Part shown: piece by piece, positions 1 to 64,000 of the stretch
Numbering within the stretch: position 1 is the first letter of the stretch
Layout: each line of letters opens with the position of its first letter
Source: Clostridia bacterium
GTDB lineage: Bacteria; Bacillota; Clostridia; TANB77; CAG-465
Length of the DNA: 64,000 nucleotides
Assembly (NCBI GenBank): GCA_051886195.1
Contig: JBJEXW010000005.1
Coordinates: 1,360 to 65,359 of the forward strand
Reading direction: 5' to 3'
The notes under the pieces: model-generated
Databases searched by the model: none
Told to the model about the DNA's origin: nothing
The model's input: only the letters and a program-made list of their open reading frames with translations
Program-made: the position numbers and the translations under genes

Positions 1-861
1 AAAGCAGTTAATCAATTTTCTTTTGATGAATATGACTCTAATTTAAGAGTTGCAATAGAAGATGGAGACAAAGGCTCAAAAATAGTAGTTTTTAATGAAA
101 AAATGAAAAAAATTGGAGAATCAAACTATGTAGGAGAAGATGAAAAAATGTATTCTTCAAGGTTTGTTGGAGAAAAAGCATATCTTGTAACATATAAAAA
201 TTTGGATCCATTATTTGTTTTTGATTTGTCAGATCCTAATAATCCAAAAGTTTTAGGAGAACTTGAAATTCCGGGATATAGTACATATTTACATCCTTAT
301 GATGAAAATCACATAATAGGAATTGGAATTCAAACTGAACAAAGAATTATAAGAGATAGTCAAGGAAATGTATTAAACACATCAACTTATGTTACTGGTA
401 TGAAAATGGCTTTATTTGATGTTAGTGATGTTAATAGTCCAAAACAAATATCCGAAGTTACAATTGGGGATAGATATACTAAATCTGCAATATTGACAAA
501 CCATAAGGCTTTACTATTTTCAAAAGAAAAAGGAATATTAGCTATTCCAGTTAATTCATATAAAGAAGAAATTGAAGATGAAAAGGCTACATCAGATAGT
601 ATGGAAAGCTTAGTTAAATCTTATAATACTACTCAAAACTATATTTCAGAAGGATATTTGGTGTATAATATAAATCTTGATGAAGGAATAAAACTAAAAG
701 GTGTCATAACTCATAATGAGGCAAATAATAACAGTGCGTATAAAACAAGTCAATTACTAAGAGGAGTATATATAAAAGATAATTTAATTACAATTTCTCA
801 ACATATGTTAAAAGTAAATAATTTAAATACTTTAGAAGAAGTAAGTAGCATAGGAATATAG
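1..861 (+). CDS. Beta-propeller domain-containing secreted protein, C-terminal part (5'-truncated by window)
   Basis: Frame is open from base 1 (KAVNQFSFDEYDSNLRVA...) through the ORF-track protein. Motifs NQFSFDEY, YSSRFVGEKAYLVTYKNLDPLFVFDLSDP and LEIPGYSTYLHPYDENHIIGIG are typical of the Beta_propel family. Confidence 0.85.
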   Translation, partial: KAVNQFSFDEYDSNLRVAIEDGDKGSKIVVFNEKMKKIGESNYVGEDEKMYSSRFVGEKAYLVTYKNLDPLFVFDLSDPNNPKVLGELEIPGYSTYLHPYDENHIIGIGIQTEQRIIRDSQGNVLNTSTYVTGMKMALFDVSDVNSPKQISEVTIGDRYTKSAILTNHKALLFSKEKGILAIPVNSYKEEIEDEKATSDSMESLVKSYNTTQNYISEGYLVYNINLDEGIKLKGVITHNEANNNSAYKTSQLLRGVYIKDNLITISQHMLKVNNLNTLEEVSSIGI

Positions 862-872
862 GAGGTTAAAAT

Positions 873-1271
873 ATGAATAAAGAAACAATGTCATATATAA
901 TGTTATTTGTAATTGCTGTTTCAGCCGCTATATTAACAAGTTCGCTATTAACTTTTGCATTAGTTATTGGTATTTTTGCTTTAGTGTTTGGAATAGTAAA
1001 AGTTATTAAATATGTTAGAGGAAAAAGAGGAGATCTTTCTCATACAAGAGATATCTTGTGTCTTATAGCATCAATTGTATCAATTTTTATTGTAGGATTT
1101 TGGTATCTTGCTTTGCCAATGGCAATAACTACTTTAGTATTATCTTTAAAAAGAATAAAAGAAAGTGGCTCAGTTTTAGCAAAAACTACAACTAGCTTTT
1201 CAATTATTGGAATTGTAAATTGTGTATTTTGGTATGTATCAGCAATTATGCTAATAATTGTTACATATTAA
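873..1271 (+). CDS. Small multi-pass membrane protein; C-terminal half DUF4190-like
   Basis: GGAGG RBS, about 4 hydrophobic segments, C-terminal half aligns by eye with the next ORF. Confidence 0.7.
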   Translation: MNKETMSYIMLFVIAVSAAILTSSLLTFALVIGIFALVFGIVKVIKYVRGKRGDLSHTRDILCLIASIVSIFIVGFWYLALPMAITTLVLSLKRIKESGSVLAKTTTSFSIIGIVNCVFWYVSAIMLIIVTY

Positions 1272-1287
1272 TTGAAGGAGGTAGAAA

Positions 1288-1545
1288 ATGAATAAACAAT
1301 TATTAAAAAGATCACCTTATGGTGTAGTATCGCTTACTCTTGGAATTATATCAATTGTAATGGCTATCTTTTGGTTTATTTCTATACCAACTTCTGTTCT
1401 TGCAATTATTTTTGGAAACAAGGGACGTAAAATATATGGCAGTAATACTTCAAAAGCAGGAATGATAACTGGTATAGTTGGAGCTGCTATTTGTGGTATA
1501 TACTTATCATTTTATCTTGTTATTTTTATTGTAAGTCATTTTTAA
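1288..1545 (+). CDS. DUF4190-like small membrane protein
   Basis: GGAGG RBS; SLTLGIISIV...LAIIFG...SKAGMITGIVG pattern typical of DUF4190. Confidence 0.7.
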   Translation: MNKQLLKRSPYGVVSLTLGIISIVMAIFWFISIPTSVLAIIFGNKGRKIYGSNTSKAGMITGIVGAAICGIYLSFYLVIFIVSHF

Positions 1546-1559
1546 TATATTTATATTAT

Positions 1560-1588
1560 TTGACAATAATATAATAGTATGTTAGAAT
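1560..1588 (+). promoter_or_regulatory. Sigma-A promoter of the mntP leader
   Basis: TTGACA (1560-1565), 17 bp spacer, TAGAAT (1583-1588). Confidence 0.8.
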
Positions 1589-1597
1589 ATTCATATA

Positions 1598-1684
1598 TTT
1601 TAAGGGAGTAGTCGGCTAAACAATTAGTACTAAAGTCAACATATTGGAAAAAATCCTGGCTTTAGTTTAAATGATGAGACTTAT
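1598..1684 (+). ncRNA. yybP-ykoY (Mn2+) riboswitch aptamer
   Basis: Conserved elements AAGGGAGTAG (about 1602), GTCAACATA (about 1635) and GAGAC (1676-1680), directly upstream of an MntP gene, the classic context. Confidence 0.85.
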
Positions 1685-1714
1685 CTGTATATTTTACAGA
1701 TGAGTCTCTTTTTT
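1676..1714 (+). terminator. Intrinsic terminator forming the riboswitch expression platform
   Basis: GAGACTTATCTGTA-loop-TACAGATGAGTCTC followed by a T run; its 5' arm is the 3' end of the aptamer. Confidence 0.8.
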
Positions 1715-1738
1715 CCGGCTTTGAAAGGAGAAAAAAAT

Positions 1739-2299
1739 ATGGGAATTTTAGAATTGATTTTTATTTCTATTGGACTTGCAATGGATGCTTTTGCAGTATC
1801 AATTTGCAAAGGGTTATCTGTAAAAAAACTAAAGGCTAAACATTATTTTATTGCAGGAGGATATTTTGGTGGATTTCAGGCAATTATGCCTCTTATAGGA
1901 TATTTACTTGGAATTAGTTTTCAAAATTTAATCGTAAGTATTGATCATTGGATTGCATTTATACTTCTTGGTATTATAGGGATTAATATGATTAAGGAAT
2001 CATTAGGAGATGACGAGAATATAAATGATTCATTTTCTTTTAAAGACATGTTGCCTCTTGCAATTGCAACAAGTATTGATGCACTAGCTATTGGAATAAC
2101 ATTTGCATTTTTAAAAGTAAATATTATTTTAGCTGTATTCTTAATTGGTACTATTACTTTTGTTTTTTCAGCATTAGGAATAAAAATTGGCTCAATATTT
2201 GGAGACAAATTTAAAAATAAAGCAGAATTAATAGGTGGAATAGTTTTAATAATTATTGGAGTAAAAATATTAATAGAACATTTAGGAATTATTGGTTAG
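1739..2299 (+). CDS. mntP: Manganese efflux pump MntP
   Basis: [15 protein letters not shown] and [12 protein letters not shown] duplicated motifs. Start moved to 1739 (AAGGAG RBS) because the track start at 1700 lies inside the terminator. Confidence 0.93.
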
Positions 2300-2567
2300 T
2301 TTTTTTGAGAGAAAATTAAAAATATTCAAGAAAAAAAATAACAGGTTTTACTTGTTATTTTTTTTCTTTTTTTTTTTTGACAAATTAATCTTTTTTACAT
2401 TTTTTGTCTTTATAATTATTGAAATTTTTTCATAAAATATAAATGATAATTATTTGCATTTTTTATAAATTATCATACAAATTTTGTTGAAAAAAATATA
2501 GTGGTATGGTATTATAATGTATGGATATAAATATATAAAATTGTTAAATTTATGAGGAGGTTTTTTT

Positions 2568-4802
2568 ATGGAATTTAAACAATGGGAAGGCTTTAATAAA
2601 TCAGGAGAATGGACTAAAGAGATTGACGTTAGAGGATTTATTCAAAGAAACTACACACCTTATGAGGGAGATGATTCTTTTCTAGAAGGATCAACAGAAA
2701 GAACAGATAAACTTTGGAATGAAGTTTTAAAACTTTATGAGGAAGAAAGAAAAAAAGGAGTATTAGATGTTGATACAAAAACTCCTTCTGCTGTTAACGC
2801 ATACGAAGCAGGTTATATAGACAAAGAGTTAGAACAAATTGTTGGACTTCAAACAGATGCTCCACTTAAAAGGGCAATTATGCCAAATGGTGGAATCAAG
2901 ATTGTTGAAAAGTCTTGTACTGCATATGGGTATGAAGTAGACAAAGAAACAGATTATATATATAATAACTTAAGAAAAACACATAATGATGGAGTATTTA
3001 GTGTGTATACACCAGATATAAGAGCTGCTAGAAGTTCACATTTAATCACAGGACTTCCAGATGGATATGGTCGTGGAAGAATAATTGGAGATTATAGAAG
3101 AGTAGCCCTATATGGTGTAGATGCATTAATCGAAGCAAAAAAAATAGATTTAGATGTATTAAACACAGATGAATTCACAGAAGAAATAATAAGAGAACGT
3201 GAAGAAATCAGTGAGCAAATAAAAGCACTTAACGATTTAAAGGCTATGGCATTAAGATATGGATATGATATATCTGTACCTGCCTCAAATGCTAAAGAAG
3301 CTATTCAATGGTTATATTTTGCATATTTAGCAGCAACTAAAGATCAAAATGGTGCTGCAATGAGTATTGGTAGAACATCAACATTTTTAGATATATATAT
3401 ACAAAGAGATTTAGAAAATGGTACTTTAACAGAAAAAGAAGCACAAGAATTAATGGATCATTTTGTAATGAAATTAAGAATGATAAGATTTTTACGTACA
3501 CCAGAATATAACGAATTGTTTAGTGGTGATCCTGTATGGGTAACAGAAAGTATCGGTGGAATGGGAATAGATGGTAGAACTTTGGTTACTAAGAACTCAT
3601 TTAGAGTATTACATACATTAATTAACTTAGGACCTGCACCAGAACCAAATTTAACTGTGCTTTGGTCAGAAAATTTACCACAAGGATTTAAAGACTACGC
3701 AGCAAAAATTTCAATAAAAACTTCTTCAATACAATATGAAAATGATGACTTAATGAGAATTACTCTAGGTGATGATTATGGTATTGCATGTTGTGTATCT
3801 GCAATGCAAATTGGTAAACAAATGCAATTCTTTGGAGCTAGAGCAAATCTTGCTAAAACTCTACTTTATGCAATAAATGGAGGTAGAGATGAAAAAACTG
3901 GTAAACAAATAACTCCTAAATTTGAAGCGATAACTTCAGAATACTTAGATTACAATGAAGTTATGGAAAAATTTGATCAAATGATGGATTATGTTGCTAA
4001 AATATATATTAAAGCTTTAAATGCAATACATTATATGCATGATAAATATTCATATGAAGCTTTAGAAATGGCATTACATGATAGAAATATATTAAGAACT
4101 ATGGCATGTGGTATTGCAGGACTTTCTGTTGTTGCAGATTCTCTTTCAGCAATAAAATATGCAAAAGTTAAAGTTATTAGAGATGAAACAGGTCTTGCAG
4201 TAGATTATGAAGTAGAAGGAGAATTTCCAAAGTATGGAAATGATGACGATAGAGTAGATAATATAGCTGTAGAGCTTGTTAAAACTTTCTTAAGAAAATT
4301 ACAAAGACATATTACTTATAGAGGGGCAAAACACACTTTATCTGTGTTAACAATTACATCAAATGTTGTATATGGTAAAGCAACAGGTAATACTCCTGAT
4401 GGCAGAAGAGCAGGAGAGCCATTTGGACCTGGAGCAAATCCTTTACATGGAAGAGATACAAATGGAGCAGTTGCTGCATTAAATTCTGTAGCTAAACTTC
4501 CATATGAATATTCAGAAGACGGAATCTCTTATACATTTGCAATTACTCCATCAACATTAGGAAATGAGCAAGAAACACAAATTAAAAATCTTGTAAATTT
4601 ATTAGATGGATACTTTAAACAAACAGGACATCATTTAAATGTAAATGTTTTTGACAGAGCTCTTTTAGAAGATGCTATGGAACATCCAGAAAAATATCCA
4701 CAACTTACAATTCGTGTATCTGGATATGCAGTAAACTTTGTAAAATTAACTAGAGAACAACAACTAGATGTAATAAACAGAACAATACAAGAGAAGTTTT
4801 AA
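2568..4802 (+). CDS. pflB: Pyruvate formate-lyase (formate C-acetyltransferase)
   Basis: GIACCVS catalytic Cys pair, C-terminal glycyl-radical motif RVSGYAV, 744 aa. Confidence 0.98.
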
Positions 4803-4826
4803 TAAAATATATAAATAATTAATTAG

Positions 4827-4861
4827 ATATGACACTAGAGCTTCGATTTCTAGTGTCATAT
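4827..4861 (+). terminator. Intergenic hairpin between pflB and pflA
   Basis: TATGACACTAGA / TCTAGTGTCATA perfect stem with a short T-rich tail. Confidence 0.6.
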
Positions 4862-4877
4862 TTATTAGGAGGAAAAA

Positions 4878-5588
4878 ATGAAAGGACGAATACATTCTTT
4901 TGAGTCATTAGGAGCTGTTGATGGACCAGGAATTAGATTTGTTATATTTATGCAAGGCTGTTCACTTAGATGTAAATACTGCCAAAATCGTGATACATGG
5001 GATATACATGGTGGAACAGAATATGAATGTGATGAGATATTTGAAAAGATATTAAGATATAAAAGTTATATTGCTCCTGATGGAGGAGTTACAATTAGTG
5101 GTGGTGAACCATTACTTCAAGCTTCTTTCTTAATAGAATTATTTAATAAATTAAAAAAAGAAGGAATACATACTTGTATTGATACATCAGGAAATGTAGC
5201 ACTTACTGAGGAAATAAAGAGGCTAATAGACTTGACAGATTTGTTTTTATTAGATATAAAATGTATAAACGATAAAGTATGTAAAGAATTAACTGGTGTA
5301 TCTAATAAAAAAGAATTAGAATTTGCCAGATATTTAAGTGATAATAATAAAAAAATGTGGATTAGACAAGTTCTAGTACCTGCAATTACAGATGATGAAA
5401 AAGATTTAAAAGATTTATCTGAATTTATTAAATCACTAAATGGTGTTGAAAAAATAGAAATATTGAAGTATCATGATTTGGGAAGATTTAAATGGGAGAA
5501 TTTAAAGTTAAAATATCCACTTGAAAACTATAGAACTGCAAATGAAACAGATGTAAAAAGAGCAAAAGAAATAATGCAAATAAATTAA
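4878..5588 (+). CDS. pflA: Pyruvate formate-lyase activating enzyme (radical SAM)
   Basis: GRIHSFESLGAVDGPGIRF, CSLRCKYC, SGGEP; adjacent to pflB. Confidence 0.97.
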   Translation: MKGRIHSFESLGAVDGPGIRFVIFMQGCSLRCKYCQNRDTWDIHGGTEYECDEIFEKILRYKSYIAPDGGVTISGGEPLLQASFLIELFNKLKKEGIHTCIDTSGNVALTEEIKRLIDLTDLFLLDIKCINDKVCKELTGVSNKKELEFARYLSDNNKKMWIRQVLVPAITDDEKDLKDLSEFIKSLNGVEKIEILKYHDLGRFKWENLKLKYPLENYRTANETDVKRAKEIMQIN

Positions 5589-5617
5589 GAATATAAATTT
5601 AATAGGAGGTAGTTATT

Positions 5618-6982
5618 TTGAGAAAATATTTTGGAACAGATGGAATAAGAAGAATTGCAAATACTGAACTTACACCAGAATTAGTATATAAAGTTGCAAA
5701 GGCAGGAGCATATGTATTATCTAAGCATACAGATCATACTCCTACAATTTTTATTGGAAGAGATACAAGAATTTCTGGTACATTAATTGAAAGTGCTATG
5801 ATTGCAGGATTTTTAAGCTATGGAGCAAACGTAAAAACACTTGGAGTTATGCCTACTCCTGCAGTAGCATATTTAACTCGTAAATTTAAAGCAGATGCCT
5901 CAGTTGTTATTTCAGCATCACACAACACTTACGAATTTAATGGTGTAAAATATTTTAGTAATAAAGGAATGAAAATTCCAGATAGCTTAGAAGAGGAAAT
6001 TGAAGAAGTAATGGATTCTGGAAAAATAGAAGAATTAACAGCAATTAATGATAAAATAGGAGTAAGTGAAAATAGGGAGGACTTACTTGAAGAATATGTT
6101 TTCTTCTTCAGAAAAATATTTGAAGATAAATTATTAGATATCTTAGATGATAATTTTAAAGTTTTAATTGATACAGCAAATGGTGCAACTAGCGTTGTTG
6201 CTCCTAAGGTATTTAAAGCATTAGGAATAAAATATGATGTAATAAACAATACTCCAGATGGAATAAATATAAATAGAGGATGTGGCTCTACACATATTGA
6301 AAATTTGGCAAAGATAGTTGTAGAAAAAGGATACAGTTTAGGGATAGCATATGATGGTGATGGAGATAGATGTCTTTGTGTAGATGAAAATGGAAATATA
6401 ATGGATGGAGACATTATTCTTGCTATTATTTCAGATTATTTGAAAAAAGAAGGAAAATTAAAAAAAGACACTTTAGTTGCTACAGTTATGAGTAATTTAG
6501 GACTAAAAAAATATTGTAAAGAAAACAATTTACAATTTATTCAAACTAATGTAGGAGATAGATATGTTCTAGAAAATATGCTAGAAAATGGATATAATCT
6601 TGGTGGTGAGCAATCTGGTCACATTATATTCTTAGATTATAATCCAACAGGAGATGGAATACTAACATCTTTAATGCTTGTAGAGATATTGTTAAAGTCT
6701 AAGAAAAAAGCAAGTGAGCTTGCTTCAAAGATTACCATATATCCACAAGTTTTAATAAATGCAAAAGTTCCTGCAGATAAAAAGTATGCGTATAAAGAGG
6801 ATCCAGTAATAAAAGAAGCAATTGAAAAAATTGAAGAAGAATTTTCTGGAAATGGTAGAGTTTTAATTAGACCTTCAGGAACAGAACCTTTAGTACGTGT
6901 TATGATAGAGGGAGAAAATCAAGAAGTATTAAATACTAAAGCTCGTGAGCTGGCAGATTTAATTGAAGAAAGATTAAAATAA
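5618..6982 (+). CDS. glmM: Phosphoglucosamine mutase
   Basis: TTG start; RKYFGTDG, ISASHN phosphoserine loop, DGDGDR, GGEQSGH, RPSGTEP. Confidence 0.96.
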   Translation: MRKYFGTDGIRRIANTELTPELVYKVAKAGAYVLSKHTDHTPTIFIGRDTRISGTLIESAMIAGFLSYGANVKTLGVMPTPAVAYLTRKFKADASVVISASHNTYEFNGVKYFSNKGMKIPDSLEEEIEEVMDSGKIEELTAINDKIGVSENREDLLEEYVFFFRKIFEDKLLDILDDNFKVLIDTANGATSVVAPKVFKALGIKYDVINNTPDGININRGCGSTHIENLAKIVVEKGYSLGIAYDGDGDRCLCVDENGNIMDGDIILAIISDYLKKEGKLKKDTLVATVMSNLGLKKYCKENNLQFIQTNVGDRYVLENMLENGYNLGGEQSGHIIFLDYNPTGDGILTSLMLVEILLKSKKKASELASKITIYPQVLINAKVPADKKYAYKEDPVIKEAIEKIEEEFSGNGRVLIRPSGTEPLVRVMIEGENQEVLNTKARELADLIEERLK

Positions 6983-6993
6983 TAATGACATTA

Positions 6994-7029
6994 TATAAAA
7001 GAGAGAAATTTTAAATTCTCTCTTTTATA
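6994..7029. terminator. Intrinsic terminator after glmM
   Basis: TATAAAAGAGAGAA / TTCTCTCTTTTATA inverted repeat. Confidence 0.75.
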
Positions 7030-7058
7030 ATATTTTGTTCTAAATAAGTATTTTTTTT

Positions 7059-7109
7059 GCAAATTATTTGCAAATTTTAATTGTAAATGATGTCGATTTA
7101 TGGTATAAT
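7059..7109 (+). promoter_or_regulatory. mgtE promoter with upstream palindromic operator-like motif
   Basis: GCAAATTATTTGC palindrome (7059-7071), TTGTAA (7081-7086), 17 bp, TATAAT (7104-7109). Confidence 0.65.
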
Positions 7110-7141
7110 AAACATGTAGTTTAATAAACTATAAATTATAT

Positions 7142-7169
7142 AAAGACTATTAAAAGATAGTCTTTTTTT
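7142..7169 (+). terminator. Terminator-like hairpin within the mgtE 5' leader
   Basis: AAAGACTAT-taaaag-ATAGTCTTT followed by further Ts, between promoter and start codon. Confidence 0.6.
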
Positions 7170-7210
7170 AATACTGTAAAAAGATTTTAGAAAGTGAGGG
7201 GATTAGTATT

Positions 7211-8560
7211 ATGTTAGAGAAAAATTTTGAAGTAGAAGAAGTTCTAAATTTATTAGAGCAAAAGAAGTTTAATGAATTAAAAAAATACTTAGAAAGGATA
7301 AATGGTGCTGATTTCCCGAGTATTTTTGAAGCCGTTGATGATAAAGATATGATAATTATTTTTAGACTTTTAAATAAGGAAGAAGCAGCGGAAATTTTTG
7401 CAGAATTAGATTCAGATTTACAAGAAAAATTAATTAATTCTTTTTCTGATGCAGAATTAAAATACGTAGTAGATAATTTATTTATGGATGATACAGTTGA
7501 TATGATTGAAGAAATGCCATCAAATGTTGTAAAACGTATTTTGAAAAATGTAAATGAAAAGGATAGAAAAATAATAAATGAGATTTTAAACTATCCAGAT
7601 GACTGTGCTGGAAGCATTATGACAACAGAATTTGTAGACTTAAAAGAGAATATGACTGTTGAGGAAGCATTTGCAAAAATAAAAAAAATAGGATTAAAGA
7701 AAGAAACAGTATATAATTGTTATGTATTAGATCAAAATAGAAAATTATCTGGTGTAATAGATATTAAAGATTTACTAGTAGCAGATAGAAATGAAAAAAT
7801 TGAAGATTTAATGGATGATAATATAATAACTGTAACAACTTTGGATGATAAAGAAGATGTTGCTAAAATTTTTGATAAATATGATTATGTAGCATTACCT
7901 GTAGTAGATAAAGAACACAGATTAGTAGGTATTGTAACAGTAGATGATGCTATTGATGTAATGAAGGAAGAGGCATCTGAAGACTTTGAAAAAATGGCAG
8001 CTATATCTCCAAACGAAGATGGATATTATAAGACATCAGTTATAAATCATGCTAAGAATAGAATTGTTTGGTTATTATTTTTAATGTTTTCATCAATAGT
8101 TACAGGAGCTGTTATAACTCATTACGAACAAGCTTTTGCAGCACTTCCAATACTTGTTTCATTTATACCAATGATAATGGGTACAGGAGGAAATTGTGGT
8201 TCACAATCTTCGACTCTTGTTATTAGAGGATTAGCTGTTGATGAAATTAAGCCAAAAGATTTTTTAAAAGTTTGGTGGAAAGAAATAAGAGTAGCTATGA
8301 TTGTTGGGATTATAATGGCAATAGTAAATTGTATTAGGATACTTATTCAATATCATGATTTACAGCTTGGAATAGTTGTTGGTTTAACCTTAGTTATTAC
8401 CATAGGTATAGCTAAGTCTCTTGGTTGTTTATTACCTTTAATTTGTAAAAAATTAAAATTAGATCCAGCAATTATGGCTGCACCTTTAATTTCTACAATT
8501 TTAGATACATGCTCATGTCTTGTATTTTTCAATGTAGCAGTAATGATAATGGGATTATAA
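7211..8560 (+). CDS. mgtE: Magnesium transporter MgtE
   Basis: N-terminal MgtE domain, CBS pair (AGSIMTTEF, LVGIVTVDD), transmembrane motifs GTGGNCGSQS and DPAIMAAPLISTILD. Confidence 0.96.
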   Translation: MLEKNFEVEEVLNLLEQKKFNELKKYLERINGADFPSIFEAVDDKDMIIIFRLLNKEEAAEIFAELDSDLQEKLINSFSDAELKYVVDNLFMDDTVDMIEEMPSNVVKRILKNVNEKDRKIINEILNYPDDCAGSIMTTEFVDLKENMTVEEAFAKIKKIGLKKETVYNCYVLDQNRKLSGVIDIKDLLVADRNEKIEDLMDDNIITVTTLDDKEDVAKIFDKYDYVALPVVDKEHRLVGIVTVDDAIDVMKEEASEDFEKMAAISPNEDGYYKTSVINHAKNRIVWLLFLMFSSIVTGAVITHYEQAFAALPILVSFIPMIMGTGGNCGSQSSTLVIRGLAVDEIKPKDFLKVWWKEIRVAMIVGIIMAIVNCIRILIQYHDLQLGIVVGLTLVITIGIAKSLGCLLPLICKKLKLDPAIMAAPLISTILDTCSCLVFFNVAVMIMGL

Positions 8561-8701
8561 TAAATAAAATCACATAGCTAAAGAATATAGTTATGTGATT
8601 TTTACTATGAAAATGAAATTTATATAATATATAGATTTTAATTTGTTATATTATATAGTTTATGTTATAATAATTTATATTAAAAAAGGGGAAATCAAAT
8701 A

Positions 8702-9913
8702 ATGAATAAAAAAAATCTGAAAATGAAATCAGTTTCAAGTGAATATATGGATCAGTATAATGCACTATTAAGATATGTATTTCAAGTTACAGATCAAGAA
8801 CTTAATTCTATAGGTTGGGAAGAAAAAGAGATAATAAGAGCTAAATTTCCAACGATGCAAAAAGCTGATGTAATAGGCTGGTTTGATAAAGATACTCTTG
8901 TATCACAAGTTGCTGTTTATCCAATGAAAGTTAGGATTTTTAATAAAACATATGATATGGGTGGTCTTACAGGAGTTGGAACTTATCCTGAATATTCAAA
9001 TCAGGGACTAATGCATAAATTGCTTGAAACAGCATTAAAAAAAATGAAGGAAAGGGGACAATATATAACATATCTTTTTCCATACTCTATACCATATTAT
9101 AGAAGAAAAGGTTGGGAAATAATATCAGATAAAATATCTTATGAAATAGATGATTATCAATTACCAAAAAATCGTCAAGTTTCAGGAGATGTTAGACGTG
9201 TAAAATATGATAGTGATGAGATAAAAGAAACATATAATAAATTTGCAATGCATACACATGGAGCAATATTAAGAGATGAACTTGCATGGAATGAGTATTG
9301 GCTATGGGACACAGATGATATTATGGCTGCAATTTATTATAATGAAAATCAAGAAGCTGATGGATATATTATCTATTGGTTGGCAGATGATGTATTTCAT
9401 ATAAAGGATATGATTTTTAATACAGAAGATGCAAGAACTGGACTTTGGAACTTTGTATCAGCACACTTTTCAATGATAGATAAAGTAGTAGGAGATACAT
9501 ATACAGATGAGCCTTTAGCATTTCTTTTAGAAGATGCAAGTATTAAAGAGACTATTTCTCCATATTATATGGCAAGAATTGTAGATTTTCAGGAATTTAT
9601 TGCAAGATATCCATTTAGAAAGAGCAATATAGAAAAAAGAGAATGGAAGTTTACTTTATCTGATCCAATAATGGAAGAAAACCAAGGAACGTTCATTTTA
9701 ACAATAGATAAAGATGGAAAGGCAATTGCAAATAAAGTATCTGGTAAGAGCGATGATACAATAAGTATCCAAACAATGACAACTCTACTTATGGGATATA
9801 AAAGACCTGAATATTTAGCAAAGATTGGAAGAATAAAAGCAGATAAGAAAACAATTGAAATGCTAGAAGATTCAATTGGGCAAGATATACCTTATGTGTC
9901 AGATTATTTCTAG
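8702..9913 (+). CDS. Eis-like GNAT acetyltransferase
   Basis: GVGTYPEYSNQGLM acetyl-CoA motif, LFPYSIPYYRRKGWE, 403 aa with an SCP2-like C-terminus. Confidence 0.85.
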   Translation: MNKKNLKMKSVSSEYMDQYNALLRYVFQVTDQELNSIGWEEKEIIRAKFPTMQKADVIGWFDKDTLVSQVAVYPMKVRIFNKTYDMGGLTGVGTYPEYSNQGLMHKLLETALKKMKERGQYITYLFPYSIPYYRRKGWEIISDKISYEIDDYQLPKNRQVSGDVRRVKYDSDEIKETYNKFAMHTHGAILRDELAWNEYWLWDTDDIMAAIYYNENQEADGYIIYWLADDVFHIKDMIFNTEDARTGLWNFVSAHFSMIDKVVGDTYTDEPLAFLLEDASIKETISPYYMARIVDFQEFIARYPFRKSNIEKREWKFTLSDPIMEENQGTFILTIDKDGKAIANKVSGKSDDTISIQTMTTLLMGYKRPEYLAKIGRIKADKKTIEMLEDSIGQDIPYVSDYF

Positions 9914-10045
9914 AAAAAAGGTGGTAACAATTAATTGATATATTGAAAATTATAATATCAATTGATTGTTGCTTTTTTATTTTAATTATTATGTAACTAA
10001 TTGAAAAAACTATGATACAAACTTATGTAATCTTACGGTAAAAAC

Positions 10046-10117
10046 GCAAATAAATTGCGTAAAAAAAGCAAATAATTTGCAAATTTTATAGACAAAATTA
10101 TAATACTAGAGTATAAT
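10046..10117 (+). promoter_or_regulatory. Promoter of the radical SAM-aminotransferase operon with two palindromic sites
   Basis: GCAAATAAATTGC (10046-10058), GCAAATAATTTGC (10068-10080), TAGACA (10089-10094), 17 bp, TATAAT (10112-10117). Confidence 0.65.
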
Positions 10118-10142
10118 TCCCATAAAAAGGGAGAGATGCAAA

Positions 10143-12299
10143 ATGAATAAAGAGCTTAGATTGATTGTAACAAGAAAATGTAATTATGACTGTTATTTTT
10201 GTCATGGAGAAGGAGTTGAAAAGGGAACTAAAGAAGTTTTTGATTCTAAAGATTACAAATATTTAGTAGACTTCTGCAAAAGAAAATATGGTTGGAATAC
10301 TGTAACTATTACTGGCGGTGAGCCCTTAGTTAGAGATGATATATTAGAAATAGTAAATTGTATGAAAGAATTAGATCTTAAAACGACATTAGTAAGTAAT
10401 GGAGAACTTATAGATAGAAATATGGCTTGTTTTGAAGGAATCGATAGATTAAATGTTTCGATACATACATTAAATACTAATCTATATGATCAAATTGTTC
10501 AAAGAAAAAATAAATTATCCAGAGTAATATATAACTTATCACAGCTTAGAAATTTAAATAAAGATATAGATATTAGAATTAATATGACAGTTGTGAAAAA
10601 TCAAAATGATACTATAGAAGAATTCAAAAACATTATTTCACTTGCTAAAAAAGTAAATGCTAGTATCAAAATAATTGAATTATTTAGTAAAAATAAGGAA
10701 GAAATAGTACCAATATATGAAATTAAGAAAAAACTAATTGAATTGAATTTTAAAGTTTTAGAAGAATATACCCATAAGATTGTACTTTTTGATGGAACTA
10801 CAAAAATTATATTATCTAAAATCTTTTGTGCAGCAGCAAATGATAGATACAATCCTAATAGTTATTGTAATTCATTTAATGATTTATTTGTGTCTCCTGA
10901 TGGAATAATTAAACTTTGCAGATATATAAAGCAAGAAGTAAGTATAAAAGATGAAGTAAAAAATAGAGACGACGAAGGATTAGAAAAAAAGATAAAACTT
11001 GCAAATTCTTTATTGGGCAAGCATTGTCCAATGAATACTATAGATAAACTCGCAATTAACGGTGGAAATCCTATAATTAGCAAAGAAGAAGGAAGATTTA
11101 TTCATCCAAAAATAACAAAAGAAATTGAAAAAGCTGTAATAGAACAATTACATGATACAATTTCTATTTATGATAATAGCAATATCTTTAAAAAGTTCGA
11201 AGAATCATTTGCAAAATATCATAATAAAAAATATGCATTAGTTACATCGTCTGGAACAAGTGCATTACATTCATTATATGATGCAATAAATTTAAGAGAA
11301 GGCGATGAGGTTATTTGTCCTATATATACTTTTTTTGCAACAGTATCACCAATATTTCAAACTGGTGCTAAACCAGTTTTTGTTGATTGTGATGAAACAG
11401 GAAATATAGATTATAAAAAGATAGAAGAAAAGATAAATAATAATACAAAAGCAATAATGGTAACACATATGTGGGGATATCCTTGTAAAATGGATGAACT
11501 CAGAAAAATAGCTGACAAGTATGGAATTTATTTACTTGAAGATTGTTCTCATGCACATGGAGGAGAATATAAAGGAAAAAAGTTAGGAGAATGGTCTGAT
11601 GCTGCCGCTTTTAGTTTGCAAGGAAATAAAATAATAACTGGTGGAGAAGGAGGAATTATAATTACAAATAATAAGTATATATATAAAAATTGTATATTAC
11701 TTGGTCATTATAATAAACGTTGTAAACAAGAAATAAATAAAAAAAGTACGGACTATAAATATGCAACAACTGGAAAAGGATTAAAGCTTAGAGCTCATCC
11801 ACTTGCAATTAGAATAGCATATGAGCAATTTAAAAATATAGATAATATTAATTCTATAAAACAGGATATGGTAAATATTATCAAAAATACTATTGATAAA
11901 ATAGATGGATTGACTTTAAATGAACCATATGAAGGAAGTAAATGTAGTTATTATGCGTTAATTATTAAGTATGATCCATCAAAGTTTAACAATTTACCTA
12001 TTGAAAGATTTATTGATGCTTTAAATGCAGAAGGGGGAGTTGAATATGATAAGCCCGGCTCTACATGTCCATTAAATAGGCTTGAATTATTCAAAAATCC
12101 TAGTTATTTTTTTCCTTCTTATGGTAAAATATTTGATGAAAATGAAAAGTTTGTTAATGCAGATAGATTTTATGATAATTCATTTAAAATCCCTGTTTGG
12201 TATAATAAAGAAGATGAAAATATTGTAATAAAGTATTGTGAAATATTAAATAAAGTTTCAAGGTATTATAAGAAGGAGGTAAAAAATGAAATTTTATGA
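10143..12299 (+). CDS. Fusion: MoaA/viperin-like radical SAM domain + DegT/DnrJ/EryC1/StrS PLP aminotransferase
   Basis: aa 1 to about 300: CNYDCYFC, TGGEP, VSNG and late Cys residues (FCAA, YCNS, LCRY). From aa 303: LAINGGNP, TSSGTSAL, VTHMWG, LEDCSHAHG, FSLQGNKIITGGEGG (PLP Lys). Single continuous frame. Confidence 0.9.
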   Translation: MNKELRLIVTRKCNYDCYFCHGEGVEKGTKEVFDSKDYKYLVDFCKRKYGWNTVTITGGEPLVRDDILEIVNCMKELDLKTTLVSNGELIDRNMACFEGIDRLNVSIHTLNTNLYDQIVQRKNKLSRVIYNLSQLRNLNKDIDIRINMTVVKNQNDTIEEFKNIISLAKKVNASIKIIELFSKNKEEIVPIYEIKKKLIELNFKVLEEYTHKIVLFDGTTKIILSKIFCAAANDRYNPNSYCNSFNDLFVSPDGIIKLCRYIKQEVSIKDEVKNRDDEGLEKKIKLANSLLGKHCPMNTIDKLAINGGNPIISKEEGRFIHPKITKEIEKAVIEQLHDTISIYDNSNIFKKFEESFAKYHNKKYALVTSSGTSALHSLYDAINLREGDEVICPIYTFFATVSPIFQTGAKPVFVDCDETGNIDYKKIEEKINNNTKAIMVTHMWGYPCKMDELRKIADKYGIYLLEDCSHAHGGEYKGKKLGEWSDAAAFSLQGNKIITGGEGGIIITNNKYIYKNCILLGHYNKRCKQEINKKSTDYKYATTGKGLKLRAHPLAIRIAYEQFKNIDNINSIKQDMVNIIKNTIDKIDGLTLNEPYEGSKCSYYALIIKYDPSKFNNLPIERFIDALNAEGGVEYDKPGSTCPLNRLELFKNPSYFFPSYGKIFDENEKFVNADRFYDNSFKIPVWYNKEDENIVIKYCEILNKVSRYYKKEVKNEIL

Positions 12300-13185
12300 T
12301 TATTTAATTGAAAAAGGCAAAGAAGATGGTATTGAGAAAAACGTTGTAGGAGCTGTTATTGTTAATGAAAAGAATGAAGTGCTAATAATGAGTAGAAAAG
12401 CTGATGATTTTATGGGGGGAATAGACGAGCTTCCAAGTGGAAATATGGAAAAAGGTGAAGATATTTTAAAAGCATTAACTCGCGAAGTAAAAGAAGAAAC
12501 TAATTTGGACTTGAAAGAAGTAATTTGTTTTATAAATTCTTTTGATTATATATCAGGAAGTGGTAAGAAAGCTCGTCAATATAATTTTGCAATAAAAGTT
12601 GAAAAAAATGGTGTAATTAAACTTACAGAGCATGATGCATATAAATGGGAATCATTACAAGAAGCTAGAGATAATGCTAAAATAACTGATGAAGTTAAAG
12701 AATGTTTAGAAATCTACAATTTTAATAATAAATCAAAAATGCTAGACTTTGAATGTCATTTTTGTGCTACTGCATGTATCTTAAATAAAGAAAAAAATAA
12801 GATATTATTTATTCATCATAAAAAATTAAATAAATGGCTTTTTGTTGGTGGCCATATTGAAGAAAATGAAAATCCAGAAGAAGCTGTATTAAGAGAAGTT
12901 AAAGAGGAAACAAATTTAGATATAGAATTAATAGGACAAAGATATCCAAGACAAGAAGATTTTATAAAGCCTTTTGCTTTACAAAAAAACATAGTAAAAG
13001 AAAATCATATTCATATGGATATTTTTTATGTGGCTATAGACAAAGGAACATCAAAGTTAAAAGAAAAAGAGGATGAAGTTTTAGGCAGTAAATGGTTTTC
13101 AAAAGAGCAAATTATTAGTGAAGATTTTGATACTTTTCCTGAAAAGAAAAAGATGGCAATTGATGTATTAGAAATGTTTAAATAA
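12286..13185 (+). CDS. Tandem double-NUDIX hydrolase
   Basis: Two intact boxes, GNMEKGEDILKALTREVKEETNL and GHIEENENPEEAVLREVKEETNL; overlaps the upstream gene by 14 nt. Confidence 0.92.
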   Translation: MKFYDYLIEKGKEDGIEKNVVGAVIVNEKNEVLIMSRKADDFMGGIDELPSGNMEKGEDILKALTREVKEETNLDLKEVICFINSFDYISGSGKKARQYNFAIKVEKNGVIKLTEHDAYKWESLQEARDNAKITDEVKECLEIYNFNNKSKMLDFECHFCATACILNKEKNKILFIHHKKLNKWLFVGGHIEENENPEEAVLREVKEETNLDIELIGQRYPRQEDFIKPFALQKNIVKENHIHMDIFYVAIDKGTSKLKEKEDEVLGSKWFSKEQIISEDFDTFPEKKKMAIDVLEMFK

Positions 13186-13193
13186 AGAAATAT

Positions 13194-13240
13194 TCTCTCT
13201 CAAAGTATTAATTATAAAATATTTTGAGAGAGATTTTTTT
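13194..13240 (+). terminator. Intrinsic terminator closing the radical SAM/NUDIX operon
   Basis: TCTCTCTCAAA / TTTGAGAGAGA stem followed by T7. Confidence 0.7.
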
Positions 13241-13292
13241 CAAAAAATTACATTTTATGATATAATATGCATATATAAAAGGAGAAAAAATA

Positions 13293-13796
13293 ATGAAAGT
13301 AGCAATTTTAGGATATAGTGGTTCAGGTAAGTCAACTCTTGCAAGAAAAATTGGAGAAAAATATAATATTCCGGTGTTACACTTAGATAAAGTTAATTTT
13401 ACAAAAAATTGGAAAGAAAGAGAAACTAGTGAAGCAAGAGAAATTGTAGAAGATTTTTTAGAAAATGATTCATGGGTAATTGATGGAAATTATTCAAAGC
13501 TAGAACAAGATAGAAGAATTAAAGAGGCAGATAAAATTATTTTTTTAGATTTTCCAGCAAGAGTATGTCTTCATAGAGCTTATAAAAGATACTTAGAAAA
13601 TAAAAATAAGACTAGAATAGATATGGCAAATGATTGTGAAGAAAAGTTCGATTTTGAGTTTATAAAATGGATACTATTTGATGGAAGAGATAAAAAGCAT
13701 AAAGAAAAATATCAAGAAATTTGTAATAAATATAAAGACAAAACAATTATATGTAAAAATAGTAGAGAAGTAGACGAAGCTTTAGAAAGGTTATAG
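13293..13796 (+). CDS. Adenylate kinase-like P-loop protein (topology modulation protein/FlaR family)
   Basis: GYSGSGKSTLA Walker A, LHLD, WVIDGNY, IIFLDFP, CEEKFDFEFIKW. Confidence 0.85.
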   Translation: MKVAILGYSGSGKSTLARKIGEKYNIPVLHLDKVNFTKNWKERETSEAREIVEDFLENDSWVIDGNYSKLEQDRRIKEADKIIFLDFPARVCLHRAYKRYLENKNKTRIDMANDCEEKFDFEFIKWILFDGRDKKHKEKYQEICNKYKDKTIICKNSREVDEALERL

Positions 13797-13797
13797 T

Positions 13798-14673
13798 ATG
13801 CATGATATATGGAATCCATGGCATGGATGCAAAAAGATAAGCGAAGGATGTAAAAACTGTTATATGTATTATTTAGATAAGGTCAGAAATCAAGATGGAA
13901 GCAATATATATAAAGTTTCAAACAATTTTGATTATCCTTTACATAAGGACAGAAAAGGAAGTTATAAGATAAAAAGTGGTGAACAAATAAGAATATGTAT
14001 GACATCAGATTTTTTTATAGAAGAAGCGGATGAGTGGAGAAAAGAAGTGTGGGAAATAATTAGACAAAGATCAGATGTTATATTTTTTATTTTAACAAAG
14101 AGACCAGATAGGGTACTAAATAATTTACCAGATTGGTGGGGAGAAGGTCTAGAAAATGTTTTTTTTAATGTAACATGTGAAAATCAAAAAAGAGCAGATG
14201 AAAGAATACCAATATTATTTTCACTCCCCTTTAAGCATAAGGGAATTATGGTCGCACCATTTATAGGTAAAGTCGATATTGAAAAATATTTAAAAGAAGG
14301 TGTAATTGAACAAGTTATTGCAGGAGGAGAAAATTATGATGGAGCAAGGCCATTAGAATATGACTGGGTTAAGCTTTTAAGTGATGAATGCAAAAAATAT
14401 AATACTAGATTTGCTTTTATTGAAACTGGAAATATATTTATAAAAGATAAAAAAATGTATAAAATAAAAAGTAAACATACTCAAGCCAAGCTTGCATATA
14501 AGTCAGGATTAAGTTATGAAGGAAAGAAAATTGAGTTTAAATTAACAGATGAACTTGGTATTCCTTTAAGAAATGAAGATTTATATGTAGCATATTTTGG
14601 TGAAAATTGTAAAGAATGTGGCAATAAGATGATATGTAATGGTTGTTCTAAATGTGGCAAATGCTATAAATAG
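13798..14673 (+). CDS. DUF5131 (phage Gp37/Gp68-like) protein
   Basis: WNPWHGCKKISEGCKNCYM, CMTSDFF, ILTKRP, GGEN; Cys-rich C-terminus. Confidence 0.85.
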   Translation: MHDIWNPWHGCKKISEGCKNCYMYYLDKVRNQDGSNIYKVSNNFDYPLHKDRKGSYKIKSGEQIRICMTSDFFIEEADEWRKEVWEIIRQRSDVIFFILTKRPDRVLNNLPDWWGEGLENVFFNVTCENQKRADERIPILFSLPFKHKGIMVAPFIGKVDIEKYLKEGVIEQVIAGGENYDGARPLEYDWVKLLSDECKKYNTRFAFIETGNIFIKDKKMYKIKSKHTQAKLAYKSGLSYEGKKIEFKLTDELGIPLRNEDLYVAYFGENCKECGNKMICNGCSKCGKCYK

Positions 14674-14784
14674 TTTTATTGTAAAAAAATAGTGAAAAGT
14701 TTAAATTATATTTTTATTATTTAATTCTTTGTGATATACTATACTTAGATAAGATAAAAGTTATATCTTATAGAGGAGGTATTT

Positions 14785-15861
14785 ATGAGTAAAATTAAAG
14801 TTGCCCAATATGGTTGCGGAAAGATGTCAGTATATACAATGAGATATGTATATGAAAAAGGTGCTGAAATTGTTGCAGCACTAGATATTGACGAGAGAAA
14901 ATTTGGAAAGGATATCTCTACTATCATGGGTGGAGAAGAAAAGGGAGTAGTTATATCAGATGCTAAAAATGCTGAAGAGGTATTAAGAAAAGCTAATCCA
15001 GATATTTGTATAATAACTACTATGAGTTTATTTAGCGATGTATATGATGCATTTGAAGTATGCGCTAAGCTTGGAATAAATGCAATTTCTACATGTGAAG
15101 AAGTATTTTATCCTGAAAATTCTAACCCTACACTAACTGAAAAACTAGATAAATTAGCAAAAGAAAATGGATGTACTTTAACAGGAGCAGGATACCAAGA
15201 TATATTCTGGGGAAATTTAATTACTGTTCTTGGAGGAGCTACACATAAAATAACTAAGATTAAGGGAAGTTCAAGCTATAATGTCGAAGATTATGGTATA
15301 GCACTTGCTAAAGCACATGGTTCTGGGCTTACACTTGAAGAATTTGATAAAGAAGTTGCTTCAGTAGATAGAGTAACTGATGAAGAAAGACAAGAAGTAA
15401 TTAATAGAGGAGAATATTTACCATCATATATGTGGAATGTAAATGGATGGCTTGCAGATAAGATGGGACTTACAATTACACACCAAACACAAGTTACAGT
15501 TCCAACAACATATCCTGAAGATTTAGACTCTTCAACTTTAGGAATGACAGTAAAAGCAGGAGATGCAACAGGAATGTCTGCAATAGTTACAACTGAGACA
15601 AAAGAAGGAATAGTTTTCGAAACTGAATGTATTGGTAAAGTATATGGTCCAGATGAATGTGATAAAAATGAATGGACTATATATGGTGAACCAGATACTA
15701 CAGTTGTTATTACAAGACCTGCTACAGTTGAGCTTACATGTGCTACAATTGTAAATAGAATACCTGATGTAATAAATGCTAGACCAGGATTTGTGCCAAC
15801 TAGTGAAATGCCAATTCTTCAATATAGAACAAAAGCATTAGATGAATATTTAAACAAATAA
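14785..15861 (+). CDS. NAD(P)-dependent amine dehydrogenase (2,4-diaminopentanoate dehydrogenase/DapB-like family)
   Basis: KVAQYGCGKM Rossmann motif, AISTCEE, NGCTLTGAG, TCATIVNRIPDVINARPG. Confidence 0.75.
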   Translation: MSKIKVAQYGCGKMSVYTMRYVYEKGAEIVAALDIDERKFGKDISTIMGGEEKGVVISDAKNAEEVLRKANPDICIITTMSLFSDVYDAFEVCAKLGINAISTCEEVFYPENSNPTLTEKLDKLAKENGCTLTGAGYQDIFWGNLITVLGGATHKITKIKGSSSYNVEDYGIALAKAHGSGLTLEEFDKEVASVDRVTDEERQEVINRGEYLPSYMWNVNGWLADKMGLTITHQTQVTVPTTYPEDLDSSTLGMTVKAGDATGMSAIVTTETKEGIVFETECIGKVYGPDECDKNEWTIYGEPDTTVVITRPATVELTCATIVNRIPDVINARPGFVPTSEMPILQYRTKALDEYLNK

Positions 15862-16031
15862 TTATACTGTTTTTGAAATGAAATATAAAGAAAATAACAC
15901 TTATTTAAAATATAAGTGTTATTTTTTGCATTAAAAACTATTGCTAATTACAAATAATAGCAGTATAATTATTTAGCAATTTAATAGTGAAATAAAAATA
16001 TTAATATATATTTATGAAAGGAGGGATATAT

Positions 16032-16919
16032 ATGATTTTAGTAACAGGTAGAAATTACGCAGGAAAGACCACTATTAAAAATAAATTGGCAAGGAAAATG
16101 GGACTTAAAAATGCTACTATATTTACTACAAGAAAGAAAACCCCGCAAGATATGATAAGAACTAACTATAGATTTGTTTCTATTGAAGAATTTGAAAAAA
16201 TGAAAGAACAAGGAGTATTTAAAGTTGTTACTACAAATGGTTTGGGTCAATTAAGTGGTATTTCAAATTCTGAATTTGAAAGAAGTGATGCTATTTTAGA
16301 ACTAGATTTAGGTTCATTAATGTCAATTATTGATGATTTACCAAATAGTTGTAAAGTGATTTTTGTTGATGCAGCAGTTGAAGCTAGATTTTGTAGAATG
16401 GTAAAAGATAATTATAGTATATGTGATTCTTTTAGAATATTGCATAAAGAGAATTTTAATGGATATGAATTACCATTTGGAATTGTTGCAGATAACTCAC
16501 TTGAAGATAATGGAGAATGTGCAACAAGAAGTATTATAAATAGTTTGAGTCAATATTCAAATTTAGGTGTAGTCAACGCTCAAAATATGAAATCTAAGAA
16601 AATATATGTTTCTCCTATTATTTATCCAAATAATACATCAAATATAAGAAATTTTCTTTCTTATGAGCAGTGGGCACTTCGAGAAATAAGGAAGGTATGT
16701 AATTTAAGTGATCCAGAAGGAAGAAAATTTGCTAAGACTATGTATAGAAATTATTTATCTGAATATAGAACTTTAAATTCAGCAGATTTTAGATATAATT
16801 CTTTAACTCAAGAATTAGGGATAAACTTAGATGGTATATATTTTCCTCTTGCAAAAGATGAGGCATTAGCTCCAGATATAAAAGGAGTAGTAAGAGAAAA
16901 AATTAAAAGGGAAAGATGA
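16032..16919 (+). CDS. Divergent guanylate kinase-like protein with an extra C-terminal region
   Basis: GRNYAGKTT P-loop, FTTRKK and NYRFVSIEEFEKM resemble Gmk; about 110 additional aa unrecognised. Start moved to 16032 (GGAGG RBS). Confidence 0.65.
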   Translation: MILVTGRNYAGKTTIKNKLARKMGLKNATIFTTRKKTPQDMIRTNYRFVSIEEFEKMKEQGVFKVVTTNGLGQLSGISNSEFERSDAILELDLGSLMSIIDDLPNSCKVIFVDAAVEARFCRMVKDNYSICDSFRILHKENFNGYELPFGIVADNSLEDNGECATRSIINSLSQYSNLGVVNAQNMKSKKIYVSPIIYPNNTSNIRNFLSYEQWALREIRKVCNLSDPEGRKFAKTMYRNYLSEYRTLNSADFRYNSLTQELGINLDGIYFPLAKDEALAPDIKGVVREKIKRER

Positions 16920-16941
16920 TAGAATTTCATCTTTCCTTTTT
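16905..16941. terminator. Terminator overlapping the stop codon of the Gmk-like gene
   Basis: AAAAGGGAAAGATGA / TCATCTTTCCTTTTT inverted repeat. Confidence 0.7.
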
Positions 16942-17019
16942 CTAGCTTTAATTCTCTTGAAAAAAGATTAATAATTTGATAATCTATATATGAAATTATT
17001 TTTTTGAGGTGATAGACTA

Positions 17020-18177
17020 ATGGATGAGAAATTTGTACTTTTAACAGATGATTGTAGTAATTATACAAATGTTCAAGCTAAAGAAATAGAGCGAGTAAGA
17101 GGAGGACTTAAGCCTTCCTGCAGTAAAATAAAATGGTATACACCACCATCAGCATTTCCAGAGTATTATTCTAAATGGCAAGAATATGACAGAATGGATT
17201 TAACAGATGGTAAGCCAAATAATGATGAAGTTTTAGATGATGGAAAGTATAATCCTGGAACTAGATATGTAATGTATAGTAGTCTTAAAGATACTACTAT
17301 TAGGATTAGACCTTCCAAATTTAAAGAGGTGTTAGCAAGAGTTAATGCAAGTGTAAAATATCAAAATATACCTGATGATATAGTTAGAACTTTAGTGGCA
17401 AGAGAAATAGGAAACTCTTTAGAAAATCATAATATTAAACATGTAATATGTGAGATAGATGATTTAAGTGATGTTATAGTTTTAGAAGATATTTTTGCTG
17501 CAAGTGACTATATAGATCCTGTAGAACATGACATATTAAAAAATGAAATTAAGCTATATATTTTTGATCCTCATGCTATATATCATGCATCAGAAGATAA
17601 AAAATTTAAAGCATACTCAGATATAAAAGCAAGAGTTGAAAAAGGTTTTTATAAAAAGAAAATTGAATTTTTGGACATGCTAAGATGGGATAAAACAATG
17701 GAACCTAAAAGCAGGGATTCATATTTAAGATGCGGAGTTTTTCCAAAAGACGGAGAAACACCAGAGCAATGTTATGATAGAGTTAAACCATACCTAGAGC
17801 AATTATATAGAGATTTTGAAAGATATAAAGATAATTATGAAGAATTTAAAATACAAATATTTAAAAGACTACCTAGAGCTGTATCACCAGAAAGAAACGA
17901 ATGGGATGAGAGATATAATGATGAAGCAATAACAGAAGCATTAGTTCAGGGATATGTTAGGTTTTTTAGTGGTTTATATATATCATCTGATGCAGAAAAA
18001 AATATTTGTATTGATGCAGATAAAAGAAGAAGATTTAGATATAATAGAAGCTTTCAAGTAACATCACTTGCTATATTTGATTCAAATGCATTAGAACTTG
18101 AAAAAGTAATTGATGTTGAAGAAATTAGACTAAAAAATATTGAAGTCAAAAAAAGGGAACAAGAAAATGTTAGATAG
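17020..18177 (+). CDS. Hypothetical soluble protein (no family recognised)
   Basis: 385 aa ORF with GAGGTG RBS and AT-rich codon usage like its neighbours. Confidence 0.75.
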   Translation: MDEKFVLLTDDCSNYTNVQAKEIERVRGGLKPSCSKIKWYTPPSAFPEYYSKWQEYDRMDLTDGKPNNDEVLDDGKYNPGTRYVMYSSLKDTTIRIRPSKFKEVLARVNASVKYQNIPDDIVRTLVAREIGNSLENHNIKHVICEIDDLSDVIVLEDIFAASDYIDPVEHDILKNEIKLYIFDPHAIYHASEDKKFKAYSDIKARVEKGFYKKKIEFLDMLRWDKTMEPKSRDSYLRCGVFPKDGETPEQCYDRVKPYLEQLYRDFERYKDNYEEFKIQIFKRLPRAVSPERNEWDERYNDEAITEALVQGYVRFFSGLYISSDAEKNICIDADKRRRFRYNRSFQVTSLAIFDSNALELEKVIDVEEIRLKNIEVKKREQENVR

Positions 18178-18185
18178 GAGTTGTT

Positions 18186-18788
18186 ATGGAAAATAGATTT
18201 TATAATATGAATACACCGCTTGCATATCAAGTTACAGAGTATGATTGTGGTCAAGCAACATTATTAAATGCAATGAGGTATTTGTTTAAAAGAGGTGAGA
18301 TACCTCCTATTATTATAAAATATATAACACTATATACTTTGGATACAATTGGTGAAAACGGACAACTTGGGCTTTGTGGTACTTCACCTCATGCTATAGA
18401 GTATTTATCTAATTGGATTAATACAAGTACGGGATTAATAAACTTAAAATTAAGTTCTAAAATTTTAAAAGGAAATGAAGTAGATATTAATAATATAGAA
18501 CTGTATGAGTGTATAAAATCTGGAGGAGTTGCTGTTTTAAGAGTATGGTCTGAATGTGAACATTATGTTCTATGTACTGGTATTGATGAAAAATGTGTAT
18601 ATATTTTTGATCCATATTATTTAAAAGAAAATGAGTATGATGATGACTCGAACGTAATAATGATTACAAATAAACCTTTTGAATATAATCGTGTAGTATC
18701 AAAGAAAAGATTAAATGAAAATTCAAAAAATGACTTTTCACTTGTAAAAGATGAAGAAAAGAGAATTTTATTATTATACAAAAAATAA
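18186..18788 (+). CDS. Peptidase C39-like cysteine protease (stand-alone)
   Basis: QVTEYDCG (Q-x5-C) and HYVL...IFDPY give a Cys/His/Asp triad; no ABC domain. Confidence 0.8.
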   Translation: MENRFYNMNTPLAYQVTEYDCGQATLLNAMRYLFKRGEIPPIIIKYITLYTLDTIGENGQLGLCGTSPHAIEYLSNWINTSTGLINLKLSSKILKGNEVDINNIELYECIKSGGVAVLRVWSECEHYVLCTGIDEKCVYIFDPYYLKENEYDDDSNVIMITNKPFEYNRVVSKKRLNENSKNDFSLVKDEEKRILLLYKK

Positions 18789-18815
18789 AGAGGACTATTT
18801 AAAGTCCTCTTTTAT

Positions 18816-19586
18816 TTACAATATTGAGAAATATAATGAATCAATTGAGTATATCTTATTTAAGTCTATTTTTTCAAAGATATTATTTATTTCTTTATCT
18901 ATTCGCATAAGTTTATAGTAGTAATCGTTAGCTGTTGCTTCTGTTATGCCACATCTTCTAGTTTCATTTCCTAACTCATTGAATAAAGAAGAAACAATAT
19001 GTCTTTTTTTTCTGTCATTGCTATGAAGATATTCTCCAAGATTTTTATATTGATTTTTTAAAGTTTCGTTATTATTCATTGCTGTAATTTCAAATAAATA
19101 AAGTGACGTATAATTATTTTTTAAACAGTAGTCATATATTTCAGAATATTCATTGTAGAATCTGTTTAATTTTTTAATTACTTTTTCTGAAGTTAAAAAT
19201 TTATTAGATACTTCTTTACTTGAGTTATAGTAAGTTTGAGTACTTATGTCATTTAGTAGTTTAAAGAAGTTTAATGGTTCTAAATTTTTAAAAATTAATA
19301 AAGAAAATTCATAGTCACCAAGTTCTTTAAAAGCTTTTGCAAAAGCTTCAAGAGTTAAACATGTTAAGTTAACTTCAAATGGAAGATCTTCATCCAAAGA
19401 ATCACTCATTAGTTTAACTAATAGAGATAATGATAAATATCTTCTGTTAGTGTATAAATTTATAGCGTTATCTCCTATAAAAGTTATTTTGCGAGTCATA
19501 GCATTTGATGAGTTCTCTTTTGCTGACATTTCAGCCTCCTTTAATTCATTACTTTTTTGTACATTACTTGATTTTTTCATATACAA
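18816..19586 (-). CDS. Hypothetical protein
   Basis: 256 aa ORF; AAGGAGG RBS (ATG at 19580 is the more likely start); own promoter TTGCAG-17-TATAAT on the minus strand. Confidence 0.7.
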   Translation of the reverse strand: MYMKKSSNVQKSNELKEAEMSAKENSSNAMTRKITFIGDNAINLYTNRRYLSLSLLVKLMSDSLDEDLPFEVNLTCLTLEAFAKAFKELGDYEFSLLIFKNLEPLNFFKLLNDISTQTYYNSSKEVSNKFLTSEKVIKKLNRFYNEYSEIYDYCLKNNYTSLYLFEITAMNNNETLKNQYKNLGEYLHSNDRKKRHIVSSLFNELGNETRRCGITEATANDYYYKLMRIDKEINNIFEKIDLNKIYSIDSLYFSIL

Positions 19587-19759
19587 ATTCCTCCTTATAA
19601 ATTATTAAATTATTTTTTTGTTATTCCCATTACGAATAACATATGCAATTATCATCGAGGTCTATATTATATCATAATTTACATAAAACTGCAAGTGATC
19701 CTTTACATTTTTTTATATAAATGGTATAATTTGTTAGAAATTTGAAAGGATTTTTAATT

Positions 19760-20980
19760 ATGAAGAGTGAAAGAAATTATATAAAAGTTATAATTGATGA
19801 AAAAGGAAGAAAGCAACAAGAAGATGGACATCCTTGGGTTTATGATAATGAAATTATAAAAATTGAAGGAAGTTATGAAAATGGAGATATAGTAGATGTT
19901 CTATCTCAAAAAGGAAAGTATCTTGGTTCAGGATTTATAAACAACAATTCCAAAATAATGATTAGAATTATTTCAAGAAATGCAAATGATAATTTTGATG
20001 AAGCATTTTTTGAAAGAAGAATAAAATATGCTTGGGATTATAGAAAAACAGTTATGGGAGAAGATATAAATTGTTGTAGAATTATTTTTGGAGAGTCAGA
20101 TGAGTTTCCAGGTCTTACAATAGATAGATTTAATGATATCTTAGTTGCTCAAGTACTTTCTTTAGGAATAGAAAAAAGAAAAGATATGATTTTTAATTTA
20201 ATATATAAAATATTAAGAGAAGATAATCAAAAAATTATTGGAATATATGAAAGAAATGATGTTGAAATACGTAAACTAGAAGGGCTTGAAGAATATAAAG
20301 GATATTATAAACTTAAAGATGTTGAAGTTCCTAATTATACGATTACTGAAATTATTGAAAATGGAATTAAGTATAAAGTTGATGTAGAAAATGGTCAGAA
20401 AACTGGATTTTTTCTTGATCAAAAATATAATAGATTAGCAATATCTAAAATAGCTAAAGACAAGAATGTATTAGACTGCTTTACTCATACTGGTTCGTTT
20501 GCACTTAATGCAGCAAAAGGTGGTGCAAAACATGTACATGCAGTAGACATTTCTGAAACTGCAACTCAGATGGCAAAAGAAAATGCCAAATTAAATGGAT
20601 TAGAAAAAAATATGAGCTTTGAGACAGTAAATGTCTTTGATTTACTTCCACAGCTAAAAAATAATGAATATGATTTTATAATTCTTGATCCACCAGCATT
20701 TACTAAATCAAGAAAGACAATTGAAAATGCAAAAAGAGGATATAAACAAATTAATTATAGAGCAATGAAAGCTTTACCAAGAGGTGGATACCTAGCAACT
20801 TGTTCATGTTCTCATTTTATGAATGAAGAAAAATTTTTAGCAATGCTAAAAGATGCTGCTAAAGATGCGGGAGTTAGACTTAGACAAATTGAAAAGAGGC
20901 AACAATCACCGGATCATCCGATTTTATTAAATGTAGAAGAGACAGATTATTTAAAATTTTTCATATTTCAAGTAGTATAA
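19760..20980 (+). CDS. rlmI: Class I SAM-dependent rRNA methyltransferase, RlmI/YwbD family
   Basis: GHPWVY PUA domain, GQKTGFFLDQ, LDCFTHTGSF, ILDPPAF, TCSCS. Confidence 0.88.
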   Translation: MKSERNYIKVIIDEKGRKQQEDGHPWVYDNEIIKIEGSYENGDIVDVLSQKGKYLGSGFINNNSKIMIRIISRNANDNFDEAFFERRIKYAWDYRKTVMGEDINCCRIIFGESDEFPGLTIDRFNDILVAQVLSLGIEKRKDMIFNLIYKILREDNQKIIGIYERNDVEIRKLEGLEEYKGYYKLKDVEVPNYTITEIIENGIKYKVDVENGQKTGFFLDQKYNRLAISKIAKDKNVLDCFTHTGSFALNAAKGGAKHVHAVDISETATQMAKENAKLNGLEKNMSFETVNVFDLLPQLKNNEYDFIILDPPAFTKSRKTIENAKRGYKQINYRAMKALPRGGYLATCSCSHFMNEEKFLAMLKDAAKDAGVRLRQIEKRQQSPDHPILLNVEETDYLKFFIFQVV

Positions 20981-21020
20981 AAAAATGGTAATATAGGAAA
21001 ATCTATATTACCTTTTTTAA

Positions 21021-21491
21021 TTACTCAACTATAAATTCAGTATTAATTAATTTATAGTCTATTTTATTTTCTTTTTTATTCATTTTTAATTTATATGTAT
21101 AAATTGAACAGTCTACAGAATCATCTTTTTTTAGTGTTACTGTTAAAGTTAATTTTTTTAGATCAAAACTATTGCTTAAAGTATAAGTAGTTTTAGCATC
21201 TTCGCTTGTATAATTTGATAGTAATTCATTTATAATATTTTCTTGACTTATTACATAGTGGGTATACGTAATAAAGTTTATATATATTGATGTATCTTTA
21301 TTTAGTAGTATTTTTTCATTTACTCTTTCATCTAATATTTCTTTATATATATCTGTTACTAAAGTAATTTGTCTATACTCATCTGAAATAAATCCTAATT
21401 TTTTATTTTTATTAGATAATAATATAACAAAAACAAATGCAATTATAATTATTAATGAAACAATAATTAAAATTAAATTCCTTTTTCTCAT
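21021..21491 (-). CDS. Hypothetical membrane-anchored protein
   Basis: MRKRN plus a hydrophobic anchor; GAGGTG RBS supports the ATG at 21491. Confidence 0.65.
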   Translation of the reverse strand: MRKRNLILIIVSLIIIIAFVFVILLSNKNKKLGFISDEYRQITLVTDIYKEILDERVNEKILLNKDTSIYINFITYTHYVISQENIINELLSNYTSEDAKTTYTLSNSFDLKKLTLTVTLKKDDSVDCSIYTYKLKMNKKENKIDYKLINTEFIVE

Positions 21492-21611
21492 ATACAACAC
21501 CTCATACAAAAATTATAGCATAGTAAAAAAAATTACACAATATTTTATTTAAAATACCCTTTTCATTTTTTTATCTTTATAGTATAATGCAACTTAAAAG
21601 GGGACTGGAGT

Positions 21612-22865
21612 ATGAATATAGAAGAAAAAGCAACGTATTGTCTTAGTTGTAAAAATAAAAATTGTATGAAAGGATGTCCATTATCTAACGATATTACGGA
21701 TACAATAAAATTTGTAAAAGAAGAAGATTATACTAAGGCATTTGAAAAAATTACACAGACAACAATATTATCTAGTATTTGTGGTAGAATTTGTCCACAT
21801 ACTAAACAATGTCAAGGAAGTTGTGTTAGGGGAATAAGAGGAGAAAGTGTAGAAATAGGAGAAATTGAAGCTTTTGTTGGAGATTACGGACTAGATAATA
21901 ATATAGAAATTAAAAATTTAAGTGAATATAAAGAACTAGACAAAAGTGTAGCTGTAATTGGCAGTGGTCCTTGCGGTATAACATGTGCTGCAACATTAAA
22001 AAGACTTGGTATAAATAAAGTAGATTTATATGAAAAAAAATCATACTTAGGCGGGCTTTTAGTACATGGCATACCAGAGTTTAGATTACCTAAAAGTATT
22101 GTAAAAAAAGTATATGAAAAAATAATAAATCTTGGAATAGATGTTAAAAACAATATGGAGCTTGGTAAAAATATTGATTTAGAAGATTTGAAATCTAAAT
22201 ATGATGCTGTTTTTATAGCTATTGGAGCCAATAAATCATCTAAAATGAATATAGATGGAGAAGGTCTTATAGGTGTATATGGTGGAAATGAGTTATTAGA
22301 ATATAAAAATTATCCGGATTTTAATGGGAAGAGTGTGGCAGTAATTGGCGGAGGAAATGTTGCAATGGATGCTTCTAGAACTATAAAAAAACTAGGAGCA
22401 GATCATGTATATGTTATTTATAGGAGAGCTGAAGAACAAATGCCAGCAGAGAAAAAAGAAATAAAAGACGCAAAAGCTGAAGGTATTGAGTTTAGATTTT
22501 TAAATAATATTGTAAAGATATTAGGTAAGGATAAAGTTGAAAAAATAGAATGTATAAAAACAGAGCTAATATATGAAGAAGGAAAGAGGCCTTATCCAGT
22601 AAATATAGAAAATTCAAATTATACTTTAGATATGGATTATGTAGTAATGGCAATAGGCTCTTGTCTTGAAAAAAATGTTATGGATGGTTTAGAAAAGAAT
22701 GAATGGGGAAAAATTAAGATAGATGAAAATTATAGGACTAATATAGAAAATGTATATGCAGCTGGAGATGCAGCTGGAATAAAATCTACAGTGGCTTGGG
22801 CTAGTTGTTCTGGAAGAGAAGCTGCTAAGAAAATATATAATGACTTAAAGGAAAAAAATAAATGA
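21612..22865 (+). CDS. GltD/NfnB-like NAD(P)H-dependent Fe-S flavoprotein
   Basis: CLSC...CMKGCP, CGRICPHTKQCQGSC, GSGPCG, GGGNVAMD, VYAAGD. Confidence 0.88.
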   Translation: MNIEEKATYCLSCKNKNCMKGCPLSNDITDTIKFVKEEDYTKAFEKITQTTILSSICGRICPHTKQCQGSCVRGIRGESVEIGEIEAFVGDYGLDNNIEIKNLSEYKELDKSVAVIGSGPCGITCAATLKRLGINKVDLYEKKSYLGGLLVHGIPEFRLPKSIVKKVYEKIINLGIDVKNNMELGKNIDLEDLKSKYDAVFIAIGANKSSKMNIDGEGLIGVYGGNELLEYKNYPDFNGKSVAVIGGGNVAMDASRTIKKLGADHVYVIYRRAEEQMPAEKKEIKDAKAEGIEFRFLNNIVKILGKDKVEKIECIKTELIYEEGKRPYPVNIENSNYTLDMDYVVMAIGSCLEKNVMDGLEKNEWGKIKIDENYRTNIENVYAAGDAAGIKSTVAWASCSGREAAKKIYNDLKEKNK

Positions 22866-23446
22866 ATAAAAATATTATAGAAAATAATCTAAAAACAAAA
22901 ATAATTGGAAAAGAAATAGTATGTTATGATATAATTGATTCAACTCAAGAAGAAGTTAAAAGAAATAGTTCTCTTGAAAATGGTACAGTAATAATTGCTG
23001 AAAGGCAAACTAAAGGTAAGGGAACTCATGGGCGTGTTTGGTATACAGATACAGAATATAAAAACATTGCAATGTCTCTTATACTTTTTCCTGAATGTAA
23101 AATTTCTAAATTAAAAGAAATTACAATTATTATAGCAAAATGTATAGTTAGAACATTTGAAAAGTTATACAATTTAAATCTCGAAATAAAGGAACCAAAT
23201 GATATAGTATTTAATAGCAAGAAAATAGGCGGTATTCTTGTTGAGTCAAAACTAGTCGGTGAGATAGTAAAAAAATTATATATTGGAATCGGAATAAATA
23301 TATTACAACAAAATTTTAATTCTAATATAGAAAATGTTGCTTCATCTATATTAAATGAGTTTAATATAGAGTGTAACAGAGAAAAAATAATTGCTGAATT
23401 TTTTAATATATTTGAAAAAGAATATTTGAAATTATTGGAGGATTAG
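22862..23446 (+). CDS. birA: Biotin-protein ligase without a DNA-binding HTH
   Basis: IDSTQ, AERQTKGKGTHGRVW, IKEPNDI, KKIGGIL, IGIGINI. Confidence 0.88.
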   Translation: MNKNIIENNLKTKIIGKEIVCYDIIDSTQEEVKRNSSLENGTVIIAERQTKGKGTHGRVWYTDTEYKNIAMSLILFPECKISKLKEITIIIAKCIVRTFEKLYNLNLEIKEPNDIVFNSKKIGGILVESKLVGEIVKKLYIGIGINILQQNFNSNIENVASSILNEFNIECNREKIIAEFFNIFEKEYLKLLED

Positions 23447-23447
23447 T

Positions 23448-24017
23448 ATGAATAGAACAAAGAGAAAAATATTTGAGACATCAATGGATTTGTTTGCAAA
23501 AAAAGGGTATGATGCCACTAGTATTGAAGAGATAACTTCTGTTGTTGGAATAGCAAAAGGAACTTTATATTATCATTTTTCAAGTAAAGAAGAAATATTA
23601 GAATTTTTAATAGCAGAAGGAATGAAACTTTTAAAACACAGCTTAGAATTAAAAAGTAGAATTGCAAATACGTTTGAAGAAAAAGTTCATGCTATGATAC
23701 TTGTCGAAGTAAAGGTTGTAGATAAATATGAGAGTCTAATTAATCTTATTATGAATGAGTTTTGTGGCGATGGAAAAAGAAATGAAAAATGTAGAGAATG
23801 TGTTTATGAGTGCGTAGATGTTATTGAGAATGTATTAAAAAACGGCATAGAAAATGGAGATATAAAAGAATGTGATACTAGAGCAGTAGCTTTTGAAATT
23901 TTTGGGGTTATTTGTTCTGGTGTTATGCTTAGATACGAAAATAATAAGAAGATAGATATTGGAGCAACAGCAAAAAAATTTAGTAATATAGTTATTAATG
24001 GAATATTAGAGAGATAA
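23448..24017 (+). CDS. TetR/AcrR family transcriptional regulator
   Basis: LFAKKGYDATSIEEIT...GIAKGTLYYHFSSKEEI HTH. Confidence 0.93.
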   Translation: MNRTKRKIFETSMDLFAKKGYDATSIEEITSVVGIAKGTLYYHFSSKEEILEFLIAEGMKLLKHSLELKSRIANTFEEKVHAMILVEVKVVDKYESLINLIMNEFCGDGKRNEKCRECVYECVDVIENVLKNGIENGDIKECDTRAVAFEIFGVICSGVMLRYENNKKIDIGATAKKFSNIVINGILER

Positions 24018-24094
24018 ATATGTAAATAAAATAGTTGAAAAGTGTTTGAAATAAAATACTTTTCTTTTTTTACTCATTTTACAAATGAAACAGA

Positions 24095-24106
24095 CTGACC
24101 AGTCAG
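24095..24106. promoter_or_regulatory. Candidate operator upstream of the fab operon
   Basis: CTGAC-CA-GTCAG, a GC-rich inverted repeat in AT-rich DNA between the TetR gene and fabH. Confidence 0.5.
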
Positions 24107-24159
24107 GTTAGTGATTTTAAGAAAAGTTTAGTATAAACTAATTATAGTTGGAGGTAAAT

Positions 24160-25080
24160 ATGAATTCTTTTAATATAAAAGCAACAGGAAAATATGTTCC
24201 AAAAAGAATTGTATATAATAAAATTTTAGAAGAAGAAAATAATTTAGAAAATGGCTATATATACAAAAGAACTGGTATAGAAAAAAGGTTTTACTCAAAT
24301 GAAGAAACATTAGAAGATTTAGCTATAAATGCTGTTAAAGATATGTTAGCAAAATATAAAGATGTAAATATTTATGATCTTGATATGATTATTGTTGCAT
24401 CTACTTCATATACAAATATAATGCCTTCACTTTCTTTTAAAATTCAAAAATATTTTGAAATACAAGATTGTATATGTATGGATATATTAGCAGGTTGTAG
24501 TGGATATATAAACGCTATAGATGTAGCGCAAAAATATATTAAAACTTCTTGTGTAAAAAATGCAATAGTAATTGGAGCAGATATATTGTCTAGAAATAAT
24601 TATGAAAACATTAACACTAAAATGCTATTTGGAGATGGAGCTGGAGTTATATATTTTGAAAAATCAGATTTACCAAAAAAGTATTTTAGTAAAATATGTA
24701 GCTATGAAGATAGAGATAATATTTTAAGCTGTAATATGAATCATGATTTGTATATGAATGGAAAAGAAGTATATAAATTTGCTACAACAAAGACAATAGA
24801 AAATCTAAATGAAGTTTTAGATATTAGCAAAACAAAAATTGAGGAAATAAAATTTGTTATTCCACATCAATCTAATATAAGAATAATTGAAAAAATTAGT
24901 AAAAAGACAAATGCAAGAATATATACAAATATAAGTGAATATGGGAATACATTTTGTGCAAGTATTCCAATAGCTATTGATGAATTATTCTCTTCTAAAA
25001 CAATTTGTGAAGAAGATAAGATTATATTGTTAGGATATGGTGGAGGATTAAATTTAGGAAGTATATTAATGGAGGTATAA
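24160..25080 (+). CDS. fabH: 3-oxoacyl-ACP synthase III
   Basis: Cys-His-Asn triad in AGCSG, PHQSN and GNTFCASIP; start at 24160 by RBS. Confidence 0.9.
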   Translation: MNSFNIKATGKYVPKRIVYNKILEEENNLENGYIYKRTGIEKRFYSNEETLEDLAINAVKDMLAKYKDVNIYDLDMIIVASTSYTNIMPSLSFKIQKYFEIQDCICMDILAGCSGYINAIDVAQKYIKTSCVKNAIVIGADILSRNNYENINTKMLFGDGAGVIYFEKSDLPKKYFSKICSYEDRDNILSCNMNHDLYMNGKEVYKFATTKTIENLNEVLDISKTKIEEIKFVIPHQSNIRIIEKISKKTNARIYTNISEYGNTFCASIPIAIDELFSSKTICEEDKIILLGYGGGLNLGSILMEV

Positions 25081-25081
25081 A

Positions 25082-26005
25082 ATGAAAATCGCTTTTTTAT
25101 TCCCTGGCCAGGGATCACAAAGTGTTGGAATGTGTAAAGACATTTATGATAAATACAAAGAGGCAAGAGATGTTTATGATAAATCAAGCAAAATATTGAA
25201 TAGAAATATTCCAAATCTTTGTTTTAATTCAACTCAAGAAGAATTAAATAATACAATTAATACACAGGTTGCAATACTTGTAAGTTCTCTTGCAATATGT
25301 AATGTTTTAAATAAATATAATATTGTTCCAGATGTTTGTGCAGGTCTAAGTTTAGGAGAATACACTGCTTTAATTCAAGCAGGATATTTAGATTTTGAAG
25401 ATGGATTAAAACTTGTAGAAAAACGTGGAAGTATAATGCAAGAATACAATTCAGATAAATATATGATGGCAGCAGTTGTAGGATTAGAAAGTAGTATAAT
25501 AGAAAAAATATGTAATGAAACAGAAGGCTTTATTGTCCCAGCAAATTATAATTATTCAATGCAGACTGTTATATCAGGAGAAAAAGATGCTATTTTAAAA
25601 GCAACAGAAAAATTAAAAGAAGCTGGAGCTAAAAAGGTAATTGAATTAAATACATCTGGACCTTTTCATACTATAAAATTAAATGAGGCAAGCCTAAAAT
25701 TAAAAAATGAAATTGAAAATGTTAGTTTTAGGCATGGTAATATTAGAGTATTAAAAAATTTAGATGCTACAGAATATAGCGAAAATGAAGATTATGAAAA
25801 AACTTTATCAACACATATGGTTAGTCCTGTAAGAATGGATAAAATAATATCTAGTTTAGATAAAGAAAACGTGGATTTATATGTTGAAGTTGGACCAGGA
25901 AGAGCTCTTGGGGGATTTGTAAGAAAAGAGCTAGATAATGCAAAAGTAATAAGCGTAAATAGTGTTGACAGTTTAAATAAATTATTAGAATTAGTGAAGG
26001 AGTAG
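25082..26005 (+). CDS. fabD: Malonyl-CoA:ACP transacylase
   Basis: FPGQGSQ, GLSLGEY, SGPFH. Confidence 0.96.
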   Translation: MKIAFLFPGQGSQSVGMCKDIYDKYKEARDVYDKSSKILNRNIPNLCFNSTQEELNNTINTQVAILVSSLAICNVLNKYNIVPDVCAGLSLGEYTALIQAGYLDFEDGLKLVEKRGSIMQEYNSDKYMMAAVVGLESSIIEKICNETEGFIVPANYNYSMQTVISGEKDAILKATEKLKEAGAKKVIELNTSGPFHTIKLNEASLKLKNEIENVSFRHGNIRVLKNLDATEYSENEDYEKTLSTHMVSPVRMDKIISSLDKENVDLYVEVGPGRALGGFVRKELDNAKVISVNSVDSLNKLLELVKE

Positions 26006-26011
26006 ATTAAT

Positions 26012-26752
26012 ATGGAAGATAATAAAGTAGCCCTTGTTACAGGCGGTACTAGAGGAATAGGAAGAAAGATAGCAGAAAAATTTGCAGAAAATGGATATGA
26101 TTTAGTTTTAAATTATGTATCAGATAATGTGGATTTAGAAGCTATTAATGAAGCTTTTAAAAAGTATAATAATAGTGTGCTAATTTTAAAAGCAGATGTT
26201 TCAAAGTATGAAGAATGCGAAAATTTAGTTAAAGAGGCAATTAATAAATTTGGAAAAGTAGATGTTCTTGTTAATAATGCAGGAATTACAAAGGATGGCT
26301 TAATTGCTATGATGAAAGAGGAAAATTTTAGTAAAGTAATGGATGTAAACTTAAAAGGAACATTTAATATGTGCAGAAATTTAGTACCATATATGATGAA
26401 AAAGAAAAGTGGAAACATTGTAAATATTTCTTCAGTTGTTGGTGTTGTTGGAAATGCTGGACAATCAAATTATGCAGCATCAAAAGCTGGAATAATAGGC
26501 TTTAGCAAATCACTTGCTAAAGAACTTGCTGGCAGAAATATAAGAGTAAATGCTGTTGCACCTGGATTTATAGATACAGATATGACAAGTGTTTTAACAG
26601 ATAAAGTTAAGGAGAATATTTATTCGCAAATTCCACTAAAACGTATGGGAGAAGCAAAAGAAGTAGCAAATGTTGTATATTTTCTTTCAAGTGAAGAAAG
26701 TTCATATATAACTGGTCAGGTAATAAATGTAGATGGTGGAATGGTAATGTAG
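26012..26752 (+). CDS. fabG: 3-oxoacyl-ACP reductase
   Basis: TGGTRGIG, NNAGIT, YAASK, VDGGM. Confidence 0.96.
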   Translation: MEDNKVALVTGGTRGIGRKIAEKFAENGYDLVLNYVSDNVDLEAINEAFKKYNNSVLILKADVSKYEECENLVKEAINKFGKVDVLVNNAGITKDGLIAMMKEENFSKVMDVNLKGTFNMCRNLVPYMMKKKSGNIVNISSVVGVVGNAGQSNYAASKAGIIGFSKSLAKELAGRNIRVNAVAPGFIDTDMTSVLTDKVKENIYSQIPLKRMGEAKEVANVVYFLSSEESSYITGQVINVDGGMVM

Positions 26753-26763
26753 GAGGATTAGTA

Positions 26764-27996
26764 ATGAATAAGAGAGTTGTAATAACAGGAATGGGAGCTA
26801 TAACTCCTATAGGAAATAATGTAAATGAGCTATTTAAAGGAATTGTAGAGTGTAAATGTGGTATAGATGATATTACACTTTTTGATGCAAAAGATTTTAA
26901 AGTAAAGCTTGCAGCTGAAGTAAAAGGATATAATCCAGAAGAATATCTAGATAGGAGAGCAGCTAAAAGAATGGATAGATTTACACAATTTGGAGTAATT
27001 GCAGCAAGAGAAGCTATGAAAGATAGCAGATTAAATAATGAAAATATAGATATGGAAAAAGTTGGTGTAATAGTGAGTTCTGGAATAGGTGGACTTAAGA
27101 CAATAGAGGAGCAAAACATTAATTTAAATCAAAAAGGTTCAGATAAAGTATCACCCATGTATATACCAATGGCAATTTCAAATATGGCTGCAGGTAATAT
27201 TGCAATAGACTTAGGAATAAAAGGTGAATCTTCTTGTATTGTAACAGCCTGTGCAAGTGGAACTCATTCAATAGGTGAAGCGTTTAGATTAATTAGACAT
27301 GGATATCAAGAGGCAGTTTTATGCGGTGGCTGTGAAGCTTCAATTACGCCTTCAGGTATTGCCGGATTTACTACAATAAAAGCTTTAAACACTACATCAG
27401 ATAAAACTCGTGCAAGTACTCCTTGGGATAAAGAAAGAGCTGGTTTTGTTATGGGTGAAGGTGCAGGAGTTCTTGTATTAGAAGAACTTGAACATGCTAT
27501 AAATAGAGGAGCAAAAATTTATGCTGAAGTGGTTGGATATGGTGCATCATCAGATGCTTATCATATAACTTCTCCGGCTCCAGGTGGAGAAGGTGGTGCA
27601 AGAGCAATGATTAATGCTATTAAAGATGCAAATATCTCTTCTGATGATATAACATATATAAATGCTCACGGAACATCAACACATTTAAATGATTTATATG
27701 AAACACAAGCAATAAAAACAGCTTTTAAAAATACAGATAAATTATATGTAAGCTCAACAAAAGGTCATACTGGACATTTACTTGGAGCAGCTGGAGCTGT
27801 AGAGGCAATTATTTGTGCAAAAGCAATTGAAGAAAATGTTGTTCCGCCTACTATAGGATATAAAGTTCCAGATGAAGAATGCGATTTAAATATTGTACCT
27901 AATAAGCCAATTAAATCAGAAATAAAATATGCAATGTCAAACTCACTTGGTTTTGGTGGACATAATAGCAGTGTAATATTTAAAAAATACGAATAA
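26764..27996 (+). CDS. fabF: 3-oxoacyl-ACP synthase II
   Basis: TACASG, NAHGTST, GHLLGAAG, NSLGFGGHN. Confidence 0.97.
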   Translation: MNKRVVITGMGAITPIGNNVNELFKGIVECKCGIDDITLFDAKDFKVKLAAEVKGYNPEEYLDRRAAKRMDRFTQFGVIAAREAMKDSRLNNENIDMEKVGVIVSSGIGGLKTIEEQNINLNQKGSDKVSPMYIPMAISNMAAGNIAIDLGIKGESSCIVTACASGTHSIGEAFRLIRHGYQEAVLCGGCEASITPSGIAGFTTIKALNTTSDKTRASTPWDKERAGFVMGEGAGVLVLEELEHAINRGAKIYAEVVGYGASSDAYHITSPAPGGEGGARAMINAIKDANISSDDITYINAHGTSTHLNDLYETQAIKTAFKNTDKLYVSSTKGHTGHLLGAAGAVEAIICAKAIEENVVPPTIGYKVPDEECDLNIVPNKPIKSEIKYAMSNSLGFGGHNSSVIFKKYE

Positions 27997-28026
27997 TAAA
28001 AGAAGAAAGGAGATAGAAGCGTAGCT

Positions 28027-28452
28027 ATGGAGTATGAACAAATAAAGAAAATAATAAATGACATGAGTCAATCACAACTTAATAGTTTAAACATAGAATT
28101 TCCAGATGGAGCAAAAATAAGTTTAACGAAAGATAGTAATATAACTTCAAAAGTGGAAAGTCCATTAATTATAAAAGATAATAAAGAGATAGTTAAAGAA
28201 GAAATAGTTGATGAAGTTAAAAACATAGTAAAATCACCAATGGTTGGAACTTTCTATCTTAAACCAGCTCCAGATAAAGAAGAATTTGTTAAAGTTGGAG
28301 ATAAAGTGGAAAAAGGTCAAGTATTATGCATTATTGAAGCTATGAAATTAATGAATGAAATAGAATCTGAATATGATGGTGAAATTGTAGAAATTTGTGT
28401 AAATAACGAAGAAATGGTAGATTATGGGAAACCATTATTTAAGATAAAATAG
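28027..28452 (+). CDS. accB: Biotin carboxyl carrier protein
   Basis: [15 protein letters not shown] biotinylation site. Confidence 0.95.
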
Positions 28453-28465
28453 GAGGAAATATATA

Positions 28466-28888
28466 ATGTTAGATATAGAGGGAATAATGAAGATAATACC
28501 ACAAAGAGCTCCTTTCTTAATGATAGATAGAGTGGAGAGCTTTGAAGCAGGAAAGAATTGTGTAGCATATAAAAATGTATGTATAAATGAGCCATATTTT
28601 CAAGGGCATTTCCCTTCAAAACCAATCATGCCAGGAGTATTAATCGTTGAAGCGTTAGCTCAAGCAGGTGCTGTAGCAATTTTATCTAAAGAAGAAAATA
28701 AAGGAAAAAATGCATTATTTGGTGGAATAGATAAATTGAGGTTTAAAAAACAAGTAGTACCAGGAGATACATTAAAATTAGAAGTTAATATTATTAAAGA
28801 AAAAGGACCTATTGGTATAGGAGAAGCAACAGCATTTGTTAATGATAAAATAGTAGCTAAAGGTGAGCTAACATTTGCAGTAGTATAG
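28466..28888 (+). CDS. fabZ: 3-hydroxyacyl-ACP dehydratase
   Basis: GHFP...[21 protein letters not shown]. Confidence 0.95.
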
Positions 28889-28898
28889 GAGAAAAAAT

Positions 28899-30242
28899 AT
28901 GTTAAGAAAGGTATTAATAGCAAATAGGGGAGAAATAGCAGTAAGGATTATTAGAGCGTGTAAAGAAATGAATATAAAGACTGTTGCTGTATATTCTGAA
29001 GCAGATAAAGAAGCTTTACATGTAAAATTAGCAGATGAAGCATATTGTATTGGACCAGCACAAGCAACTAAAAGTTATTTAAATGAAAAAAATATTCTTG
29101 AAGCGGCAGTTTTAAGTGAGGCAGATAGTATTCATCCAGGATTTGGATTTTTAGCTGAAAATTCAAAATTTGCTAAGATGTGTGAAGAATGTAATCTTAA
29201 ATTTATAGGTCCATCATATAAAACTATAGAACTAATGGGTAATAAAATAAACAGTAAAAACCTTATGAGAGATAATAATGTTCCTGTAATTGAAGGCTCA
29301 AAAGGTAAAATTAACTCTTTTAAAGATGCAAAAGAACAAGCCACAAAGATTGGCTATCCAATTATTCTTAAAGCTTCTGCAGGAGGCGGAGGAAAAGGCA
29401 TTAGAATTGTATTTAATGAAGAAGACCTAAAAGAAATGTTAGATTTAGTAAAGCAAGAAGCCAGAAATTCTTTTAATGATGACACAATATATATGGAAAA
29501 GTATATTCAAAACCCAAGACATGTTGAAATTCAGATATTATCAGATAAATATAATAATTGTGTATATCTCGGTGAAAGAGATTGCTCTGTGCAAAGAAAC
29601 AATCAGAAAATAATAGAAGAAAGTCCGTCAACAATACTAAATAACTCTTTAAGAAGAGAAATGGGAAAAGCAGCTGTAAGAGCAGCAAAAGCTGCAAATT
29701 ATGAAGGAGCAGGAACAATAGAATTTTTAGTAGACAAAGATAATAATTATTATTTTATGGAAATGAATACAAGAATTCAAGTTGAGCATCCTGTAACTGA
29801 AATGATGACAGGGATAGATATAGTAAAACAGCAATTAAAAATTGCATCAGGATTAAGATTAGATTTATCTCAAGAGAAAATCATTCCAAAAGGCCATAGT
29901 ATAGAATGTAGAATTAACGCAGAAAATCCATATAAAAATTTTATACCATCTCCAGGAAAAATAGAAAAATTGATACTTCCTGGTGGAAATGAAACAAGAA
30001 TTGATACCGCTGTATATGAAGGATATGAAATTCCACCATTTTATGATTCAATGATTGCAAAGGTAATTGTACATGCAAGAAATAGAAATGATGCAATAGC
30101 TAAAATGAATAGAGCATTAAGCGAATGTAAGATTGAAGGTGTAGATACAAACATTAACTTTTTAGAAGACATATTAAATAACTATAAATTTAAAAGTGGT
30201 GAATTTACAACAGCGTTAATTAAAGAGGAGTTTAATTTATGA
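28899..30242 (+). CDS. accC: Biotin carboxylase
   Basis: ANRGEIA, GGGGKG, EMNTRIQVEHPVTE, YDSMIAK. Confidence 0.97.
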   Translation: MLRKVLIANRGEIAVRIIRACKEMNIKTVAVYSEADKEALHVKLADEAYCIGPAQATKSYLNEKNILEAAVLSEADSIHPGFGFLAENSKFAKMCEECNLKFIGPSYKTIELMGNKINSKNLMRDNNVPVIEGSKGKINSFKDAKEQATKIGYPIILKASAGGGGKGIRIVFNEEDLKEMLDLVKQEARNSFNDDTIYMEKYIQNPRHVEIQILSDKYNNCVYLGERDCSVQRNNQKIIEESPSTILNNSLRREMGKAAVRAAKAANYEGAGTIEFLVDKDNNYYFMEMNTRIQVEHPVTEMMTGIDIVKQQLKIASGLRLDLSQEKIIPKGHSIECRINAENPYKNFIPSPGKIEKLILPGGNETRIDTAVYEGYEIPPFYDSMIAKVIVHARNRNDAIAKMNRALSECKIEGVDTNINFLEDILNNYKFKSGEFTTALIKEEFNL

Positions 30243-31051
30243 TAGAGATTAAAAAAGCAGATATACCAGTAGGAAAATGGATAAAATGTCCTAGTTGTAA
30301 AGAAATACTATATAAAGAAGATGTAAAGAATAATTTAAGTATTTGTCCAAAATGTCAAAATTATTTTAGACTTTCAAGTAGAAGAAGAATAGAGCAAGTA
30401 GTAGATAGTGGAACTTTTGAGGAATTTGAACTTAATATTGATACAAAAAATCCACTAGATATGCCAGAATATGTTCAGAAAATAGAGGGATTAAGGCAGA
30501 AAACAGGCTTAAAAGAAGCTGTAAAATGTGGTATTGGAAAAATTAATAATAATGAAGCCATAATTTGTGCAATGGATTCAAATTTTTTTATGGGAAGCAT
30601 GGGATATGTAGTAGGTGAATATATAACGTATTCGTTTGAAAAAGCTATAGAGAAAAATTTACCTATTGTTATTTTTACAGTATCAGGTGGAGCAAGGATG
30701 CAAGAGGGAATAATTTCATTAATGCAAATGGCAAAAACTAGTTCAGTAGTAAATAAATTAAATGATAAAGGACTTTTATACATAAGTGTTTTGACAGATC
30801 CTACTTATGGTGGAGTTACTGCGAGTTTTGCTACTCTTGCAGATGTAATAATTGCTGAGCCTAAAGCTATGGTTGGATTTGCTGGAAAAAGAGTAATTGA
30901 GCAGACAATAAATGAAAAATTACCAGATGAGTTTCAATCATCAGAGTTTTTATTTAATCATGGATTTGTGGATAAAATAGTTGAACGTAAAGATTTAAAA
31001 GATACAATAGCAAAAATAATCACTATGAGTAAGGGGGCTTATAATGGATAA
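30239..31051 (+). CDS. accD: Acetyl-CoA carboxylase carboxyltransferase beta subunit
   Basis: C4 zinc finger, GSMG, SGGARMQEG, GFAGKRVI. Confidence 0.96.
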   Translation: MIEIKKADIPVGKWIKCPSCKEILYKEDVKNNLSICPKCQNYFRLSSRRRIEQVVDSGTFEEFELNIDTKNPLDMPEYVQKIEGLRQKTGLKEAVKCGIGKINNNEAIICAMDSNFFMGSMGYVVGEYITYSFEKAIEKNLPIVIFTVSGGARMQEGIISLMQMAKTSSVVNKLNDKGLLYISVLTDPTYGGVTASFATLADVIIAEPKAMVGFAGKRVIEQTINEKLPDEFQSSEFLFNHGFVDKIVERKDLKDTIAKIITMSKGAYNG

Positions 31052-31841
31052 TATGGCATGGAAGAAAGTACAAATTGCAAGAGAAAAGGATAGACCTACA
31101 GCATTAGACTACATAGAAAATATTTTTGATGAATTTATTGAGTTTCATGGAGATAGAGATTATGCAGAAGATGGAGCAATTGTATGTGGAATAGCTTCGT
31201 TAAATAATGTAAATTATACAATTATTGCTGAACAAAAAGGAAGAGATACAAAAGAAAATATAAAAAGAAATTTTGGAATGCCAAATCCTGAAAGCTATAA
31301 AAAAGCTATTAGAATTATGAAGCAATCAGAAAAATTTAAAAGACCATTAATTACATTTATAGATACTAAAGGTGCATATCCTGGAATAGGTGCAGAAGAA
31401 AGAGGACAAGGACAAGTAATCGCTAAATGTATTGAAACAATGTCAGCATTAAAGATTCCAACAATTTCATATGTAATTGGTGAAGGCTCAAGTGGAGGAG
31501 CTTTAGCAATAGGAGTGGCAGATAGAGTTATGATGCTTGAAAATTCAATATATTCAATTCTGTCTCCTGAAGGATATTCTAGTATACTTTGGAAAGATTC
31601 ATCAAGAAAAGAAGAAGCAGCTGAAAAAATGAGACTTACCGCAAAAGATTTATATGATTTAAAAATAATAGATGAAGTGCTTGAAGAACCAAATGGAAAT
31701 GCAAAAACAGATATTATTAAGATGTCAGAAAGTATAAAAGATAGTATATTCAAAAATATGAAAGAATTAATGAATAAAAAAGAAAAAATTCTCTTAGAGG
31801 ATAGATATAAAAAATATAGGAATATGGGAGGAGAATATTAA
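31044..31841 (+). CDS. accA: Acetyl-CoA carboxylase carboxyltransferase alpha subunit
   Basis: RNFGMPNPE, FIDTKGAYPG, GEGSSGGALA, SILSPEG. Confidence 0.96.
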   Translation: MDNMAWKKVQIAREKDRPTALDYIENIFDEFIEFHGDRDYAEDGAIVCGIASLNNVNYTIIAEQKGRDTKENIKRNFGMPNPESYKKAIRIMKQSEKFKRPLITFIDTKGAYPGIGAEERGQGQVIAKCIETMSALKIPTISYVIGEGSSGGALAIGVADRVMMLENSIYSILSPEGYSSILWKDSSRKEEAAEKMRLTAKDLYDLKIIDEVLEEPNGNAKTDIIKMSESIKDSIFKNMKELMNKKEKILLEDRYKKYRNMGGEY

Positions 31842-32608
31842 TGTTAAAGAAAAAGAAAGTATTAATTATGGGAATTAGGAATAAATGGTCCATTGCTTAT
31901 GGCGCAGCAAAATCTGCATATGAACAGGGAGCAAAATTATATTTTACTTATATGGGAGAGGAAAATAAGGAAAAAATAGAAGAACTAATTAGCGAATTTA
32001 AAGGAGCTAAAGCTTTTGAGTGTGATGTAAGTGATGAACAAAAAGTTGAGGCTTTGTTTTCAAAATTTAAAGCTAAGTATGATAAGTTTGATGCCATCGT
32101 ACATTGTATTGCGCATGCTAACACTCAAGATTTAAGAGGTGAGTTTATATATACAAGTAAAGAAGGATTTTTACATGCTAATGAAGTTAGTGCATATTCT
32201 TTAGTTCTTATTGCAAGAAAAGCAAAAGAAATTGAACTTTTAGGAGAAGGAGGAAGTATTGTTTGCCTTACTTATCATGGATCTACAAAAGTATTTCCAG
32301 GATATAATGTTATGGGAGTTGCAAAAGCTGCATTAGAATCTAGTGTTAGGTATTTAGCTTCAAATTTAGGAGAAGATGGAATAAGAGTTAATGCTGTATC
32401 AGCAGGACCAATAAAAACATTATCTGCAAAGGGAATTCAAAATTTTAGTTCAATACTAGATGTTGTTGAAAAAAGTGCACCTCTTAAAAGAAATGTTACT
32501 ACAATAGAAGTTGGAAATGTAATTAGTTTTTTGTGTAGTCCTCTTTCAAGTTCAATTACTGGTCAAGTTATATATGCAGATAATGGTTACTCAATTATGG
32601 GATTATAG
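31841..32608 (+). CDS. fabI: Enoyl-ACP reductase FabI
   Basis: GIRNKWSIA, YNVMGVAK catalytic motif, SAGPIKTL. Confidence 0.92.
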   Translation: MLKKKKVLIMGIRNKWSIAYGAAKSAYEQGAKLYFTYMGEENKEKIEELISEFKGAKAFECDVSDEQKVEALFSKFKAKYDKFDAIVHCIAHANTQDLRGEFIYTSKEGFLHANEVSAYSLVLIARKAKEIELLGEGGSIVCLTYHGSTKVFPGYNVMGVAKAALESSVRYLASNLGEDGIRVNAVSAGPIKTLSAKGIQNFSSILDVVEKSAPLKRNVTTIEVGNVISFLCSPLSSSITGQVIYADNGYSIMGL

Positions 32609-32616
32609 GAGGAAAA

Positions 32617-33681
32617 ATGAAGTTACCAAAATTAAAAATAGGAGAAAAATTATTGGAAATACCAATAATACAAGGTGGAATGGGAGTTGGTGTATCCCTA
32701 GCAAATTTAGCTGGAAATGTAGCAAAAAATGGTGGCCTTGGAGTTATTTCAAGTGCTCAAATTGGATTTAAGGAAGAAGATTTTGAGACAAATACATATG
32801 AAGCAAATTATAGAGCATTAGAAAAAAATATAAAAAAAGCAAAGAAAATAAGCAATAATAATGGAATGATTGGAGTAAATATAATGTGCGTTACTACCAA
32901 TTATGAAGAAATGGTTAAAAAGGCTGCAGGCGCAGGTGCAGATATAATTATTTCTGGAGCAGGATTACCAAAAAATTTACCGGAGTTGGTTAAAGGATAC
33001 GAAACTAAAATTGCACCAATAGTATCAAGTGCTCGAGCAGCAAATTTAATCTGTAAGTTATGGACAACAAAATATGATTATATTCCAGACATGATTGTAG
33101 TAGAAGGTCCAAAAGCAGGTGGACATTTAGGATTTAACATTGAAGAGTTAAGTAATGAAGAAATAGATATTTTTAATATTACTTCTCAAGTAAGAAATAT
33201 AATAAAACAATATGAAGAAAAATATAATAAACATATTCCAGTAATATCTGCCGGTGGAATATTTGATGGAAAAGATATAGTAAAAGCTCTAAAATATGGT
33301 GCTGATGGAGTTCAAATTGCTACAAAGTTTGTTACTACAAAAGAGTGCGATGCAGATATAAAGTTTAAAGAAGCTTATGTAAGAGCCAAAAAAGAAGACG
33401 TTATTATTATAAAAAGTCCTGTTGGAATGCCTGGCAGAGCAATTAAAAATCATTTTTTAGAAAACCTAAAAGATTATAAATTAACTAAATGTTTTAACTG
33501 CATAAAAACTTGCGATAGAAAAACAATACCATATTGTATAACACAAGCTTTAATCAACTCTGTAACTGGAAACATAGATAATGGTCTTATTTTTTGTGGT
33601 AGTAATGTAGATAAAATAGACAAAATAACAGACGTAAAAACTGTTATAAGCGAATTAATTAAAGAGGCGAATGAATTATGA
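32617..33681 (+). CDS. fabK: FabK/nitronate monooxygenase family flavoprotein
   Basis: IIQGGMGVG, EGPKAGGH, SAGGIFDG, SPVGMPGRA; lies inside the fab operon. Confidence 0.75.
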   Translation: MKLPKLKIGEKLLEIPIIQGGMGVGVSLANLAGNVAKNGGLGVISSAQIGFKEEDFETNTYEANYRALEKNIKKAKKISNNNGMIGVNIMCVTTNYEEMVKKAAGAGADIIISGAGLPKNLPELVKGYETKIAPIVSSARAANLICKLWTTKYDYIPDMIVVEGPKAGGHLGFNIEELSNEEIDIFNITSQVRNIIKQYEEKYNKHIPVISAGGIFDGKDIVKALKYGADGVQIATKFVTTKECDADIKFKEAYVRAKKEDVIIIKSPVGMPGRAIKNHFLENLKDYKLTKCFNCIKTCDRKTIPYCITQALINSVTGNIDNGLIFCGSNVDKIDKITDVKTVISELIKEANEL

Positions 33682-33908
33682 GTAAAAAGATGAATAATAA
33701 TGAATTACTTAAATATGGTGTTGAAAAGCTTGAATTAAGTAATAGTATTTGTACAAAATTAAAATTTAATGAAATTGATACTATAGGTAAGCTTTGTAGT
33801 CATACTAGAAGAGAATTAAGAAATTTAGATTTTGTACAAAGTGATATTCAGTCAATAGTAATTAAATTACAATTAAAAGGATTAGACATAAAAGGAAATG
33901 AATATTAA
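33678..33908 (+). CDS. Stand-alone RNA polymerase alpha C-terminal-domain-like protein
   Basis: LLKYGVEKLELS...LK...IDTIGKL...T..EL...I...L...GL matches the alpha-CTD pattern; overlaps fabK by 4 nt. Confidence 0.7.
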   Translation: MSKKMNNNELLKYGVEKLELSNSICTKLKFNEIDTIGKLCSHTRRELRNLDFVQSDIQSIVIKLQLKGLDIKGNEY

Positions 33909-34050
33909 TATTTAAAAAATGTACTTTAGCTTATGTGCTAAGGTACTTTTTATATATTAAATAACACTTAAAGGAAACTTGATTTTCTTGATATTTAGTC
34001 CTTCGTATGGTATAATCCTCTTGAAAAAAATAATAAGGAGGTTGTGTCTT

Positions 34051-34575
34051 ATGAAAAATTTAGAAGATTATGTAGAAAGTATAATTGACTTTCCAAAAGA
34101 GGGAATTATATTTCGTGATGTTACATCGGTATTATCAGATAAAGAGGGATTAAAGCTTGCAATAGAAACTATGCAAGAAAAGTTAAGTGATATAGATTTT
34201 GATGTTATTGTTGCACCAGAATCTAGAGGATTTATTTTTGGAATGCCTATAGCATATAACTTAAATAAATCTTTTGTACCAGTAAGAAAGAAAGGAAAAT
34301 TACCAAGGGAGACGATTTCGCAAGATTATAATTTAGAATATGGAACAGCAACATTACAAATGCATAAAGATAGTATAAAACCAGGAGATAGAATTGTCAT
34401 TATAGATGATTTAATTGCAACAGGAGGAACAATTGAAGCAATAATAAAAATGGTTAATAGCTTAGGTGGAATAGTTGTAAGGGTATGTGCATTAATAGAA
34501 CTTATAGATTTAGATGCTAGAAAATTACTTAAAGATATAGATATAAAGTCTTGTATAATTTATGAAGGAGAATAG
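34051..34575 (+). CDS. apt: Adenine phosphoribosyltransferase
   Basis: DFPKEGIIFRD, PESRGF, RKKGKLP, LEYG, IIDDLIATGGT; start at 34051 by RBS. Confidence 0.96.
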   Translation: MKNLEDYVESIIDFPKEGIIFRDVTSVLSDKEGLKLAIETMQEKLSDIDFDVIVAPESRGFIFGMPIAYNLNKSFVPVRKKGKLPRETISQDYNLEYGTATLQMHKDSIKPGDRIVIIDDLIATGGTIEAIIKMVNSLGGIVVRVCALIELIDLDARKLLKDIDIKSCIIYEGE

Positions 34576-34577
34576 TT

Positions 34578-35276
34578 ATGAAGAAAATTGGTATAATTGC
34601 TGCAATGAAAGAAGAAATGGAGCAAATTAAAAATATTATGTCTAATATTTCAGAGAAGAAAATATATAATTTAGTTTTTTATATTGGGACAATATCTAGT
34701 AGAGAATGTGTGCTTGTAGAATGTGGTATTGGAAAAGTAAATGCTGCAAGAACAACTCAAATTCTAATAGATAATTTTGAAATTGAATATGTAATAAATA
34801 TTGGTACTGCAGGAGCTACAAGTAAAGAGCTTAATACTACAGATGTAGTTATAGCAGATAGACTTATACAATATGATTTTGATATTACTGCATTTGGACA
34901 TGAAAAGGGATATATTACTGGAGTTGGCCAATATGTAAAAGCTGATAGTTCTTTAGTTAAAAAATGTAAAGAAGTAATGAAAAAGTTGGATAAAAAAGAT
35001 AACTATAAAGTTCATGTTGGAACAATTGCATCTGGAGATACTTTTTGTACGGATAGAAATATTGCAGATAGTTTATACATAAACTATAATGCGATTTGTG
35101 TAGAAATGGAGGGAGCTGCAATAGGGCAAATTTGTACATTAGATGAAGTACCTTTCATTGTTGTTAGAAGTATATCAGATAGTCCTAATGGAAATAATAA
35201 TATAGAATTTGATGAATATCTAAAAATTTCTTCTAAAAGATGTGCTACGTTTTTAAGAGAGATGTTAAATGATTAA
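34578..35276 (+). CDS. mtnN: 5'-methylthioadenosine/S-adenosylhomocysteine nucleosidase
   Basis: IIAAMKEE, GIGKVNAA, GTAG, VEMEGAA, RSISD. Confidence 0.95.
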   Translation: MKKIGIIAAMKEEMEQIKNIMSNISEKKIYNLVFYIGTISSRECVLVECGIGKVNAARTTQILIDNFEIEYVINIGTAGATSKELNTTDVVIADRLIQYDFDITAFGHEKGYITGVGQYVKADSSLVKKCKEVMKKLDKKDNYKVHVGTIASGDTFCTDRNIADSLYINYNAICVEMEGAAIGQICTLDEVPFIVVRSISDSPNGNNNIEFDEYLKISSKRCATFLREMLND

Positions 35277-35311
35277 ATAGGTTCGTTTGAACCTATTTTT
35301 TGTGTAAATTA

Positions 35312-35340
35312 TTGCAAATCATCTGCAAAAATGTTATAAT
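35312..35340 (+). promoter_or_regulatory. Extended -10 promoter of the Ca2+/Na+ antiporter gene
   Basis: TTGCAA, 17 bp, TG-n-TATAAT; the spacer contains a GCAAATCATCTGC near-palindrome. Confidence 0.7.
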
Positions 35341-35421
35341 GGTTTTTATGTGATTTTTTTTGAACATTCATAAACTTAAGAATGTTTTTTTGCTTAAAGC
35401 GTAAATTTATATAAGAAAGGA

Positions 35422-36372
35422 ATGATGCAGATGATACAAAATATTGTATTCATTGCTATTGGCTTTGCTATGCTTATGTTAGGAGCCAAATGGCTGGTAG
35501 ATGGATCAAGTGCAATTGCACGAAAATATCATATACCTGAGATTGTTATTGGACTTACAATAGTATCAATTGGAACATCTATGCCAGAGCTTATGGTTAG
35601 CTTTACTTCTGCACTTGAAGGACATTCAGACATTTCTGTAGGAAATGTAATAGGCAGTAATTTATGCAATTTATTGCTTATTTTAGGACTTACGTCTATT
35701 GTTACACCATTAGTTTTTAGTAAGACAACAAAAGATTATGATATTTCCATTATGCTTTTTTCAACTATAATTGTACTATTACTTGCTAATAAAGGAAATA
35801 TTTTAAGTAGAGCAGATGGTATTTTATTACTAGTACTTTTTATTTTCTTTATTTTATATACAATAAAAATTGCTCAAAAAAGCATGAATAATTGTAAAGA
35901 GAATGAAGCTGAAATTCCAAAAGGAAAAATGATAGTATCTGTAATAAAAATATTAGTAGGAATAGTATTACTAAAATTTGGTGGCGACATAAGTGTAAAT
36001 AATGCAGTTGAGGTTGCACAGATATTAGGAGTTTCAGAAAGAATAATAGGAGTAACTATTGTTGCAATTGGAACAAGTTTGCCTGAGCTTATCACATCAA
36101 TTGTGGCTGCATTTAAAAAAGAGATAGATATTGCAATTGGCAATATAGTAGGCTCAAATATATTTAATCTATTATTAATACTTGGTGTTTCTGCCACTAT
36201 TAGTCCTATAGTGTATAGTATCGAATATAACTTAGATTTTATTCTATTAAGTATTGCTAGTCTTTTATTATTATGTTTTGCTATGTTTGGAAAAAAAGAT
36301 ACTATGACAAGATTTAACGGATTGATTTATTTATTAATGTATGGTGGATATATGGCCAGTTTGATTTTTTAG
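35422..36372 (+). CDS. Calcium/sodium antiporter (YrbG/CaCA family)
   Basis: Two alpha repeats, GTSMPEL...GNVIGSN and GTSLPEL...GNIVGSN. Confidence 0.93.
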   Translation: MMQMIQNIVFIAIGFAMLMLGAKWLVDGSSAIARKYHIPEIVIGLTIVSIGTSMPELMVSFTSALEGHSDISVGNVIGSNLCNLLLILGLTSIVTPLVFSKTTKDYDISIMLFSTIIVLLLANKGNILSRADGILLLVLFIFFILYTIKIAQKSMNNCKENEAEIPKGKMIVSVIKILVGIVLLKFGGDISVNNAVEVAQILGVSERIIGVTIVAIGTSLPELITSIVAAFKKEIDIAIGNIVGSNIFNLLLILGVSATISPIVYSIEYNLDFILLSIASLLLLCFAMFGKKDTMTRFNGLIYLLMYGGYMASLIF

Positions 36373-36443
36373 AGTTTCTGATATAGAAACTCTTTTTTCT
36401 TTTTTTGATTATATGGTATAATATATATTCAGGAGATGAATTT

Positions 36444-37436
36444 ATGAAAGAATATGATTTTTTAAGTACAAATAGTTCACCATATCTTGGTATAATATTG
36501 GCTATACTATCTATTATTCCAATCATACTTACATATACAATTTTTAAGCCAAAATTTAAAAAGATAGAAATTAAAAAAATGAACAAAAAAGAACGAATAA
36601 TGTTTTTTATAAATAAAATAATATATTTAGTTAATATTATATTATTAGTAATAAGAAAAGATATTTTTGATATAAAAACAGCAAATATATGGTTTGGAAT
36701 TATGTGCTTTTTTTATATATTATACTATGAGTTATATATTAGATATGTAATAAGAGGCAGGGCTCAAAAAGAATTATATAATCAATTTATGTATATAAAA
36801 GTACCAATATTTTTATCTATGTCACTTTCTTTAGTATTTGCAGGAATATGGGCTAAAGATTTTATTACAGTTATTACTTCTATTATCTTTGCTATTACTA
36901 ACTTATATTCATCATACAAAATATATATGAAATATTTTACAGAGTACAGAGATTTATATGATTCAAGTAGAAAATTTACAGGTAGAAAAATGCTAAAAGA
37001 TGGTTTTCAGCCTAAAGGATTTAAATATGTTACAGTAGTAGTTTTTATATTTAATCCCAAAAATAGAAAATGGTTAATGCAAAAAAGGAGTGTAGACAAA
37101 GGCGGAAAATGGGCAACAACATCGGGTCATCCAATTAGTGGGCAAACAAGCATACAAGGAATTGTATCAGAAATTCAAGAAGAATTAGGACTTAAAGTAT
37201 TAGAAGAAGAACTTGAATTTGTAACAACCATTGACAGAAAGAATAAATTTTCAGATATATATTATCTTGAAAAAGAAATAAATATAAAAGAATTAAATAT
37301 ACAAAAAGAAGAAGTTGATGATGTAAAATGGATGACAGATAAAGATATAGAATCATTATATATTAACAACAAGTTTAAAAAGACTCATTATAAATATTAT
37401 ATAGAAATGAAAAAAAGAAAAAAGAATGTAAAATGA
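36444..37436 (+). CDS. Membrane domain fused to a degenerate NUDIX domain
   Basis: About 5 TM helices, then QKRS..K.GKW and a box GHPISGQTSIQGIVSEIQEELGL; start 36444 by AGGAG RBS. Confidence 0.75.
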   Translation: MKEYDFLSTNSSPYLGIILAILSIIPIILTYTIFKPKFKKIEIKKMNKKERIMFFINKIIYLVNIILLVIRKDIFDIKTANIWFGIMCFFYILYYELYIRYVIRGRAQKELYNQFMYIKVPIFLSMSLSLVFAGIWAKDFITVITSIIFAITNLYSSYKIYMKYFTEYRDLYDSSRKFTGRKMLKDGFQPKGFKYVTVVVFIFNPKNRKWLMQKRSVDKGGKWATTSGHPISGQTSIQGIVSEIQEELGLKVLEEELEFVTTIDRKNKFSDIYYLEKEINIKELNIQKEEVDDVKWMTDKDIESLYINNKFKKTHYKYYIEMKKRKKNVK

Positions 37437-37515
37437 TGAAAGTTTTATAACTTAGAATAAATTTGTAGATTTTTAGTGTGCTTTGTGATATTATAATACT
37501 TATAGGAGGAACATT

Positions 37516-38259
37516 ATGGAGAATATTGACAATTCAAAATTAATTGAACTAATAGATAAACTTAAAGAGGAAAAAAATATGGAGGCACAAAATAAAGTAA
37601 TATCAGAAGTACTTAAATCAAAATTTATGTGTCCAGTAATATTAGAATCTGCACCTAAAGGTGGCGGAAAAATTGAGGTTGGAAAAGATACTAAAATACA
37701 ATTTTCAATAATAAAAACTAAAGAAGGAAAAAATTTCTTAATTGCGTTTACTAGTGAGCCAGAAGTTCATAAATGGCAAAAATCTAAAATACAGCAATCT
37801 ATAATATATACCTTTGAAGATTATGCAATGATTGTTACAAACAATGAAAACCTTGAAGGGTTTGTAATAGATCCTATGGGCTGTAATTTAGTATTTACAA
37901 AGCAGATGATTAAAGAAATAAAACAAAATGTAACTAAAGAAACTGTAATGGAAAAGGATACTAAAATTGAAATTGGAATACCAAAGGATTATCCAGAGGA
38001 GCTTGCTAAAAAATTAAAAGACTTATTTTCAAATTTTCCAGATGTAAAAAAAGCATATTTACTTCTTATGACAAAAGAAGAAGAACTAAGTTATTTATTA
38101 GTTATTGATGCTAATGGTAATGAAAAACAATACTTTAATACAATTGCTACAGCATCAATTCCATTTTTAAATAACATGCCACTTAATTTTATTGAAGCTA
38201 ATACAGATTTAGGTCAAAAAGTTGCTATAGACTTTAAGCCTTTTTACGTAGCTGAATAG
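37516..38259 (+). CDS. SseB family protein (N- and C-terminal SseB domains)
   Basis: FLIAFTSE, GFVIDP, IEIGIPKDYPEEL, AYLLLM. Confidence 0.75.
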   Translation: MENIDNSKLIELIDKLKEEKNMEAQNKVISEVLKSKFMCPVILESAPKGGGKIEVGKDTKIQFSIIKTKEGKNFLIAFTSEPEVHKWQKSKIQQSIIYTFEDYAMIVTNNENLEGFVIDPMGCNLVFTKQMIKEIKQNVTKETVMEKDTKIEIGIPKDYPEELAKKLKDLFSNFPDVKKAYLLLMTKEEELSYLLVIDANGNEKQYFNTIATASIPFLNNMPLNFIEANTDLGQKVAIDFKPFYVAE

Positions 38260-38299
38260 CATTAAATAAAAGCTAATCTAATTTTTTTAGATTAGCTTT

Positions 38300-38929
38300 T
38301 TAATATTTTAAAGTGATTTTATTACTTTCTCTAATAATAAAGCCTTCTTTTTGAAGTGATTTTAGCTCTCTCATCATTGCACTTCTATCTACACTTAGAT
38401 AATCTGCAAGATCAGTATAAGATAAGGGAATATAAAAAGTTCTAGTTAGACCTCCATTAGTTAGTGTTGCAAAATAAGACTGAAGCTTTTCTCTAATACT
38501 TCTTTTAGTTAATAGCTCTATTCTAATGTTTTGATTAATTGTTTTATTAAGTACGAGTTTTAGTAGATTGTTGTTTAAGATTTCATGAAACTTACAACCT
38601 CTTGTACATTTTTTTAAAATATCATCATAAATAAAATAAACAACTTCACACTTTTCCTTTGCTACAACAAATAGTTCGTTATTTGTTCTAACAGGAAAAA
38701 AGATTTCGCCAAATACATCGTTAGATTTTAGAGTCTCAACAATTGTTTTATTTCCATTAATATCATATCTAACAAGGTCTGCAAGACCTTGTTTTAATAT
38801 ACATATTTGATTTCTATTTTTTATGTAGGTAGTAATTATATCATTTTTATCAAATTTTTTTGTTTGAGCTTTTGAACAGTCATTTTGTAATTGTTGTGTA
38901 AACTCTTCAATGTTAAAATCGCTATACAA
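38300..38929 (-). CDS. Crp/Fnr family transcriptional regulator
   Basis: cNMP-like domain (DVFGEIF), KRSIREKL, LSYTDLADYLSVDRSAMMREL HTH. Confidence 0.92.
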   Translation of the reverse strand: MYSDFNIEEFTQQLQNDCSKAQTKKFDKNDIITTYIKNRNQICILKQGLADLVRYDINGNKTIVETLKSNDVFGEIFFPVRTNNELFVVAKEKCEVVYFIYDDILKKCTRGCKFHEILNNNLLKLVLNKTINQNIRIELLTKRSIREKLQSYFATLTNGGLTRTFYIPLSYTDLADYLSVDRSAMMRELKSLQKEGFIIRESNKITLKY

Positions 38930-39071
38930 ACCAATCCCTCCATTTTTGTTACATTATACTATAAAATTTTAAAAAAATAAATACTACATTTTTGTAATCT
39001 AAATGATATAAATTCTAAATCCCTTGGTATTACTATGTTTCAAGAATCGACAAAAAATATTTTTTTGTTTT

Positions 39072-39113
39072 TGTTGCAATTGCAACAGAAAAATATTAAT
39101 TTGGTTGTATAAT
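39072..39113 (+). promoter_or_regulatory. nrdD promoter region with a 16-bp palindrome
   Basis: TGTTGCAATTGCAACA (39072-39087) and TATAAT (39108-39113), with no good -35. Confidence 0.55.
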
Positions 39114-39151
39114 TTAGATGAGTTTTAAAAAGTGAGAGGGAGGAATTGTAA

Positions 39152-41278
39152 ATGAAAGTAATAAAAAGAGATGGAAGAGTTGTAGATTATGATAGAGAAA
39201 AAATAGTTATAGCAATACAAAAGGCAAATAAAGAAGTTAAAGCTAAAGAAAGAGCTTCTAAGGAAGATATTAAATTAATAATAAACTATATCGAAGAATT
39301 AGACAAAAAAAGAATTCTTGTTGAGGACATACAAGACATAATTGAAGAAAAGTTAATGGAACTTCAAAAATATGAGCTTGCTAAGAAATATATTGTTTAT
39401 AGATATACAAGAGCTTTAGTTAGAAAGCAAAATACTACAGATGAATCAATTCTTGGACTTATAAGAAATGAAAATAAAGAGTTAGCAGAAGAAAATTCAA
39501 ATAAAAATACTATGCTTGCCTCAACTCAGAGAGATTATATTGCAGGAGAAGTATCAAGAGACTTAACAAGAAGAATTTTATTACCTGAAAAAATAACAAA
39601 AGCTCATGAAGATGGAATTTTACATTTTCACGATGCAGATTATTTTATCCAGCCAATATTTAATTGTTGCTTAATTAACATTGCAGATATGCTAGATAAT
39701 GGTACTGTAATGAACGGAAAGATGATTGAAAGTCCAAAAAGCTTTCAAGTAGCATGTACTATTACAACTCAGATTATTGCTGCAGTTGCTTCTAATCAAT
39801 ACGGTGGACAATCTGTAGATTTAAAACATTTAGGTAAATACTTAAGAAAAAGCCATGATAAGTTTGAAAAAGAATTAAAAGAGCAATATGAAGGAAAGCT
39901 ATCTGATGATATGATAGAAGAGCTTGTACAATTAAGACTTAAATCCGAGCTTGCTTCTGGTGTTCAAACAATTCAATATCAAATAAATACTCTAATGACA
40001 ACAAATGGACAATCTCCTTTTGTAACTTTATTTTTACATTTAGAAAAAGATGATCCTTATATAAAAGAAAATGCTTTAATAATAGAAGAAGTATTAAAAC
40101 AAAGATATCAAGGAATAAAAAATGAAAAGGGAGTATATATAACACCAGCTTTCCCAAAATTAGTCTATGTTTTAGATGAGCATAATTGCTTAAAAGGTGG
40201 AGAGTATGATTACTTAACTAAACTTGCAGTAAAATGCTCAGCAAAGAGAATGTATCCAGATTACATATCTGCTAAAAAAATGAGAGAAAATTATTGTGGA
40301 TGTGTATTTAGCCCAATGGGATGCAGAAGCTTTTTATCTCCATGGAAAGATGAAAATGGAAATTATAAATGGGAAGGTAGATTTAATCAGGGTGTTGTAA
40401 GTCTTAATTTACCACAAATTGCAATAGTTGCAGATGGAGATGAAGAAAAGTTCTGGAACGAATTAAATGATAGACTAGAATTATGCTATGAAGCATTAAT
40501 GTGTAGACATTATTCACTACTTGGAACTACATCAGATATTTCTCCAATTCATTGGCAGTATGGTGCTATTGCAAGACTTCAAAAAGGTGAAAAAATAGAT
40601 AAACTATTAAAAGGTGGATATTCTACATTGTCTTTAGGATATATAGGAATATATGAAACAACAAAACTAATGAAAGGTGTTTCACATACAACAAAAGAAG
40701 GACATGATTTTGCAATAAAGATTATGAGAAAATTGAGGGAGACAACAGATAAGTGGAAAGAAAAGACAGGACTTGGTTTTGCATTATATGGTACTCCTGC
40801 CGAAAGCCTATGTTATAGATTTGCAAGAATAGATAAACAGAGATTTGGAACAATAAAAGATGTTACAGATAAAGGTTATTATACAAATTCATATCACGTT
40901 GATGTAAGAGAAGACATAGATGCATTTGAAAAATTGTCTTTTGAAAGCGAGTTCCAAAATATTTCCTCAGGTGGAGCTATTTCATATATTGAAATACCAA
41001 ATTTAAGAAATAATTTAAAAGCTTTAGAAGAAGTTGTTAAATTTATATATGATAATATTCAATATGCAGAATTTAATACAAAATCAGATTATTGCCATGT
41101 ATGCGGCTATGATGGAGAAATTATAGTTAATGACAATAATGAATGGGAATGTCCACAATGTGGAAATAAAGACCATAATAAAATGAATGTAACAAGAAGA
41201 ACTTGTGGATATTTAGGAGAAAATTTCTGGAATGAAGGAAAGACAAAGGAAATAAAGTCTAGAGTTTTACACTTATAA
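39152..41278 (+). CDS. nrdD: Anaerobic ribonucleoside-triphosphate reductase (class III) with ATP cone
   Basis: VIKRDGR ATP cone, NCC, MGCRS, CHVC...CPQC, RRTCGYLG glycyl-radical motif. Confidence 0.97.
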   Translation: MKVIKRDGRVVDYDREKIVIAIQKANKEVKAKERASKEDIKLIINYIEELDKKRILVEDIQDIIEEKLMELQKYELAKKYIVYRYTRALVRKQNTTDESILGLIRNENKELAEENSNKNTMLASTQRDYIAGEVSRDLTRRILLPEKITKAHEDGILHFHDADYFIQPIFNCCLINIADMLDNGTVMNGKMIESPKSFQVACTITTQIIAAVASNQYGGQSVDLKHLGKYLRKSHDKFEKELKEQYEGKLSDDMIEELVQLRLKSELASGVQTIQYQINTLMTTNGQSPFVTLFLHLEKDDPYIKENALIIEEVLKQRYQGIKNEKGVYITPAFPKLVYVLDEHNCLKGGEYDYLTKLAVKCSAKRMYPDYISAKKMRENYCGCVFSPMGCRSFLSPWKDENGNYKWEGRFNQGVVSLNLPQIAIVADGDEEKFWNELNDRLELCYEALMCRHYSLLGTTSDISPIHWQYGAIARLQKGEKIDKLLKGGYSTLSLGYIGIYETTKLMKGVSHTTKEGHDFAIKIMRKLRETTDKWKEKTGLGFALYGTPAESLCYRFARIDKQRFGTIKDVTDKGYYTNSYHVDVREDIDAFEKLSFESEFQNISSGGAISYIEIPNLRNNLKALEEVVKFIYDNIQYAEFNTKSDYCHVCGYDGEIIVNDNNEWECPQCGNKDHNKMNVTRRTCGYLGENFWNEGKTKEIKSRVLHL

Positions 41279-41291
41279 TAGGAGGATTACT

Positions 41292-41816
41292 ATGAGGTAT
41301 GCAAGTATAAAAAAATGTGATGTTGCAAATGGAACAGGAATTAGAGTATCATTATTTGTTAGTGGATGTCATCATCATTGTAAAGGATGCTTTAATACTG
41401 ATGCTTGGGACTTTAATTTTGGAAATGATTTTACAGAGCAAACACAAGAAAAAATACTTGAAGCGCTAGATAAAGACTATATACAGGGGCTATCATTACT
41501 TGGAGGAGAGCCTTTAGAATATGTTAATCAAAAAGGATTATTACCACTTGTAAAAAAGGTGAAACAAAGATTTCCTAATAAAACAATATGGTGTTATACA
41601 GGATATCTTTTTGATGATGAAGTTATGGGTCAAATGTATAAAAAATGGCCAGAGACAAAAGAACTAATATCCAATTTGGATATAATTGTTGATGGTAAAT
41701 ATGATGAAAACTTAAGAGATTTAAGACTAAAATTTAAAGGCTCATCTAATCAAAGAATAATAGATGTGCAAAAAACATTAGCTCAAAATGAAATCGTATT
41801 AGCTAATGACATATAA
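41292..41816 (+). CDS. nrdG: Class III RNR activating enzyme
   Basis: NGTGIRVSLFVSGCHHHCKGC, LGGEP, GSSNQRII. Confidence 0.96.
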   Translation: MRYASIKKCDVANGTGIRVSLFVSGCHHHCKGCFNTDAWDFNFGNDFTEQTQEKILEALDKDYIQGLSLLGGEPLEYVNQKGLLPLVKKVKQRFPNKTIWCYTGYLFDDEVMGQMYKKWPETKELISNLDIIVDGKYDENLRDLRLKFKGSSNQRIIDVQKTLAQNEIVLANDI

Positions 41817-41898
41817 AAAATATATGAAAAAGACGTTTAATTGAATTAATTAATATTTTCAGTTGAATGTCTTTTTTAAAAAGAGAAAGGAGAAAAAA

Positions 41899-42723
41899 AT
41901 GAATATTTATCCAAAGACTTGTAAAAATTTTATTGGATTAGATAATTTAATGCCTTATGTAGAAAAATCCAAGGGAATAGAACTACAATTTTTTGATGAA
42001 AATGGAATAATGGCTCCATTTGAATTTGAAACTATTATAGATAACTTAATGGAAAGAGTACCATGTTTAAAAGAAATAACTATTCATCCACCACTTTGTA
42101 ATTATGACATTGAACATATTATAGCAAAGAATATTAATATTATTAAAAATCAATTAAATACTATGGTAAAGCTTTCTAGAAAATATAATATAAAACTTAA
42201 TATTGTATATCATACATCCGTAGACTTTGAAATACATAAAGAATTGACTTTAGATAAAATAGAAGAACTCTTAAAGACAATTGAAGGAGAAAATGTAAAA
42301 ATATTAATTGAAAATATTTTTATGTTTTTTGAAAATGAATGTACTGCATATAAAATTGCAGAGTATTTTAATCATCCAAATCTTATGGTTTGTTTTGATA
42401 TTTGTCACTTACATTGCAGAGCAAATATAAATAAACAGAATGTATATGAATATGCTCAAAATTATTTAGATCCAGTGCTATGTAAAAAATACACTCATCA
42501 AGTACATTTCTCATATACAGCAAACAATGATGGATATGTTGATCATAAAACACATGGAAGAGGACATAATAGCATGAAAGAATTAAAAGAAGACTATGAA
42601 TTACTTACAAAATATAATATGGCAAATTGCAATTATGTTACTGAAATATCTGAAGATGACTATTTATCACGAAAAGATCAAATAAAAGATATAAATATGT
42701 TATATGAATTAGTTAATGATTAG
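41899..42723 (+). CDS. Xylose isomerase-like/AP endonuclease 2 TIM-barrel protein
   Basis: ITIHPP, LIENIF, FDICHLH, VHFS, HGRGH and TE metal-ligand pattern; start 41899 by RBS. Confidence 0.65.
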   Translation: MNIYPKTCKNFIGLDNLMPYVEKSKGIELQFFDENGIMAPFEFETIIDNLMERVPCLKEITIHPPLCNYDIEHIIAKNINIIKNQLNTMVKLSRKYNIKLNIVYHTSVDFEIHKELTLDKIEELLKTIEGENVKILIENIFMFFENECTAYKIAEYFNHPNLMVCFDICHLHCRANINKQNVYEYAQNYLDPVLCKKYTHQVHFSYTANNDGYVDHKTHGRGHNSMKELKEDYELLTKYNMANCNYVTEISEDDYLSRKDQIKDINMLYELVND

Positions 42724-42734
42724 GAGAAAATTAA

Positions 42735-43526
42735 ATGGAAAAAAATTTTAAAGAATTTGAGGATATTTTTGAAGAATATGTAAATAGATTTTTAAATAAT
42801 AAACAAAATGATGAAGCAAGGAAGTTAAATTTTACAAACAAAAAAATTCATTCATTCCATGTTAGAGATAATATATTAAAAATAGCTAAAGAGGAAAAAT
42901 TAGATGTAGATATGTTTATTGTTGAATTTATTGGGTTATTTCATGACATAGGAAGATTTTATCAGTATGATAAATATGAAACTTTCAACGATGCAAACTC
43001 AGCAGATCACGCTAAACTTAGTGTGAAAATTTTAGAAGATGAAGGCATAATTAATTTAATAGATTATGAAAAAAGACCTTATGTTATTGATTCAATATTA
43101 ATGCATAATTACCAAGATTTACCCAAAATACAGGATAAGAAAATGTATATCTATGCTACATTATTAAGAGATGCAGATAAGCTTGACGGATTTAGATCGA
43201 TATCTGTGTATGAAAGAGAGAACAAAAATTTAGCATATTTTAAAAACAAATCAGACGAGCCAATAATATCAGATTATGTATATGAAAGTATAATGAATAA
43301 GAAATCTGTATATAAATTTAACTTAAAAACTGTTCTTGAGAGTCAAATTGTATCACTTGGATATATAACTTCTGATATTATATATAATGCAACACTAAAA
43401 GAAATAAAGAAAAATGAGTATATTAATAAAATGTTTAAAAAAATGCAAGATACAGATAGATCTAGAGAAATATATAATTTTGTAAATGAATACGTAAATA
43501 GGAGGCTATCTAATGAAAAAAAGTAA
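42735..43526 (+). CDS. HD-domain phosphohydrolase
   Basis: KKIHS, GLFHDIGRF, DHA, MHN, LRDADKLD. Confidence 0.9.
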   Translation: MEKNFKEFEDIFEEYVNRFLNNKQNDEARKLNFTNKKIHSFHVRDNILKIAKEEKLDVDMFIVEFIGLFHDIGRFYQYDKYETFNDANSADHAKLSVKILEDEGIINLIDYEKRPYVIDSILMHNYQDLPKIQDKKMYIYATLLRDADKLDGFRSISVYERENKNLAYFKNKSDEPIISDYVYESIMNKKSVYKFNLKTVLESQIVSLGYITSDIIYNATLKEIKKNEYINKMFKKMQDTDRSREIYNFVNEYVNRRLSNEKK

Positions 43527-43887
43527 ATATATTATATTAATATGTTTAATAATCTTAATAGTTGCTATAGTTACTATTATGTTAATAGTTAGAAAAAATG
43601 AAAAATATATAGATAAAAGTATAACAATGGAAGATTTACAAAATATAGATAATAACATAAAAGAAGGTAAGCTAATAACTATTGATGAATTTAAACAATA
43701 TGAATTAAAAGATGAAGAACTTGAAAATGGACAGAAAAAGTATATATATAATATGAATGATAAATATCAAGTTGAAGTTATAGAAAGAAATCAAAGGATA
43801 GTCAGTGTTATTTTAAAAAATAAAGTTACATATACAAGTGTAGATATAATGTATTCTTCTCTTACTAGATTTTTAGAAACAGAGTAA
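43513..43887 (+). CDS. Hypothetical membrane-anchored protein
   Basis: N-terminal TM helix; overlaps the HD gene. Confidence 0.65.
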   Translation: MKKSKYIILICLIILIVAIVTIMLIVRKNEKYIDKSITMEDLQNIDNNIKEGKLITIDEFKQYELKDEELENGQKKYIYNMNDKYQVEVIERNQRIVSVILKNKVTYTSVDIMYSSLTRFLETE

Positions 43888-43923
43888 AAAATTGGAGTTT
43901 AAAATACTCCAATTTTTTTATAC

Positions 43924-45669
43924 TTAATTTTCTTTTTTATTTCCTTTTTCTTTTTCAAGAATTTTTTCTATCTCTTTAAATCTTTTAACTTTAGCTGTAG
44001 TAGTTTTAATCATTTCCTCATCTGTTAAAAATAATTTCTTTATGTACTTATAGGTTGGAAGTGTAGTATTGATCTTTTTAATATCATTCCAAACTATTTT
44101 ATATAGTTCATCATAGGAAATATTATTCATATGTTTTTCAACATATTCTTTGTTATATTGTATTTCAACAGATACAACTAAATCATCGTCCTTAGGATAG
44201 CCAAAAACCATAGATTCTGCAACATAAGGAAGTGAATTTACTAATATTTCAAGCTCTTCAGGAAATATGTTTTTTCCATTTTTTAAGACTATGACTGTCT
44301 TTTTTCTACCGCTAATAACAAGATCTCCATTTTTATCAAAATAACCTAGATCTCCAGTATAGAACCATCCATTTTTTAATACTTCTTTTGTAGCTTCTTC
44401 ATTTTCATAGTAACCAAGCATTACATTTGGCCCTTTAGCTTTTATTTCTCCAATTCCATTTTCATCTGGATTATCTATTTCAATTTCAACATCATGAACT
44501 GGAATTCCAACAGTACCAGGAGCAAGATGTTTAGTATTTTCAGCAGCAAGAACAGGAGAAGTTTCTGTCAAACCATATCCTTGTAGAGGAGTTATACCTA
44601 ATGTCATAAATCCTTTTGCAACATCTTTGTCTAAAGCAGCAGCTCCACTAACAACAAGTCTTACATTACCACCTAATTGATCAATAACTTGTTTAAATAA
44701 CTTTCTACGTACATCAATATGTAGTTTAAGTAAACCATTTGAAATTTTTCCTGCAACTTTAATTAATTTTTCTTTCTTTTGTTTTTTTACTTCAAGCATT
44801 ATTTTTTTATACATAGCTTCAAGGATTAATGGTACACAAACAAATACTGATACTTTATATTCTATTAAATTTTTTTGCACATATTTTAAACCGTCACAAA
44901 AAGTAGTACACACACCATTGTGTAAAAAAAGTAATAATGCAGTAGAACCAAATGTGTGATGGAAAGGTAGGAAAGCAAGTGAAACGTCTGTATCATAAAA
45001 TTCTATCATGCAATCTAATGAATATATATTAGATAATATATTATCTTGAGAAAGCATAACAGCTTTAGATAGAGAAGTAGTTCCTGATGTAAATAGTATT
45101 ACAGCCATTTCTTTTGGATCAATTGAATATTTAAATACATCTCTTTTTCCAGCTTTAATTTCTTTTTTTCCTTTTCTTATTATATCTTGAATTGTCTCAT
45201 AACCAGAATCATTATCTTTCATACAAATATACTTAGAAAGGTTAGTTGTTCCTTTAGATTTAATCTCATTTATTGATTCAATATATTGTGCATCAAAAAC
45301 AATACAATCAGCTTTACTACGTATAAGTAAAGATTCAATTTCGTCTTGTCTTAATCCTTTATCTAATGGAACAGATATTCCAACCGAAGATAATACAGTA
45401 AGGTAAGTTAGTCCCCATTCATAACTGTTTTTTCCGATTATAGCGATTCTTTTTCCTTCAAGTCCTTCACTAATAAGGCCTTGCCCAAAATTATCTACGT
45501 CATCTTTTAATTTAGCATAAGTTATATACTTATATTTTGGATTTTTTTCTATTTTTTCTTTTATTATAAATGCATTTTTATCTTTAAAGCGTTTTGCACT
45601 TTCATCTACAATTTCTCTAAAGCTAGATACTTTCTTTGCATTTGGATAAATTATTTCGTCATTTTTCAC
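43924..45669 (-). CDS. Long-chain fatty acid-CoA ligase (AMP-binding family)
   Basis: LFTSGTTSLSK, GYGLTETSP, YTGDLG, GRKK, NGKNIFPEE; GTG start. Confidence 0.92.
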   Translation of the reverse strand: MKNDEIIYPNAKKVSSFREIVDESAKRFKDKNAFIIKEKIEKNPKYKYITYAKLKDDVDNFGQGLISEGLEGKRIAIIGKNSYEWGLTYLTVLSSVGISVPLDKGLRQDEIESLLIRSKADCIVFDAQYIESINEIKSKGTTNLSKYICMKDNDSGYETIQDIIRKGKKEIKAGKRDVFKYSIDPKEMAVILFTSGTTSLSKAVMLSQDNILSNIYSLDCMIEFYDTDVSLAFLPFHHTFGSTALLLFLHNGVCTTFCDGLKYVQKNLIEYKVSVFVCVPLILEAMYKKIMLEVKKQKKEKLIKVAGKISNGLLKLHIDVRRKLFKQVIDQLGGNVRLVVSGAAALDKDVAKGFMTLGITPLQGYGLTETSPVLAAENTKHLAPGTVGIPVHDVEIEIDNPDENGIGEIKAKGPNVMLGYYENEEATKEVLKNGWFYTGDLGYFDKNGDLVISGRKKTVIVLKNGKNIFPEELEILVNSLPYVAESMVFGYPKDDDLVVSVEIQYNKEYVEKHMNNISYDELYKIVWNDIKKINTTLPTYKYIKKLFLTDEEMIKTTTAKVKRFKEIEKILEKEKGNKKEN

Positions 45670-45698
45670 GTTTTTTCCCCCTTATAATTCATAATCGT

Positions 45699-45743
45699 AT
45701 TATACTATCTTTTAATTGTGTTTGTCAATTGACCAAATGGTCA
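45699..45743 (-). promoter_or_regulatory. Acyl-CoA ligase promoter with an adjacent inverted repeat
   Basis: Minus-strand TTGACA (45728-45723), 18 bp, TATAAT (45704-45699); TGACC-AAAT-GGTCA at 45730-45743. Confidence 0.6.
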
Positions 45744-45847
45744 GCTAAATAAGAAAAAAATAAAAGCTTTCTAATATTAAATAATATTGTTAAAAACTAC
45801 AACTTATGATATTATATCTTTAGTAAAATTATAAGGAGAAAATTATT

Positions 45848-46381
45848 ATGAATATTGAATATGAGGTAAGAGTTTTAGAAATTAATTCAGACGAGCTAAT
45901 AAATAGATTAGAAAGAATAGGTGCTAAATTCATAGGAAAATATGATCAAAAAAGGTATGTGTATAATACAATACCTAAAAAAGAGGGAAAATGGTTAAGA
46001 CTTAGAACGAATGGAGAAGAAACAACACTTACATATAAGTCTGTAGAAAAAAATTCCATAGATGGTACAAAAGAACTTGAAATAAAAGTAGAAGATTTTG
46101 AAAAAACAAATGAACTTCTTGAACTTGTTGGAATAAAATCAAAAGGGTATCAAGAAAATAGGAGAATAAGATATCTTTTAGATGATGTAGAAGTAGATAT
46201 TGATACATGGCCACTTATTCCAACTTATGTTGAAATTGAAGGAAAAGATGAAGACAGTGTAAATAATGTAATAAAAAAACTTGAATTACAAAATAACAAA
46301 GTAACAGCTTTAGATGTACAGAGTGTTTACGAGAAAATATATAATATAGATATATCTAAAATATCAACACTAAAATTTTAG
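45848..46381 (+). CDS. CYTH domain protein (class IV adenylate cyclase-like triphosphatase)
   Basis: EYEVR, WLRLR, LTYK, ELE, YVEIEG. Confidence 0.88.
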   Translation: MNIEYEVRVLEINSDELINRLERIGAKFIGKYDQKRYVYNTIPKKEGKWLRLRTNGEETTLTYKSVEKNSIDGTKELEIKVEDFEKTNELLELVGIKSKGYQENRRIRYLLDDVEVDIDTWPLIPTYVEIEGKDEDSVNNVIKKLELQNNKVTALDVQSVYEKIYNIDISKISTLKF

Positions 46382-46392
46382 GAGGAACTTAT

Positions 46393-47466
46393 ATGGAATA
46401 TAGAAAATGTTTAGAAAAAGTTTTACCATACGTACCAGGAAAAAGTGAAGAAGAAATTAAAAAAGAATTTAATATAGATAAAGTAATTAAAATCGCTTCA
46501 AATGAGAATCCATATGGCCCATCATTAAAAGTAAAAGAATGCTTAGAAAATATAAATTTTAATATTTATCCAGATAATTATGTAACAATTTTAAGAGAAA
46601 AATTGGCTGGTATATTAAATGTACCACATAATTATTTGCTATTTGGTAATGGCTCTGTTGAAATAATACAAATGTTGTCTAGGGTTTTACTTAATGAAGG
46701 AGATAATATAATAACTGAGCTTCCATCATTTTCAAGTTACTTTTCTGAAGCTAAAATACAGAATGCAAATATAAAAACAATAAAGTATGATACAAATTAT
46801 AGTTTTAATTTAAGTGAAATTTTAAATTTGATAGACGATAGAACTAAAATGATATATATAACTAATCCAAATAATCCATTAGGTACTATAATAAAGTCAA
46901 ATGAGCTTATCGAATTTGTTAAACAAGTTCCTAAAAATATACTTGTAGTAATAGATGAAGCATATTTTGAGTTTGTTAGAGATAAAGAGTATATTAGTGC
47001 AATTGATCTTACTAAAAATTATAGTAATGTATGTGTACTTAGAACTTTTTCAAAAGCATATGGTCTTGCATCTTTAAGAATTGGATATATTGTTGCAAAT
47101 AGCAATATAATAAATGAACTTGAAAAAGTAAGAGTGCCTTTTAATGTTTCAACAATTGCACAAAAATGCGCATTAGTTGCCTTGGAAGAAAAAGAGCATT
47201 TAAATTATGTTGTTAATAATATACATAATACAATAGATTATATGTATGAGGAACTAGATAAGATAAACATTGAATATATAAAAACACAAGCTAACTTTAT
47301 TATGATTAATGTAAATAGAAGTTCTAAAGAAATAGTTTTAGAATTATTAAAGAAGGGATACATAGTAAGAGACGGATTTCCACTTATGGAAAGTTGGATT
47401 AGAGTTAGTATTGGAACAAAAGAAGAAATGTCTGGTTTTGTTAATGCATTAAAAGAGGTGATTTAA
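46393..47466 (+). CDS. hisC: Histidinol-phosphate/aromatic aminotransferase
   Basis: KIASNENPYG, GNGS, NPNNPLG, DEAY, RTFSKAYGLASLRIGY. Confidence 0.88.
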   Translation: MEYRKCLEKVLPYVPGKSEEEIKKEFNIDKVIKIASNENPYGPSLKVKECLENINFNIYPDNYVTILREKLAGILNVPHNYLLFGNGSVEIIQMLSRVLLNEGDNIITELPSFSSYFSEAKIQNANIKTIKYDTNYSFNLSEILNLIDDRTKMIYITNPNNPLGTIIKSNELIEFVKQVPKNILVVIDEAYFEFVRDKEYISAIDLTKNYSNVCVLRTFSKAYGLASLRIGYIVANSNIINELEKVRVPFNVSTIAQKCALVALEEKEHLNYVVNNIHNTIDYMYEELDKINIEYIKTQANFIMINVNRSSKEIVLELLKKGYIVRDGFPLMESWIRVSIGTKEEMSGFVNALKEVI

Positions 47467-47470
47467 TAAG

Positions 47471-48265
47471 ATGAAGTTAGGATATCTAGGACCTATTGGT
47501 TCATACTCATATGAAGCATCGAATAAATATATGAATAAAAACGATGAGTTAATTCAATATGATACAATTTTAAAAGTAGTAGAAGCATTAGAAAATAATG
47601 AAATACAAGAGTGTATTGTGCCACTTGAAAATGCTATATATGGAAGTGTTTTAGATACTATGGATTCAATTCTTGAATATAAAGACATATTTATTATTGA
47701 TGAAATTATTCTAGACATTAATCATATTTTGATGGCTAAAACTAAAGATACCAAAGTAGCAAAGATTTATTCTCATCCACAAGCCTTAGCACAATGCAAG
47801 ACTTTTTTAAACGAAAACTATTATAATGTAGAAAAGGTCCCTGTATCAAGTACTTCTTATGCAGCAAGTCTTGCATCAAAAGAGAGTGATACTGCATGTA
47901 TTTGCAATTATACTTGTAAAGATTTATATGATTTAGAAGTAATATCAGATAAAATTCAAGATATAGAGAAAAATCAAACTAAGTTTATCGTATTATCTAA
48001 AGTAAAAAATACTAGAAAAACAAATAAAACTTCAGTAATTTTTTCAACTAAAGACGAGCCTGGTGCATTGTATAAAATACTTGGACTTTTCTCAATGTCA
48101 GAAATAAACTTAACTAAAATTGAGTCTAGACCGGCTAAAACTAAATTAGGAGAATATATGTTTTTCGTGGATATTCAAGGAGATGAAAAAGATGAAAATA
48201 TAGAAGTAGCTTTTAGAAAAATTGAATCTTTTTGTGAAGAATTTAGAGTAATAGGATCATATTAG
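47471..48265 (+). CDS. pheA: Prephenate dehydratase
   Basis: LGPIGSYS, VPLENAIYG, SHPQALAQC, ACT domain LTKIESRP. Confidence 0.93.
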   Translation: MKLGYLGPIGSYSYEASNKYMNKNDELIQYDTILKVVEALENNEIQECIVPLENAIYGSVLDTMDSILEYKDIFIIDEIILDINHILMAKTKDTKVAKIYSHPQALAQCKTFLNENYYNVEKVPVSSTSYAASLASKESDTACICNYTCKDLYDLEVISDKIQDIEKNQTKFIVLSKVKNTRKTNKTSVIFSTKDEPGALYKILGLFSMSEINLTKIESRPAKTKLGEYMFFVDIQGDEKDENIEVAFRKIESFCEEFRVIGSY

Positions 48266-48348
48266 AAATTTGTGTAACATTTAGTAAAAAAATATTGCTA
48301 AATAGAAACTCATGATATATAATTTATCTGTACGAAAGAAAGGGATAA

Positions 48349-48897
48349 ATGATGAAAAAGAAAAAAATCAATTTCTTTTCAAAGGCAATTATTTATATAG
48401 TAATACTTGCTGTTGTATTTACAGTAGCTGTGTTTGGAACTAAGTATTATTTCTATGATAGTGATTATTCTGTTAAAAAAACAGATTTGGCTGCAATTAG
48501 TATAGATGGAATAAAACTAGGTATGAATATTAATGAAGTAGATTTCTCTAAATATACTTCTGTAGAAGAAACTATAAATAAATGTAATTATAATTTTAAA
48601 GAACTTAGTATAAAAACAGATTCTAAAGGAAATATTACATATATTATAGCAGATTTTAAAAAAGTTGAATTAGATATAGGCAAAGAACTATCTAAAAAAA
48701 TATCAAAAGTTAATAGCATTTGGGATAATTTAGGAGATAATTATAAGACAGAAATATATAAACCTGAAGAAAATAATTATTGGAAAATTACTAGATATGT
48801 TGATACAGACAATAGTATATATTTAGGTATAGTATTTTCTAGATATAATAATGAGATTTCTAAGTTAATCCTTTCAAATGAAAGAATAAAAGATTAA
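48349..48897 (+). CDS. Hypothetical membrane-anchored extracellular protein
   Basis: Basic N-terminus, one TM helix, soluble domain. Confidence 0.7.
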   Translation: MMKKKKINFFSKAIIYIVILAVVFTVAVFGTKYYFYDSDYSVKKTDLAAISIDGIKLGMNINEVDFSKYTSVEETINKCNYNFKELSIKTDSKGNITYIIADFKKVELDIGKELSKKISKVNSIWDNLGDNYKTEIYKPEENNYWKITRYVDTDNSIYLGIVFSRYNNEISKLILSNERIKD

Positions 48898-48979
48898 TAT
48901 ACTTGAGGAATTTACCTTGAGTATATTTTTTCTTGCTTTTTAATTAAATCTGTGGTATAGTAACCATGGAATAGGAGGT

Positions 48980-50428
48980 ATGATAGTTATGAATAATTAT
49001 TATGACGTGATTGTAGTAGGTGCTGGACCAAGTGCTGTTTTTTTAGCGTATGAAATGCTAGCTTTAAATAGTAAAAAGAAAGTACTTATTATTGAAGAAG
49101 GAAAAAGTGTTGACAAAAGAAAATGTCCAATTGAAAAGACTGGTAAATGTGTCCATTGCAAACCAATGTGTAACATTACTTGTGGCTTTTCTGGTGCGGG
49201 TGCTTTTTCAGATGGTAAATTATCATTATACAACAAGGATGACGATGAACTTCATGTTGGTGGTATTCTTCATGAGTATATTGGAGTAGATGAAACAAAA
49301 AAACTAATAGACTATACAGATAATATATATCTTAAGTTTGGTGCTGATACTCATTTAGAAGGAACTGAGTTTAAAGAGGAAGTTAAAAAAATTTGTGCTA
49401 AGGCAAAGAAAGAAAATATTACATTAATAGACATTCCAATTAGACATCTTGGAACAGAAAAAAGTCATGAACTATATTTTAAAATTCAAGAATACTTACT
49501 AAAAAATGGAATTAATATTATGTTTGAAACTGCTGTTAAAGATTTAATTGTTGAAGATAACAAGATAAGAGGAGTAAAAGTACAAAAATCTAAAGATTAT
49601 GTTGAATCAAAGGAAGAATGTGAAGAGATATATTCAGACAAAGTAATACTTGCAGTTGGAAGAAAAGGTGCAAATTGGCTTGTAGATATGTGTGAAAAGC
49701 ATGATATAAAAACTGAAAGTGGAACAGTAGACATAGGTATTAGATATGAATTACCAGATAAAATTATGGAAAAAATAAACAAGTATATGTATGAAGGAAA
49801 ATTTATAGGTCGTGTAGGAAGATATAAAGATAAGGTTAGAACTTTTTGTCAAAATCCAAGTGGCTTTGTATCAACTGAAGTATATGATCATAATATAACA
49901 CTTGTAAATGGTCATTCATATAAAGAAAAGAAAAGTAATAACACTAATCTAGCAATACTTGTATCGCATAATTTTAACTATCCTTTTAATAAGCCAATTG
50001 AATATGGTAGAAACATTGCTAAGAATTTAAATGAAATTGGTGCAGGAAAAATAGTTGTACAAAGATTAGGAGATATTTACAGAGGAAAGAGAACATGGCC
50101 AGAAGAACTTGAAAATAATTCAGTAGTACCAACTCTTAAAGATGCTCAACCTGGAGATTTAACTTTTGCTTTAGGATATAGAACAGTTACTAATATTTTG
50201 GACTTTATTCAATCAGTAGATAAAGTAGTAGAAGGATTTGCTGCTCCAGATAACTTATTATATGGACCAGAGATTAAGTTCTACAGTAATAAAGTAAAAA
50301 TAAGTAATAAATTTGAAACAAGTATTGAGGGATTATACTCTATTGGAGATGGTGGAGGCATGACAAGAGGATTAATGATGGCTTCCTGCTCTGGTGTACA
50401 AATGGCAAGATTTTTAGAGGAGGAATAA
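48980..50428 (+). CDS. FAD-dependent oxidoreductase (uncharacterised family with N-terminal Cys cluster)
   Basis: VGAGPS, CP..K.KC..CK..C, GAGAFSDGKL, RTFCQNP, IGDGGG; the ATG at 48989 may be the real start. Confidence 0.85.
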   Translation: MIVMNNYYDVIVVGAGPSAVFLAYEMLALNSKKKVLIIEEGKSVDKRKCPIEKTGKCVHCKPMCNITCGFSGAGAFSDGKLSLYNKDDDELHVGGILHEYIGVDETKKLIDYTDNIYLKFGADTHLEGTEFKEEVKKICAKAKKENITLIDIPIRHLGTEKSHELYFKIQEYLLKNGINIMFETAVKDLIVEDNKIRGVKVQKSKDYVESKEECEEIYSDKVILAVGRKGANWLVDMCEKHDIKTESGTVDIGIRYELPDKIMEKINKYMYEGKFIGRVGRYKDKVRTFCQNPSGFVSTEVYDHNITLVNGHSYKEKKSNNTNLAILVSHNFNYPFNKPIEYGRNIAKNLNEIGAGKIVVQRLGDIYRGKRTWPEELENNSVVPTLKDAQPGDLTFALGYRTVTNILDFIQSVDKVVEGFAAPDNLLYGPEIKFYSNKVKISNKFETSIEGLYSIGDGGGMTRGLMMASCSGVQMARFLEEE

Positions 50429-50431
50429 AAT

Positions 50432-50662
50432 ATGACTGTAGAAGTTGGAAAAAAGTATAGACATTTTAAAGGACATATTGTTGAAGTTATTGCGATTGGA
50501 ACTAATACTGAAACAATGGAAGAAATGGTTGTTTACAAGCATTTGGAACAAAATAAAGTATGGATTAGACCACTTGAAATGTTTGCAGATGAAAATGACA
50601 TTAGTTCTAGAGCGGATAATATTACAGGTCAAAAAACACGATTTGAAGAATATAAAGGGTAA
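50432..50662 (+). CDS. DUF1653 domain protein
   Basis: GKKYRHFKG, TETMEEMVVYK, WIRPLEMF, RF. Confidence 0.88.
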   Translation: MTVEVGKKYRHFKGHIVEVIAIGTNTETMEEMVVYKHLEQNKVWIRPLEMFADENDISSRADNITGQKTRFEEYKG

Positions 50663-50707
50663 GATAATAAAATCTTACCTTTTGTAATTTAAAAGAGGAG
50701 GTTTAGT

Positions 50708-51313
50708 ATGGAGAAAATAGTAATGGCAACTAATAATAATGGAAAAATAAAAGAATTAAAGGAAATGTTAAAAGATTACATTGTTTTGTCTCAAAAAGAG
50801 GTAGGAATAGATGATTTAAATGTAGAAGAAAATGGAAATACTTTTATAGATAATGCAATAATAAAAGCAAATTCAATTAAAGATGTTATAAAAGAAAAAA
50901 TGTATATTATTGCAGAAGATTCAGGAATTTGTATAGAATGTTTAGAAGGATATCCAGGAGTAAAAAGTAAAAGAGCACCTTGTGAAGAATTAAATAAAGA
51001 AGTGACAGATTTTGAAAGAAATGAGTTTTATATTAATAAAGTTGGAGATAATAATAATAGAAAAGTAATCTGGCAAACAGCAATTGCTTTAATAGAACTA
51101 GATGGTAGCTTAAAAACTTTTGTTGGCCAAGTAGAAGGGCTAATACCTAAAAAACAAATTGGAGACAATGGGTTTGGTTTTGATCCAATATTTTATATTT
51201 CAGAAGAAAAAAAGACTTTAGCACAAATGAGTTATGAAGAAAAAGAAAAATATAGTGCTAGAAAAAGAGCTGTTGAAAAATTAGTGAAATATTTTGAACA
51301 AAAAAATAAATAA
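50708..51313 (+). CDS. rdgB: Non-canonical purine NTP pyrophosphatase (RdgB/HAM1)
   Basis: ATNNNGKIKE, EENGNTF.DNA, EDSG, GFGFDPIF. Confidence 0.88.
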   Translation: MEKIVMATNNNGKIKELKEMLKDYIVLSQKEVGIDDLNVEENGNTFIDNAIIKANSIKDVIKEKMYIIAEDSGICIECLEGYPGVKSKRAPCEELNKEVTDFERNEFYINKVGDNNNRKVIWQTAIALIELDGSLKTFVGQVEGLIPKKQIGDNGFGFDPIFYISEEKKTLAQMSYEEKEKYSARKRAVEKLVKYFEQKNK

Positions 51314-51385
51314 ATATATAAAAATATTTTGCTTTTTTTATCTTTATGATATACTATAAAATATAAAGATTATGGAGGAAGATAT

Positions 51386-52597
51386 ATGAAAGGAAAAAGT
51401 GGAATTTCAAAGATAGCAATTGTACTTATAGTTGTTGTGGTATTAATATTAATAGCTGTAGGTACATTCTTAACAATTTGGCTTATACAAAGAAATAATA
51501 AAGCTCCTGTTGAAGTAGAGCTTTATGAAGATTATGTTGAAGGTGAAGGATTTGTTGCAGATGAGGATTTAACTGGAGAGCAAATGACTCCTCTTGCTGC
51601 AGGGCTTAAAGAATATAGAAACGATGAATTAGGAATAAGATTTGGATATTTAGAATCAATGCAAACACCTATAGATGAGGAAACAGAAGATGGTACATAT
51701 GTATCAACTATGAATGATGAAGCAACAGGAACAGCAGTTGTATTAAGAGTTGGAAAAATTGATGTATCACAAACAGATATAGATCATATAAGTAAGCAAA
51801 AAGAAGCTCTAACTCAAGAATTAATTAAAGCTGAAACAAAAATAGTTGAGGTAGAAGAAGATGGAGAAATGGTTCAAAAGACTATAGTTCCAGAAAAAGT
51901 ATCAAATATAGAAACATCTTATGCTTTATTTGCTAATCAACTTGCGGTTAGATTAACTTATACTGAGAATGGAAAGAAAGCTACAAGAATACTTACAATT
52001 CAGGACAATTATGTATATTCATTAACATATAAAGCAGAGCCAGATAGATACAAAACAACAGAAGAAGATAAGGTGTTTAATAGCTTTGAATTTATATCTA
52101 AAATTGATGATGTTCAAAAAAGTGAATTGAACACAGTTATAATCAATGATAAAGAATATACTCTTCCAATTAAGCAAACTAAATTTGAAGGACTAACTGT
52201 TGATACTAAATATGCTAAACAAAAAATTCAACCAAATTATTTTACAATAGTATCACTTTATGAATTACAACAACCAAAATATAGCGCTTATGTATATAAT
52301 GCTAAAGCAAGTGTTGACGATATAGGAGAAGGATATATAACAGCTATTTCTACTGATGTAAATAGAGGTGGAAACATTAAAATATATAAAGGAATCGAGA
52401 TTGGAACAACATATGAAAAAGTTAATGAATTACTAGGAAGTCCAGCAAAGCAATATACTTCTGAAGACGATTCAACACTTACTAATATTTACCAAATCGA
52501 AGGAGTTACAATGCAACTTAAATTTAGAAATGATGATTATTCTAAGCCTAATAATTCATCAAAAGTAGTATCAATTTTACTTAAAGTTGCAAGATAA
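51386..52597 (+). CDS. Membrane-anchored extracellular protein with a PsbP/DcrB-like domain
   Basis: N-terminal TM; LGIRFGY and ILTIQDNYVYSLTY resemble the PsbP-like fold. Confidence 0.6.
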   Translation: MKGKSGISKIAIVLIVVVVLILIAVGTFLTIWLIQRNNKAPVEVELYEDYVEGEGFVADEDLTGEQMTPLAAGLKEYRNDELGIRFGYLESMQTPIDEETEDGTYVSTMNDEATGTAVVLRVGKIDVSQTDIDHISKQKEALTQELIKAETKIVEVEEDGEMVQKTIVPEKVSNIETSYALFANQLAVRLTYTENGKKATRILTIQDNYVYSLTYKAEPDRYKTTEEDKVFNSFEFISKIDDVQKSELNTVIINDKEYTLPIKQTKFEGLTVDTKYAKQKIQPNYFTIVSLYELQQPKYSAYVYNAKASVDDIGEGYITAISTDVNRGGNIKIYKGIEIGTTYEKVNELLGSPAKQYTSEDDSTLTNIYQIEGVTMQLKFRNDDYSKPNNSSKVVSILLKVAR

Positions 52598-52798
52598 ATT
52601 ACAAAAAAGACAAACTAGTTTTAGTTTGTCTTTTTTACACGTAATAATAATGTAATAAAGTTCAAATTTTTCTGTAATAAAAAATATAAACCATATAAAA
52701 AAATACTAAAATAGTGTACATTATATGTTTGTTTATTATAAAATAGCATTGGGAGAATTTATGAATAATAGTTTCTTGTTAGAAAGGATGATTTATAT

Positions 52799-55700
52799 AT
52801 GAAGAAAAAGGTATTATTTTTTAATATTATACTTACAATATTATTAGCAGTTGTTTCTTCCAATGTATATGCAGAAGGATATGGGCCAGATCCTGAACTT
52901 CAATTTCCTTCATTAGCAGAAATTGAAGATGAAATTAAATCTGGAATTTCAAGTTATGCAAATATGAATGGATATGAATATTCTGCTATTTATGGAATAG
53001 ATTTTGCATTTAGATATAGTTGGAATGATGGAAGTTATGGATATAAAAGAAATTGGAATGAAGGAATGCCAACAAGTGTGCCTTCAAATCCATTCCCTTT
53101 TGATGTAAAGCAAACAGATAAGCCAGAGGCTATGTTTGTATTAGCCTTATCGAGTAATGCTAGTAGCTTGAATAAAAGATATGCTATTGCATATACAGCT
53201 GGATATTGTGTAGGTTGGGGTGTTCCTTTTGGGGAATATGAAGTAGATAATTCAATAACTTCAACTAAAATGAAAGAATATGATTATCACCAACTTAAGA
53301 AAAATAGAAATGGTGATCGTCTAACAGATGAAAATATTAGAGCAGTTAAATATGTATTGACATATGGATATAACTATCCAATTGTTTCAGCAGCAGAAAT
53401 AAACAATGCTGTTGGCTCAAGTAGAACTTCAGTAGTTGATGGTATTCATTACTATGGAAGTGAAACTGTAAAAGATAGTCAACCAAACGCAATGGCCACT
53501 CAATTTTTATGCTGGGTAGCAGCTAATGGCTATATAGAAGATGATGCAAAAAGTAAAATAATTGAAGACTATTTCTTTGAAAACAGTTGGTCTGGAAATA
53601 ATAATATAAAAACTGATGGAGTACCACAAATATATTATAGTTATAAATCCAATATTGTAAAAGCAATGAAAATGCCGTCTTATTCAAGTAGTTCTTCAAA
53701 TGAATCTTTAAATAAAAAAATAGAATTAGGATGGAATGAAGCAAATCAAAGATTTGAAACTAATGTAAAAGATACTTATGCAATGAATCAAGCTTCAAAA
53801 GTAAATATTAGTTATGAAGGACAAGATTCTTCATTACATTTTGAGCAAAACTCAGATGGTTCAGTTACTATATGGACTAAAAGCGTAGTTGGTTCAAAAG
53901 AATCACCTAATACATTTAAAGTTGTAAAAACAATTAGCGACGCAAAAGACGCAATAATTACAGCTAAAGCATCAGATACAGATCATCAGCCAATTGCTGT
54001 ACCAAAAGAAGGAATAATTAGAGAAGAAAATTATATTTCTGTATACACACAAGCTTTAAAAATTAAAGTGCATAAAGTGTTAAATTCTGTAAATGGATGC
54101 TATGGTGATGCAACAACAAAAGATTGTGAATTTACAATTTATGAAGATGAAGAATGTACAAAAGAAGTTGCTAAAATTGTTGTAGATGAAAATGGTAATT
54201 CACCGAAGACTAAGTATTTACCATATAAAACATATTATGCTATAGAAACTAAAAATAATGCTTCTACAAAACCTAATACAAACAAATATGTAATTGATCC
54301 TACTAAAGCAGCTTTAGATGTTGATGGAGACTTAGTTTATACATTTGAAGCAAGTAACGATATTGTTCTTACTTCACTTAGAATGATTAAATCAAGACAA
54401 AATGGAGATAATACAGAAAATTCTCCAGCATATGGCGCTGTATTAAGATTAACTTTACAAAGCAATCATAATGAAACATATTCAGTTGCAATAAATAAAA
54501 CAGGATTTGCTGAATTTAGTAATATCCCATATGGAATATATACTTTATCTGAAGATGATGCTGCATCAGATGTTCATTTAGAAATTGACGAGAAAACAAT
54601 TGAACTTACAACATCAAATGAAATAAAAATATATAAAACAATAATTCAAGATAAGAATTTCACAACTTTTGTAAAAGTTGTAAAAATTGATGCTAAAACA
54701 AATTCTGAAATTAAGCTTGCTGGAGCAAAATTTAAAATATATGATACAGATAAAAAAGAGTTTGTAAAATTTGTTTTATCACCAAGTGGTGAAACTGATA
54801 CTTTGGTTACAAATGAAGATGGATATTTTATTACACCACAAACATTATATGGTGGAAATTATGTATTATATGAAGTTGAAGCACCTAAAGGATATTATTT
54901 AGATCCTAAATATACAATTCCTGAAAACGAAAAAGATTTAGGAGATGTAACAAAAGGTGGAATAGAACTAAATCTAACTAAGTTGTTAGAAGTAGAAGAA
55001 ACAGATGATGAAAAGTTAATTTATACTATGAAGGTTAAAGAAGAACCTTTAATGGGAAAAATAGAAGTTGAAAAAACTGGTGAAATGCTTGTTGGATATA
55101 CTGAAAAAGTTAAAGAGGCAAATAATGGAGAAGAGTATGTGATAACAGAGCCTCGTTACGAGGAAAAAGGCTTAAAAGGAGTTCAATATACTATAACAGC
55201 AAAAGAAGATATAAAATCTCCAGATGGAACTCAAACATATGTTGCTAAAGGAAAACAATATATTATAGAAACAGATGAAAATGGATATGCAATATCTCAA
55301 GATTTATATTTAGGAACATATGAGATAACAGAAACAAAAACACCATTAGGTTATGTAACAGACAAAAATATTCCAGATATAACATTGGAAAATAATGATC
55401 AGACAAAGAGAATAGAAGTTTCAAATAAAAAAATGTTCAATCCAAAACAAAAAACAGAAATAAATGTTGAGAAAATTCTTGAAACTACAAAATTTAAATA
55501 TGATAAAATTAATGTTGTATTAGGATTATATACAGATCAAGAATTTAAAACTTATGATGGTAAATATACTGTAATGAGAAAGGATACATTAGTAGATGTA
55601 GTATATGGAGAAGTTGAAGCTGGAAAAACTTTAAATTTAAAATCAAATGTAAATCTTCCAGCAGGAAAATACTATTTTAAAGAATTAGATGTAGATTATC

Positions 55701-57019
55701 CATATTCAATTTCTCAAGATAAAACAGAAGTTGTTGTATCACATAAAAATACAAATGATGAAACATTATACATTGATGGTATAAGTATTACTAATATTAT
55801 AGATAGTGTTGCTGAATTTGGAATTATTAAGCTAAGTGCAACAGATTTAGTATTAAAGGAAAACCAACCATTAGTTGGTGGCAGATTAACAGATGAACAA
55901 ATAGATCAAAATAGATCTGCTATGTTACAATGGTTAAAAGTTCAAGAACCAAGTAAAATTAAAGAAGTTCTTACTTCAGATATTGAAATTGAAGACGAAG
56001 ATGATAGATATATGTATATTTTAAGTCATACATCTTTGAAATCTGGAGCTGTATATGAAATATATAAAGATGAAGATTGTAAAGAAGCACTTAAGTATGA
56101 AGATGGTAAAATAGTTACTATTGAAACAAATAAAAAAGGTTTTGGAAGTATTGAGGAGTTACCTCTTGGAGAATATTGGCTAAAAGAGATAAAAGCACCA
56201 GTAATTATGGTTGGAACAAAAGAGGTTACAGCAGATATTGATGAAAATCCAAAACAAGTAATTTTAACTCTAGATAATAAAGATCAATTATTATATACAA
56301 TATATGTAGATACTGTGCCAATTTCAAAATTTACAAAAAGAGATATATTTACAAGTGAACTGGTTCCAAATTGTACTTTTGTAATCAAAGACAAAGATGG
56401 AAATGAAATAGTTCAGGCCACAACAGATGAACATGGAAAATATGAGTTATATTTAGATTGGTTCAAACAAGGAGATACATATACATATACTGAAATAGAG
56501 GCACCGGATATATATGAATTAAATACAGAACCACATGTATTTAAAGTTGAGTTTGATGAAAAAGGAAATTTCACTCCAATTGAAATAACTAATACTAGAA
56601 AGACAAGAGAAGTAATAGTAAGAAAAGTGGATTCAGAAACAGGTGATCCACTAGAAGGTTGTGTATTTACAATAGCTTTAATAAACGAAAAAACAGGAGA
56701 ACAAATATATGATGCATTAACTGGAGAACCAGTATATCTAGTAGAAAATGCAACAACAAATGAAAATGGAGAATTTGTAATAGAAAAAGCACCAATGGGA
56801 ACATACAAATTTACAGAAATAAAAGCTCCAGAAGGATACGAGTTAGACGAAGACTTAACTGGATTAGTATTTACAATAAACAATGATTCTCCAGAAACAA
56901 TAATCTTTGAAGTAACAAATACAGGAGACATACCAGTAGTAACAATAGCTTTCATAAGCTTAGTATGTGTAGTGGGAATAGTAATTGTTGCAATTAAAAA
57001 CAAAAAACAAATAGTATAG
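52799..57019 (+). CDS. Large cell-surface adhesin: thioester-like domain + SpaA/Cna-B repeats + C-terminal sorting signal
   Basis: Signal peptide; GYCVG and TQFLCW; repeated K.D..T...L.GA.F and Y...E.KAP.GY motifs; VTNTGD + TM + KNKK tail. Confidence 0.88.
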   Translation: MKKKVLFFNIILTILLAVVSSNVYAEGYGPDPELQFPSLAEIEDEIKSGISSYANMNGYEYSAIYGIDFAFRYSWNDGSYGYKRNWNEGMPTSVPSNPFPFDVKQTDKPEAMFVLALSSNASSLNKRYAIAYTAGYCVGWGVPFGEYEVDNSITSTKMKEYDYHQLKKNRNGDRLTDENIRAVKYVLTYGYNYPIVSAAEINNAVGSSRTSVVDGIHYYGSETVKDSQPNAMATQFLCWVAANGYIEDDAKSKIIEDYFFENSWSGNNNIKTDGVPQIYYSYKSNIVKAMKMPSYSSSSSNESLNKKIELGWNEANQRFETNVKDTYAMNQASKVNISYEGQDSSLHFEQNSDGSVTIWTKSVVGSKESPNTFKVVKTISDAKDAIITAKASDTDHQPIAVPKEGIIREENYISVYTQALKIKVHKVLNSVNGCYGDATTKDCEFTIYEDEECTKEVAKIVVDENGNSPKTKYLPYKTYYAIETKNNASTKPNTNKYVIDPTKAALDVDGDLVYTFEASNDIVLTSLRMIKSRQNGDNTENSPAYGAVLRLTLQSNHNETYSVAINKTGFAEFSNIPYGIYTLSEDDAASDVHLEIDEKTIELTTSNEIKIYKTIIQDKNFTTFVKVVKIDAKTNSEIKLAGAKFKIYDTDKKEFVKFVLSPSGETDTLVTNEDGYFITPQTLYGGNYVLYEVEAPKGYYLDPKYTIPENEKDLGDVTKGGIELNLTKLLEVEETDDEKLIYTMKVKEEPLMGKIEVEKTGEMLVGYTEKVKEANNGEEYVITEPRYEEKGLKGVQYTITAKEDIKSPDGTQTYVAKGKQYIIETDENGYAISQDLYLGTYEITETKTPLGYVTDKNIPDITLENNDQTKRIEVSNKKMFNPKQKTEINVEKILETTKFKYDKINVVLGLYTDQEFKTYDGKYTVMRKDTLVDVVYGEVEAGKTLNLKSNVNLPAGKYYFKELDVDYPYSISQDKTEVVVSHKNTNDETLYIDGISITNIIDSVAEFGIIKLSATDLVLKENQPLVGGRLTDEQIDQNRSAMLQWLKVQEPSKIKEVLTSDIEIEDEDDRYMYILSHTSLKSGAVYEIYKDEDCKEALKYEDGKIVTIETNKKGFGSIEELPLGEYWLKEIKAPVIMVGTKEVTADIDENPKQVILTLDNKDQLLYTIYVDTVPISKFTKRDIFTSELVPNCTFVIKDKDGNEIVQATTDEHGKYELYLDWFKQGDTYTYTEIEAPDIYELNTEPHVFKVEFDEKGNFTPIEITNTRKTREVIVRKVDSETGDPLEGCVFTIALINEKTGEQIYDALTGEPVYLVENATTNENGEFVIEKAPMGTYKFTEIKAPEGYELDEDLTGLVFTINNDSPETIIFEVTNTGDIPVVTIAFISLVCVVGIVIVAIKNKKQIV

Positions 57020-57031
57020 TAAATAATAGAA

Positions 57032-57068
57032 AATAAAGGACTAATAGTTAAGATATTAGTCCTTTATT
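57032..57068. terminator. Terminator after the adhesin gene
   Basis: AATAAAGGACTAATA / TATTAGTCCTTTATT inverted repeat. Confidence 0.7.
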
Positions 57069-57128
57069 ATTTGACAATCAAGTAATGAAATTATATAATT
57101 TAATATATGAATTAGTGGAGGAAGAAAA

Positions 57129-57866
57129 TTGGCTAGAAGATTTATTGTAAATAAAGAAGATATTAGATATTTGCCTGAAAGCGATGAATATACTATTAAA
57201 GGTAATGAGGTAAAACATATTCAGGTTTTAAGACATGATATTGGAGATAATATTACTATTAATAATGAAATATATGAAATTACTAAAATGAAAAAGGATG
57301 AAATTACTTTAAAATATATTAAAGAAGCACCACTTAAAGGTATACCTAAAGTTAATATTACACTTTATATGGCTTTTTTAAAATCAGATAAGATGGATTT
57401 TGTAGTTCAAAAAGCTGTTGAAATTGGTGTAAAGAAAATTGTACCTTTTTTTTCAAGTAATGTTATTGTAAAGTTAGAGGACAAAGACAGAATAAAACGT
57501 AGACAAAAACTACAAAAAATTGCAGATGAGGCTTGCAAACAATGTGGAAGAATGGACATTGTTGAAGTAGAAGAATTTGAAAACTTTCAAGAACTAAAAA
57601 ATACAATTGAAAATGAAGAAAAAGTATTCTTTGCTTATGAGGCATCTGAAGACTCTTTAAAAAGAGAGATAAATGTTACAAAAGAAAATAAATATAGCAA
57701 TATTGGAATAATAATTGGTGCAGAAGGTGGATTTACTCCAAAAGAAGCAAATGAATTAGAAAAAATAGAAAATGTTTCATGTGTAAGTCTTGGAAAAAGA
57801 ATATTAAGAGCAGAGACTGCAGCATTAAGTTTATTATCTATTTTAATGTATGAAATGGAGGAATAA
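57129..57866 (+). CDS. rsmE: 16S rRNA m3U1498 methyltransferase
   Basis: HIQVLR, QKAVEIGV, EACKQCGR, IGAEGGF, LGKRILRAETA; TTG start. Confidence 0.95.
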   Translation: MARRFIVNKEDIRYLPESDEYTIKGNEVKHIQVLRHDIGDNITINNEIYEITKMKKDEITLKYIKEAPLKGIPKVNITLYMAFLKSDKMDFVVQKAVEIGVKKIVPFFSSNVIVKLEDKDRIKRRQKLQKIADEACKQCGRMDIVEVEEFENFQELKNTIENEEKVFFAYEASEDSLKREINVTKENKYSNIGIIIGAEGGFTPKEANELEKIENVSCVSLGKRILRAETAALSLLSILMYEMEE

Positions 57867-57869
57867 TAT

Positions 57870-58883
57870 ATGGGAGTAATAATTTATCCAGAAAAAATAA
57901 AGCCTAATGATACTATAGCAATTACAGCAGTATCTATGTCTGCAAATGTTGAAAAGATAGATTTAGCTATAGATAATTTAAAAGAGTTAGAACTAAAAGT
58001 TATAGAAACAAAAAATGTTAGAAGTGATGGAATAGTAAGCTCAGAGGGAAAAGAACGAGCAGAAGAGTTATTAGAACTATATAAAAATCCAGATGTAAAG
58101 TATATTATTGCAGCACGTGGTGGAGAATTTTTAATGGAAATGTTACCATACTTAGATGAACATAAAGATATAATAAAGAATAATCCCAAGTGGTTTCAAG
58201 GCTTTTCAGATCCCTCTCTTTTAAATCTATATATTACTACAAATTTCAATATAGCAACAATTAACATGGAAAATGTAAGTGAATATGCTATGAAACCGAG
58301 ATTTAAATCTATACAAAATTCATTAGAATTTATTTTTAGTAATGAAAAGGAATTTACACAAGAAAGTTTTGATAAATATCAAAAAGAAGAATTTGAATAT
58401 GGAAATACAAAAGGATATAATCTAACGGAAGATAATATATATGAATGTGAACAAGGAAATGTTACTTTCAAAGGAAGAATAATAGGTGGTTGTATTGATA
58501 CTTTTAATTTAATCGCTGGTACTAAAATGGATAATATAAAAAATTTTGTATCACAATTTGATGAGGAAGGCGTAATTTGGTATTTTGATAACTGCGAATT
58601 ATCTCCTTGTGAATTTTATAGGAGACTTTGGTATATGGATCAAATGGGATATTTTAAAAATGTAAATGGCTTTCTAATTGGTAGATCATTTGTTCAAAGA
58701 AATGATAATGATTCATTCAGCTTTAAAAGTGCTGTAGAAAGAGCTTTAAAAAAATTTAACGTTCCAATAATATATAATGTGGATATTGGGCACATTCCAC
58801 CACAAATGTATATTATAAATGGCTCCTATGCTGAGTTTGAATTTAATGACGGAAAAGGTAAACTAATTCAAAGACTTGTATAA
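57870..58883 (+). CDS. S66 family peptidase (LD-carboxypeptidase/MccF-like)
   Basis: ARGG, GFSDPS (Ser nucleophile), GRIIGGC, DIGHIPP. Confidence 0.9.
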   Translation: MGVIIYPEKIKPNDTIAITAVSMSANVEKIDLAIDNLKELELKVIETKNVRSDGIVSSEGKERAEELLELYKNPDVKYIIAARGGEFLMEMLPYLDEHKDIIKNNPKWFQGFSDPSLLNLYITTNFNIATINMENVSEYAMKPRFKSIQNSLEFIFSNEKEFTQESFDKYQKEEFEYGNTKGYNLTEDNIYECEQGNVTFKGRIIGGCIDTFNLIAGTKMDNIKNFVSQFDEEGVIWYFDNCELSPCEFYRRLWYMDQMGYFKNVNGFLIGRSFVQRNDNDSFSFKSAVERALKKFNVPIIYNVDIGHIPPQMYIINGSYAEFEFNDGKGKLIQRLV

Positions 58884-58911
58884 ATAATAAGAATGTGGAA
58901 TAGTGGAATAA

Positions 58912-59484
58912 TTAATTATTCCACATTCCTTTTTTATTATCTTTTGCATATTTTTGAGCAGCATCTAAATAATTCTGAAATAATATATCTGGTTTATAAT
59001 ATTTGCTTTCTGCAAGTCCTTCATTGCAAAGAGAATAGTTAAATAAGTATTTAGAAATATTTTCATCATTTACTTCATAAATTTTTTCTGTCCATACATA
59101 TCTTAGGAGTCTATCGTATTGATCTGTATTTGACACATCTTTTTGTAAAAATACCATTTTATTCAAAAGTTTTTCGGTAGTATATTCTGTGGCTTCTTTT
59201 CCATATGGCTCTATTTGTTTAGTATATTCAGGGCAATCAATCCCAATAAGTCTTACTTTTTCTTCTGTATTGCCTAATTTAACCCATATTGTATCTCCAT
59301 CTACTACTTTGATAACATATGCTTCTTCAAGTTGAATATCTTTAGAATTGATAATAGCATTATTCACATTTTCATCTAAAGATAAATCTTTTTTATTTAA
59401 TTCATCTTTTAAGAAAAAAGAAACTATCAAAGCAAATGTTATAATTAAGATAAAACAAAATAGCTTTTTTAAAAATTTTTTCAA
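58912..59484 (-). CDS. Thermonuclease (staphylococcal nuclease-like), membrane-anchored
   Basis: VVDGDTI, VRLIGIDCPE, DQYDRLLRYVW, EGLA. Confidence 0.92.
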   Translation of the reverse strand: MKKFLKKLFCFILIITFALIVSFFLKDELNKKDLSLDENVNNAIINSKDIQLEEAYVIKVVDGDTIWVKLGNTEEKVRLIGIDCPEYTKQIEPYGKEATEYTTEKLLNKMVFLQKDVSNTDQYDRLLRYVWTEKIYEVNDENISKYLFNYSLCNEGLAESKYYKPDILFQNYLDAAQKYAKDNKKGMWNN

Positions 59485-59535
59485 ATTTAATCACCAATAA
59501 TATTATATATTATTTATTATAAAAATCAAACTATA

Positions 59536-60258
59536 TTAATTTTCATCTTTTATTATATTTTTTATATTAGTAAATTCTTCTATTGTAACAAATTCATACC
59601 CTAAATTTTTATAATATATAATAATTTCTTGTGCGGCATCAATGCTGCTTTGTAGTATGTCATGCATTAGTATTATATCATTGCCAGAAGTTGTCTTTTT
59701 TATATGCTCTACTGTTGCATTTTTATCTTTATATTTCCAGTCAAGAGAATCTACAGTCCACAAAACATTTTCTAATTTTTCTTCTTTTAAGATGTTTTCA
59801 ACATTATCATTTATTATTCCATAAGGTACTCGTATATATTTGGGCGTATATTCTGTTAATTTTTGAATTACACTTCGAGTTTTATCAATCTGTTCAACTA
59901 CATCTTTATTAGGTATTTTTGTAAAAAATTTATGTGTATAGCTATGAATACAAATTAAGTTTCCATTCTCATATTCTTTTTTTAAAGAGTCAGAATATTT
60001 TTCTGCCTGTTCTCCTAATATAAAAAAAGTTGCATGTACATTATTTTCTTTTAATACATCTAAAAGTTTATTTGTATATTTGCTAGGACCATCATCGAAA
60101 GTAAGTACAAGTAATTTTTTTTCTTTATATAAAGAAATTAAGTACTTTTCTCTTTCAGAATATTCTAAGGTATTTCCTTTAATATATATAAGTGATAAAT
60201 TTAATAAAATTAGTATAAATATAATGATTAATATTTTCTTAGGTTTTATTTTTTTCAT
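59536..60258 (-). CDS. Polysaccharide (peptidoglycan) deacetylase
   Basis: LTFDDGP, HSYTH, RVPYG, DSLDW, ILMHD. Confidence 0.93.
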   Translation of the reverse strand: MKKIKPKKILIIIFILILLNLSLIYIKGNTLEYSEREKYLISLYKEKKLLVLTFDDGPSKYTNKLLDVLKENNVHATFFILGEQAEKYSDSLKKEYENGNLICIHSYTHKFFTKIPNKDVVEQIDKTRSVIQKLTEYTPKYIRVPYGIINDNVENILKEEKLENVLWTVDSLDWKYKDKNATVEHIKKTTSGNDIILMHDILQSSIDAAQEIIIYYKNLGYEFVTIEEFTNIKNIIKDEN

Positions 60259-60362
60259 TTTTTTCCCTCGATATATGTATATGAAAAAGAAAATAATATA
60301 TCCATTATAGTTTGACTTAAAAACTTATGTTTGGTATAATAAACATATTAGAGGTGTAAGAA

Positions 60363-61391
60363 ATGATAGAAGATAGAGTTATATCACCAGAATTAACATA
60401 TGAAGATGAAGAATTTGAAGAGAGAGAAAATGAACTAAGTCTTAGACCAAAAAAATTTTCTGAATATATAGGACAAGATAAAGTAAAAGAAAATTTAAAA
60501 GTATACATTGAAGCAGCTAAAGCAAGAGGAGAAGCTTTAGACCATGTATTACTTTATGGACCACCAGGACTAGGAAAAACTACACTTGCAACTATTATTG
60601 CAAATGAGATGGAAAGCAACATAAAAATTACATCTGGACCAGCTATAGAAAAAGCTGGAGATTTAGCAGCAATTCTTACTAATCTACAAGAAGATGACAT
60701 ATTATTTATAGATGAAATTCATAGACTAAATAAGTCTGTAGAAGAAATACTTTATCCAGCTTTAGAAGATTTTAGTTTAGATATAGTAATAGGTAAGGGA
60801 CCAGCAGCTAAATCCATTAGACTCGATTTGCCTAAATTTACTCTTGTTGGTGCTACAACAAAAGCAGGTTCTCTATCATCACCACTTCGTGACAGATTTG
60901 GAATTATACATAGACTTGAGTTATATACTGAAAAAGAATTAGCAAAAATTATTACAAGAAGTGCAGGTATATTAGGTGTGAAAATAGATGAAGAAGCTTC
61001 TCTAGAAATTGGTTCAAGATGTAGAGGAACTCCAAGAATAGCAAATAGATTATTAAAAAGAGTAAGAGATTTTGCACAAGTAGAAAATAAAGAGTATATT
61101 GATTATGATATAGCCAAACGCGCTTTAGATAGACTTGAAATAGATGAAATTGGCTTGGATAATACAGATAGAATAATGCTTGATGCTGTGATAGAAAAGT
61201 TTAATGGTGGGCCTGTAGGCTTAGATACATTAGCTGCATGTATAGGTGAGGATAAAGATACTATTGAAGATGTTTATGAGCCATATTTAATGCAGATTGG
61301 CTTTTTAACAAGAGGGCCAAGAGGAAGATTAGCTACTCCTCTTGCGTATGAACACTTAGGAAAGGAATATCCTTTAAAAAATAAAAAATAG
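60363..61391 (+). CDS. ruvB: Holliday junction helicase RuvB
   Basis: [36 protein letters not shown]. Confidence 0.98.
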
Positions 61392-61403
61392 TGAGGAATT
61401 AGA

Positions 61404-61982
61404 ATGAAAAAGGTATTGATGCATGTGTGTTGTGCACCATGTTTTATAACCATACAAGAAGATATTGAAGAAAATGGAATGTTAATTGACTCAAAAAGAG
61501 AGAAAGTAGATTTAACAGCATATTGGTATAATCCCAATATTCATCCAAAGGCAGAATATGAAAGAAGAAAAGACTCATTTATAAAATTTTGTGATATGAA
61601 AGATGTGAAGAGAGTCATTTCTGACGAATACGACATGAATGGGTTTATTAAAGATGTTGTAGAAAATGTGGGAGAAGGGAAAAAGTGGGATATAAGATGC
61701 AAATATTGTTATTATAGAAGACTTGAAAACGTATTTAAATATGCAAGTGAAAATGGATATGATATTGTATCTACAACACTTACAAGAAGTCCTTTTCAAA
61801 ATCATGATGCAATAAATAATGTTGCACAGATGTTATCTAAAAAATATAATGTAGAATATGTTTATTCAGATTACAGGCATACATATTATGAGGGACAAAA
61901 AAAAGCAAGAGAATATGGTCTTTATATGCAGAAATTTTGTGGTTGTGTCTTTTCATTTGATGCGGGAAAGTGGGTGTATTAA
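61404..61982 (+). CDS. queH: Epoxyqueuosine reductase QueH
   Basis: HVCCAPC, YNPNIHP..EY.RR, RCKYCY..RL, QKFCGC.FS. Confidence 0.9.
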   Translation: MKKVLMHVCCAPCFITIQEDIEENGMLIDSKREKVDLTAYWYNPNIHPKAEYERRKDSFIKFCDMKDVKRVISDEYDMNGFIKDVVENVGEGKKWDIRCKYCYYRRLENVFKYASENGYDIVSTTLTRSPFQNHDAINNVAQMLSKKYNVEYVYSDYRHTYYEGQKKAREYGLYMQKFCGCVFSFDAGKWVY

Positions 61983-61983
61983 A

Positions 61984-62859
61984 ATGAAAACATACTCAAA
62001 GAGTAAGTTAAAATTTAAAAGATTATTCATATTTTTAATCATGCTATTTATAACACTCTTACTTATTGGATTGATTTTACTTTTTGCATTTTGCTTGAAA
62101 GATAAATTTGATATTTCTATAGATACTAATGAAGCAATGAATGTGCCAGATGATGTTGCAGCAAATTCACAACCAATTGTAATAGATAATTTAGTTGTCG
62201 GAGCATTATACAATAATACATGGGTTAGTGCTAGTAAATATTACTTAAAAAGTACTAAAAAATCGGATTTAGATACATATGTATATACTAAAGATTCAAG
62301 GGCTGGTCAATATAAGATTAAAGAAACATATACATATGGTGATAGTGTATTTGTAAATACAAGCTATCCAAACTACATAGATGAATATTTTTCTACTCCA
62401 GTAGATACGTATTCTTTATCTTCACAATTTAGGAAAGTTGATGCAGAAGAAAAAGATTATGAATATGTAAAAAAAGCATTGGGAATATATAGATTATATA
62501 ATAGTAGTATTAATATAAAGAATGTATATTTAGGATATGTTGATATAAATACTCCAATAAGAATAATTTCAGTAACAAGTGCTAATAAAGGTACATTTGG
62601 AGGAATATATAGTGCTATTATAGTTTTAAATTTAGATGACAACAAAGCTAATATACTTCAATATAGCTATACTAAAGATTTAGAAAATAGTTATGATTTT
62701 CCACTATATTCTGTTGAGTTCTTAGCGGATTTTAATGGTGATGGAATTTCTGAAATTGTTACAAGAGAAGTGACTGAATTTAACGTAACATACAATATTT
62801 TTGAATATAAAAAAGATAAATATGTAAAAGTATTATGTGAAACAATGAAAGGAAAATAA
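61984..62859 (+). CDS. Hypothetical membrane-anchored extracellular protein
   Basis: Start 61984 (the track start at 61858 overlaps queH); one TM helix; ADFNGDGISEI FG-GAP-like motif near the C-terminus. Confidence 0.7.
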   Translation: MKTYSKSKLKFKRLFIFLIMLFITLLLIGLILLFAFCLKDKFDISIDTNEAMNVPDDVAANSQPIVIDNLVVGALYNNTWVSASKYYLKSTKKSDLDTYVYTKDSRAGQYKIKETYTYGDSVFVNTSYPNYIDEYFSTPVDTYSLSSQFRKVDAEEKDYEYVKKALGIYRLYNSSINIKNVYLGYVDINTPIRIISVTSANKGTFGGIYSAIIVLNLDDNKANILQYSYTKDLENSYDFPLYSVEFLADFNGDGISEIVTREVTEFNVTYNIFEYKKDKYVKVLCETMKGK

Positions 62860-62880
62860 TTTAATTTAAACTATAAATAA

Positions 62881-62909
62881 TTGACTTTTTAGCATAAAAA
62901 TAGTATAAT
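62881..62909 (+). promoter_or_regulatory. Sigma-A promoter of the thrS leader
   Basis: TTGACT, 17 bp, TATAAT. Confidence 0.8.
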
Positions 62910-62915
62910 TATATC

Positions 62916-63142
62916 ATAACGTTGATGGGACGAGTAAGTTTTAACACTGTTACAAGAGAGAATTGGTCGTGGGCTGGAAGCCAATTTTAATAAGATATTA
63001 CTGAAGACTACCCCGGAGTTAGTAGGAAACTACCGTTGATTTCGTAAAATCATTTAATTAAGTAAAATATTAGGGTGGAACCGTGCAATAGATAAATTTG
63101 TACCCCTATAGGCAATAAAAAGTGCCTGTAGGGGTACATTTT
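62916..63142 (+). ncRNA. T-box riboswitch (Thr)
   Basis: GA motif (GAGTA), AG box, GGCTGGAAGCC, specifier region GAAGACTACCCC (ACU at 63007 or ACC at 63010, both Thr), T-box AGGGTGGAACCGTG (63072-63085), terminator 63099-63142; upstream of thrS. Confidence 0.92.
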
Positions 63143-63266
63143 ATTGAGAAAGTAAAAAGAAGGAGGAAATGGTTCTATGTTAAATATTTTTGAAAAAGTC
63201 ACGAGATGTATTAAATAATTAAAAATATAGTATAATAAAAAATATAATTTAATAGGAGTGATTTTA

Positions 63267-64000
63267 ATGAGTAAATATGTAAATAAAAATAATGAAGTAT
63301 ACGAAGCAGACATGGATTTAAATGTTTTAAGACATACAGCTTCACATATAATGGCACAAGCTATAAAGAGATTATATCCACAAGCTAAGCTTGCAATTGG
63401 ACCTTTTATAGAAAATGGTTTCTATTATGACATAGATGTTGAGCCAAAGTTAGTTGATGCAGATTTGGAAAAAATAGAAGCTGAGATGAAAAAGATAATA
63501 AAAGAAAATTTAAAAGTTGAAGCATTTATATTACCTAGAGATGAAGCAATAAAATTGATGGAAGAAAAAAATGAGCCATATAAAGTAGAATTAATAGAAG
63601 ACTTGCCAGAAGATGAAGAAATATCTTTCTTTAAACAAGGAGAGTTTGTAGATTTGTGTACTGGCCCTCATATGCTATATACAAAATCAGTTAAAGTGTT
63701 TAAACTAATGAATATTACAGGAGCATATTGGAGAGGCGACGAAAAAAATAAAATGCTTCAAAGAATATATGCAACAGCTTTTGATTCAAAAGAAGGACTA
63801 GAAAAATATTTACAAGAATTGGAAGAGGCAAAACAAAGAGATCATAGAAAAATAGGAAAAGACTTAGAATTATTTATGACTCATGAACTTGTTGGTTCTG
63901 GGCTTCCAATGTATCTTCCAAATGGTGCAACTATAAGAAGACAACTTGAAAGATATATTGTAGATAAAGAAGTATCAATGGGATACAAACATGTTTATAC
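63267..64000 (+). CDS. thrS: Threonyl-tRNA synthetase, short form lacking the N-terminal TGS domain (3'-truncated by window)
   Basis: Translated by hand: MSKYVNK...LRHTASHIMAQA...IGPFIENGFYYD...DLCTGPH...GAYWRGD...LQRIY...RDHRKIGK. Absent from the ORF track because the stop lies beyond the window. Confidence 0.96.
   Translation, partial: MSKYVNKNNEVYEADMDLNVLRHTASHIMAQAIKRLYPQAKLAIGPFIENGFYYDIDVEPKLVDADLEKIEAEMKKIIKENLKVEAFILPRDEAIKLMEEKNEPYKVELIEDLPEDEEISFFKQGEFVDLCTGPHMLYTKSVKVFKLMNITGAYWRGDEKNKMLQRIYATAFDSKEGLEKYLQELEEAKQRDHRKIGKDLELFMTHELVGSGLPMYLPNGATIRRQLERYIVDKEVSMGYKHVY

Follow-up and report, generated by a model that had tools for sequence, protein, structure and literature searches.

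A Radical SAM-Aminotransferase Fusion with a NUDIX Partner in Clostridia Is a Putative Variant of the Puromycin/ADG Aminonucleoside Cassette

A two-gene operon of a gut anaerobe, a Clostridia bacterium, is probably a radical SAM-dependent variant of the aminonucleoside cassette of puromycin synthesis and of 3'-amino-3'-deoxyguanosine (ADG) synthesis in Photorhabdus, and is predicted to oxidize and aminate a purine nucleoside triphosphate (NTP) at C3'. From the domains of the unit and the company they keep in other genomes, we infer its substrate, the order of its steps, its product, and its role. An earlier, sequence-only reading of the window, the stretch of 64,000 nucleotides that was analyzed, regarded the system as new. 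It is instead most probably a variant of the known Pur/Adg cassette, and the Photorhabdus adg operon had been missed (PMC9239236).

Results

Both genes, and all other features of the unit, are on the + strand. The first open reading frame (ORF; 10,143-12,299, 718 aa) joins a radical SAM (rSAM) domain and a DegT-family PLP aminotransferase (AT) in one frame, and the second (12,286-13,185, 299 aa) encodes two NUDIX domains. The ATG of the NUDIX ORF at 12,286 is located 14 nt within the 3' end of the fusion ORF and has AGGAGG 8 nt upstream; its first domain (NUDa) is translationally coupled to the fusion. The ORFs, their 14-nt overlap, and the Pfam matches bear out the sequence-only reading, which described an in-frame fusion overlapped by a tandem NUDIX gene. 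Its claim that the unit has its own promoter and terminator also agrees with the two hairpins that bracket the unit and with a conserved promoter-like site.

At the 5' boundary, an AT-rich hairpin with a U-run follows an Eis-like GNAT gene (9,923-9,973; RNA fold of -21 kcal/mol, z of -5.3, with none of the shuffles folding equally well), and at the 3' boundary there is an intrinsic-terminator hairpin with a 16-bp stem and a T-run (13,194-13,233; -22.9 kcal/mol, z of -7.3). The terminator scan recovered two sites versus 0.5 expected. The spacer upstream of the fusion has the best promoter-like site of the region, TAGACA-17-TATAAT (10,089-10,117; 11 of 12 matches). In this AT-rich DNA, promoter-like sites taken together are no more frequent than expected (31 vs. 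30.5); this site and its flanking sequence are kept in relatives, including L003, in which the unit is at another chromosomal position. Two palindromic boxes, ACGCAAATAAATTGCGT and AGCAAATAATTTGCA (direct repeat D11; 10,045-10,083), are a candidate operator. Both boxes are kept 5' of the unit in L001, L003, and L007, the second is present in L004, and a perfect copy, TGCAAATAATTTGCA, is located 5' of mgtE (7,058-7,072). The ribosome-binding site AAAGGGAGAG (10,127-10,136), ahead of the ATG at 10,143, is also conserved in relatives.

Residues 1-296 of the fusion (10,143-11,030) form a MoaA-fold rSAM domain according to Pfam, NCBIfam, and AF2/Foldseek. Radical_SAM (PF04055) matches residues 8-164 (1.9e-19; 70.9 bits vs. 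a cut-off of 29.5), and the domain has the hallmarks of the superfamily: a CX3CX2C motif (C13, C17, and C20, all invariant), a conserved GGEP-type SAM motif (G58-G59-E60-P61, residues 58-61), and a matching fold. The AF2 model (pLDDT of 91.5) is best matched in Foldseek by MoaA (TM of 0.77 over about 310 columns) and also matches SuiB and viperin. The nearest structures, those of MoaA (GTP), viperins (CTP/UTP), DesII, AbmM, and BlsE, are of enzymes that use nucleotides or nucleotide-linked substrates, which supports a nucleotide substrate. Alignment to true MoaAs indicates that R17 of MoaA is retained as R6. Outside of the SAM motif, C229, C242, and C259 are conserved and C295 is near-invariant, and these residues are compatible with a fully ligated auxiliary cluster. 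The domain is not a MoaA itself (TIGR02668, 131.7 vs. 325.25; NF001199, 119.6 vs. 231; TIGR02666, 107.7 vs. 284), nor a viperin (NF038283, 67.4 bits vs. a cut-off of 180; the MoaA models score higher). By kinship, it is probably not a BtrN-type (twitch) dehydrogenase either, with BtrN absent from the sequence matches with E below 0.01 and from the top 50 fold matches, although its four additional Cys would suit the fully ligated, electron-accepting auxiliary cluster of that class.

The remainder of the fusion (11,031-12,299; residues about 300-718) comprises a linker and a DegT/DnrJ/EryC1/StrS PLP aminotransferase, with PF01041 (DegT_DnrJ_EryC1) matching residues 324-694 (1.3e-74; 252 bits vs. 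a cut-off of 19.8). The PLP lysine is K496 (nt 11,628-11,630) in the motif SLQGNKIITGGEGG, and 14 of 15 fusions retain both this residue and D467, which is part of LLEDCSHAHG. DegT-family dehydratases have a His in place of this lysine; the domain, with PF01041, Lys rather than His, and the Asp, belongs with the aminotransferases. By sequence and fold, it is close to sugar and inosose ATs (BtrR, 7b0m, QdtB, and perosamine synthase), with Fic25, 7b0m, and BtrR as the top Foldseek matches and the fold of QdtB matching as well. To our knowledge, there is no structure of Pur4 with which to discriminate aminonucleotide from sugar or inosose ATs. With every curated NCBIfam model short of its cut-off, and none of the sources checked giving a specific name, the rSAM-AT fusion family is uncharacterized.

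These similarities bring up amino-sugar or aminocyclitol chemistry of the DesI/DesII, BtrN/BtrR, NtdC/NtdA, or RifL/RifK kanosamine type, in which an NDP-sugar, sugar phosphate, or inositol oxidized by the rSAM domain would receive an amino group from the AT, and a NUDIX domain would cleave the NDP-amino-sugar. Among solved structures, the AT is best matched by sugar and 2-deoxy-scyllo-inosose aminotransferases, its top NCBIfam matches are PseC and LegC, and NDP-sugars can be hydrolyzed by NUDIX enzymes. UDP-sugar 3-amination and kanosamine pathways, too, typically pair a Gfo/Idh/MocA protein with a DegT protein, and BtrN/BtrR are a precedent for an rSAM dehydrogenase with a DegT AT. However, all sugar-AT models of NCBIfam are far under cut-off, and the AT is 43% identical to the AT of an adg-type cassette (L104; 396 aa, 1e-115) versus 24-31% to sugar and inosose ATs. 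Also against a sugar substrate, the nearest solved relatives of NUDa are MutT/NUDT18-type nucleoside tri- and diphosphatases, and the accessory partners of the cassette are all nucleotide enzymes (HD, NT5C, CYTH, guanylate kinase [Gmk], TMPK/dNK, and MazG). Neither the window nor the rSAM-type loci examined have glycosyltransferase, nucleotidyltransferase, sugar-activating, or polysaccharide genes. We consider amino-sugar chemistry quite improbable.

In the second ORF, Pfam finds two NUDIX stretches (1.8e-36), and both Nudix boxes are intact, with REVKEETN occurring twice. NUDa (12,286-12,735; Nudix box at nt 12,439-12,507) is 60% identical to the NUDIX protein of a Pacearchaeota rSAM cassette, 52% to the NUDIX domain of a Gfo-AT-NUDIX fusion (P0043), and 39% (1e-20) to that of L104. 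Pur7 acts as a pyrophosphatase, and NUDa, a NUDIX encoded next to the AT as are Pur7 and AdgD, is predicted to be their equivalent. The second domain (NUDb; 12,736-13,185, intact Nudix box at nt 12,850-12,918) shows only distant kinship to NUDa. Its counterpart is a separate gene in L008, L009, and L011, and elsewhere it is replaced by HD (L012 and L027), NT5C (L015), CYTH (L025), or a box-less NUDIX-like protein (L019, L022, L028, and L030). Of the NUDIX pair that the sequence-only reading took to mature or detoxify the product, only NUDa is the conserved partner of the fusion; NUDb behaves across loci as a variable accessory hydrolase.

Genomes of 12 other GTDB species contain full-length copies of the fusion, as do over 100 metagenome protein clusters (90% identity), and a NUDIX always follows. 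The fusion is therefore real and not an assembly artifact, a worry raised at the outset. Only the fusion and the NUDIX are kept across unrelated genomic contexts, and the unit changes chromosomal position among close relatives; in L021, it adjoins an integrase and a primase.

The closest relatives of the AT occupy a dehydrogenase-aminotransferase-NUDIX cassette. Across 81 non-redundant loci of the clade of this AT, a Gfo/Idh/MocA gene is directly upstream of the AT in 50, an rSAM is fused or adjacent to it in 23, and a NUDIX is at most two genes downstream in 59. Judged by their sequences, the AT and NUDa of the window are orthologous to those of a very widespread Gfo/Idh/MocA-AT-NUDIX cassette, and rSAM and Gfo interchange at the dehydrogenase position. 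Parts of the cassette also occur as single polypeptides (Gfo-AT, AT-NUDIX, Gfo-AT-NUDIX, and Gfo-AT-AAA_18 kinase-NUDIX). In a neighbor-joining tree of the AT domain, which carries no support values, rSAM-linked ATs fall at a minimum of three to four separate places among Gfo-linked ATs. This scatter suggests repeated non-orthologous displacement of the dehydrogenase, the partner of the AT appearing to have been swapped several times between rSAM and Gfo.

Plasmid pBMSBPS2 of Candidatus Pantoea carbekii (L104) encodes only RepA and a Gfo-AT-NUDIX-inositol monophosphatase set, which has the gene layout of adgBCDE and of pur10/4/7/3. The tie to the characterized adg and pur operons consists of this four-gene layout and, at the level of sequence, a weak match to the termini that published primers imply. 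The Gfo-type cassette is abundant in small-genome CPR/DPANN organisms, where it is accompanied by further kinases, another NUDIX, and unknown proteins. An NRPS is immediately downstream in L022, L100 contains an ATP-grasp enzyme together with another aminotransferase, and a cluster on a B. thuringiensis plasmid has a tRNA ligase and a GNAT.

Neighbors of the unit in the window are pflB and genes encoding a PFL activase, a GlmM-like mutase, MgtE, the Eis-like GNAT, a FlaR-like kinase, DUF5131, an Ord-like dehydrogenase, and fatty-acid synthesis enzymes; the region is housekeeping and not a defense island. As the sequence-only reading noted, there are no glycosyltransferase, NDP-sugar, or Moco genes near the unit in the window. 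That reading named homologs consistently embedded in Moco or capsule/LPS clusters as grounds for abandoning its proposal; the rSAM-type loci examined have no polysaccharide genes, and moaC and other Moco genes are absent from the window neighborhood and from the related loci examined.

The same reading proposed an intracellular anti-phage role, with a 3'-amino-3'-deoxy-NTP end product that terminates polymerase chains and NUDIX domains that limit self-toxicity. The logic would be like that of pVip, and nucleotide kinases accompany the cassette in relatives too. PADLOC matches the rSAM domain to pVip models (1e-19), the NUDIX to candidate PDC-S07 (1.6e-28), and the neighboring DUF5131 to PDC-M30B/M41B, and the mobility of the unit and the integrase and primase of L021 are also in keeping with this role. 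But the PADLOC matches are generic, that to pVip covering only the generic rSAM core (residues 8-170), and the pVip model of NCBIfam (67 vs. 180) is outscored by MoaA models. There are no homologs among 50,697 phage records, and there is no infection sensor or regulator. A pyrophosphatase that is obligatorily co-translated, and sometimes fused, would destroy the active triphosphate. The HD, NT5C, and IMPase partners point to a nucleoside product, and that of the characterized adg relative is an exported antibiotic (PMC9239236). An anti-phage role is accordingly highly improbable.

Discussion

In the mechanism we favor, that of a variant aminonucleoside cassette, the MoaA-fold rSAM domain would bind a purine NTP and a 5'-deoxyadenosyl radical would take the C3' hydrogen of the sugar. 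The sugar radical would become a 3'-ketone by giving one electron to a Cys-ligated auxiliary [4Fe-4S] cluster, in a BtrN-like manner, so that the domain would stand in for the NAD-dependent Gfo/Idh/MocA dehydrogenase (Pur10/AdgB). The labile 3'-keto-nucleotide would be handed directly to the fused DegT AT (Pur4/AdgC equivalent) to yield a 3'-amino-3'-deoxy-nucleotide, and NUDa would strip pyrophosphate, detoxifying a would-be RNA-chain terminator. NUDb, or HD, NT5C, or IMPase in relatives, could aid further breakdown to the nucleoside, which, once released, may be a prodrug against competitors that re-phosphorylate it. The succession of rSAM oxidation, DegT transamination, and NUDIX cleavage had already been proposed, and this part of the earlier chemistry is backed by genomics, through orthology to Gfo-type cassettes and the dehydrogenase swaps.

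Because coupling to a NUDIX is near-universal and HD, NT5C, and IMPase partners recur, the end product would more likely be a dephosphorylated aminonucleoside, a prodrug antibiotic, than the retained chain-terminating NTP envisaged before. The unit in the window has no exporter and no monophosphatase, and the NUDIX fold is no typical 5'-nucleotidase; relatives have HD or NT5C in the place of a Pur3/AdgE-type monophosphatase. The wide presence of the Gfo-type cassette in CPR/DPANN organisms is a poor fit for an antibiotic role and a hint of another physiological use.

A nucleotide substrate could also undergo other chemistry, such as 2'-amination or DesII-like radical deamination or deoxygenation, or serve another purpose, as a building block for a peptidyl-nucleoside, a cofactor, or RNA/DNA modification, or in nucleotide salvage or sanitizing in a reduced metabolism. 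We infer the 3' regiochemistry, and the abundance of the cassette in CPR/DPANN, with its additional genes there, would accord with such uses. The NRPS, ATP-grasp, tRNA ligase, and GNAT neighbors suggest that some lineages probably elaborate the amino-nucleoside further. In the window, however, two genes with their own promoter and terminator leave no co-transcribed tailoring enzymes, the PLP lysine fits a transaminase, and the swap with an NAD dehydrogenase speaks for an rSAM domain that does no more than form a ketone. Other chemistry or another purpose is therefore unlikely.

Within the aminonucleoside reading, we tentatively raise the possibility that a MoaA-scaffold NTP 3'-dehydrogenase lets strict anaerobes make ADG-like 3'-amino-3'-deoxy-purine nucleosides from two genes. 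If so, a radical SAM nucleoside-triphosphate 3'-dehydrogenase would be a previously unrecognized activity, and common gut Clostridia and Bacilli, along with some DPANN archaea, would be among the producers. A gut compound would selectively poison bacteria that re-phosphorylate the aminonucleoside, making the operon a candidate small-molecule factor in colonization resistance. Considering the much larger Gfo-type family, aminonucleoside production would be widespread among uncultured lineages.

Known systems resemble the unit to different extents. pVip enzymes share generic sequence and fold similarity and the use of a radical SAM on an NTP ribose to give chain-terminating nucleotides, and are often kinase-linked, but viperins have no auxiliary cluster, dehydrate rather than oxidize, and have no AT or NUDIX partner. 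In butirosin synthesis, the DegT AT BtrR (BtrS) aminates a ketone formed by BtrN, an rSAM dehydrogenase that has an auxiliary [4Fe-4S] cluster. Neomycin producers use an NAD-dependent dehydrogenase for the step of BtrN. This pair is thus a precedent for displacement between rSAM and NAD enzymes, and BtrR is among the top AT matches, whereas its substrate is an aminocyclitol, its enzymes are unfused, and it has no NUDIX partner.

MoaA abstracts H-3' of GTP and contacts the 3'-OH through R17; three Cys (CX2CX13C) ligate its auxiliary cluster and leave a site open for guanine N1, R17, R266, and R268 are strictly conserved, and the protein ends in Gly-Gly (PMC9026282). The rSAM domain is alike over the whole-domain fold, including the C-terminal auxiliary-cluster region, and keeps the N-x-S motif and two basic residues. 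In contrast, the second Cys of CX2C is F245, C229 and C295 are without MoaA counterparts and are possible alternative ligands, and the fusion lacks the C-terminal Gly-Gly. In place of the arginines R266 and R268, with which MoaA binds guanine, the fusion has invariant D247 and F249, so a guanine substrate is not readable from MoaA.

In puromycin synthesis by Streptomyces alboniger, Pur10, Pur4, and Pur3 carry out ATP 3'-oxidation, transamination, and monophosphate removal, respectively (PMC9239236). Pur7 is the NUDIX pyrophosphatase of this pathway. The unit in the window differs in its class of dehydrogenase and in having none of the aminoacylation, methylation, and acetylation tailoring. The adgA-E operon of Photorhabdus luminescens directs ADG synthesis, adgB-E yield ADG when expressed in E. 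coli, and ADG hits E. coli through Gsk and Gmk (PMC9239236). The unit shares with adg a small, self-contained operon in which dehydrogenase, DegT aminotransferase, NUDIX, and a further phosphohydrolase follow one another, and, as predicted, an NTP substrate from whose product a NUDIX removes pyrophosphate. Where AdgB is a free Gfo/Idh/MocA NAD enzyme, the unit has no such domain and instead has a MoaA-fold radical SAM fused to the AT, and in place of the inositol-monophosphatase-type AdgE and the MFS exporter AdgA, it has a second NUDIX.

A conserved two-gene unit

The unit comprises two genes on the forward strand. The first (window 10143–12299) encodes, in a single frame, a 718-aa protein in which a radical SAM (rSAM) domain (Pfam Radical_SAM, residues 8–164) is joined to an aminotransferase (AT) domain of the DegT family (Pfam DegT_DnrJ_EryC1, residues 324–694, 1.3e-74); NCBIfam MoaA models span residues 3–288 with scores far under their cut-offs. 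The second (window 12286–13185) encodes a 299-aa protein with two NUDIX domains (NUDa and NUDb), each with an intact Nudix box. Its ATG sits 14 nt within the 3′ end of the fusion ORF, with AGGAGG 8 nt upstream, which suggests the genes are translationally coupled. ORFs and Pfam matches thus confirm the in-frame fusion, overlapped by a tandem NUDIX gene, that the sequence-only reading had described.

Full-length fusions (56–86% identity) are encoded in 12 other GTDB species genomes, which by their record titles are Clostridia and Bacilli MAGs, several from animal guts. Over 100 protein clusters (90% identity) contain it as well, under no other names than “aminotransferase class V-fold PLP-dependent enzyme” or “dTDP-4-amino-4,6-dideoxygalactose transaminase/MoaA”. 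This distribution shows that the fusion is real rather than an assembly artefact, an alternative raised earlier. A NUDIX gene follows in every locus that reaches past the fusion gene, either as a 300-aa double NUDIX or as two separate ∼150-aa genes, and flanks are otherwise unrelated in 7 of the 12 genomes. The conserved entity is the two-gene unit of fusion and NUDIX. Directly upstream of a 56%-identical fusion in locus L019 (5056–6861; also in L020) is a gene for a 601-aa protein that combines a LysR regulator (HTH_1 and LysR_substrate) with a second MoaA-like rSAM domain (MoaA model, 1e-41). Such joining of a transcription factor to a paralogue of the rSAM enzyme of the pathway is an unusual architecture.

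Strong hairpins with U-runs bound the unit on its 5′ side (9923–9973, forward strand, z −5.3) and 3′ side (13194–13233, forward strand, z −7.3). Upstream, at 10089–10117 on the forward strand, is a promoter-like TAGACA-17-TATAAT site, of a class of hexamers that shows no enrichment in the AT-rich DNA of the window (∼27% G+C). This site, two palindromic boxes just 5′ of it, and the RBS are all kept in relatives, including L003, whose unit occupies another chromosomal position. The 7-1-7 palindrome TGCAAATnATTTGCA, which resembles Fur-family or LacI/PurR-type operators, has two copies ahead of the unit (10045–10083), a perfect copy upstream of mgtE (7058–7072), and copies with two mismatches upstream of pflB (2444–2458) and of an ORF starting at 35422 (35313–35327). 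Its count across the window is not above chance (11 versus 11.5 expected); its intergenic placement and conservation in relatives suggest a regulator common to the genes that bear it. A search for riboswitches and other known RNAs found none, either in the leader or across the window as a whole.

Neighborhood and position of the unit

The flanking genes are ordinary for the chromosome of an anaerobe (pflB and genes for PFL activase, a GlmM-like mutase, mgtE, an Eis-like GNAT, a FlaR-like kinase, a DUF5131 protein, an Ord-like dehydrogenase, an rRNA methyltransferase, a lipoate ligase, and fabH), and no glycosyltransferase, NDP-sugar, or Moco genes are found around the unit in the window. The GNAT, kinase, and DUF5131 protein were considered as core parts and rejected because they are not kept with the unit and are set apart by terminators. 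The Eis-like three-domain acetyltransferase is encoded directly 5′ of the unit (8702–9913), with a terminator between, and its gene is not beside the unit in most relatives. Eis-type enzymes acetylate the amines of aminoglycosides, so this one could conceivably protect its own cell against an amino-nucleoside. Directly 3′ (13293–13796) is the gene of the FlaR-type P-loop kinase (“DNA topology modulation protein”, 250 bits), with a promoter-like site of its own, and three genes beyond it (16014–16919) is that of a 301-aa protein whose N-terminus weakly resembles guanylate kinase; neither gene is a conserved companion of the unit. The DUF5131 protein (291 aa, Cys-rich C-terminus; 13798–14673), two genes downstream, has PADLOC hits to the candidate defence families PDC-M30B and M41B (1e-32) and a weak match to “radical SAM mobile pair protein A”; it adjoins the unit in L001, L002, and L007 and not elsewhere. 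A conserved pair at 17020–18788, a 385-aa protein without a family match and a 200-aa C39-like (DUF3335) peptidase, is syntenic in L001–L004 and L007.

Across close relatives (∼85% identity; L001–L007), the unit and its conserved leader occupy differing sites in an otherwise syntenic region. In L003 and L024, the unit is found between mgtE and the GlmM-like gene; in L001, L002, and L007 it follows mgtE, and in the window it follows the Eis-like gene. Direct or inverted repeats were sought as marks of a mobile cassette, and none flanking the unit was convincing or accounted for its relocation.

Comparison with related cassettes

Relatives of the AT domain place the unit within a larger group of cassettes. 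In an HMMER scan of 1.8 billion representatives, with Pfam then run on selected matches, the nearest relatives of the AT domain share 40–55% identity. They occur as stand-alone proteins (∼420 aa), as fusions of AT with rSAM, with a Gfo/Idh/MocA dehydrogenase (Gfo), or with NUDIX, and as the longer polypeptides Gfo-AT-NUDIX (952 aa) and Gfo-AT-AAA_18 kinase-NUDIX (1132 aa). A metagenome scan gave 80 more loci, and loci were annotated with a reference set compiled during the analysis; removal of redundancy at 90% AT identity left 81. A Gfo gene is directly upstream of AT in 50 of these, an rSAM is fused or adjacent to AT in 23, and NUDIX is at most two genes downstream of AT in 59. The rSAM domain stands where Gfo does in a cassette that is otherwise conserved, and is therefore most simply taken to carry out the same oxidation. 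The fusion of rSAM to AT, together with single polypeptides that run Gfo-AT-NUDIX, argues for the order dehydrogenase, transaminase, and NUDIX. In a neighbor-joining tree of ATs, computed without support values, rSAM-linked ATs fall at least at three to four separate places among Gfo-linked ATs; if the tree holds, the exchange would have happened repeatedly. A precedent for such displacement is BtrN versus the NAD-dependent 2-deoxy-scyllo-inosamine dehydrogenases.

NUDa is the orthologue of the cassette NUDIX, with 60% identity to the NUDIX of a Pacearchaeota rSAM-AT-NUDIX-NT5C cluster and 52% to the NUDIX domain of the Gfo-AT-NUDIX fusion. NUDb is only distant kin of NUDa and variable among loci. 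Other rSAM-type loci have in its stead an HD phosphohydrolase (L012, L027), a protein of the NT5C 5′(3′)-deoxyribonucleotidase family (L015), a NUDIX-like protein lacking the box (L019, L022, L028, L030), or a CYTH protein (L025). Other recurring neighbors are CYTH triphosphate-tunnel proteins, guanylate kinase, TMPK/dNK-type kinases, and MazG, each of which acts on nucleotides. Nucleotide kinases recur in distant relatives as partners or fusion domains (related protein P0018; Gmk in L022; TMPK/dNK in L086).

Some cassettes are parts of larger gene sets. In L022 (10220–16151; also in L023), CYTH, fusion, NUDIX, and box-less NUDIX-like genes are followed by a guanylate kinase gene and a large NRPS gene (C-A-T-C-A-T...), and the product of this lineage may be a peptidyl-aminonucleoside. 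On DPANN/CPR-type contigs (L015, 2761–9261; L067, L070, L086), the cassette is inside a conserved set that includes a ∼365-aa protein without a Pfam match, a TMPK/dNK-like kinase, a second NUDIX of ∼180 aa, a ∼390-aa protein with a C-terminal winged HTH, and CYTH. Another nucleotide chemistry, or another purpose, is possible, given the abundance of the Gfo-type cassette in CPR/DPANN genomes with extra conserved genes of unknown function and the NRPS or ATP-grasp enzymes that come after the cassette in some loci.

The radical SAM domain

AlphaFold models have high confidence (pLDDT 89 for the full-length protein and 91.5 for the rSAM domain). MoaA gives the best fold match to the rSAM domain, along its entire length (TM 0.77); next come SuiB, viperins, DesII, AbmM, and BlsE. 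Across fusions and stand-alone relatives, C13/C17/C20 and GGEP are kept, as are N86-G87, N104-x-S106-x-H108, N147, K176, C229, C242, and C259; C295 is nearly always kept. When aligned to true MoaAs, C242 and C259 correspond to the first and third cysteines of the auxiliary cluster, whereas F245 is located where MoaA has its second (CX2C). Invariant D247 and F249 replace the guanine-binding R266 and R268 of MoaA, and the C-terminal Gly-Gly is absent. Conversely, R17 of MoaA, which contacts the 3′-OH and N7 (PMC9026282), is retained as R6. From these residues, we read the domain as a MoaA-derived enzyme and not as MoaA. Its auxiliary cluster may be ligated by four cysteines, as in rSAM enzymes whose substrate radical is quenched by oxidation. 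Searches of the literature turned up no paper describing either an rSAM-DegT fusion or an rSAM nucleotide dehydrogenase.

Probable relationship to aminonucleoside pathways

A tblastn search of plasmids linked the unit to pBMSBPS2 of Candidatus Pantoea carbekii (L104; NZ_CP010909.1). The whole plasmid (6287 bp) encodes only repA and a Gfo/Idh/MocA oxidoreductase, an aminotransferase, a NUDIX, and an inositol monophosphatase, the same gene content and order as adgB-E of Photorhabdus luminescens. The adgB-E genes are described as homologues of pur10, pur4, pur7, and pur3 of puromycin synthesis and in Escherichia coli yielded 3′-amino-3′-deoxyguanosine from GTP (PMC9239236). That compound is a prodrug; E. 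coli Gsk and Gmk turn the nucleoside into a chain-terminating GTP mimic (PMC9239236). We equate the P. carbekii cassette with adg on the basis of their shared layout, to which a weak match of primer-deduced termini adds (AdgB MKLVIIGC... versus MKISIIGC...; AdgE ...DSVIASLNS versus ...EEIVNALN). None of the best 120 matches listed in a NUDIX-profile search is a named Pur7 or AdgD. Because its plasmid holds just RepA and an adgBCDE-type operon, this stink-bug gut symbiont is suggested to make an aminonucleoside. Two other plasmids carry ATs of the same clade. In Bacillus thuringiensis (NZ_CP126475.1, 1079–9826; L106), an AT 39% identical to that of the window is encoded with an NAD(P) oxidoreductase, MFS, a 589-aa hypothetical protein, a MazG-like protein, a class I tRNA ligase, and a GNAT, in what looks like a nucleoside-type antibiotic cluster carrying a resistant tRNA synthetase copy. 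A Streptomyces plasmid cluster (Gfo, AT, thymidine phosphorylase, and glycosyltransferases) likewise looks like one for a nucleoside antibiotic.

Over 396 aa, the window AT and the P. carbekii AT share 43% identity (1e-115), and NUDa shares 39% with the P. carbekii NUDIX (1e-20); against the best solved sugar or inosose aminotransferases, identity of the window AT is only 24–31%. Amino-sugar or cyclitol chemistry could be expected from the solved-structure neighbors of the AT, all of which are sugar or inosose enzymes, but it is disfavored by the complete absence of sugar-pathway genes from the window and the rSAM-type loci compared, and by partners that are nucleotide-specific. A PMP-dependent dehydratase (E1/ColD-like 2′-deoxygenation) was rejected because the catalytic Lys is present.

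The main explanation, which we consider probable, is that the unit is an rSAM variant of the Adg/Pur aminonucleoside cassette. The rSAM domain would abstract H-3′ and transfer an electron to the auxiliary cluster, converting an NTP to a 3′-keto-NTP with one SAM per turnover. The ketone would be handed straight to the fused AT (PLP Lys K496) to form a 3′-amino-3′-deoxy-NTP, which NUDa would cleave to monophosphate and pyrophosphate; NUDb or host enzymes would then release the nucleoside. Guanine is hinted at as the base by the MoaA ancestry and by the guanylate kinase that adjoins the cassette in L022 and L023. Against it, the guanine ligands of MoaA are lost and adenylate-kinase-like and TMPK/dNK-like kinases are also partners. 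The predicted nucleotide oxidation, amination, and NUDIX chemistry, put forward from the sequence, finds strong support in comparative genomics. Its anti-phage extension, in which a retained amino-NTP would confer phage defence, is not supported. The pyrophosphatase is obligatory and joined by further phosphohydrolase partners, the unit lacks a sensor, and its context is housekeeping; a search for phage origin or phage homologues of the unit found none, and PADLOC returned only generic or candidate-family matches.

If true, a nucleotide sugar hydroxyl oxidized by a MoaA-like enzyme hard-wired to a transaminase would be a new type of rSAM reaction, and the cassettes would offer a clear natural case of non-orthologous displacement, between NAD and rSAM dehydrogenases, within one conserved cassette. 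Several hundred proteins presently named only “aminotransferase class V-fold PLP-dependent enzyme”, “radical SAM protein”, or “NUDIX hydrolase” gain a functional hypothesis, and the minimal two-gene unit is defined, making a test by heterologous expression easy. The literature cited covers Streptomyces and Photorhabdus as bacterial producers of aminonucleoside antibiotics; such biosynthesis would then extend to gut anaerobes and to numerous bacteria and archaea that are uncultured. The unit had been put forward as a candidate new system; it is better viewed as a variant of the Adg/Pur cassettes than as a categorically new one, and relative to them, the predicted rSAM nucleotide 3′-dehydrogenase would be the new enzyme activity.

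Follow-up and report, generated by a model that had tools for sequence, protein, structure and literature searches.

A fusion of a MoaA-like radical SAM domain and a DegT-type aminotransferase in gut Clostridia, and its possible part in making amino-sugar nucleotides

What reaction would be carried out by a radical SAM domain that resembles the molybdenum cofactor enzyme MoaA over its whole length and yet lacks the residues that characterize the MoaA cyclase? The question is raised by a locus in a 64,000-nucleotide stretch of DNA from a Clostridia bacterium, referred to here as the window. The initial annotation had flagged 10143-11048 as a unit encoding a radical SAM domain with mixed MoaA and viperin signatures. 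The motifs quoted in it are real, and LRLIVTRKCNYDCYFC with R6 and C13/C17/C20, VTITGGEP, LVSNGELI, FCAA, YCNS and LCRY are all present in the translation. The ORF list and translation place these motifs in residues 1-297 of one 718-aa ORF (10143-12299). What had been flagged is a domain and not a separate gene, as the reading frame runs on into a DegT aminotransferase. This fusion and a Nudix partner, which tell most about the function of the locus, had both been missed. The features of the locus are as follows.

10044..10080, no strand assigned: candidate operator read from the sequence, two short palindromes, ACGCAAATAAATTGCGT (10044-10060) and GCAAATAATTTGC (10068-10080)
10089..10117, + strand: promoter-like site TAGACA-17 nt-TATAAT, a consensus match only
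10143..12299, + strand: fusion ORF of 718 aa, radical SAM domain plus DegT/DnrJ/EryC1 aminotransferase (ORF call, Pfam)
10143..11033, + strand: MoaA-like radical SAM domain, residues 1-297 (Pfam, NCBIfam, AF2 fold match)
11049..12296, + strand: DegT-type PLP aminotransferase domain, residues 303-718 (Pfam PF01041)
12286..13185, + strand: double-Nudix gene (Pfam NUDIX in two stretches)
13194..13243, + strand: terminator-like hairpin, 16-pair stem and T-run, at the end of the two-gene unit

The ATG of the double-Nudix gene overlaps the final codons and the stop codon of the fusion ORF by 14 nt. The promoter-like site agrees with the consensus at 11 of 12 positions, is the top match within 8500-14000 and is followed downstream by the RBS AAGGGAGAG; its -10 and -35 elements are conserved among related loci. 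The candidate operator palindromes are located just upstream of the -35. GCAAATAATTTGC is kept in 8/8 aligned upstream regions (alignment A3) while the remaining spacer is not conserved. As read from the DNA, the fusion and the double-Nudix gene are a two-gene unit with its own promoter-like site and predicted terminator. No riboswitch was found upstream of this operon when the entire window was scanned with Rfam. Three nearby genes, encoding an Eis-like GNAT (8702-9913), a FlaR-like kinase (13293-13796) and a DUF5131 protein (13798-14673), were considered as members of the cassette and excluded, since relatives lack them or carry them elsewhere. Among the runs listed, those with the sequence are DNA metagenome runs (faecal, pig gut) and none is an RNA run. 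More than 100 full-length homologues of the fusion, of about 710-724 aa, share 50-99% identity.

The N-terminal part belongs to the radical SAM superfamily, as it carries a CX3CX2C motif, its AF2 model has a radical SAM fold and Pfam Radical_SAM (PF04055) matches residues 8-164 at 1.9e-19. The three cysteines of the motif are invariant in alignments A1 and A2. NCBIfam MoaA models align with residues 3-288 over nearly the entire model length, at scores that are all below the cut-offs (131.7 vs 325.25, 119.6 vs 231 and 107.7 vs 284.05 bits), whereas the true MoaAs P0227, P0232 and P0253 clear the MoaA cut-off at 342-388 bits. The family profile recognizes S. aureus MoaA with an E value of 4e-23. 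The AF2 model, which ends at residue 294, has a pLDDT of 91, and MoaA/MOCS1A, the GTP 3',8-cyclase (PDB 1TV7, 1TV8, 2FB3), is its best match in sequence and fold over the whole domain (TM 0.77-0.79), sharing CX3CX2C, the equivalent of R17 and a C-terminal beta-rich subdomain. In a neighbour-joining tree the domain family splits from 14 bona fide MoaAs. The check by clustering proposed at the outset thus places the domain outside bona fide MoaA, on the tree split as well as the NCBIfam cut-offs. By these comparisons the domain falls in a sister family of MoaA that has neither a name nor a characterised member, and its likeness to MoaA is far beyond chance. No curated model for this family exists at present. 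Its proteins carry no label other than 'aminotransferase class V-fold PLP-dependent enzyme' or are wrongly suggested to be MoaA, so that annotation would gain from a defined signature. Nothing relevant was found in the literature on a radical SAM-aminotransferase fusion or on a MoaA-like sister family.

The viperin signature did not hold up beyond the generic radical SAM core. NCBIfam viperin NF038283, with a cut-off of 180 bits, reaches 67.4 and aligns with nothing beyond residues 9-170, the PADLOC pVip models score 65-68 bits over residues 8-187, again core only, and the viperin fold match has a TM of about 0.65. Neither the viperin-like 'TRK' nor E88 is conserved in the alignments of the wider family. 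Viperins and pVips (ddhNTP synthases) are a neighbouring radical SAM family acting on NTP ribose which shares core motifs with the domain, but they lack an auxiliary cluster and differ in their C-terminal domain. An origin as a MoaA/viperin hybrid was rejected because the similarity to viperin is confined to the common core; the domain does not blend two parent families but belongs to the MoaA branch from end to end. Viperin phylogenies use MoaA as outgroup (PMC10732462). Twitch/SPASM-type radical SAM folds resembling the domain include AbmM (PDB 8WM2), which has the FCHxEG motif in common with it, DesII (8HZV) and SuiB; they differ in their substrates, their TM is 0.60-0.68 and the sequence match extends over the N-terminal core only.

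Residues with roles in MoaA were located by alignment, and the positions needed here are given below.

10158..10160, + strand: R6, equivalent of MoaA R17 (alignment to S. aureus MoaA)
10179..10202, + strand: CX3CX2C (C13, C17, C20), ligands of the SAM-binding [4Fe-4S] cluster (translation)
10878..10889, + strand: N246-D247-L248-F249 in place of the MoaA T/N-R266-x-R268 guanine-O6 motif (alignment)
10827..11027, + strand: four conserved Cys, CX12CX16CX35C, putative fully Cys-ligated auxiliary [4Fe-4S] cluster (alignment)
10827-10829, + strand: C229, conserved in 88/88 representatives
10866-10868, + strand: C242, conserved in 84/88 representatives
10917-10919, + strand: C259, conserved in 85/88 representatives
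11025-11027, + strand: C295 (HCPM), Cys in 71/73 aligned representatives

R6 is Arg in 83 of the 84 aligned family representatives. Its counterpart in MoaA, R17, contacts the 3'-OH and guanine N7 and is essential, as are R266 and R268, which contact guanine O6 (PMC9026282). At the latter two positions the family has D at 247 (63/88) and F or Y at 249 (71/88), against Arg in 11/14 (247) and 14/14 (249) of the MoaA-type representatives. T55, in VTITGGEP, is found where MoaA has Arg/Lys (R71), and K176 where it has Q/R192. The contacts of MoaA with the triphosphate we take to be made by K69, R71, K163 and R192. With the basic residue at the position of R71 lost, triphosphate binding must therefore differ from that of MoaA. 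The absence of MoaA cyclase features claimed earlier is borne out by these replacements (R266 to D247, R268 to F249, loss of the second Cys of CX2C and of the basic residue before TGGEP). The CNRxR arginines and the C-terminal GG are both missing, as had been stated; the domain has no free C-terminal sensor tail because it runs on into the aminotransferase. The missing GG is weak evidence against MoaA identity since GG is not conserved in archaeal MoaA, the type most like this family (PMC9026282). Archaeal MoaA shares the FCHxEG, TGGEP, NG, NxS and IEL motifs with the domain. Besides the exchanged residues, its separate clade and its non-Moco gene context set the domain apart from MoaA.

The auxiliary cluster of MoaA is bound by three Cys (CX2CX13C) and has an iron site open for purine N1. 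Two of these are kept in the domain (C261 as C242 and C278 as C259, by alignment), while C264, the second Cys of CX2C, is replaced by F245. C229, within an insertion of roughly 10 residues, and C295, after the last helix, are additional; MoaA has neither. Residues 185-294 have a MoaA-like (Twitch) fold in the AF2 model, C295 lying just outside it. Three late cysteines (FCAA C229, YCNS C242, LCRY C259) had been noticed initially and are present; the number is however four, C295 also being inside 10143-11048. An auxiliary Fe-S cluster of Twitch type, as suggested, is plausible given the conservation of these residues, and it is probably ligated by four Cys. The fourth Cys argues for a fully ligated cluster, not the substrate-binding one of MoaA. 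The auxiliary cluster of BtrN is fully ligated, and auxiliary clusters with four Cys typically go with oxidative quenching.

The other half of the fusion and its partner gene are described by the following features.

11610-11630, + strand: FSLQGNK with K496, Schiff-base Lys, aligned with GNK of PDB 7b0m
about 12286-12732, + strand: Nudix N-domain, Nudix box 12439-12507 (Pfam NUDIX)
about 12733-13182, + strand: Nudix C-domain, Nudix box 12850-12918 (Pfam NUDIX)

PF01041 matches residues 324-694 at 1.3e-74, and by its sequence the domain is assigned as a fold-type I transaminase, not a His-containing dehydratase. Its closest solved structures are the 'sugar aminotransferase' 7b0m (175 bits), then BtrR (2c7t), with 5w71 also matched; 2c7t and 5w71 are 2-deoxy-scyllo-inosose aminotransferases. 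As these enzymes act on a sugar or inosose, a non-nucleotide keto substrate is possible. Both Nudix boxes, GNMEKGEDILKALTREVKEETNL and GHIEENENPEEAVLREVKEETNL, are intact when compared with GX5EX7REUXEEXGU, N replacing the penultimate G in both. The Nudix C-domain is 48% identical to the Nudix adjoining family members that have no aminotransferase.

Gene linkage in relatives is in keeping with nucleotide metabolism. A Nudix gene lies immediately downstream of the fusion in 12/12 genome loci, in which the other neighbours vary, and is the next gene in 27/27 fusion loci with downstream DNA. Members of the wider family are themselves fused to Nudix (P0178), HD (P0146), a cytidylate-kinase-like domain (P0154) or LysR (P0153), and also adjoin Nudix, HD, CYTH, split aminotransferases and aminotransferase–Nudix fusions; the Nudix partners are of MutT type. 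Judged by domain content, the fusion and neighbour partners are all nucleotide-phosphate enzymes. That partners of the Nudix, HD, CYTH and nucleotide-kinase-like kinds are so strictly linked to the family fits the earlier suggestion of a nucleotide enzyme with chemistry unlike that of MoaA or viperin. In many members Nudix, HD or CYTH occurs without an aminotransferase, and the core chemistry of the family therefore need not be the making of a ketone for transamination. The radical SAM cassettes are autonomous at 2-3 genes. No sugar-activating, glycosyltransferase or cyclase genes travel along with them, and they contain no alternative enzyme able to give the aminotransferase a carbonyl. No Gfo/Idh/MocA dehydrogenase is present in the cassette or in relatives, and no phosphatase or exporter and no moaC, moaB or moaE in the cassette. 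Some cassettes are found beside CRISPR-Cas or other conflict genes (L020, L021, L018). Viral contigs and phage genomes gave no relative of the fusion, only weak matches to generic DegT or radical SAM genes, and are uninformative either way.

A dehydrogenase does occupy the corresponding place in another set of operons. In Gfo/Idh/MocA oxidoreductase–aminotransferase–(397 aa)–Nudix cassettes (L013, L102-L106) the aminotransferase is 44-52% identical to that of the window, L105 being at 52%. On plasmid pBMSBPS2 of Ca. Pantoea carbekii a Gfo/Idh/MocA–aminotransferase–NUDIX–inositol monophosphatase operon has an aminotransferase 43% and a Nudix 39% identical, and on pSGZL of Streptomyces sp. 769 a Gfo–aminotransferase–NUDIX set has an aminotransferase 37% identical and a Nudix 44% identical to the N-domain (E 3e-40). 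Operons of this type (L107, L109) thus resemble the window's genes at 37-43% in the aminotransferase and 39-44% in the Nudix. A Streptomyces plasmid homologue (L108) sits among glycosyltransferases. In the puromycin pathway pur10 encodes an NAD-dependent ATP dehydrogenase, pur4 an aminotransferase, pur7 a Nudix enzyme and pur3 a monophosphatase, and adgB-E are proposed to convert GTP to 3'-amino-3'-deoxyguanosine (PMC11641026, PMC9239236). Going by operon architecture and the annotated plasmid operons, the Gfo–aminotransferase–Nudix(–monophosphatase) operons have the pur10/pur4/pur7/pur3 layout. Pur10/Pur4/Pur7(/Pur3) and AdgB-E are like the cassette in their dehydrogenase, aminotransferase, Nudix logic. 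They differ in using an NAD-dependent Gfo/Idh/MocA dehydrogenase where the cassette has a radical SAM domain fused to the aminotransferase; the cassette also has a second, different Nudix domain, is without monophosphatase or exporter, and belongs to a strictly anaerobic gut Clostridia lineage.

These comparisons incline us, on balance, to the reading that the radical SAM domain replaces an NAD-dependent nucleotide dehydrogenase, the keto-nucleotide then being aminated and its pyrophosphate removed. SAM would be cleaved at the N-terminal [4Fe-4S] cluster, and the 5'-deoxyadenosyl radical would take a ribose hydrogen of a nucleotide, most likely H-3' as in MoaA, aided by R6. The substrate radical would go to a carbonyl and not cyclise onto C8, since residues for binding guanine at an open iron site are missing from the family. 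The second cluster, probably four-Cys-ligated, would serve as an electron conduit, as in radical SAM dehydrogenases of the BtrN type. The fused DegT aminotransferase would convert the keto-nucleotide to an amino-deoxy nucleotide, and the Nudix N-domain, like Pur7, would take off pyrophosphate to leave a monophosphate. In this reading the cassette would be an anaerobic radical SAM counterpart of the Pur10/Pur4/Pur7 (AdgB/C/D) route to 3'-amino-3'-deoxynucleosides; the fused enzyme and Nudix most likely give gut anaerobes an oxygen-free route to amino-sugar nucleotides of the puromycin-precursor type. The closest solved relatives of the domain are MoaA, viperin and AbmM; MoaA acts on GTP and viperin on CTP, and the substrate of AbmM is a cytidine nucleotide. 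A precedent is BtrN, a radical SAM 2-deoxy-scyllo-inosamine dehydrogenase whose auxiliary cluster is bound by Cys. It turns CH-OH into C=O for its partner BtrS/BtrR, a DegT-type aminotransferase, and takes the place that an NAD-dependent enzyme has in a parallel pathway. Among solved structures, BtrR ranks second as a match to the window's aminotransferase domain. BtrN is unlike the cassette in having an aminocyclitol substrate, no Nudix partner and no fusion, and it is not within the top 50 fold matches of the AF2 model.

BtrN with BtrS, and DesII with DesI, are at the same time precedents for a sugar or cyclitol pathway, in which the radical SAM enzyme would oxidise or deaminate an NDP-sugar or inositol-type substrate, the aminotransferase aminate it and the Nudix cleave an NDP-sugar. 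DesII partners with DegT enzymes and is among the fold matches (TM about 0.6), the closest solved aminotransferases (7b0m, 2c7t, 5w71) point the same way, L108 is surrounded by glycosyltransferases, and Gfo/Idh/MocA and DegT pairs are common in sugar-nucleotide amination too. We nevertheless judge this pathway unlikely: sugar-activating, glycosyltransferase and cyclase genes are missing from the cassette, the radical SAM domain is nearest to NTP-binding enzymes, its partners are MutT-type Nudix, CYTH, HD and a nucleotide-kinase-like domain, and the best-matching operons are of the pur/adg type, monophosphatase included. The gene context speaks equally for nucleotide dehydrogenation and for a dehydratase variant of it, in which the 2'-OH would leave after abstraction of H-3' and an electron from the cluster would give a 3'-keto-2'-deoxy and then a 3'-amino-2',3'-dideoxy nucleotide. 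Such chemistry compares with that of ribonucleotide reductase or diol dehydratase, and the neighbouring family viperin is a dehydratase. The auxiliary cluster of MoaA acts reductively, donating an electron in its reaction, which would favour this variant (PMC9026282). Against it, the Gfo/Idh/MocA enzymes in the same slot are simple dehydrogenases, so that a straight replacement predicts dehydrogenation, and a four-Cys cluster fits oxidative quenching; we regard the dehydratase as unlikely.

Far less weight is given to a viperin-like antiviral function, in which the radical SAM domain would make a chain terminator, a 3'-deoxy-3',4'-didehydro-NTP, and the roles of aminotransferase and Nudix would be unrelated or regulatory. 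The pVip and viperin matches, the CRISPR-Cas and conflict genes beside some cassettes and the kinase-like fusion P0154, which recalls kinase-associated pVips, could be cited for it, but the match is far under cut-off and to the common core, the MoaA-like C-terminal half has conserved Cys not seen in viperins, and a didehydro product gives no carbonyl to the invariably fused or linked aminotransferase. It is equally hard to credit a chance fusion of a true MoaA with an aminotransferase, or a reversed order of the DesI/DesII type, in which the aminotransferase acts first and the radical SAM domain deaminates. Full-length alignment to MoaA models and the retained R17 speak for the former; scores far below cut-offs, the missing R266, R268, C264 and free tail, the split from bona fide MoaAs and a cassette without moaC, moaB and moaE oppose it. 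For the latter DesI/DesII, an aminotransferase with a radical SAM lyase, is a precedent; nothing in the cassette would supply a keto substrate, and the cassettes with Gfo do without a radical SAM enzyme.

If the replacement of a nucleotide dehydrogenase is correct, radical SAM chemistry has been recruited in place of an NAD-dependent enzyme, a new reaction type would be added to the MoaA/viperin neighbourhood of nucleotide-acting radical enzymes, and the 3'-radical of MoaA could be diverted from cyclisation by the swap of a few residues. A broader and distinctly tentative proposal is that the family represents a new nucleotide-modifying radical SAM class parallel to viperins, with the signature R6, T55, K176, ND-x-F and four C-terminal Cys and always with Nudix, HD or CYTH. 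The aminotransferase-fused form might then make 3'-amino (or 3'-amino-2',3'-dideoxy) nucleotide chain terminators with no need of oxygen or NAD, which gut Clostridia might use as a weapon against bacteria or viruses, the second Nudix protecting the producer. Puromycin and 3'-amino-3'-deoxyguanosine are transcription or translation poisons. If the dehydrogenase is replaced as proposed, producers of aminonucleosides (puromycin or 3'-amino-3'-deoxyguanosine precursors) would be common among gut anaerobes, and the Gfo form in Patescibacteria and insect symbionts.

The interval 10143-11048 covers ~300 codons at the 5′ end of a longer ORF of 718 codons (10143-12299, + strand), as seen in the ORF list and translation. 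A separate gene at 10143-11048 was ruled out, as the interval is an in-frame part of this ORF. The motifs quoted in the initial annotation are all present in it. The cassette, comprising this fusion of radical SAM (rSAM) and aminotransferase domains and its Nudix partner, is laid out with its flanks as follows.

8702-9913: Eis-like three-domain GNAT acetyltransferase, flanking the cassette
10044-10080: two palindromes with common GCAAAT/ATTTGC, immediately 5′ of the -35
10089-10117: strong promoter-like site upstream of the gene pair
10143-12299, + strand: fusion ORF; Pfam Radical_SAM at residues 8-164 and DegT/DnrJ/EryC1 aminotransferase at residues 324-694 (E 1.3e-74)
12286 (start), 14 nt before the fusion ORF ends: double-Nudix gene of 299 codons (ORF list; two Pfam Nudix domains)
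13194-13243: 16-bp hairpin and T-run downstream of the gene pair
13293-13796: FlaR-type 'DNA topology modulation' kinase, flanking the cassette
13798-14673: DUF5131 protein with a Cys-rich C-terminal tail (Pfam 2e-40)

With a promoter-like site before and a hairpin with T-run after them, the two genes look like a self-contained operon. The proximal palindrome is kept in 8/8 related upstream regions, the surrounding spacer not being conserved. The palindromes look like a candidate operator, whose regulator would be encoded outside the cassette.

The initial annotation described a mixture of MoaA and viperin signatures. Residues 3-288 aligned with three NCBIfam MoaA models over nearly the full model length (131.7, 119.6 and 107.7 bits; curated cut-offs 325, 231 and 284), whereas the viperin model matched residues 9-170 only (67 bits against a cut-off of 180). 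The viperin-like strings fall in the core common to neighbouring families, and 'TRK' and E88 vary across the wider family. In a PDB sequence search S. aureus MoaA was the best match, at E 4.5e-10 for a single-sequence query and 4e-23 for a family profile, followed by AbmM (8wm2) and then viperins. An AlphaFold2 model of the domain, built from a 22-sequence alignment (pLDDT 91.3, pTM 0.89), was used as Foldseek query; MoaA ranked top (TM 0.77-0.79 over ~310 columns), above SuiB (0.68), viperins (~0.65), AbmM (0.63) and DesII (~0.6). As MoaA comes first in model, sequence and fold matches, the domain is a MoaA-branch protein throughout its length, and not a chimera. Published viperin trees use MoaA as outgroup (PMC10732462).

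Searched exhaustively with HMMER, 1.84 billion representatives yielded 149 at E <= 1e-30, mostly stand-alone proteins of ~300 aa. No family member reaches a MoaA cut-off, unlike three other entries of that list (P0227, P0232 and P0253). In a neighbour-joining tree, 14 MoaA-type representatives split cleanly from 84 family members. The S. aureus MoaA sequence was rebuilt from printed alignments and aligned with the family for residue mapping.

MoaA residues mapped on the window protein, with counts among family and MoaA-type representatives
R17: R6, kept
R71 (K in archaeal MoaA): T55; T or S in 72/88 family, K/R in 14/14 MoaA-type
K163: R145
R192 (Q in archaeal MoaA): K176; K or R in 79/88 family, Q in 13/14 MoaA-type
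C261: C242; 84/88 family
C264: F245, Cys lost; C in 14/14 MoaA-type
R266: D247; D in 63/88 family, R in 11/14 MoaA-type
R268: F249; F or Y in 71/88 family, R in 14/14 MoaA-type
C278: C259; 85/88 family
Extra Cys: C229, within a ~10-residue insertion, 88/88 family; C295, past the last helix, 71/73 family aligned at that position; Cys at either position in 0/14 MoaA-type

The domain is thus a MoaA relative lacking cyclase features, as had been proposed (replacements at R266, R268, C264 and R71). The three late Cys named earlier are present, but four are conserved (C229, C242, C259, C295). MoaA requires R17, R266 and R268, and its three-Cys cluster has an open iron to which purine N1 binds (PMC9026282); O6 is needed for coordination, and SAM cleavage is triggered by the free GG tail, which acts as the sensor of GTP (PMC12625886). 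Of the three arginines the family keeps only R17, the fusion is without a free tail, and the fourth Cys probably closes the open iron site. Thus the cyclase's ribose-side machinery persists in the family, while its base-side machinery is gone.

Nudix follows the fusion directly in 12/12 species-genome loci, as one double-domain gene or two single genes, and is next in 27/27 fusion loci with downstream DNA when metagenome loci are included. MgtE, Eis-like GNAT, DUF5131 and Ord-like genes are variably present or reordered in the species-genome loci. CYTH is often nearby (L015-L017, L020, L021, L026, L029), HD sometimes (L012, L036). Stand-alone family members adjoin Nudix, HD, CYTH, split aminotransferases (L039, L053, L054, L062) or aminotransferase-Nudix fusions (L047, L048), and the domain is also fused to Nudix, HD, a cytidylate-kinase-like domain or LysR. 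The recurrent partners are all nucleotide-phosphate enzymes, and the rSAM domain probably acts on nucleotides. Most of the functional information comes from the fusion to an aminotransferase and from its obligate Nudix partner.

Aminotransferase homologues exceed 4,000 at E <= 1e-30. Stand-alone enzymes 44-52% identical to the window domain sit in conserved cassettes in which a Gfo/Idh/MocA oxidoreductase gene precedes the aminotransferase and one or two Nudix genes come last, in some cases with a gene for a 397-aa protein in between. Such cassettes occur in Saccharibacteria/Patescibacteria (L013, L102-L106), where they appear common; the form with the 397-401 aa protein, which has no Pfam match, lies at L013 4964-8975, L102 3961-8596, L104 3955-7943 and L105 3983-6712. 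This suggests that aminonucleoside genes like those for puromycin (pur) and 3'-amino-3'-deoxyguanosine (adg) are present in CPR bacteria. Plasmid pBMSBPS2 (L107, 6287 bp) of the stink-bug symbiont Ca. Pantoea carbekii carries only repA and one operon, annotated as Gfo/Idh/MocA oxidoreductase, aminotransferase, NUDIX and inositol monophosphatase. The start of its oxidoreductase, MKISIIGCG, resembles MKLVIIGC, the sequence that the published primer for adgB encodes. Streptomyces sp. 769 pSGZL (L109) is annotated with Gfo/Idh/MocA, aminotransferase and NUDIX; there (2414-10512) this operon and a second NUDIX adjoin an HTH regulator and an additional alanine--tRNA ligase encoded on the plasmid, possibly as an island for resistance or biosynthesis. 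The window aminotransferase shares 43% identity with that of pBMSBPS2 and 37% with that of pSGZL; for the Nudix N-domain the figures are 39% and 44% (E 3e-40) against the Nudix proteins of the two plasmids. The C-domain is 48% identical to the Nudix beside aminotransferase-less family members (L035, L043). Judged by this kinship, the two halves differ in type, and the gene joins an 'aminotransferase-pathway' Nudix to an 'rSAM-partner' Nudix.

In gene layout, the plasmid sets match those described for pur (pur10 NAD-dependent ATP dehydrogenase, pur4 aminotransferase, pur7 Nudix converting NTP to NMP + PPi, pur3 monophosphatase) and Photorhabdus adgB-E, proposed to convert GTP to 3'-amino-3'-deoxyguanosine (PMC11641026, PMC9239236). 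The rSAM cassettes have aminotransferase and Nudix but lack the dehydrogenase, and the fused rSAM domain occupies its slot. The most economical inference from this layout is a non-homologous replacement of the nucleotide dehydrogenase, in which the rSAM domain would supply a keto-nucleotide to the fused aminotransferase. BtrN takes the place of an NAD-dependent dehydrogenase in aminoglycoside pathways, and the proposed swap parallels it. A sugar or cyclitol as substrate is a real rival, because among solved structures the aminotransferase domain comes closest to sugar or inosose aminotransferases. For the fusion, we infer which substrate it uses, the position it attacks, whether it dehydrogenates or dehydrates, whether its clusters are occupied, and its role in the cell. 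On the keto-nucleotide reading, the cassette would be a variant of a known pathway kind, built round an uncharacterised radical SAM family.

Many stand-alone members without aminotransferase (L032, L035, L037, L038, L040, L043-L045, L046, L049, L052) are paired with a C-domain-type Nudix, HD protein or CYTH, which shows that the family chemistry serves more than feeding a transaminase; in one such subgroup R102 and R145 are both Cys. LysR HTH and substrate-binding domains are fused to an rSAM-domain paralogue in ~600-aa proteins (L015 6056-7861, L016 2826-4631, L056 2877-4709, P0153, P0156), an unusual joining of transcription factor and radical SAM enzyme; in L015 and L016 this lies directly upstream of the rSAM-aminotransferase fusion. 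In one Clostridium MAG (L010 6001-6230) the rSAM domain is broken after residue 49, with ~69 codons absent and stop codons after, the aminotransferase and Nudix being intact; the locus is a pseudogene or else was misassembled.

In a clade ~51% identical to the window protein (L015 1-1956; L017 and L042 1-4476 and 10250-15815) genes for a large NRPS and a histidine kinase are found upstream of the cassette. His_Phos_1 phosphatase, GNAT, glyoxalase-like, Nudix, CYTH-HAD and CYTH genes follow the cassette in L017, so that it may belong to a larger cluster whose biosynthesis includes phosphatase and acetyltransferase steps. Conflict-type neighbours occur beside some cassettes (L020 1-5543, L021 83-1915, L018 89-4683), either type II-A CRISPR-Cas (cas9, cas1, cas2, csn2) with an AAA_15/21 ATPase, or VgrG-like (Phage_GPD) and LRR proteins. 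The cassette is patchily distributed, and its place between MgtE and the Ord-like gene shifts; together with these occasional neighbours, this weakly suggests an accessory function, possibly in conflict.

The Eis-like GNAT and FlaR-type kinase are not linked to the cassette in relatives. The DUF5131 gene adjoins it in some (L001, L002, L007) and not in others; its product matches PADLOC candidate defence models PDC-M30B and PDC-M41B and, weakly, 'radical SAM mobile pair protein A'. Nearly all long ORFs of the window (1-64000) are + strand, and 31/32 2-kb bins show positive GC skew (G+C ~27%); the window therefore lies within a single replichore, on its leading strand, in a low-GC Clostridia genome. 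Its sequence occurs in faecal and pig-gut metagenomes.

Follow-up and report, generated by a model that had tools for sequence, protein, structure and literature searches.

A stand-alone protein related to the RNA polymerase alpha C-terminal domain, encoded at the end of a fatty acid synthesis operon in a Clostridia bacterium

The terminal gene of a fab/acc operon

The locus described here lies within a 64-kb window (the whole stretch of DNA that was analyzed; 27% G+C) taken from a genome of 1.55 Mb, assembled in 43 contigs with an estimated completeness of 96%, which among public records is closest to gut MAGs labelled as uncultured Clostridia. A series of tightly packed open reading frames, all on the forward strand (24148–33681), comprises fabH, fabD, fabG, fabF, accB, fabZ, accC, accD, accA, fabI and a fabK-like gene. 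Among these, fabI and the FabK-like protein, the latter of the NMO family, were compared with NCBIfam models, and the names given to fabH through accA were assigned from translations and are consistent with the synteny recovered by tblastn. At the head of the cluster, genes encoding a GltD/GltA-like flavoprotein, a BirA ligase lacking the N-terminal HTH and a TetR-family regulator abut one another (21612–24017). The best match of the regulator (23448–24017, forward strand) is a model of a FadR-type fatty acid regulator (NF053878, E 2.8e-17), and because this match falls far below the model cut-off only the family-level assignment to TetR is safe; the protein is a possible local regulator of the cluster. 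At the other end of the series, the FabK-like protein (32617–33681) scores 139 bits against TIGR03151, for which the cut-off is 453, adjoins a good FabI and carries a Cys-rich C-terminal extension (CFNC...C...C); it is a putative enoyl-ACP reductase.

Immediately following the fabK-like gene is a small open reading frame (33678–33908, forward strand, stop codon included) encoding a protein of 76 aa. The start codon of this gene overlaps the fabK-like stop codon in the sequence ATGA (33678–33681, the fabK-like frame ending at 33681), an arrangement which suggests translational coupling of the two genes. The small gene also possesses its own Shine-Dalgarno sequence, AAAGAGG (33661–33667, forward strand), located 10 nt 5' of the ATG, inside the terminal part of the fabK-like coding sequence, and every orthologue is likewise preceded by this motif. 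Downstream, the operon closes with an intrinsic-terminator-like hairpin consisting of a 10-bp stem and a T-run (33921–33953, forward strand); a hairpin followed by a T-run is likewise apparently present 3' of the stop codon in most orthologous loci, the downstream sequences having been judged by eye. Beyond the hairpin, a promoter-like site for the next gene, apt (33988–34016, forward strand; TTGATA, a 17-nt spacer and a TG before TATAAT, with 11 of 12 consensus matches), marks the probable operon boundary. Given the start/stop overlap, the Shine-Dalgarno sequence and the 3' terminator, the small gene is, as far as these signals can be read, the terminal cistron of the fab/acc operon.

The open reading frame at 33678–33908 is a real protein-coding gene under purifying selection. 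Among eight non-identical orthologues, the mean pairwise pN is 0.19 versus a pS of 0.49, and dN/dS averages approximately 0.27 (range 0.13–0.55). The encoded protein has a pI of 9.0 and a net charge of +2.6, and neither it nor four of its relatives returned a match in PHROGs or PADLOC.

An earlier note on this DNA, made from the letters alone, had observed that the fab operon contains no ACP gene and that its only ACP-sized open reading frame lacks the DSL phosphopantetheine motif. Both observations stand: the 76-aa sequence contains neither DSL nor DSLD, and a search of the genome with PF00550 recovered a single ACP gene, located on another contig (C36:25269–25475). For the same reasons, the proposition that the small gene is a misread ACP is rejected. 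The missing gene is without significance, as acpP, with its DSLD motif, is present between tuf and rnc and an operon without it thus leaves no gap in the pathway; in other Clostridia, too, acpP is encoded apart from the fab genes, and no message should be read into its absence here. In a sister family of the same order, one fab operon has fabI and then acpP as its last two genes (genome G037, L048:10723–11016, forward strand), the latter occupying the slot that is held by the alpha-CTD-like gene in this genus.

Homology of the 76-aa protein to the alpha-CTD

[quoted passage not shown] When searched as a single sequence, the protein matches Pfam PF03118 with an E-value of 2.4e-4 and 21.2 bits, just below the cut-off of 23.8, and the last ~70 positions of the NCBIfam rpoA models align to it with an E-value of 6.6e-5. 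Among its relatives, P0032 passes the PF03118 cut-off (25.9 bits) and P0020 has a precomputed PF03118 hit. A search of the PDB with a 16-sequence family profile returned 54 matches at E<=1, 51 of which are RpoA, the best being the B. subtilis alpha-CTD across the whole domain (E 1.2e-7), and family profiles also retrieve the CTD of full-length rpoA genes from other genomes. Consistent with these matches, the AlphaFold2 model of the protein (pLDDT 83.4) is composed of six short helices, the last four of which correspond to alpha-CTD helices 1–4. The top Foldseek hits of this predicted model are all alpha-CTD, with TM-scores of 0.73–0.89 over the top five chains, depending upon normalization, and VIA-align superimposes 66 of 67 residues on the B. 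subtilis alpha-CTD (1z3e_B) with a Z-score of 12.0 and an rmsd of 1.1 Å, followed by a Z-score of 11.8 on E. coli alpha and 8.7 on the best unrelated fold. Together, sequence profiles and predicted fold establish the homology of the 76-aa protein to the alpha-CTD, and the alpha-CTD pattern first recognized by eye is thereby borne out, albeit with a Pfam score below threshold.

Comparison with the characterized domains (PF03118; B. subtilis 1Z3E and 3GFK, E. coli 3K4G and 1LB2) reveals a shared compact helical fold, homology across the whole domain, and conservation of the hydrophobic core and of the final G-L turn. The differences are equally clear. Firstly, the 76-aa protein is untethered: its open reading frame is bounded by the fabK stop codon and its own, and the tether to an alpha N-terminal domain is absent. 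Secondly, the residues of the so-called 265 determinant are replaced, one residue is missing before the second hairpin, and the protein ends in an invariant tail of its own. It is approximately 25% identical to the alpha-CTD of the organism's RpoA, from which a very long branch separates it. The possibility that the gene is the split-off CTD of rpoA, raised in the earlier note, is rejected, as an intact rpoA of 317 aa, whose CTD scores 98.5 bits, lies elsewhere in the genome, in its customary location between rpsD and rplQ. The helix arrangement also resembles that of (HhH)2/SAM-like five-helix domains, including RAD51-paralogue N-terminal domains, NusA AR2 and SAM (Z 5–9), many of which are protein–protein interaction modules; these score clearly below the alpha-CTD, however, and no sequence relationship between them and the 76-aa protein was detected.

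Distribution within the genus and in the wider family

Close orthologues (62–97% identity) are found in 10 of the 50 species that make up the genus, and three more lie on metagenome contigs; in each of these 13 loci, all of which derive from one clade of one genus, a fabK-like gene or fabI lies directly upstream. The linkage to fab genes that the earlier note had proposed to check in relatives is present throughout this set, while the genes downstream differ between species. In one species (G006), fabK has been deleted and the small gene follows fabI; here, 38 nt of the fabK 3' end, Shine-Dalgarno sequence included, have survived in front of the small gene (L031:6464–6503). FabK is accordingly an unlikely partner of the 76-aa protein, the small gene having been kept despite its loss. 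The gene accA was found in 11 of the 50 species and not found in the other 39 of this small-genome genus; most of the species may therefore lack type II fatty acid synthesis and depend upon external fatty acids. Of the 11 species with accA, 10 possess the small gene, and the contig of the eleventh ends inside fabK. In sister families of the order, none of the three fab operons that were inspected has a copy. The conserved gene order shows, at the level of synteny, retention of the gene under selection at the end of the operon; independent recruitment is not demonstrated by these loci, as the 13 are kin and their synteny may trace to one ancestral event.

Beyond the genus, an exhaustive HMMER search returned 731 cluster representatives at E<=1e-3, the best of which are mostly bare domains of 65–85 aa with the common motif LQLxGLxLK. 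The 76-aa protein, being a bare domain with a C-terminal LQLxGLxLK and an acidic residue at the N-terminus of helix 4, bears the marks of this ~70-aa family of low-GC gut Clostridia, with which it shares length, motifs and loss of the DNA-contact residues, and it represents one branch thereof. It differs from other members in that the fab-linked branch lacks the ~90-aa partner gene described below and in that the position behind fabK or fabI is fixed and specific to the branch. Among 301 genomes sampled evenly across the Clostridia, the small form is confined to this order, where it occurs in three genomes, while among 301 genomes of the order itself a family match at E<=1e-9 is present in 37, one of them a 252-aa multi-repeat protein. 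The genomic contexts of the family vary, and include type I restriction-modification genes, a cassette with a gene for a ~90-aa protein, and a position beside ymdB. Judged by these neighborhoods, a link to lipid synthesis is not a general feature of the family. In one genus (g190), where five of five genomes have a match, another branch of the small family is fixed, in the three loci inspected (L086, L088 and L089), between genes for a YmdB-like phosphoesterase and an SSB-family protein.

A tree built for the small family, in which only 74 columns were usable, lacks resolution at its base and identifies no sister group for the fab-linked branch. The branch is likewise unnamed in public sources, and its neighbors in a protein atlas are clusters named only by their PF03118 domain. 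Database entries named only by the domain resemble the 76-aa protein in carrying a free alpha-CTD-like domain apart from rpoA. A phage origin of the small gene is without support, as tblastn against phage and plasmid collections gave no match; IMG/VR contains one locus for cassette-type relatives. In the literature, no published functional study of stand-alone alpha-CTD proteins was found, and they receive no mention in a 2026 review of alpha-like subunits. The new element in the present case is a bare form of the alpha-CTD, DNA-blind to judge from its contact residues, that is chromosomal and fixed at the end of a fatty acid synthesis operon.

The distribution described above bears directly upon the possibility that the gene is a passenger, that is, a member of a patchy accessory family that came to lie behind the fab operon through a single event in the clade's ancestor, and which is functional yet unrelated to lipid synthesis. 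Such a history would agree with the sporadic occurrence of the family within the order and the rarity of the small form across the class, with the mobile-looking or unrelated contexts in which other members reside, and with the sister-family fab operons that lack the gene, including the one that ends with acpP instead. Set against it are the retention of both gene and Shine-Dalgarno sequence when fabK was deleted in G006, the presence of the gene in every assessable fab-bearing species of the genus despite reshuffling of the genes downstream, and the overlap of its start codon with the fabK stop codon. On balance, a passenger gene is considered unlikely, though the possibility is a substantial one.

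DNA-contact residues, conserved surface and probable role

The earlier note had aligned by eye, and found replaced, the positions equivalent to R265 and N268 of E. coli alpha and the NLGKKS loop, and these substitutions were reproduced by HMMER, MAFFT and hmmalign. Specifically, R265 and N268 correspond to S23 and T26 of the 76-aa protein, and the loop from N294 to S299 corresponds to D51-F52-V53-Q54-S55-D56, preceded immediately by a one-residue deletion. None of the residues composing the 265 determinant (R265, N268, C269, G296, K298 and S299) is therefore retained, the equivalents being S23, T26, K27, V53, S55 and D56, and N294 is likewise replaced by Asp. The organism's own RpoA, in contrast, retains R, N, C, G, K and S of the determinant together with NLGKKS. 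Among 104 representatives of the small family, the R265 position is held by Arg in three and the S299 position by Glu or Asp in 85; the commonest residues at the G296 position do not include Gly. These column counts indicate that loss of the DNA-binding determinant is a property of the family as a whole, and from the replaced residues we infer that the 76-aa protein does not bind DNA in the manner of the alpha-CTD.

A different mode of nucleic acid binding may nonetheless be envisaged, in which an HhH-like fold and a Lys-rich N-terminus would allow non-canonical binding of DNA or RNA, the protein serving as a local regulator or a nucleoid-type protein. The basic pI and positive charge are compatible with such a role, as is the relationship of the fold to (HhH)2 domains of RAD51-paralogue and Y-family polymerase type (Z 6–9); furthermore, the TetR-type protein is the only obvious regulator of the operon. 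Opposing this are the replacement of every one of the six canonical DNA contacts, in two cases by Asp, the absence of the hairpin glycine, and the Glu or Asp at the N-terminus of helix 4 that, with 85 of 104 representatives, constitutes a hallmark of the family. The N-terminal tail, moreover, is variable among orthologues and modelled with low confidence. This role for the 76-aa protein is accordingly viewed as improbable.

Conservation among orthologues is concentrated elsewhere. There are 28 invariant columns, mostly within residues 31–76, and the invariant stretch takes in helix 4, the loop that leads into it and the tail GLDIKGNEY. Such a surface is specific to the family rather than alpha-CTD-like, and is probably one that binds protein.

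The specificity of this surface weighs upon the suggestion, put forward in the earlier note, that the protein is a non-DNA-binding decoy: a free domain that mimics the organism's own alpha-CTD and, upon expression of the fab genes, titrates its partners, such as a Spx-family regulator, activators or NusA. In favor of this suggestion are the match of the predicted model to the alpha-CTD fold, the loss of DNA contacts, which a pure protein decoy would allow, and the presence in the genome of a Spx/MgsR-family protein (TIGR01617, 105.7 bits versus a cut-off of 75). The latter, 123 aa in length with a CxxC motif, is encoded beside a phosphofructokinase-like gene (L093:1474–1845, reverse strand; contig C13 of this genome, G000). 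Nine residues of the B. subtilis alpha-CTD contact Spx, namely E254, L256, L258, V260, R261, Y263, N264, K267 and R268 (PMC8501982). The organism's own alpha-CTD keeps eight of these, L258 being Phe, whereas the 76-aa protein keeps four (E254 as E16, L256 as L18, L258 as L20 and K267 as K29), two of which are buried core leucines. The remaining equivalents are N22, S23, C25, T26 and F30, with V260, R261, N264 and R268 all differing, and most of these positions vary among orthologues; that of Y263, which is Cys or Tyr, accords somewhat better with mimicry. The positions that form the E. coli 261 determinant vary as well, and the NusA reading frame of the genome, at 400 aa, looks too short, on the basis of length only, to include the AR1 and AR2 repeats. 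With the DNA determinant gone, the 261 positions variable, fewer than half of the Spx contacts kept, a short NusA, low identity to the organism's own alpha-CTD across a long branch, and a strongly conserved surface that belongs to the family itself, a faithful mimic or decoy is unlikely, and the titration proposed in the earlier note is not upheld.

The reading that we favor, at a confidence somewhat short of even, is that the 76-aa protein is a DNA-blind, protein-binding accessory module co-expressed with the fatty acid synthesis genes. Under this reading the protein would act as a small binding module whose contact surface would be formed by helix 4 with its preceding loop and by the invariant tail, and whose partner would most likely be found in the transcription machinery, either RNA polymerase or a regulator. 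The protein would be made in step with the fatty acid synthesis enzymes, and its level could report, or feed back upon, expression of the operon; coupling to the last fab cistron would tie protein abundance to operon output. In support of such a module are the 28 invariant columns, the unbroken linkage to fab genes, the survival of the gene in G006 and its presence in all 10 assessable accA-bearing species. The wider domain family, in addition, is linked to RNA polymerase through RpoA and RpoB architectures and through a paralogue that overlaps a CarD gene, which makes the transcription machinery the most plausible target. These considerations are tempered by a synteny drawn from one clade of one genus, which may equal a single inherited ancestral insertion, by the unrelated contexts of relatives in the wider family, and by the mildly basic character of the protein, which would also be compatible with nucleic acid binding by a different mode.

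The architectures in question belong to the family matches P0035, P0041 and P0026, which carry the same domain in unusual settings beside the bare small form: an RpoA of 528 aa in which the canonical CTD is accompanied by a further two degenerate CTD-like domains, an RpoB of 1977 aa into which CTD-like repeats are inserted and which also shows a weak DnaJ-domain match below threshold, and a protein of 900 aa bearing approximately 12 tandem PF03118 repeats. The paralogue (genome G003, L072:1471–2186, reverse strand) has a C-terminal tail of NHAKRNT type, and its start falls on the final base of a gene of the CarD family (CarD_TRCF_RID and CarD_C). CarD proteins bind the beta subunit of RNA polymerase.

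A trans-acting accessory subunit or adaptor is a further conceivable role, in which a free, DNA-blind paralogue of the alpha-CTD, produced alongside the fatty acid synthesis enzymes, would dock onto a regulator (the TetR-type repressor, CarD or the Spx-like protein) or onto RNA polymerase and thereby couple membrane-lipid synthesis to transcription; this too is regarded as doubtful. Were the adaptor reading true, the 76-aa protein would be, as far as we are aware, the first functionally defined stand-alone alpha-CTD protein, while a passenger gene would be of value for annotation only. Free copies of the alpha-CTD are widespread in sequence databases, and the gene described here offers a clean test case among them, as it encodes a bare domain with no fused module, lies in a defined operon and hence has a known expression context, and has had its DNA-contact residues replaced, which would narrow the options to protein binding. 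The identity of the partner of the proposed protein-binding module would reveal the role of the large unnamed LQLxGLxLK family, and would tell whether some gut Clostridia link lipid synthesis to transcription through the 76-aa protein.

Within that family, a two-gene cassette is found at 10 or more loci of the same order, including L051:1697–1984 (reverse strand), L077:1722–1988 (reverse strand) and L052:1230–1493 (forward strand), in which a gene for a ~90-aa protein lies immediately upstream of one for a ~70-aa alpha-CTD-like protein, often surrounded by XRE-type, AbrB-like and type I restriction-modification genes. The ~90-aa protein (alignment A4) has no Pfam hit, and no convincing copy of it was found in the present genome. 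In one family member, P0158 (159 aa), the ~90-aa protein and an alpha-CTD-like domain are naturally fused, and on account of this fusion the two proteins of the cassette probably work together.
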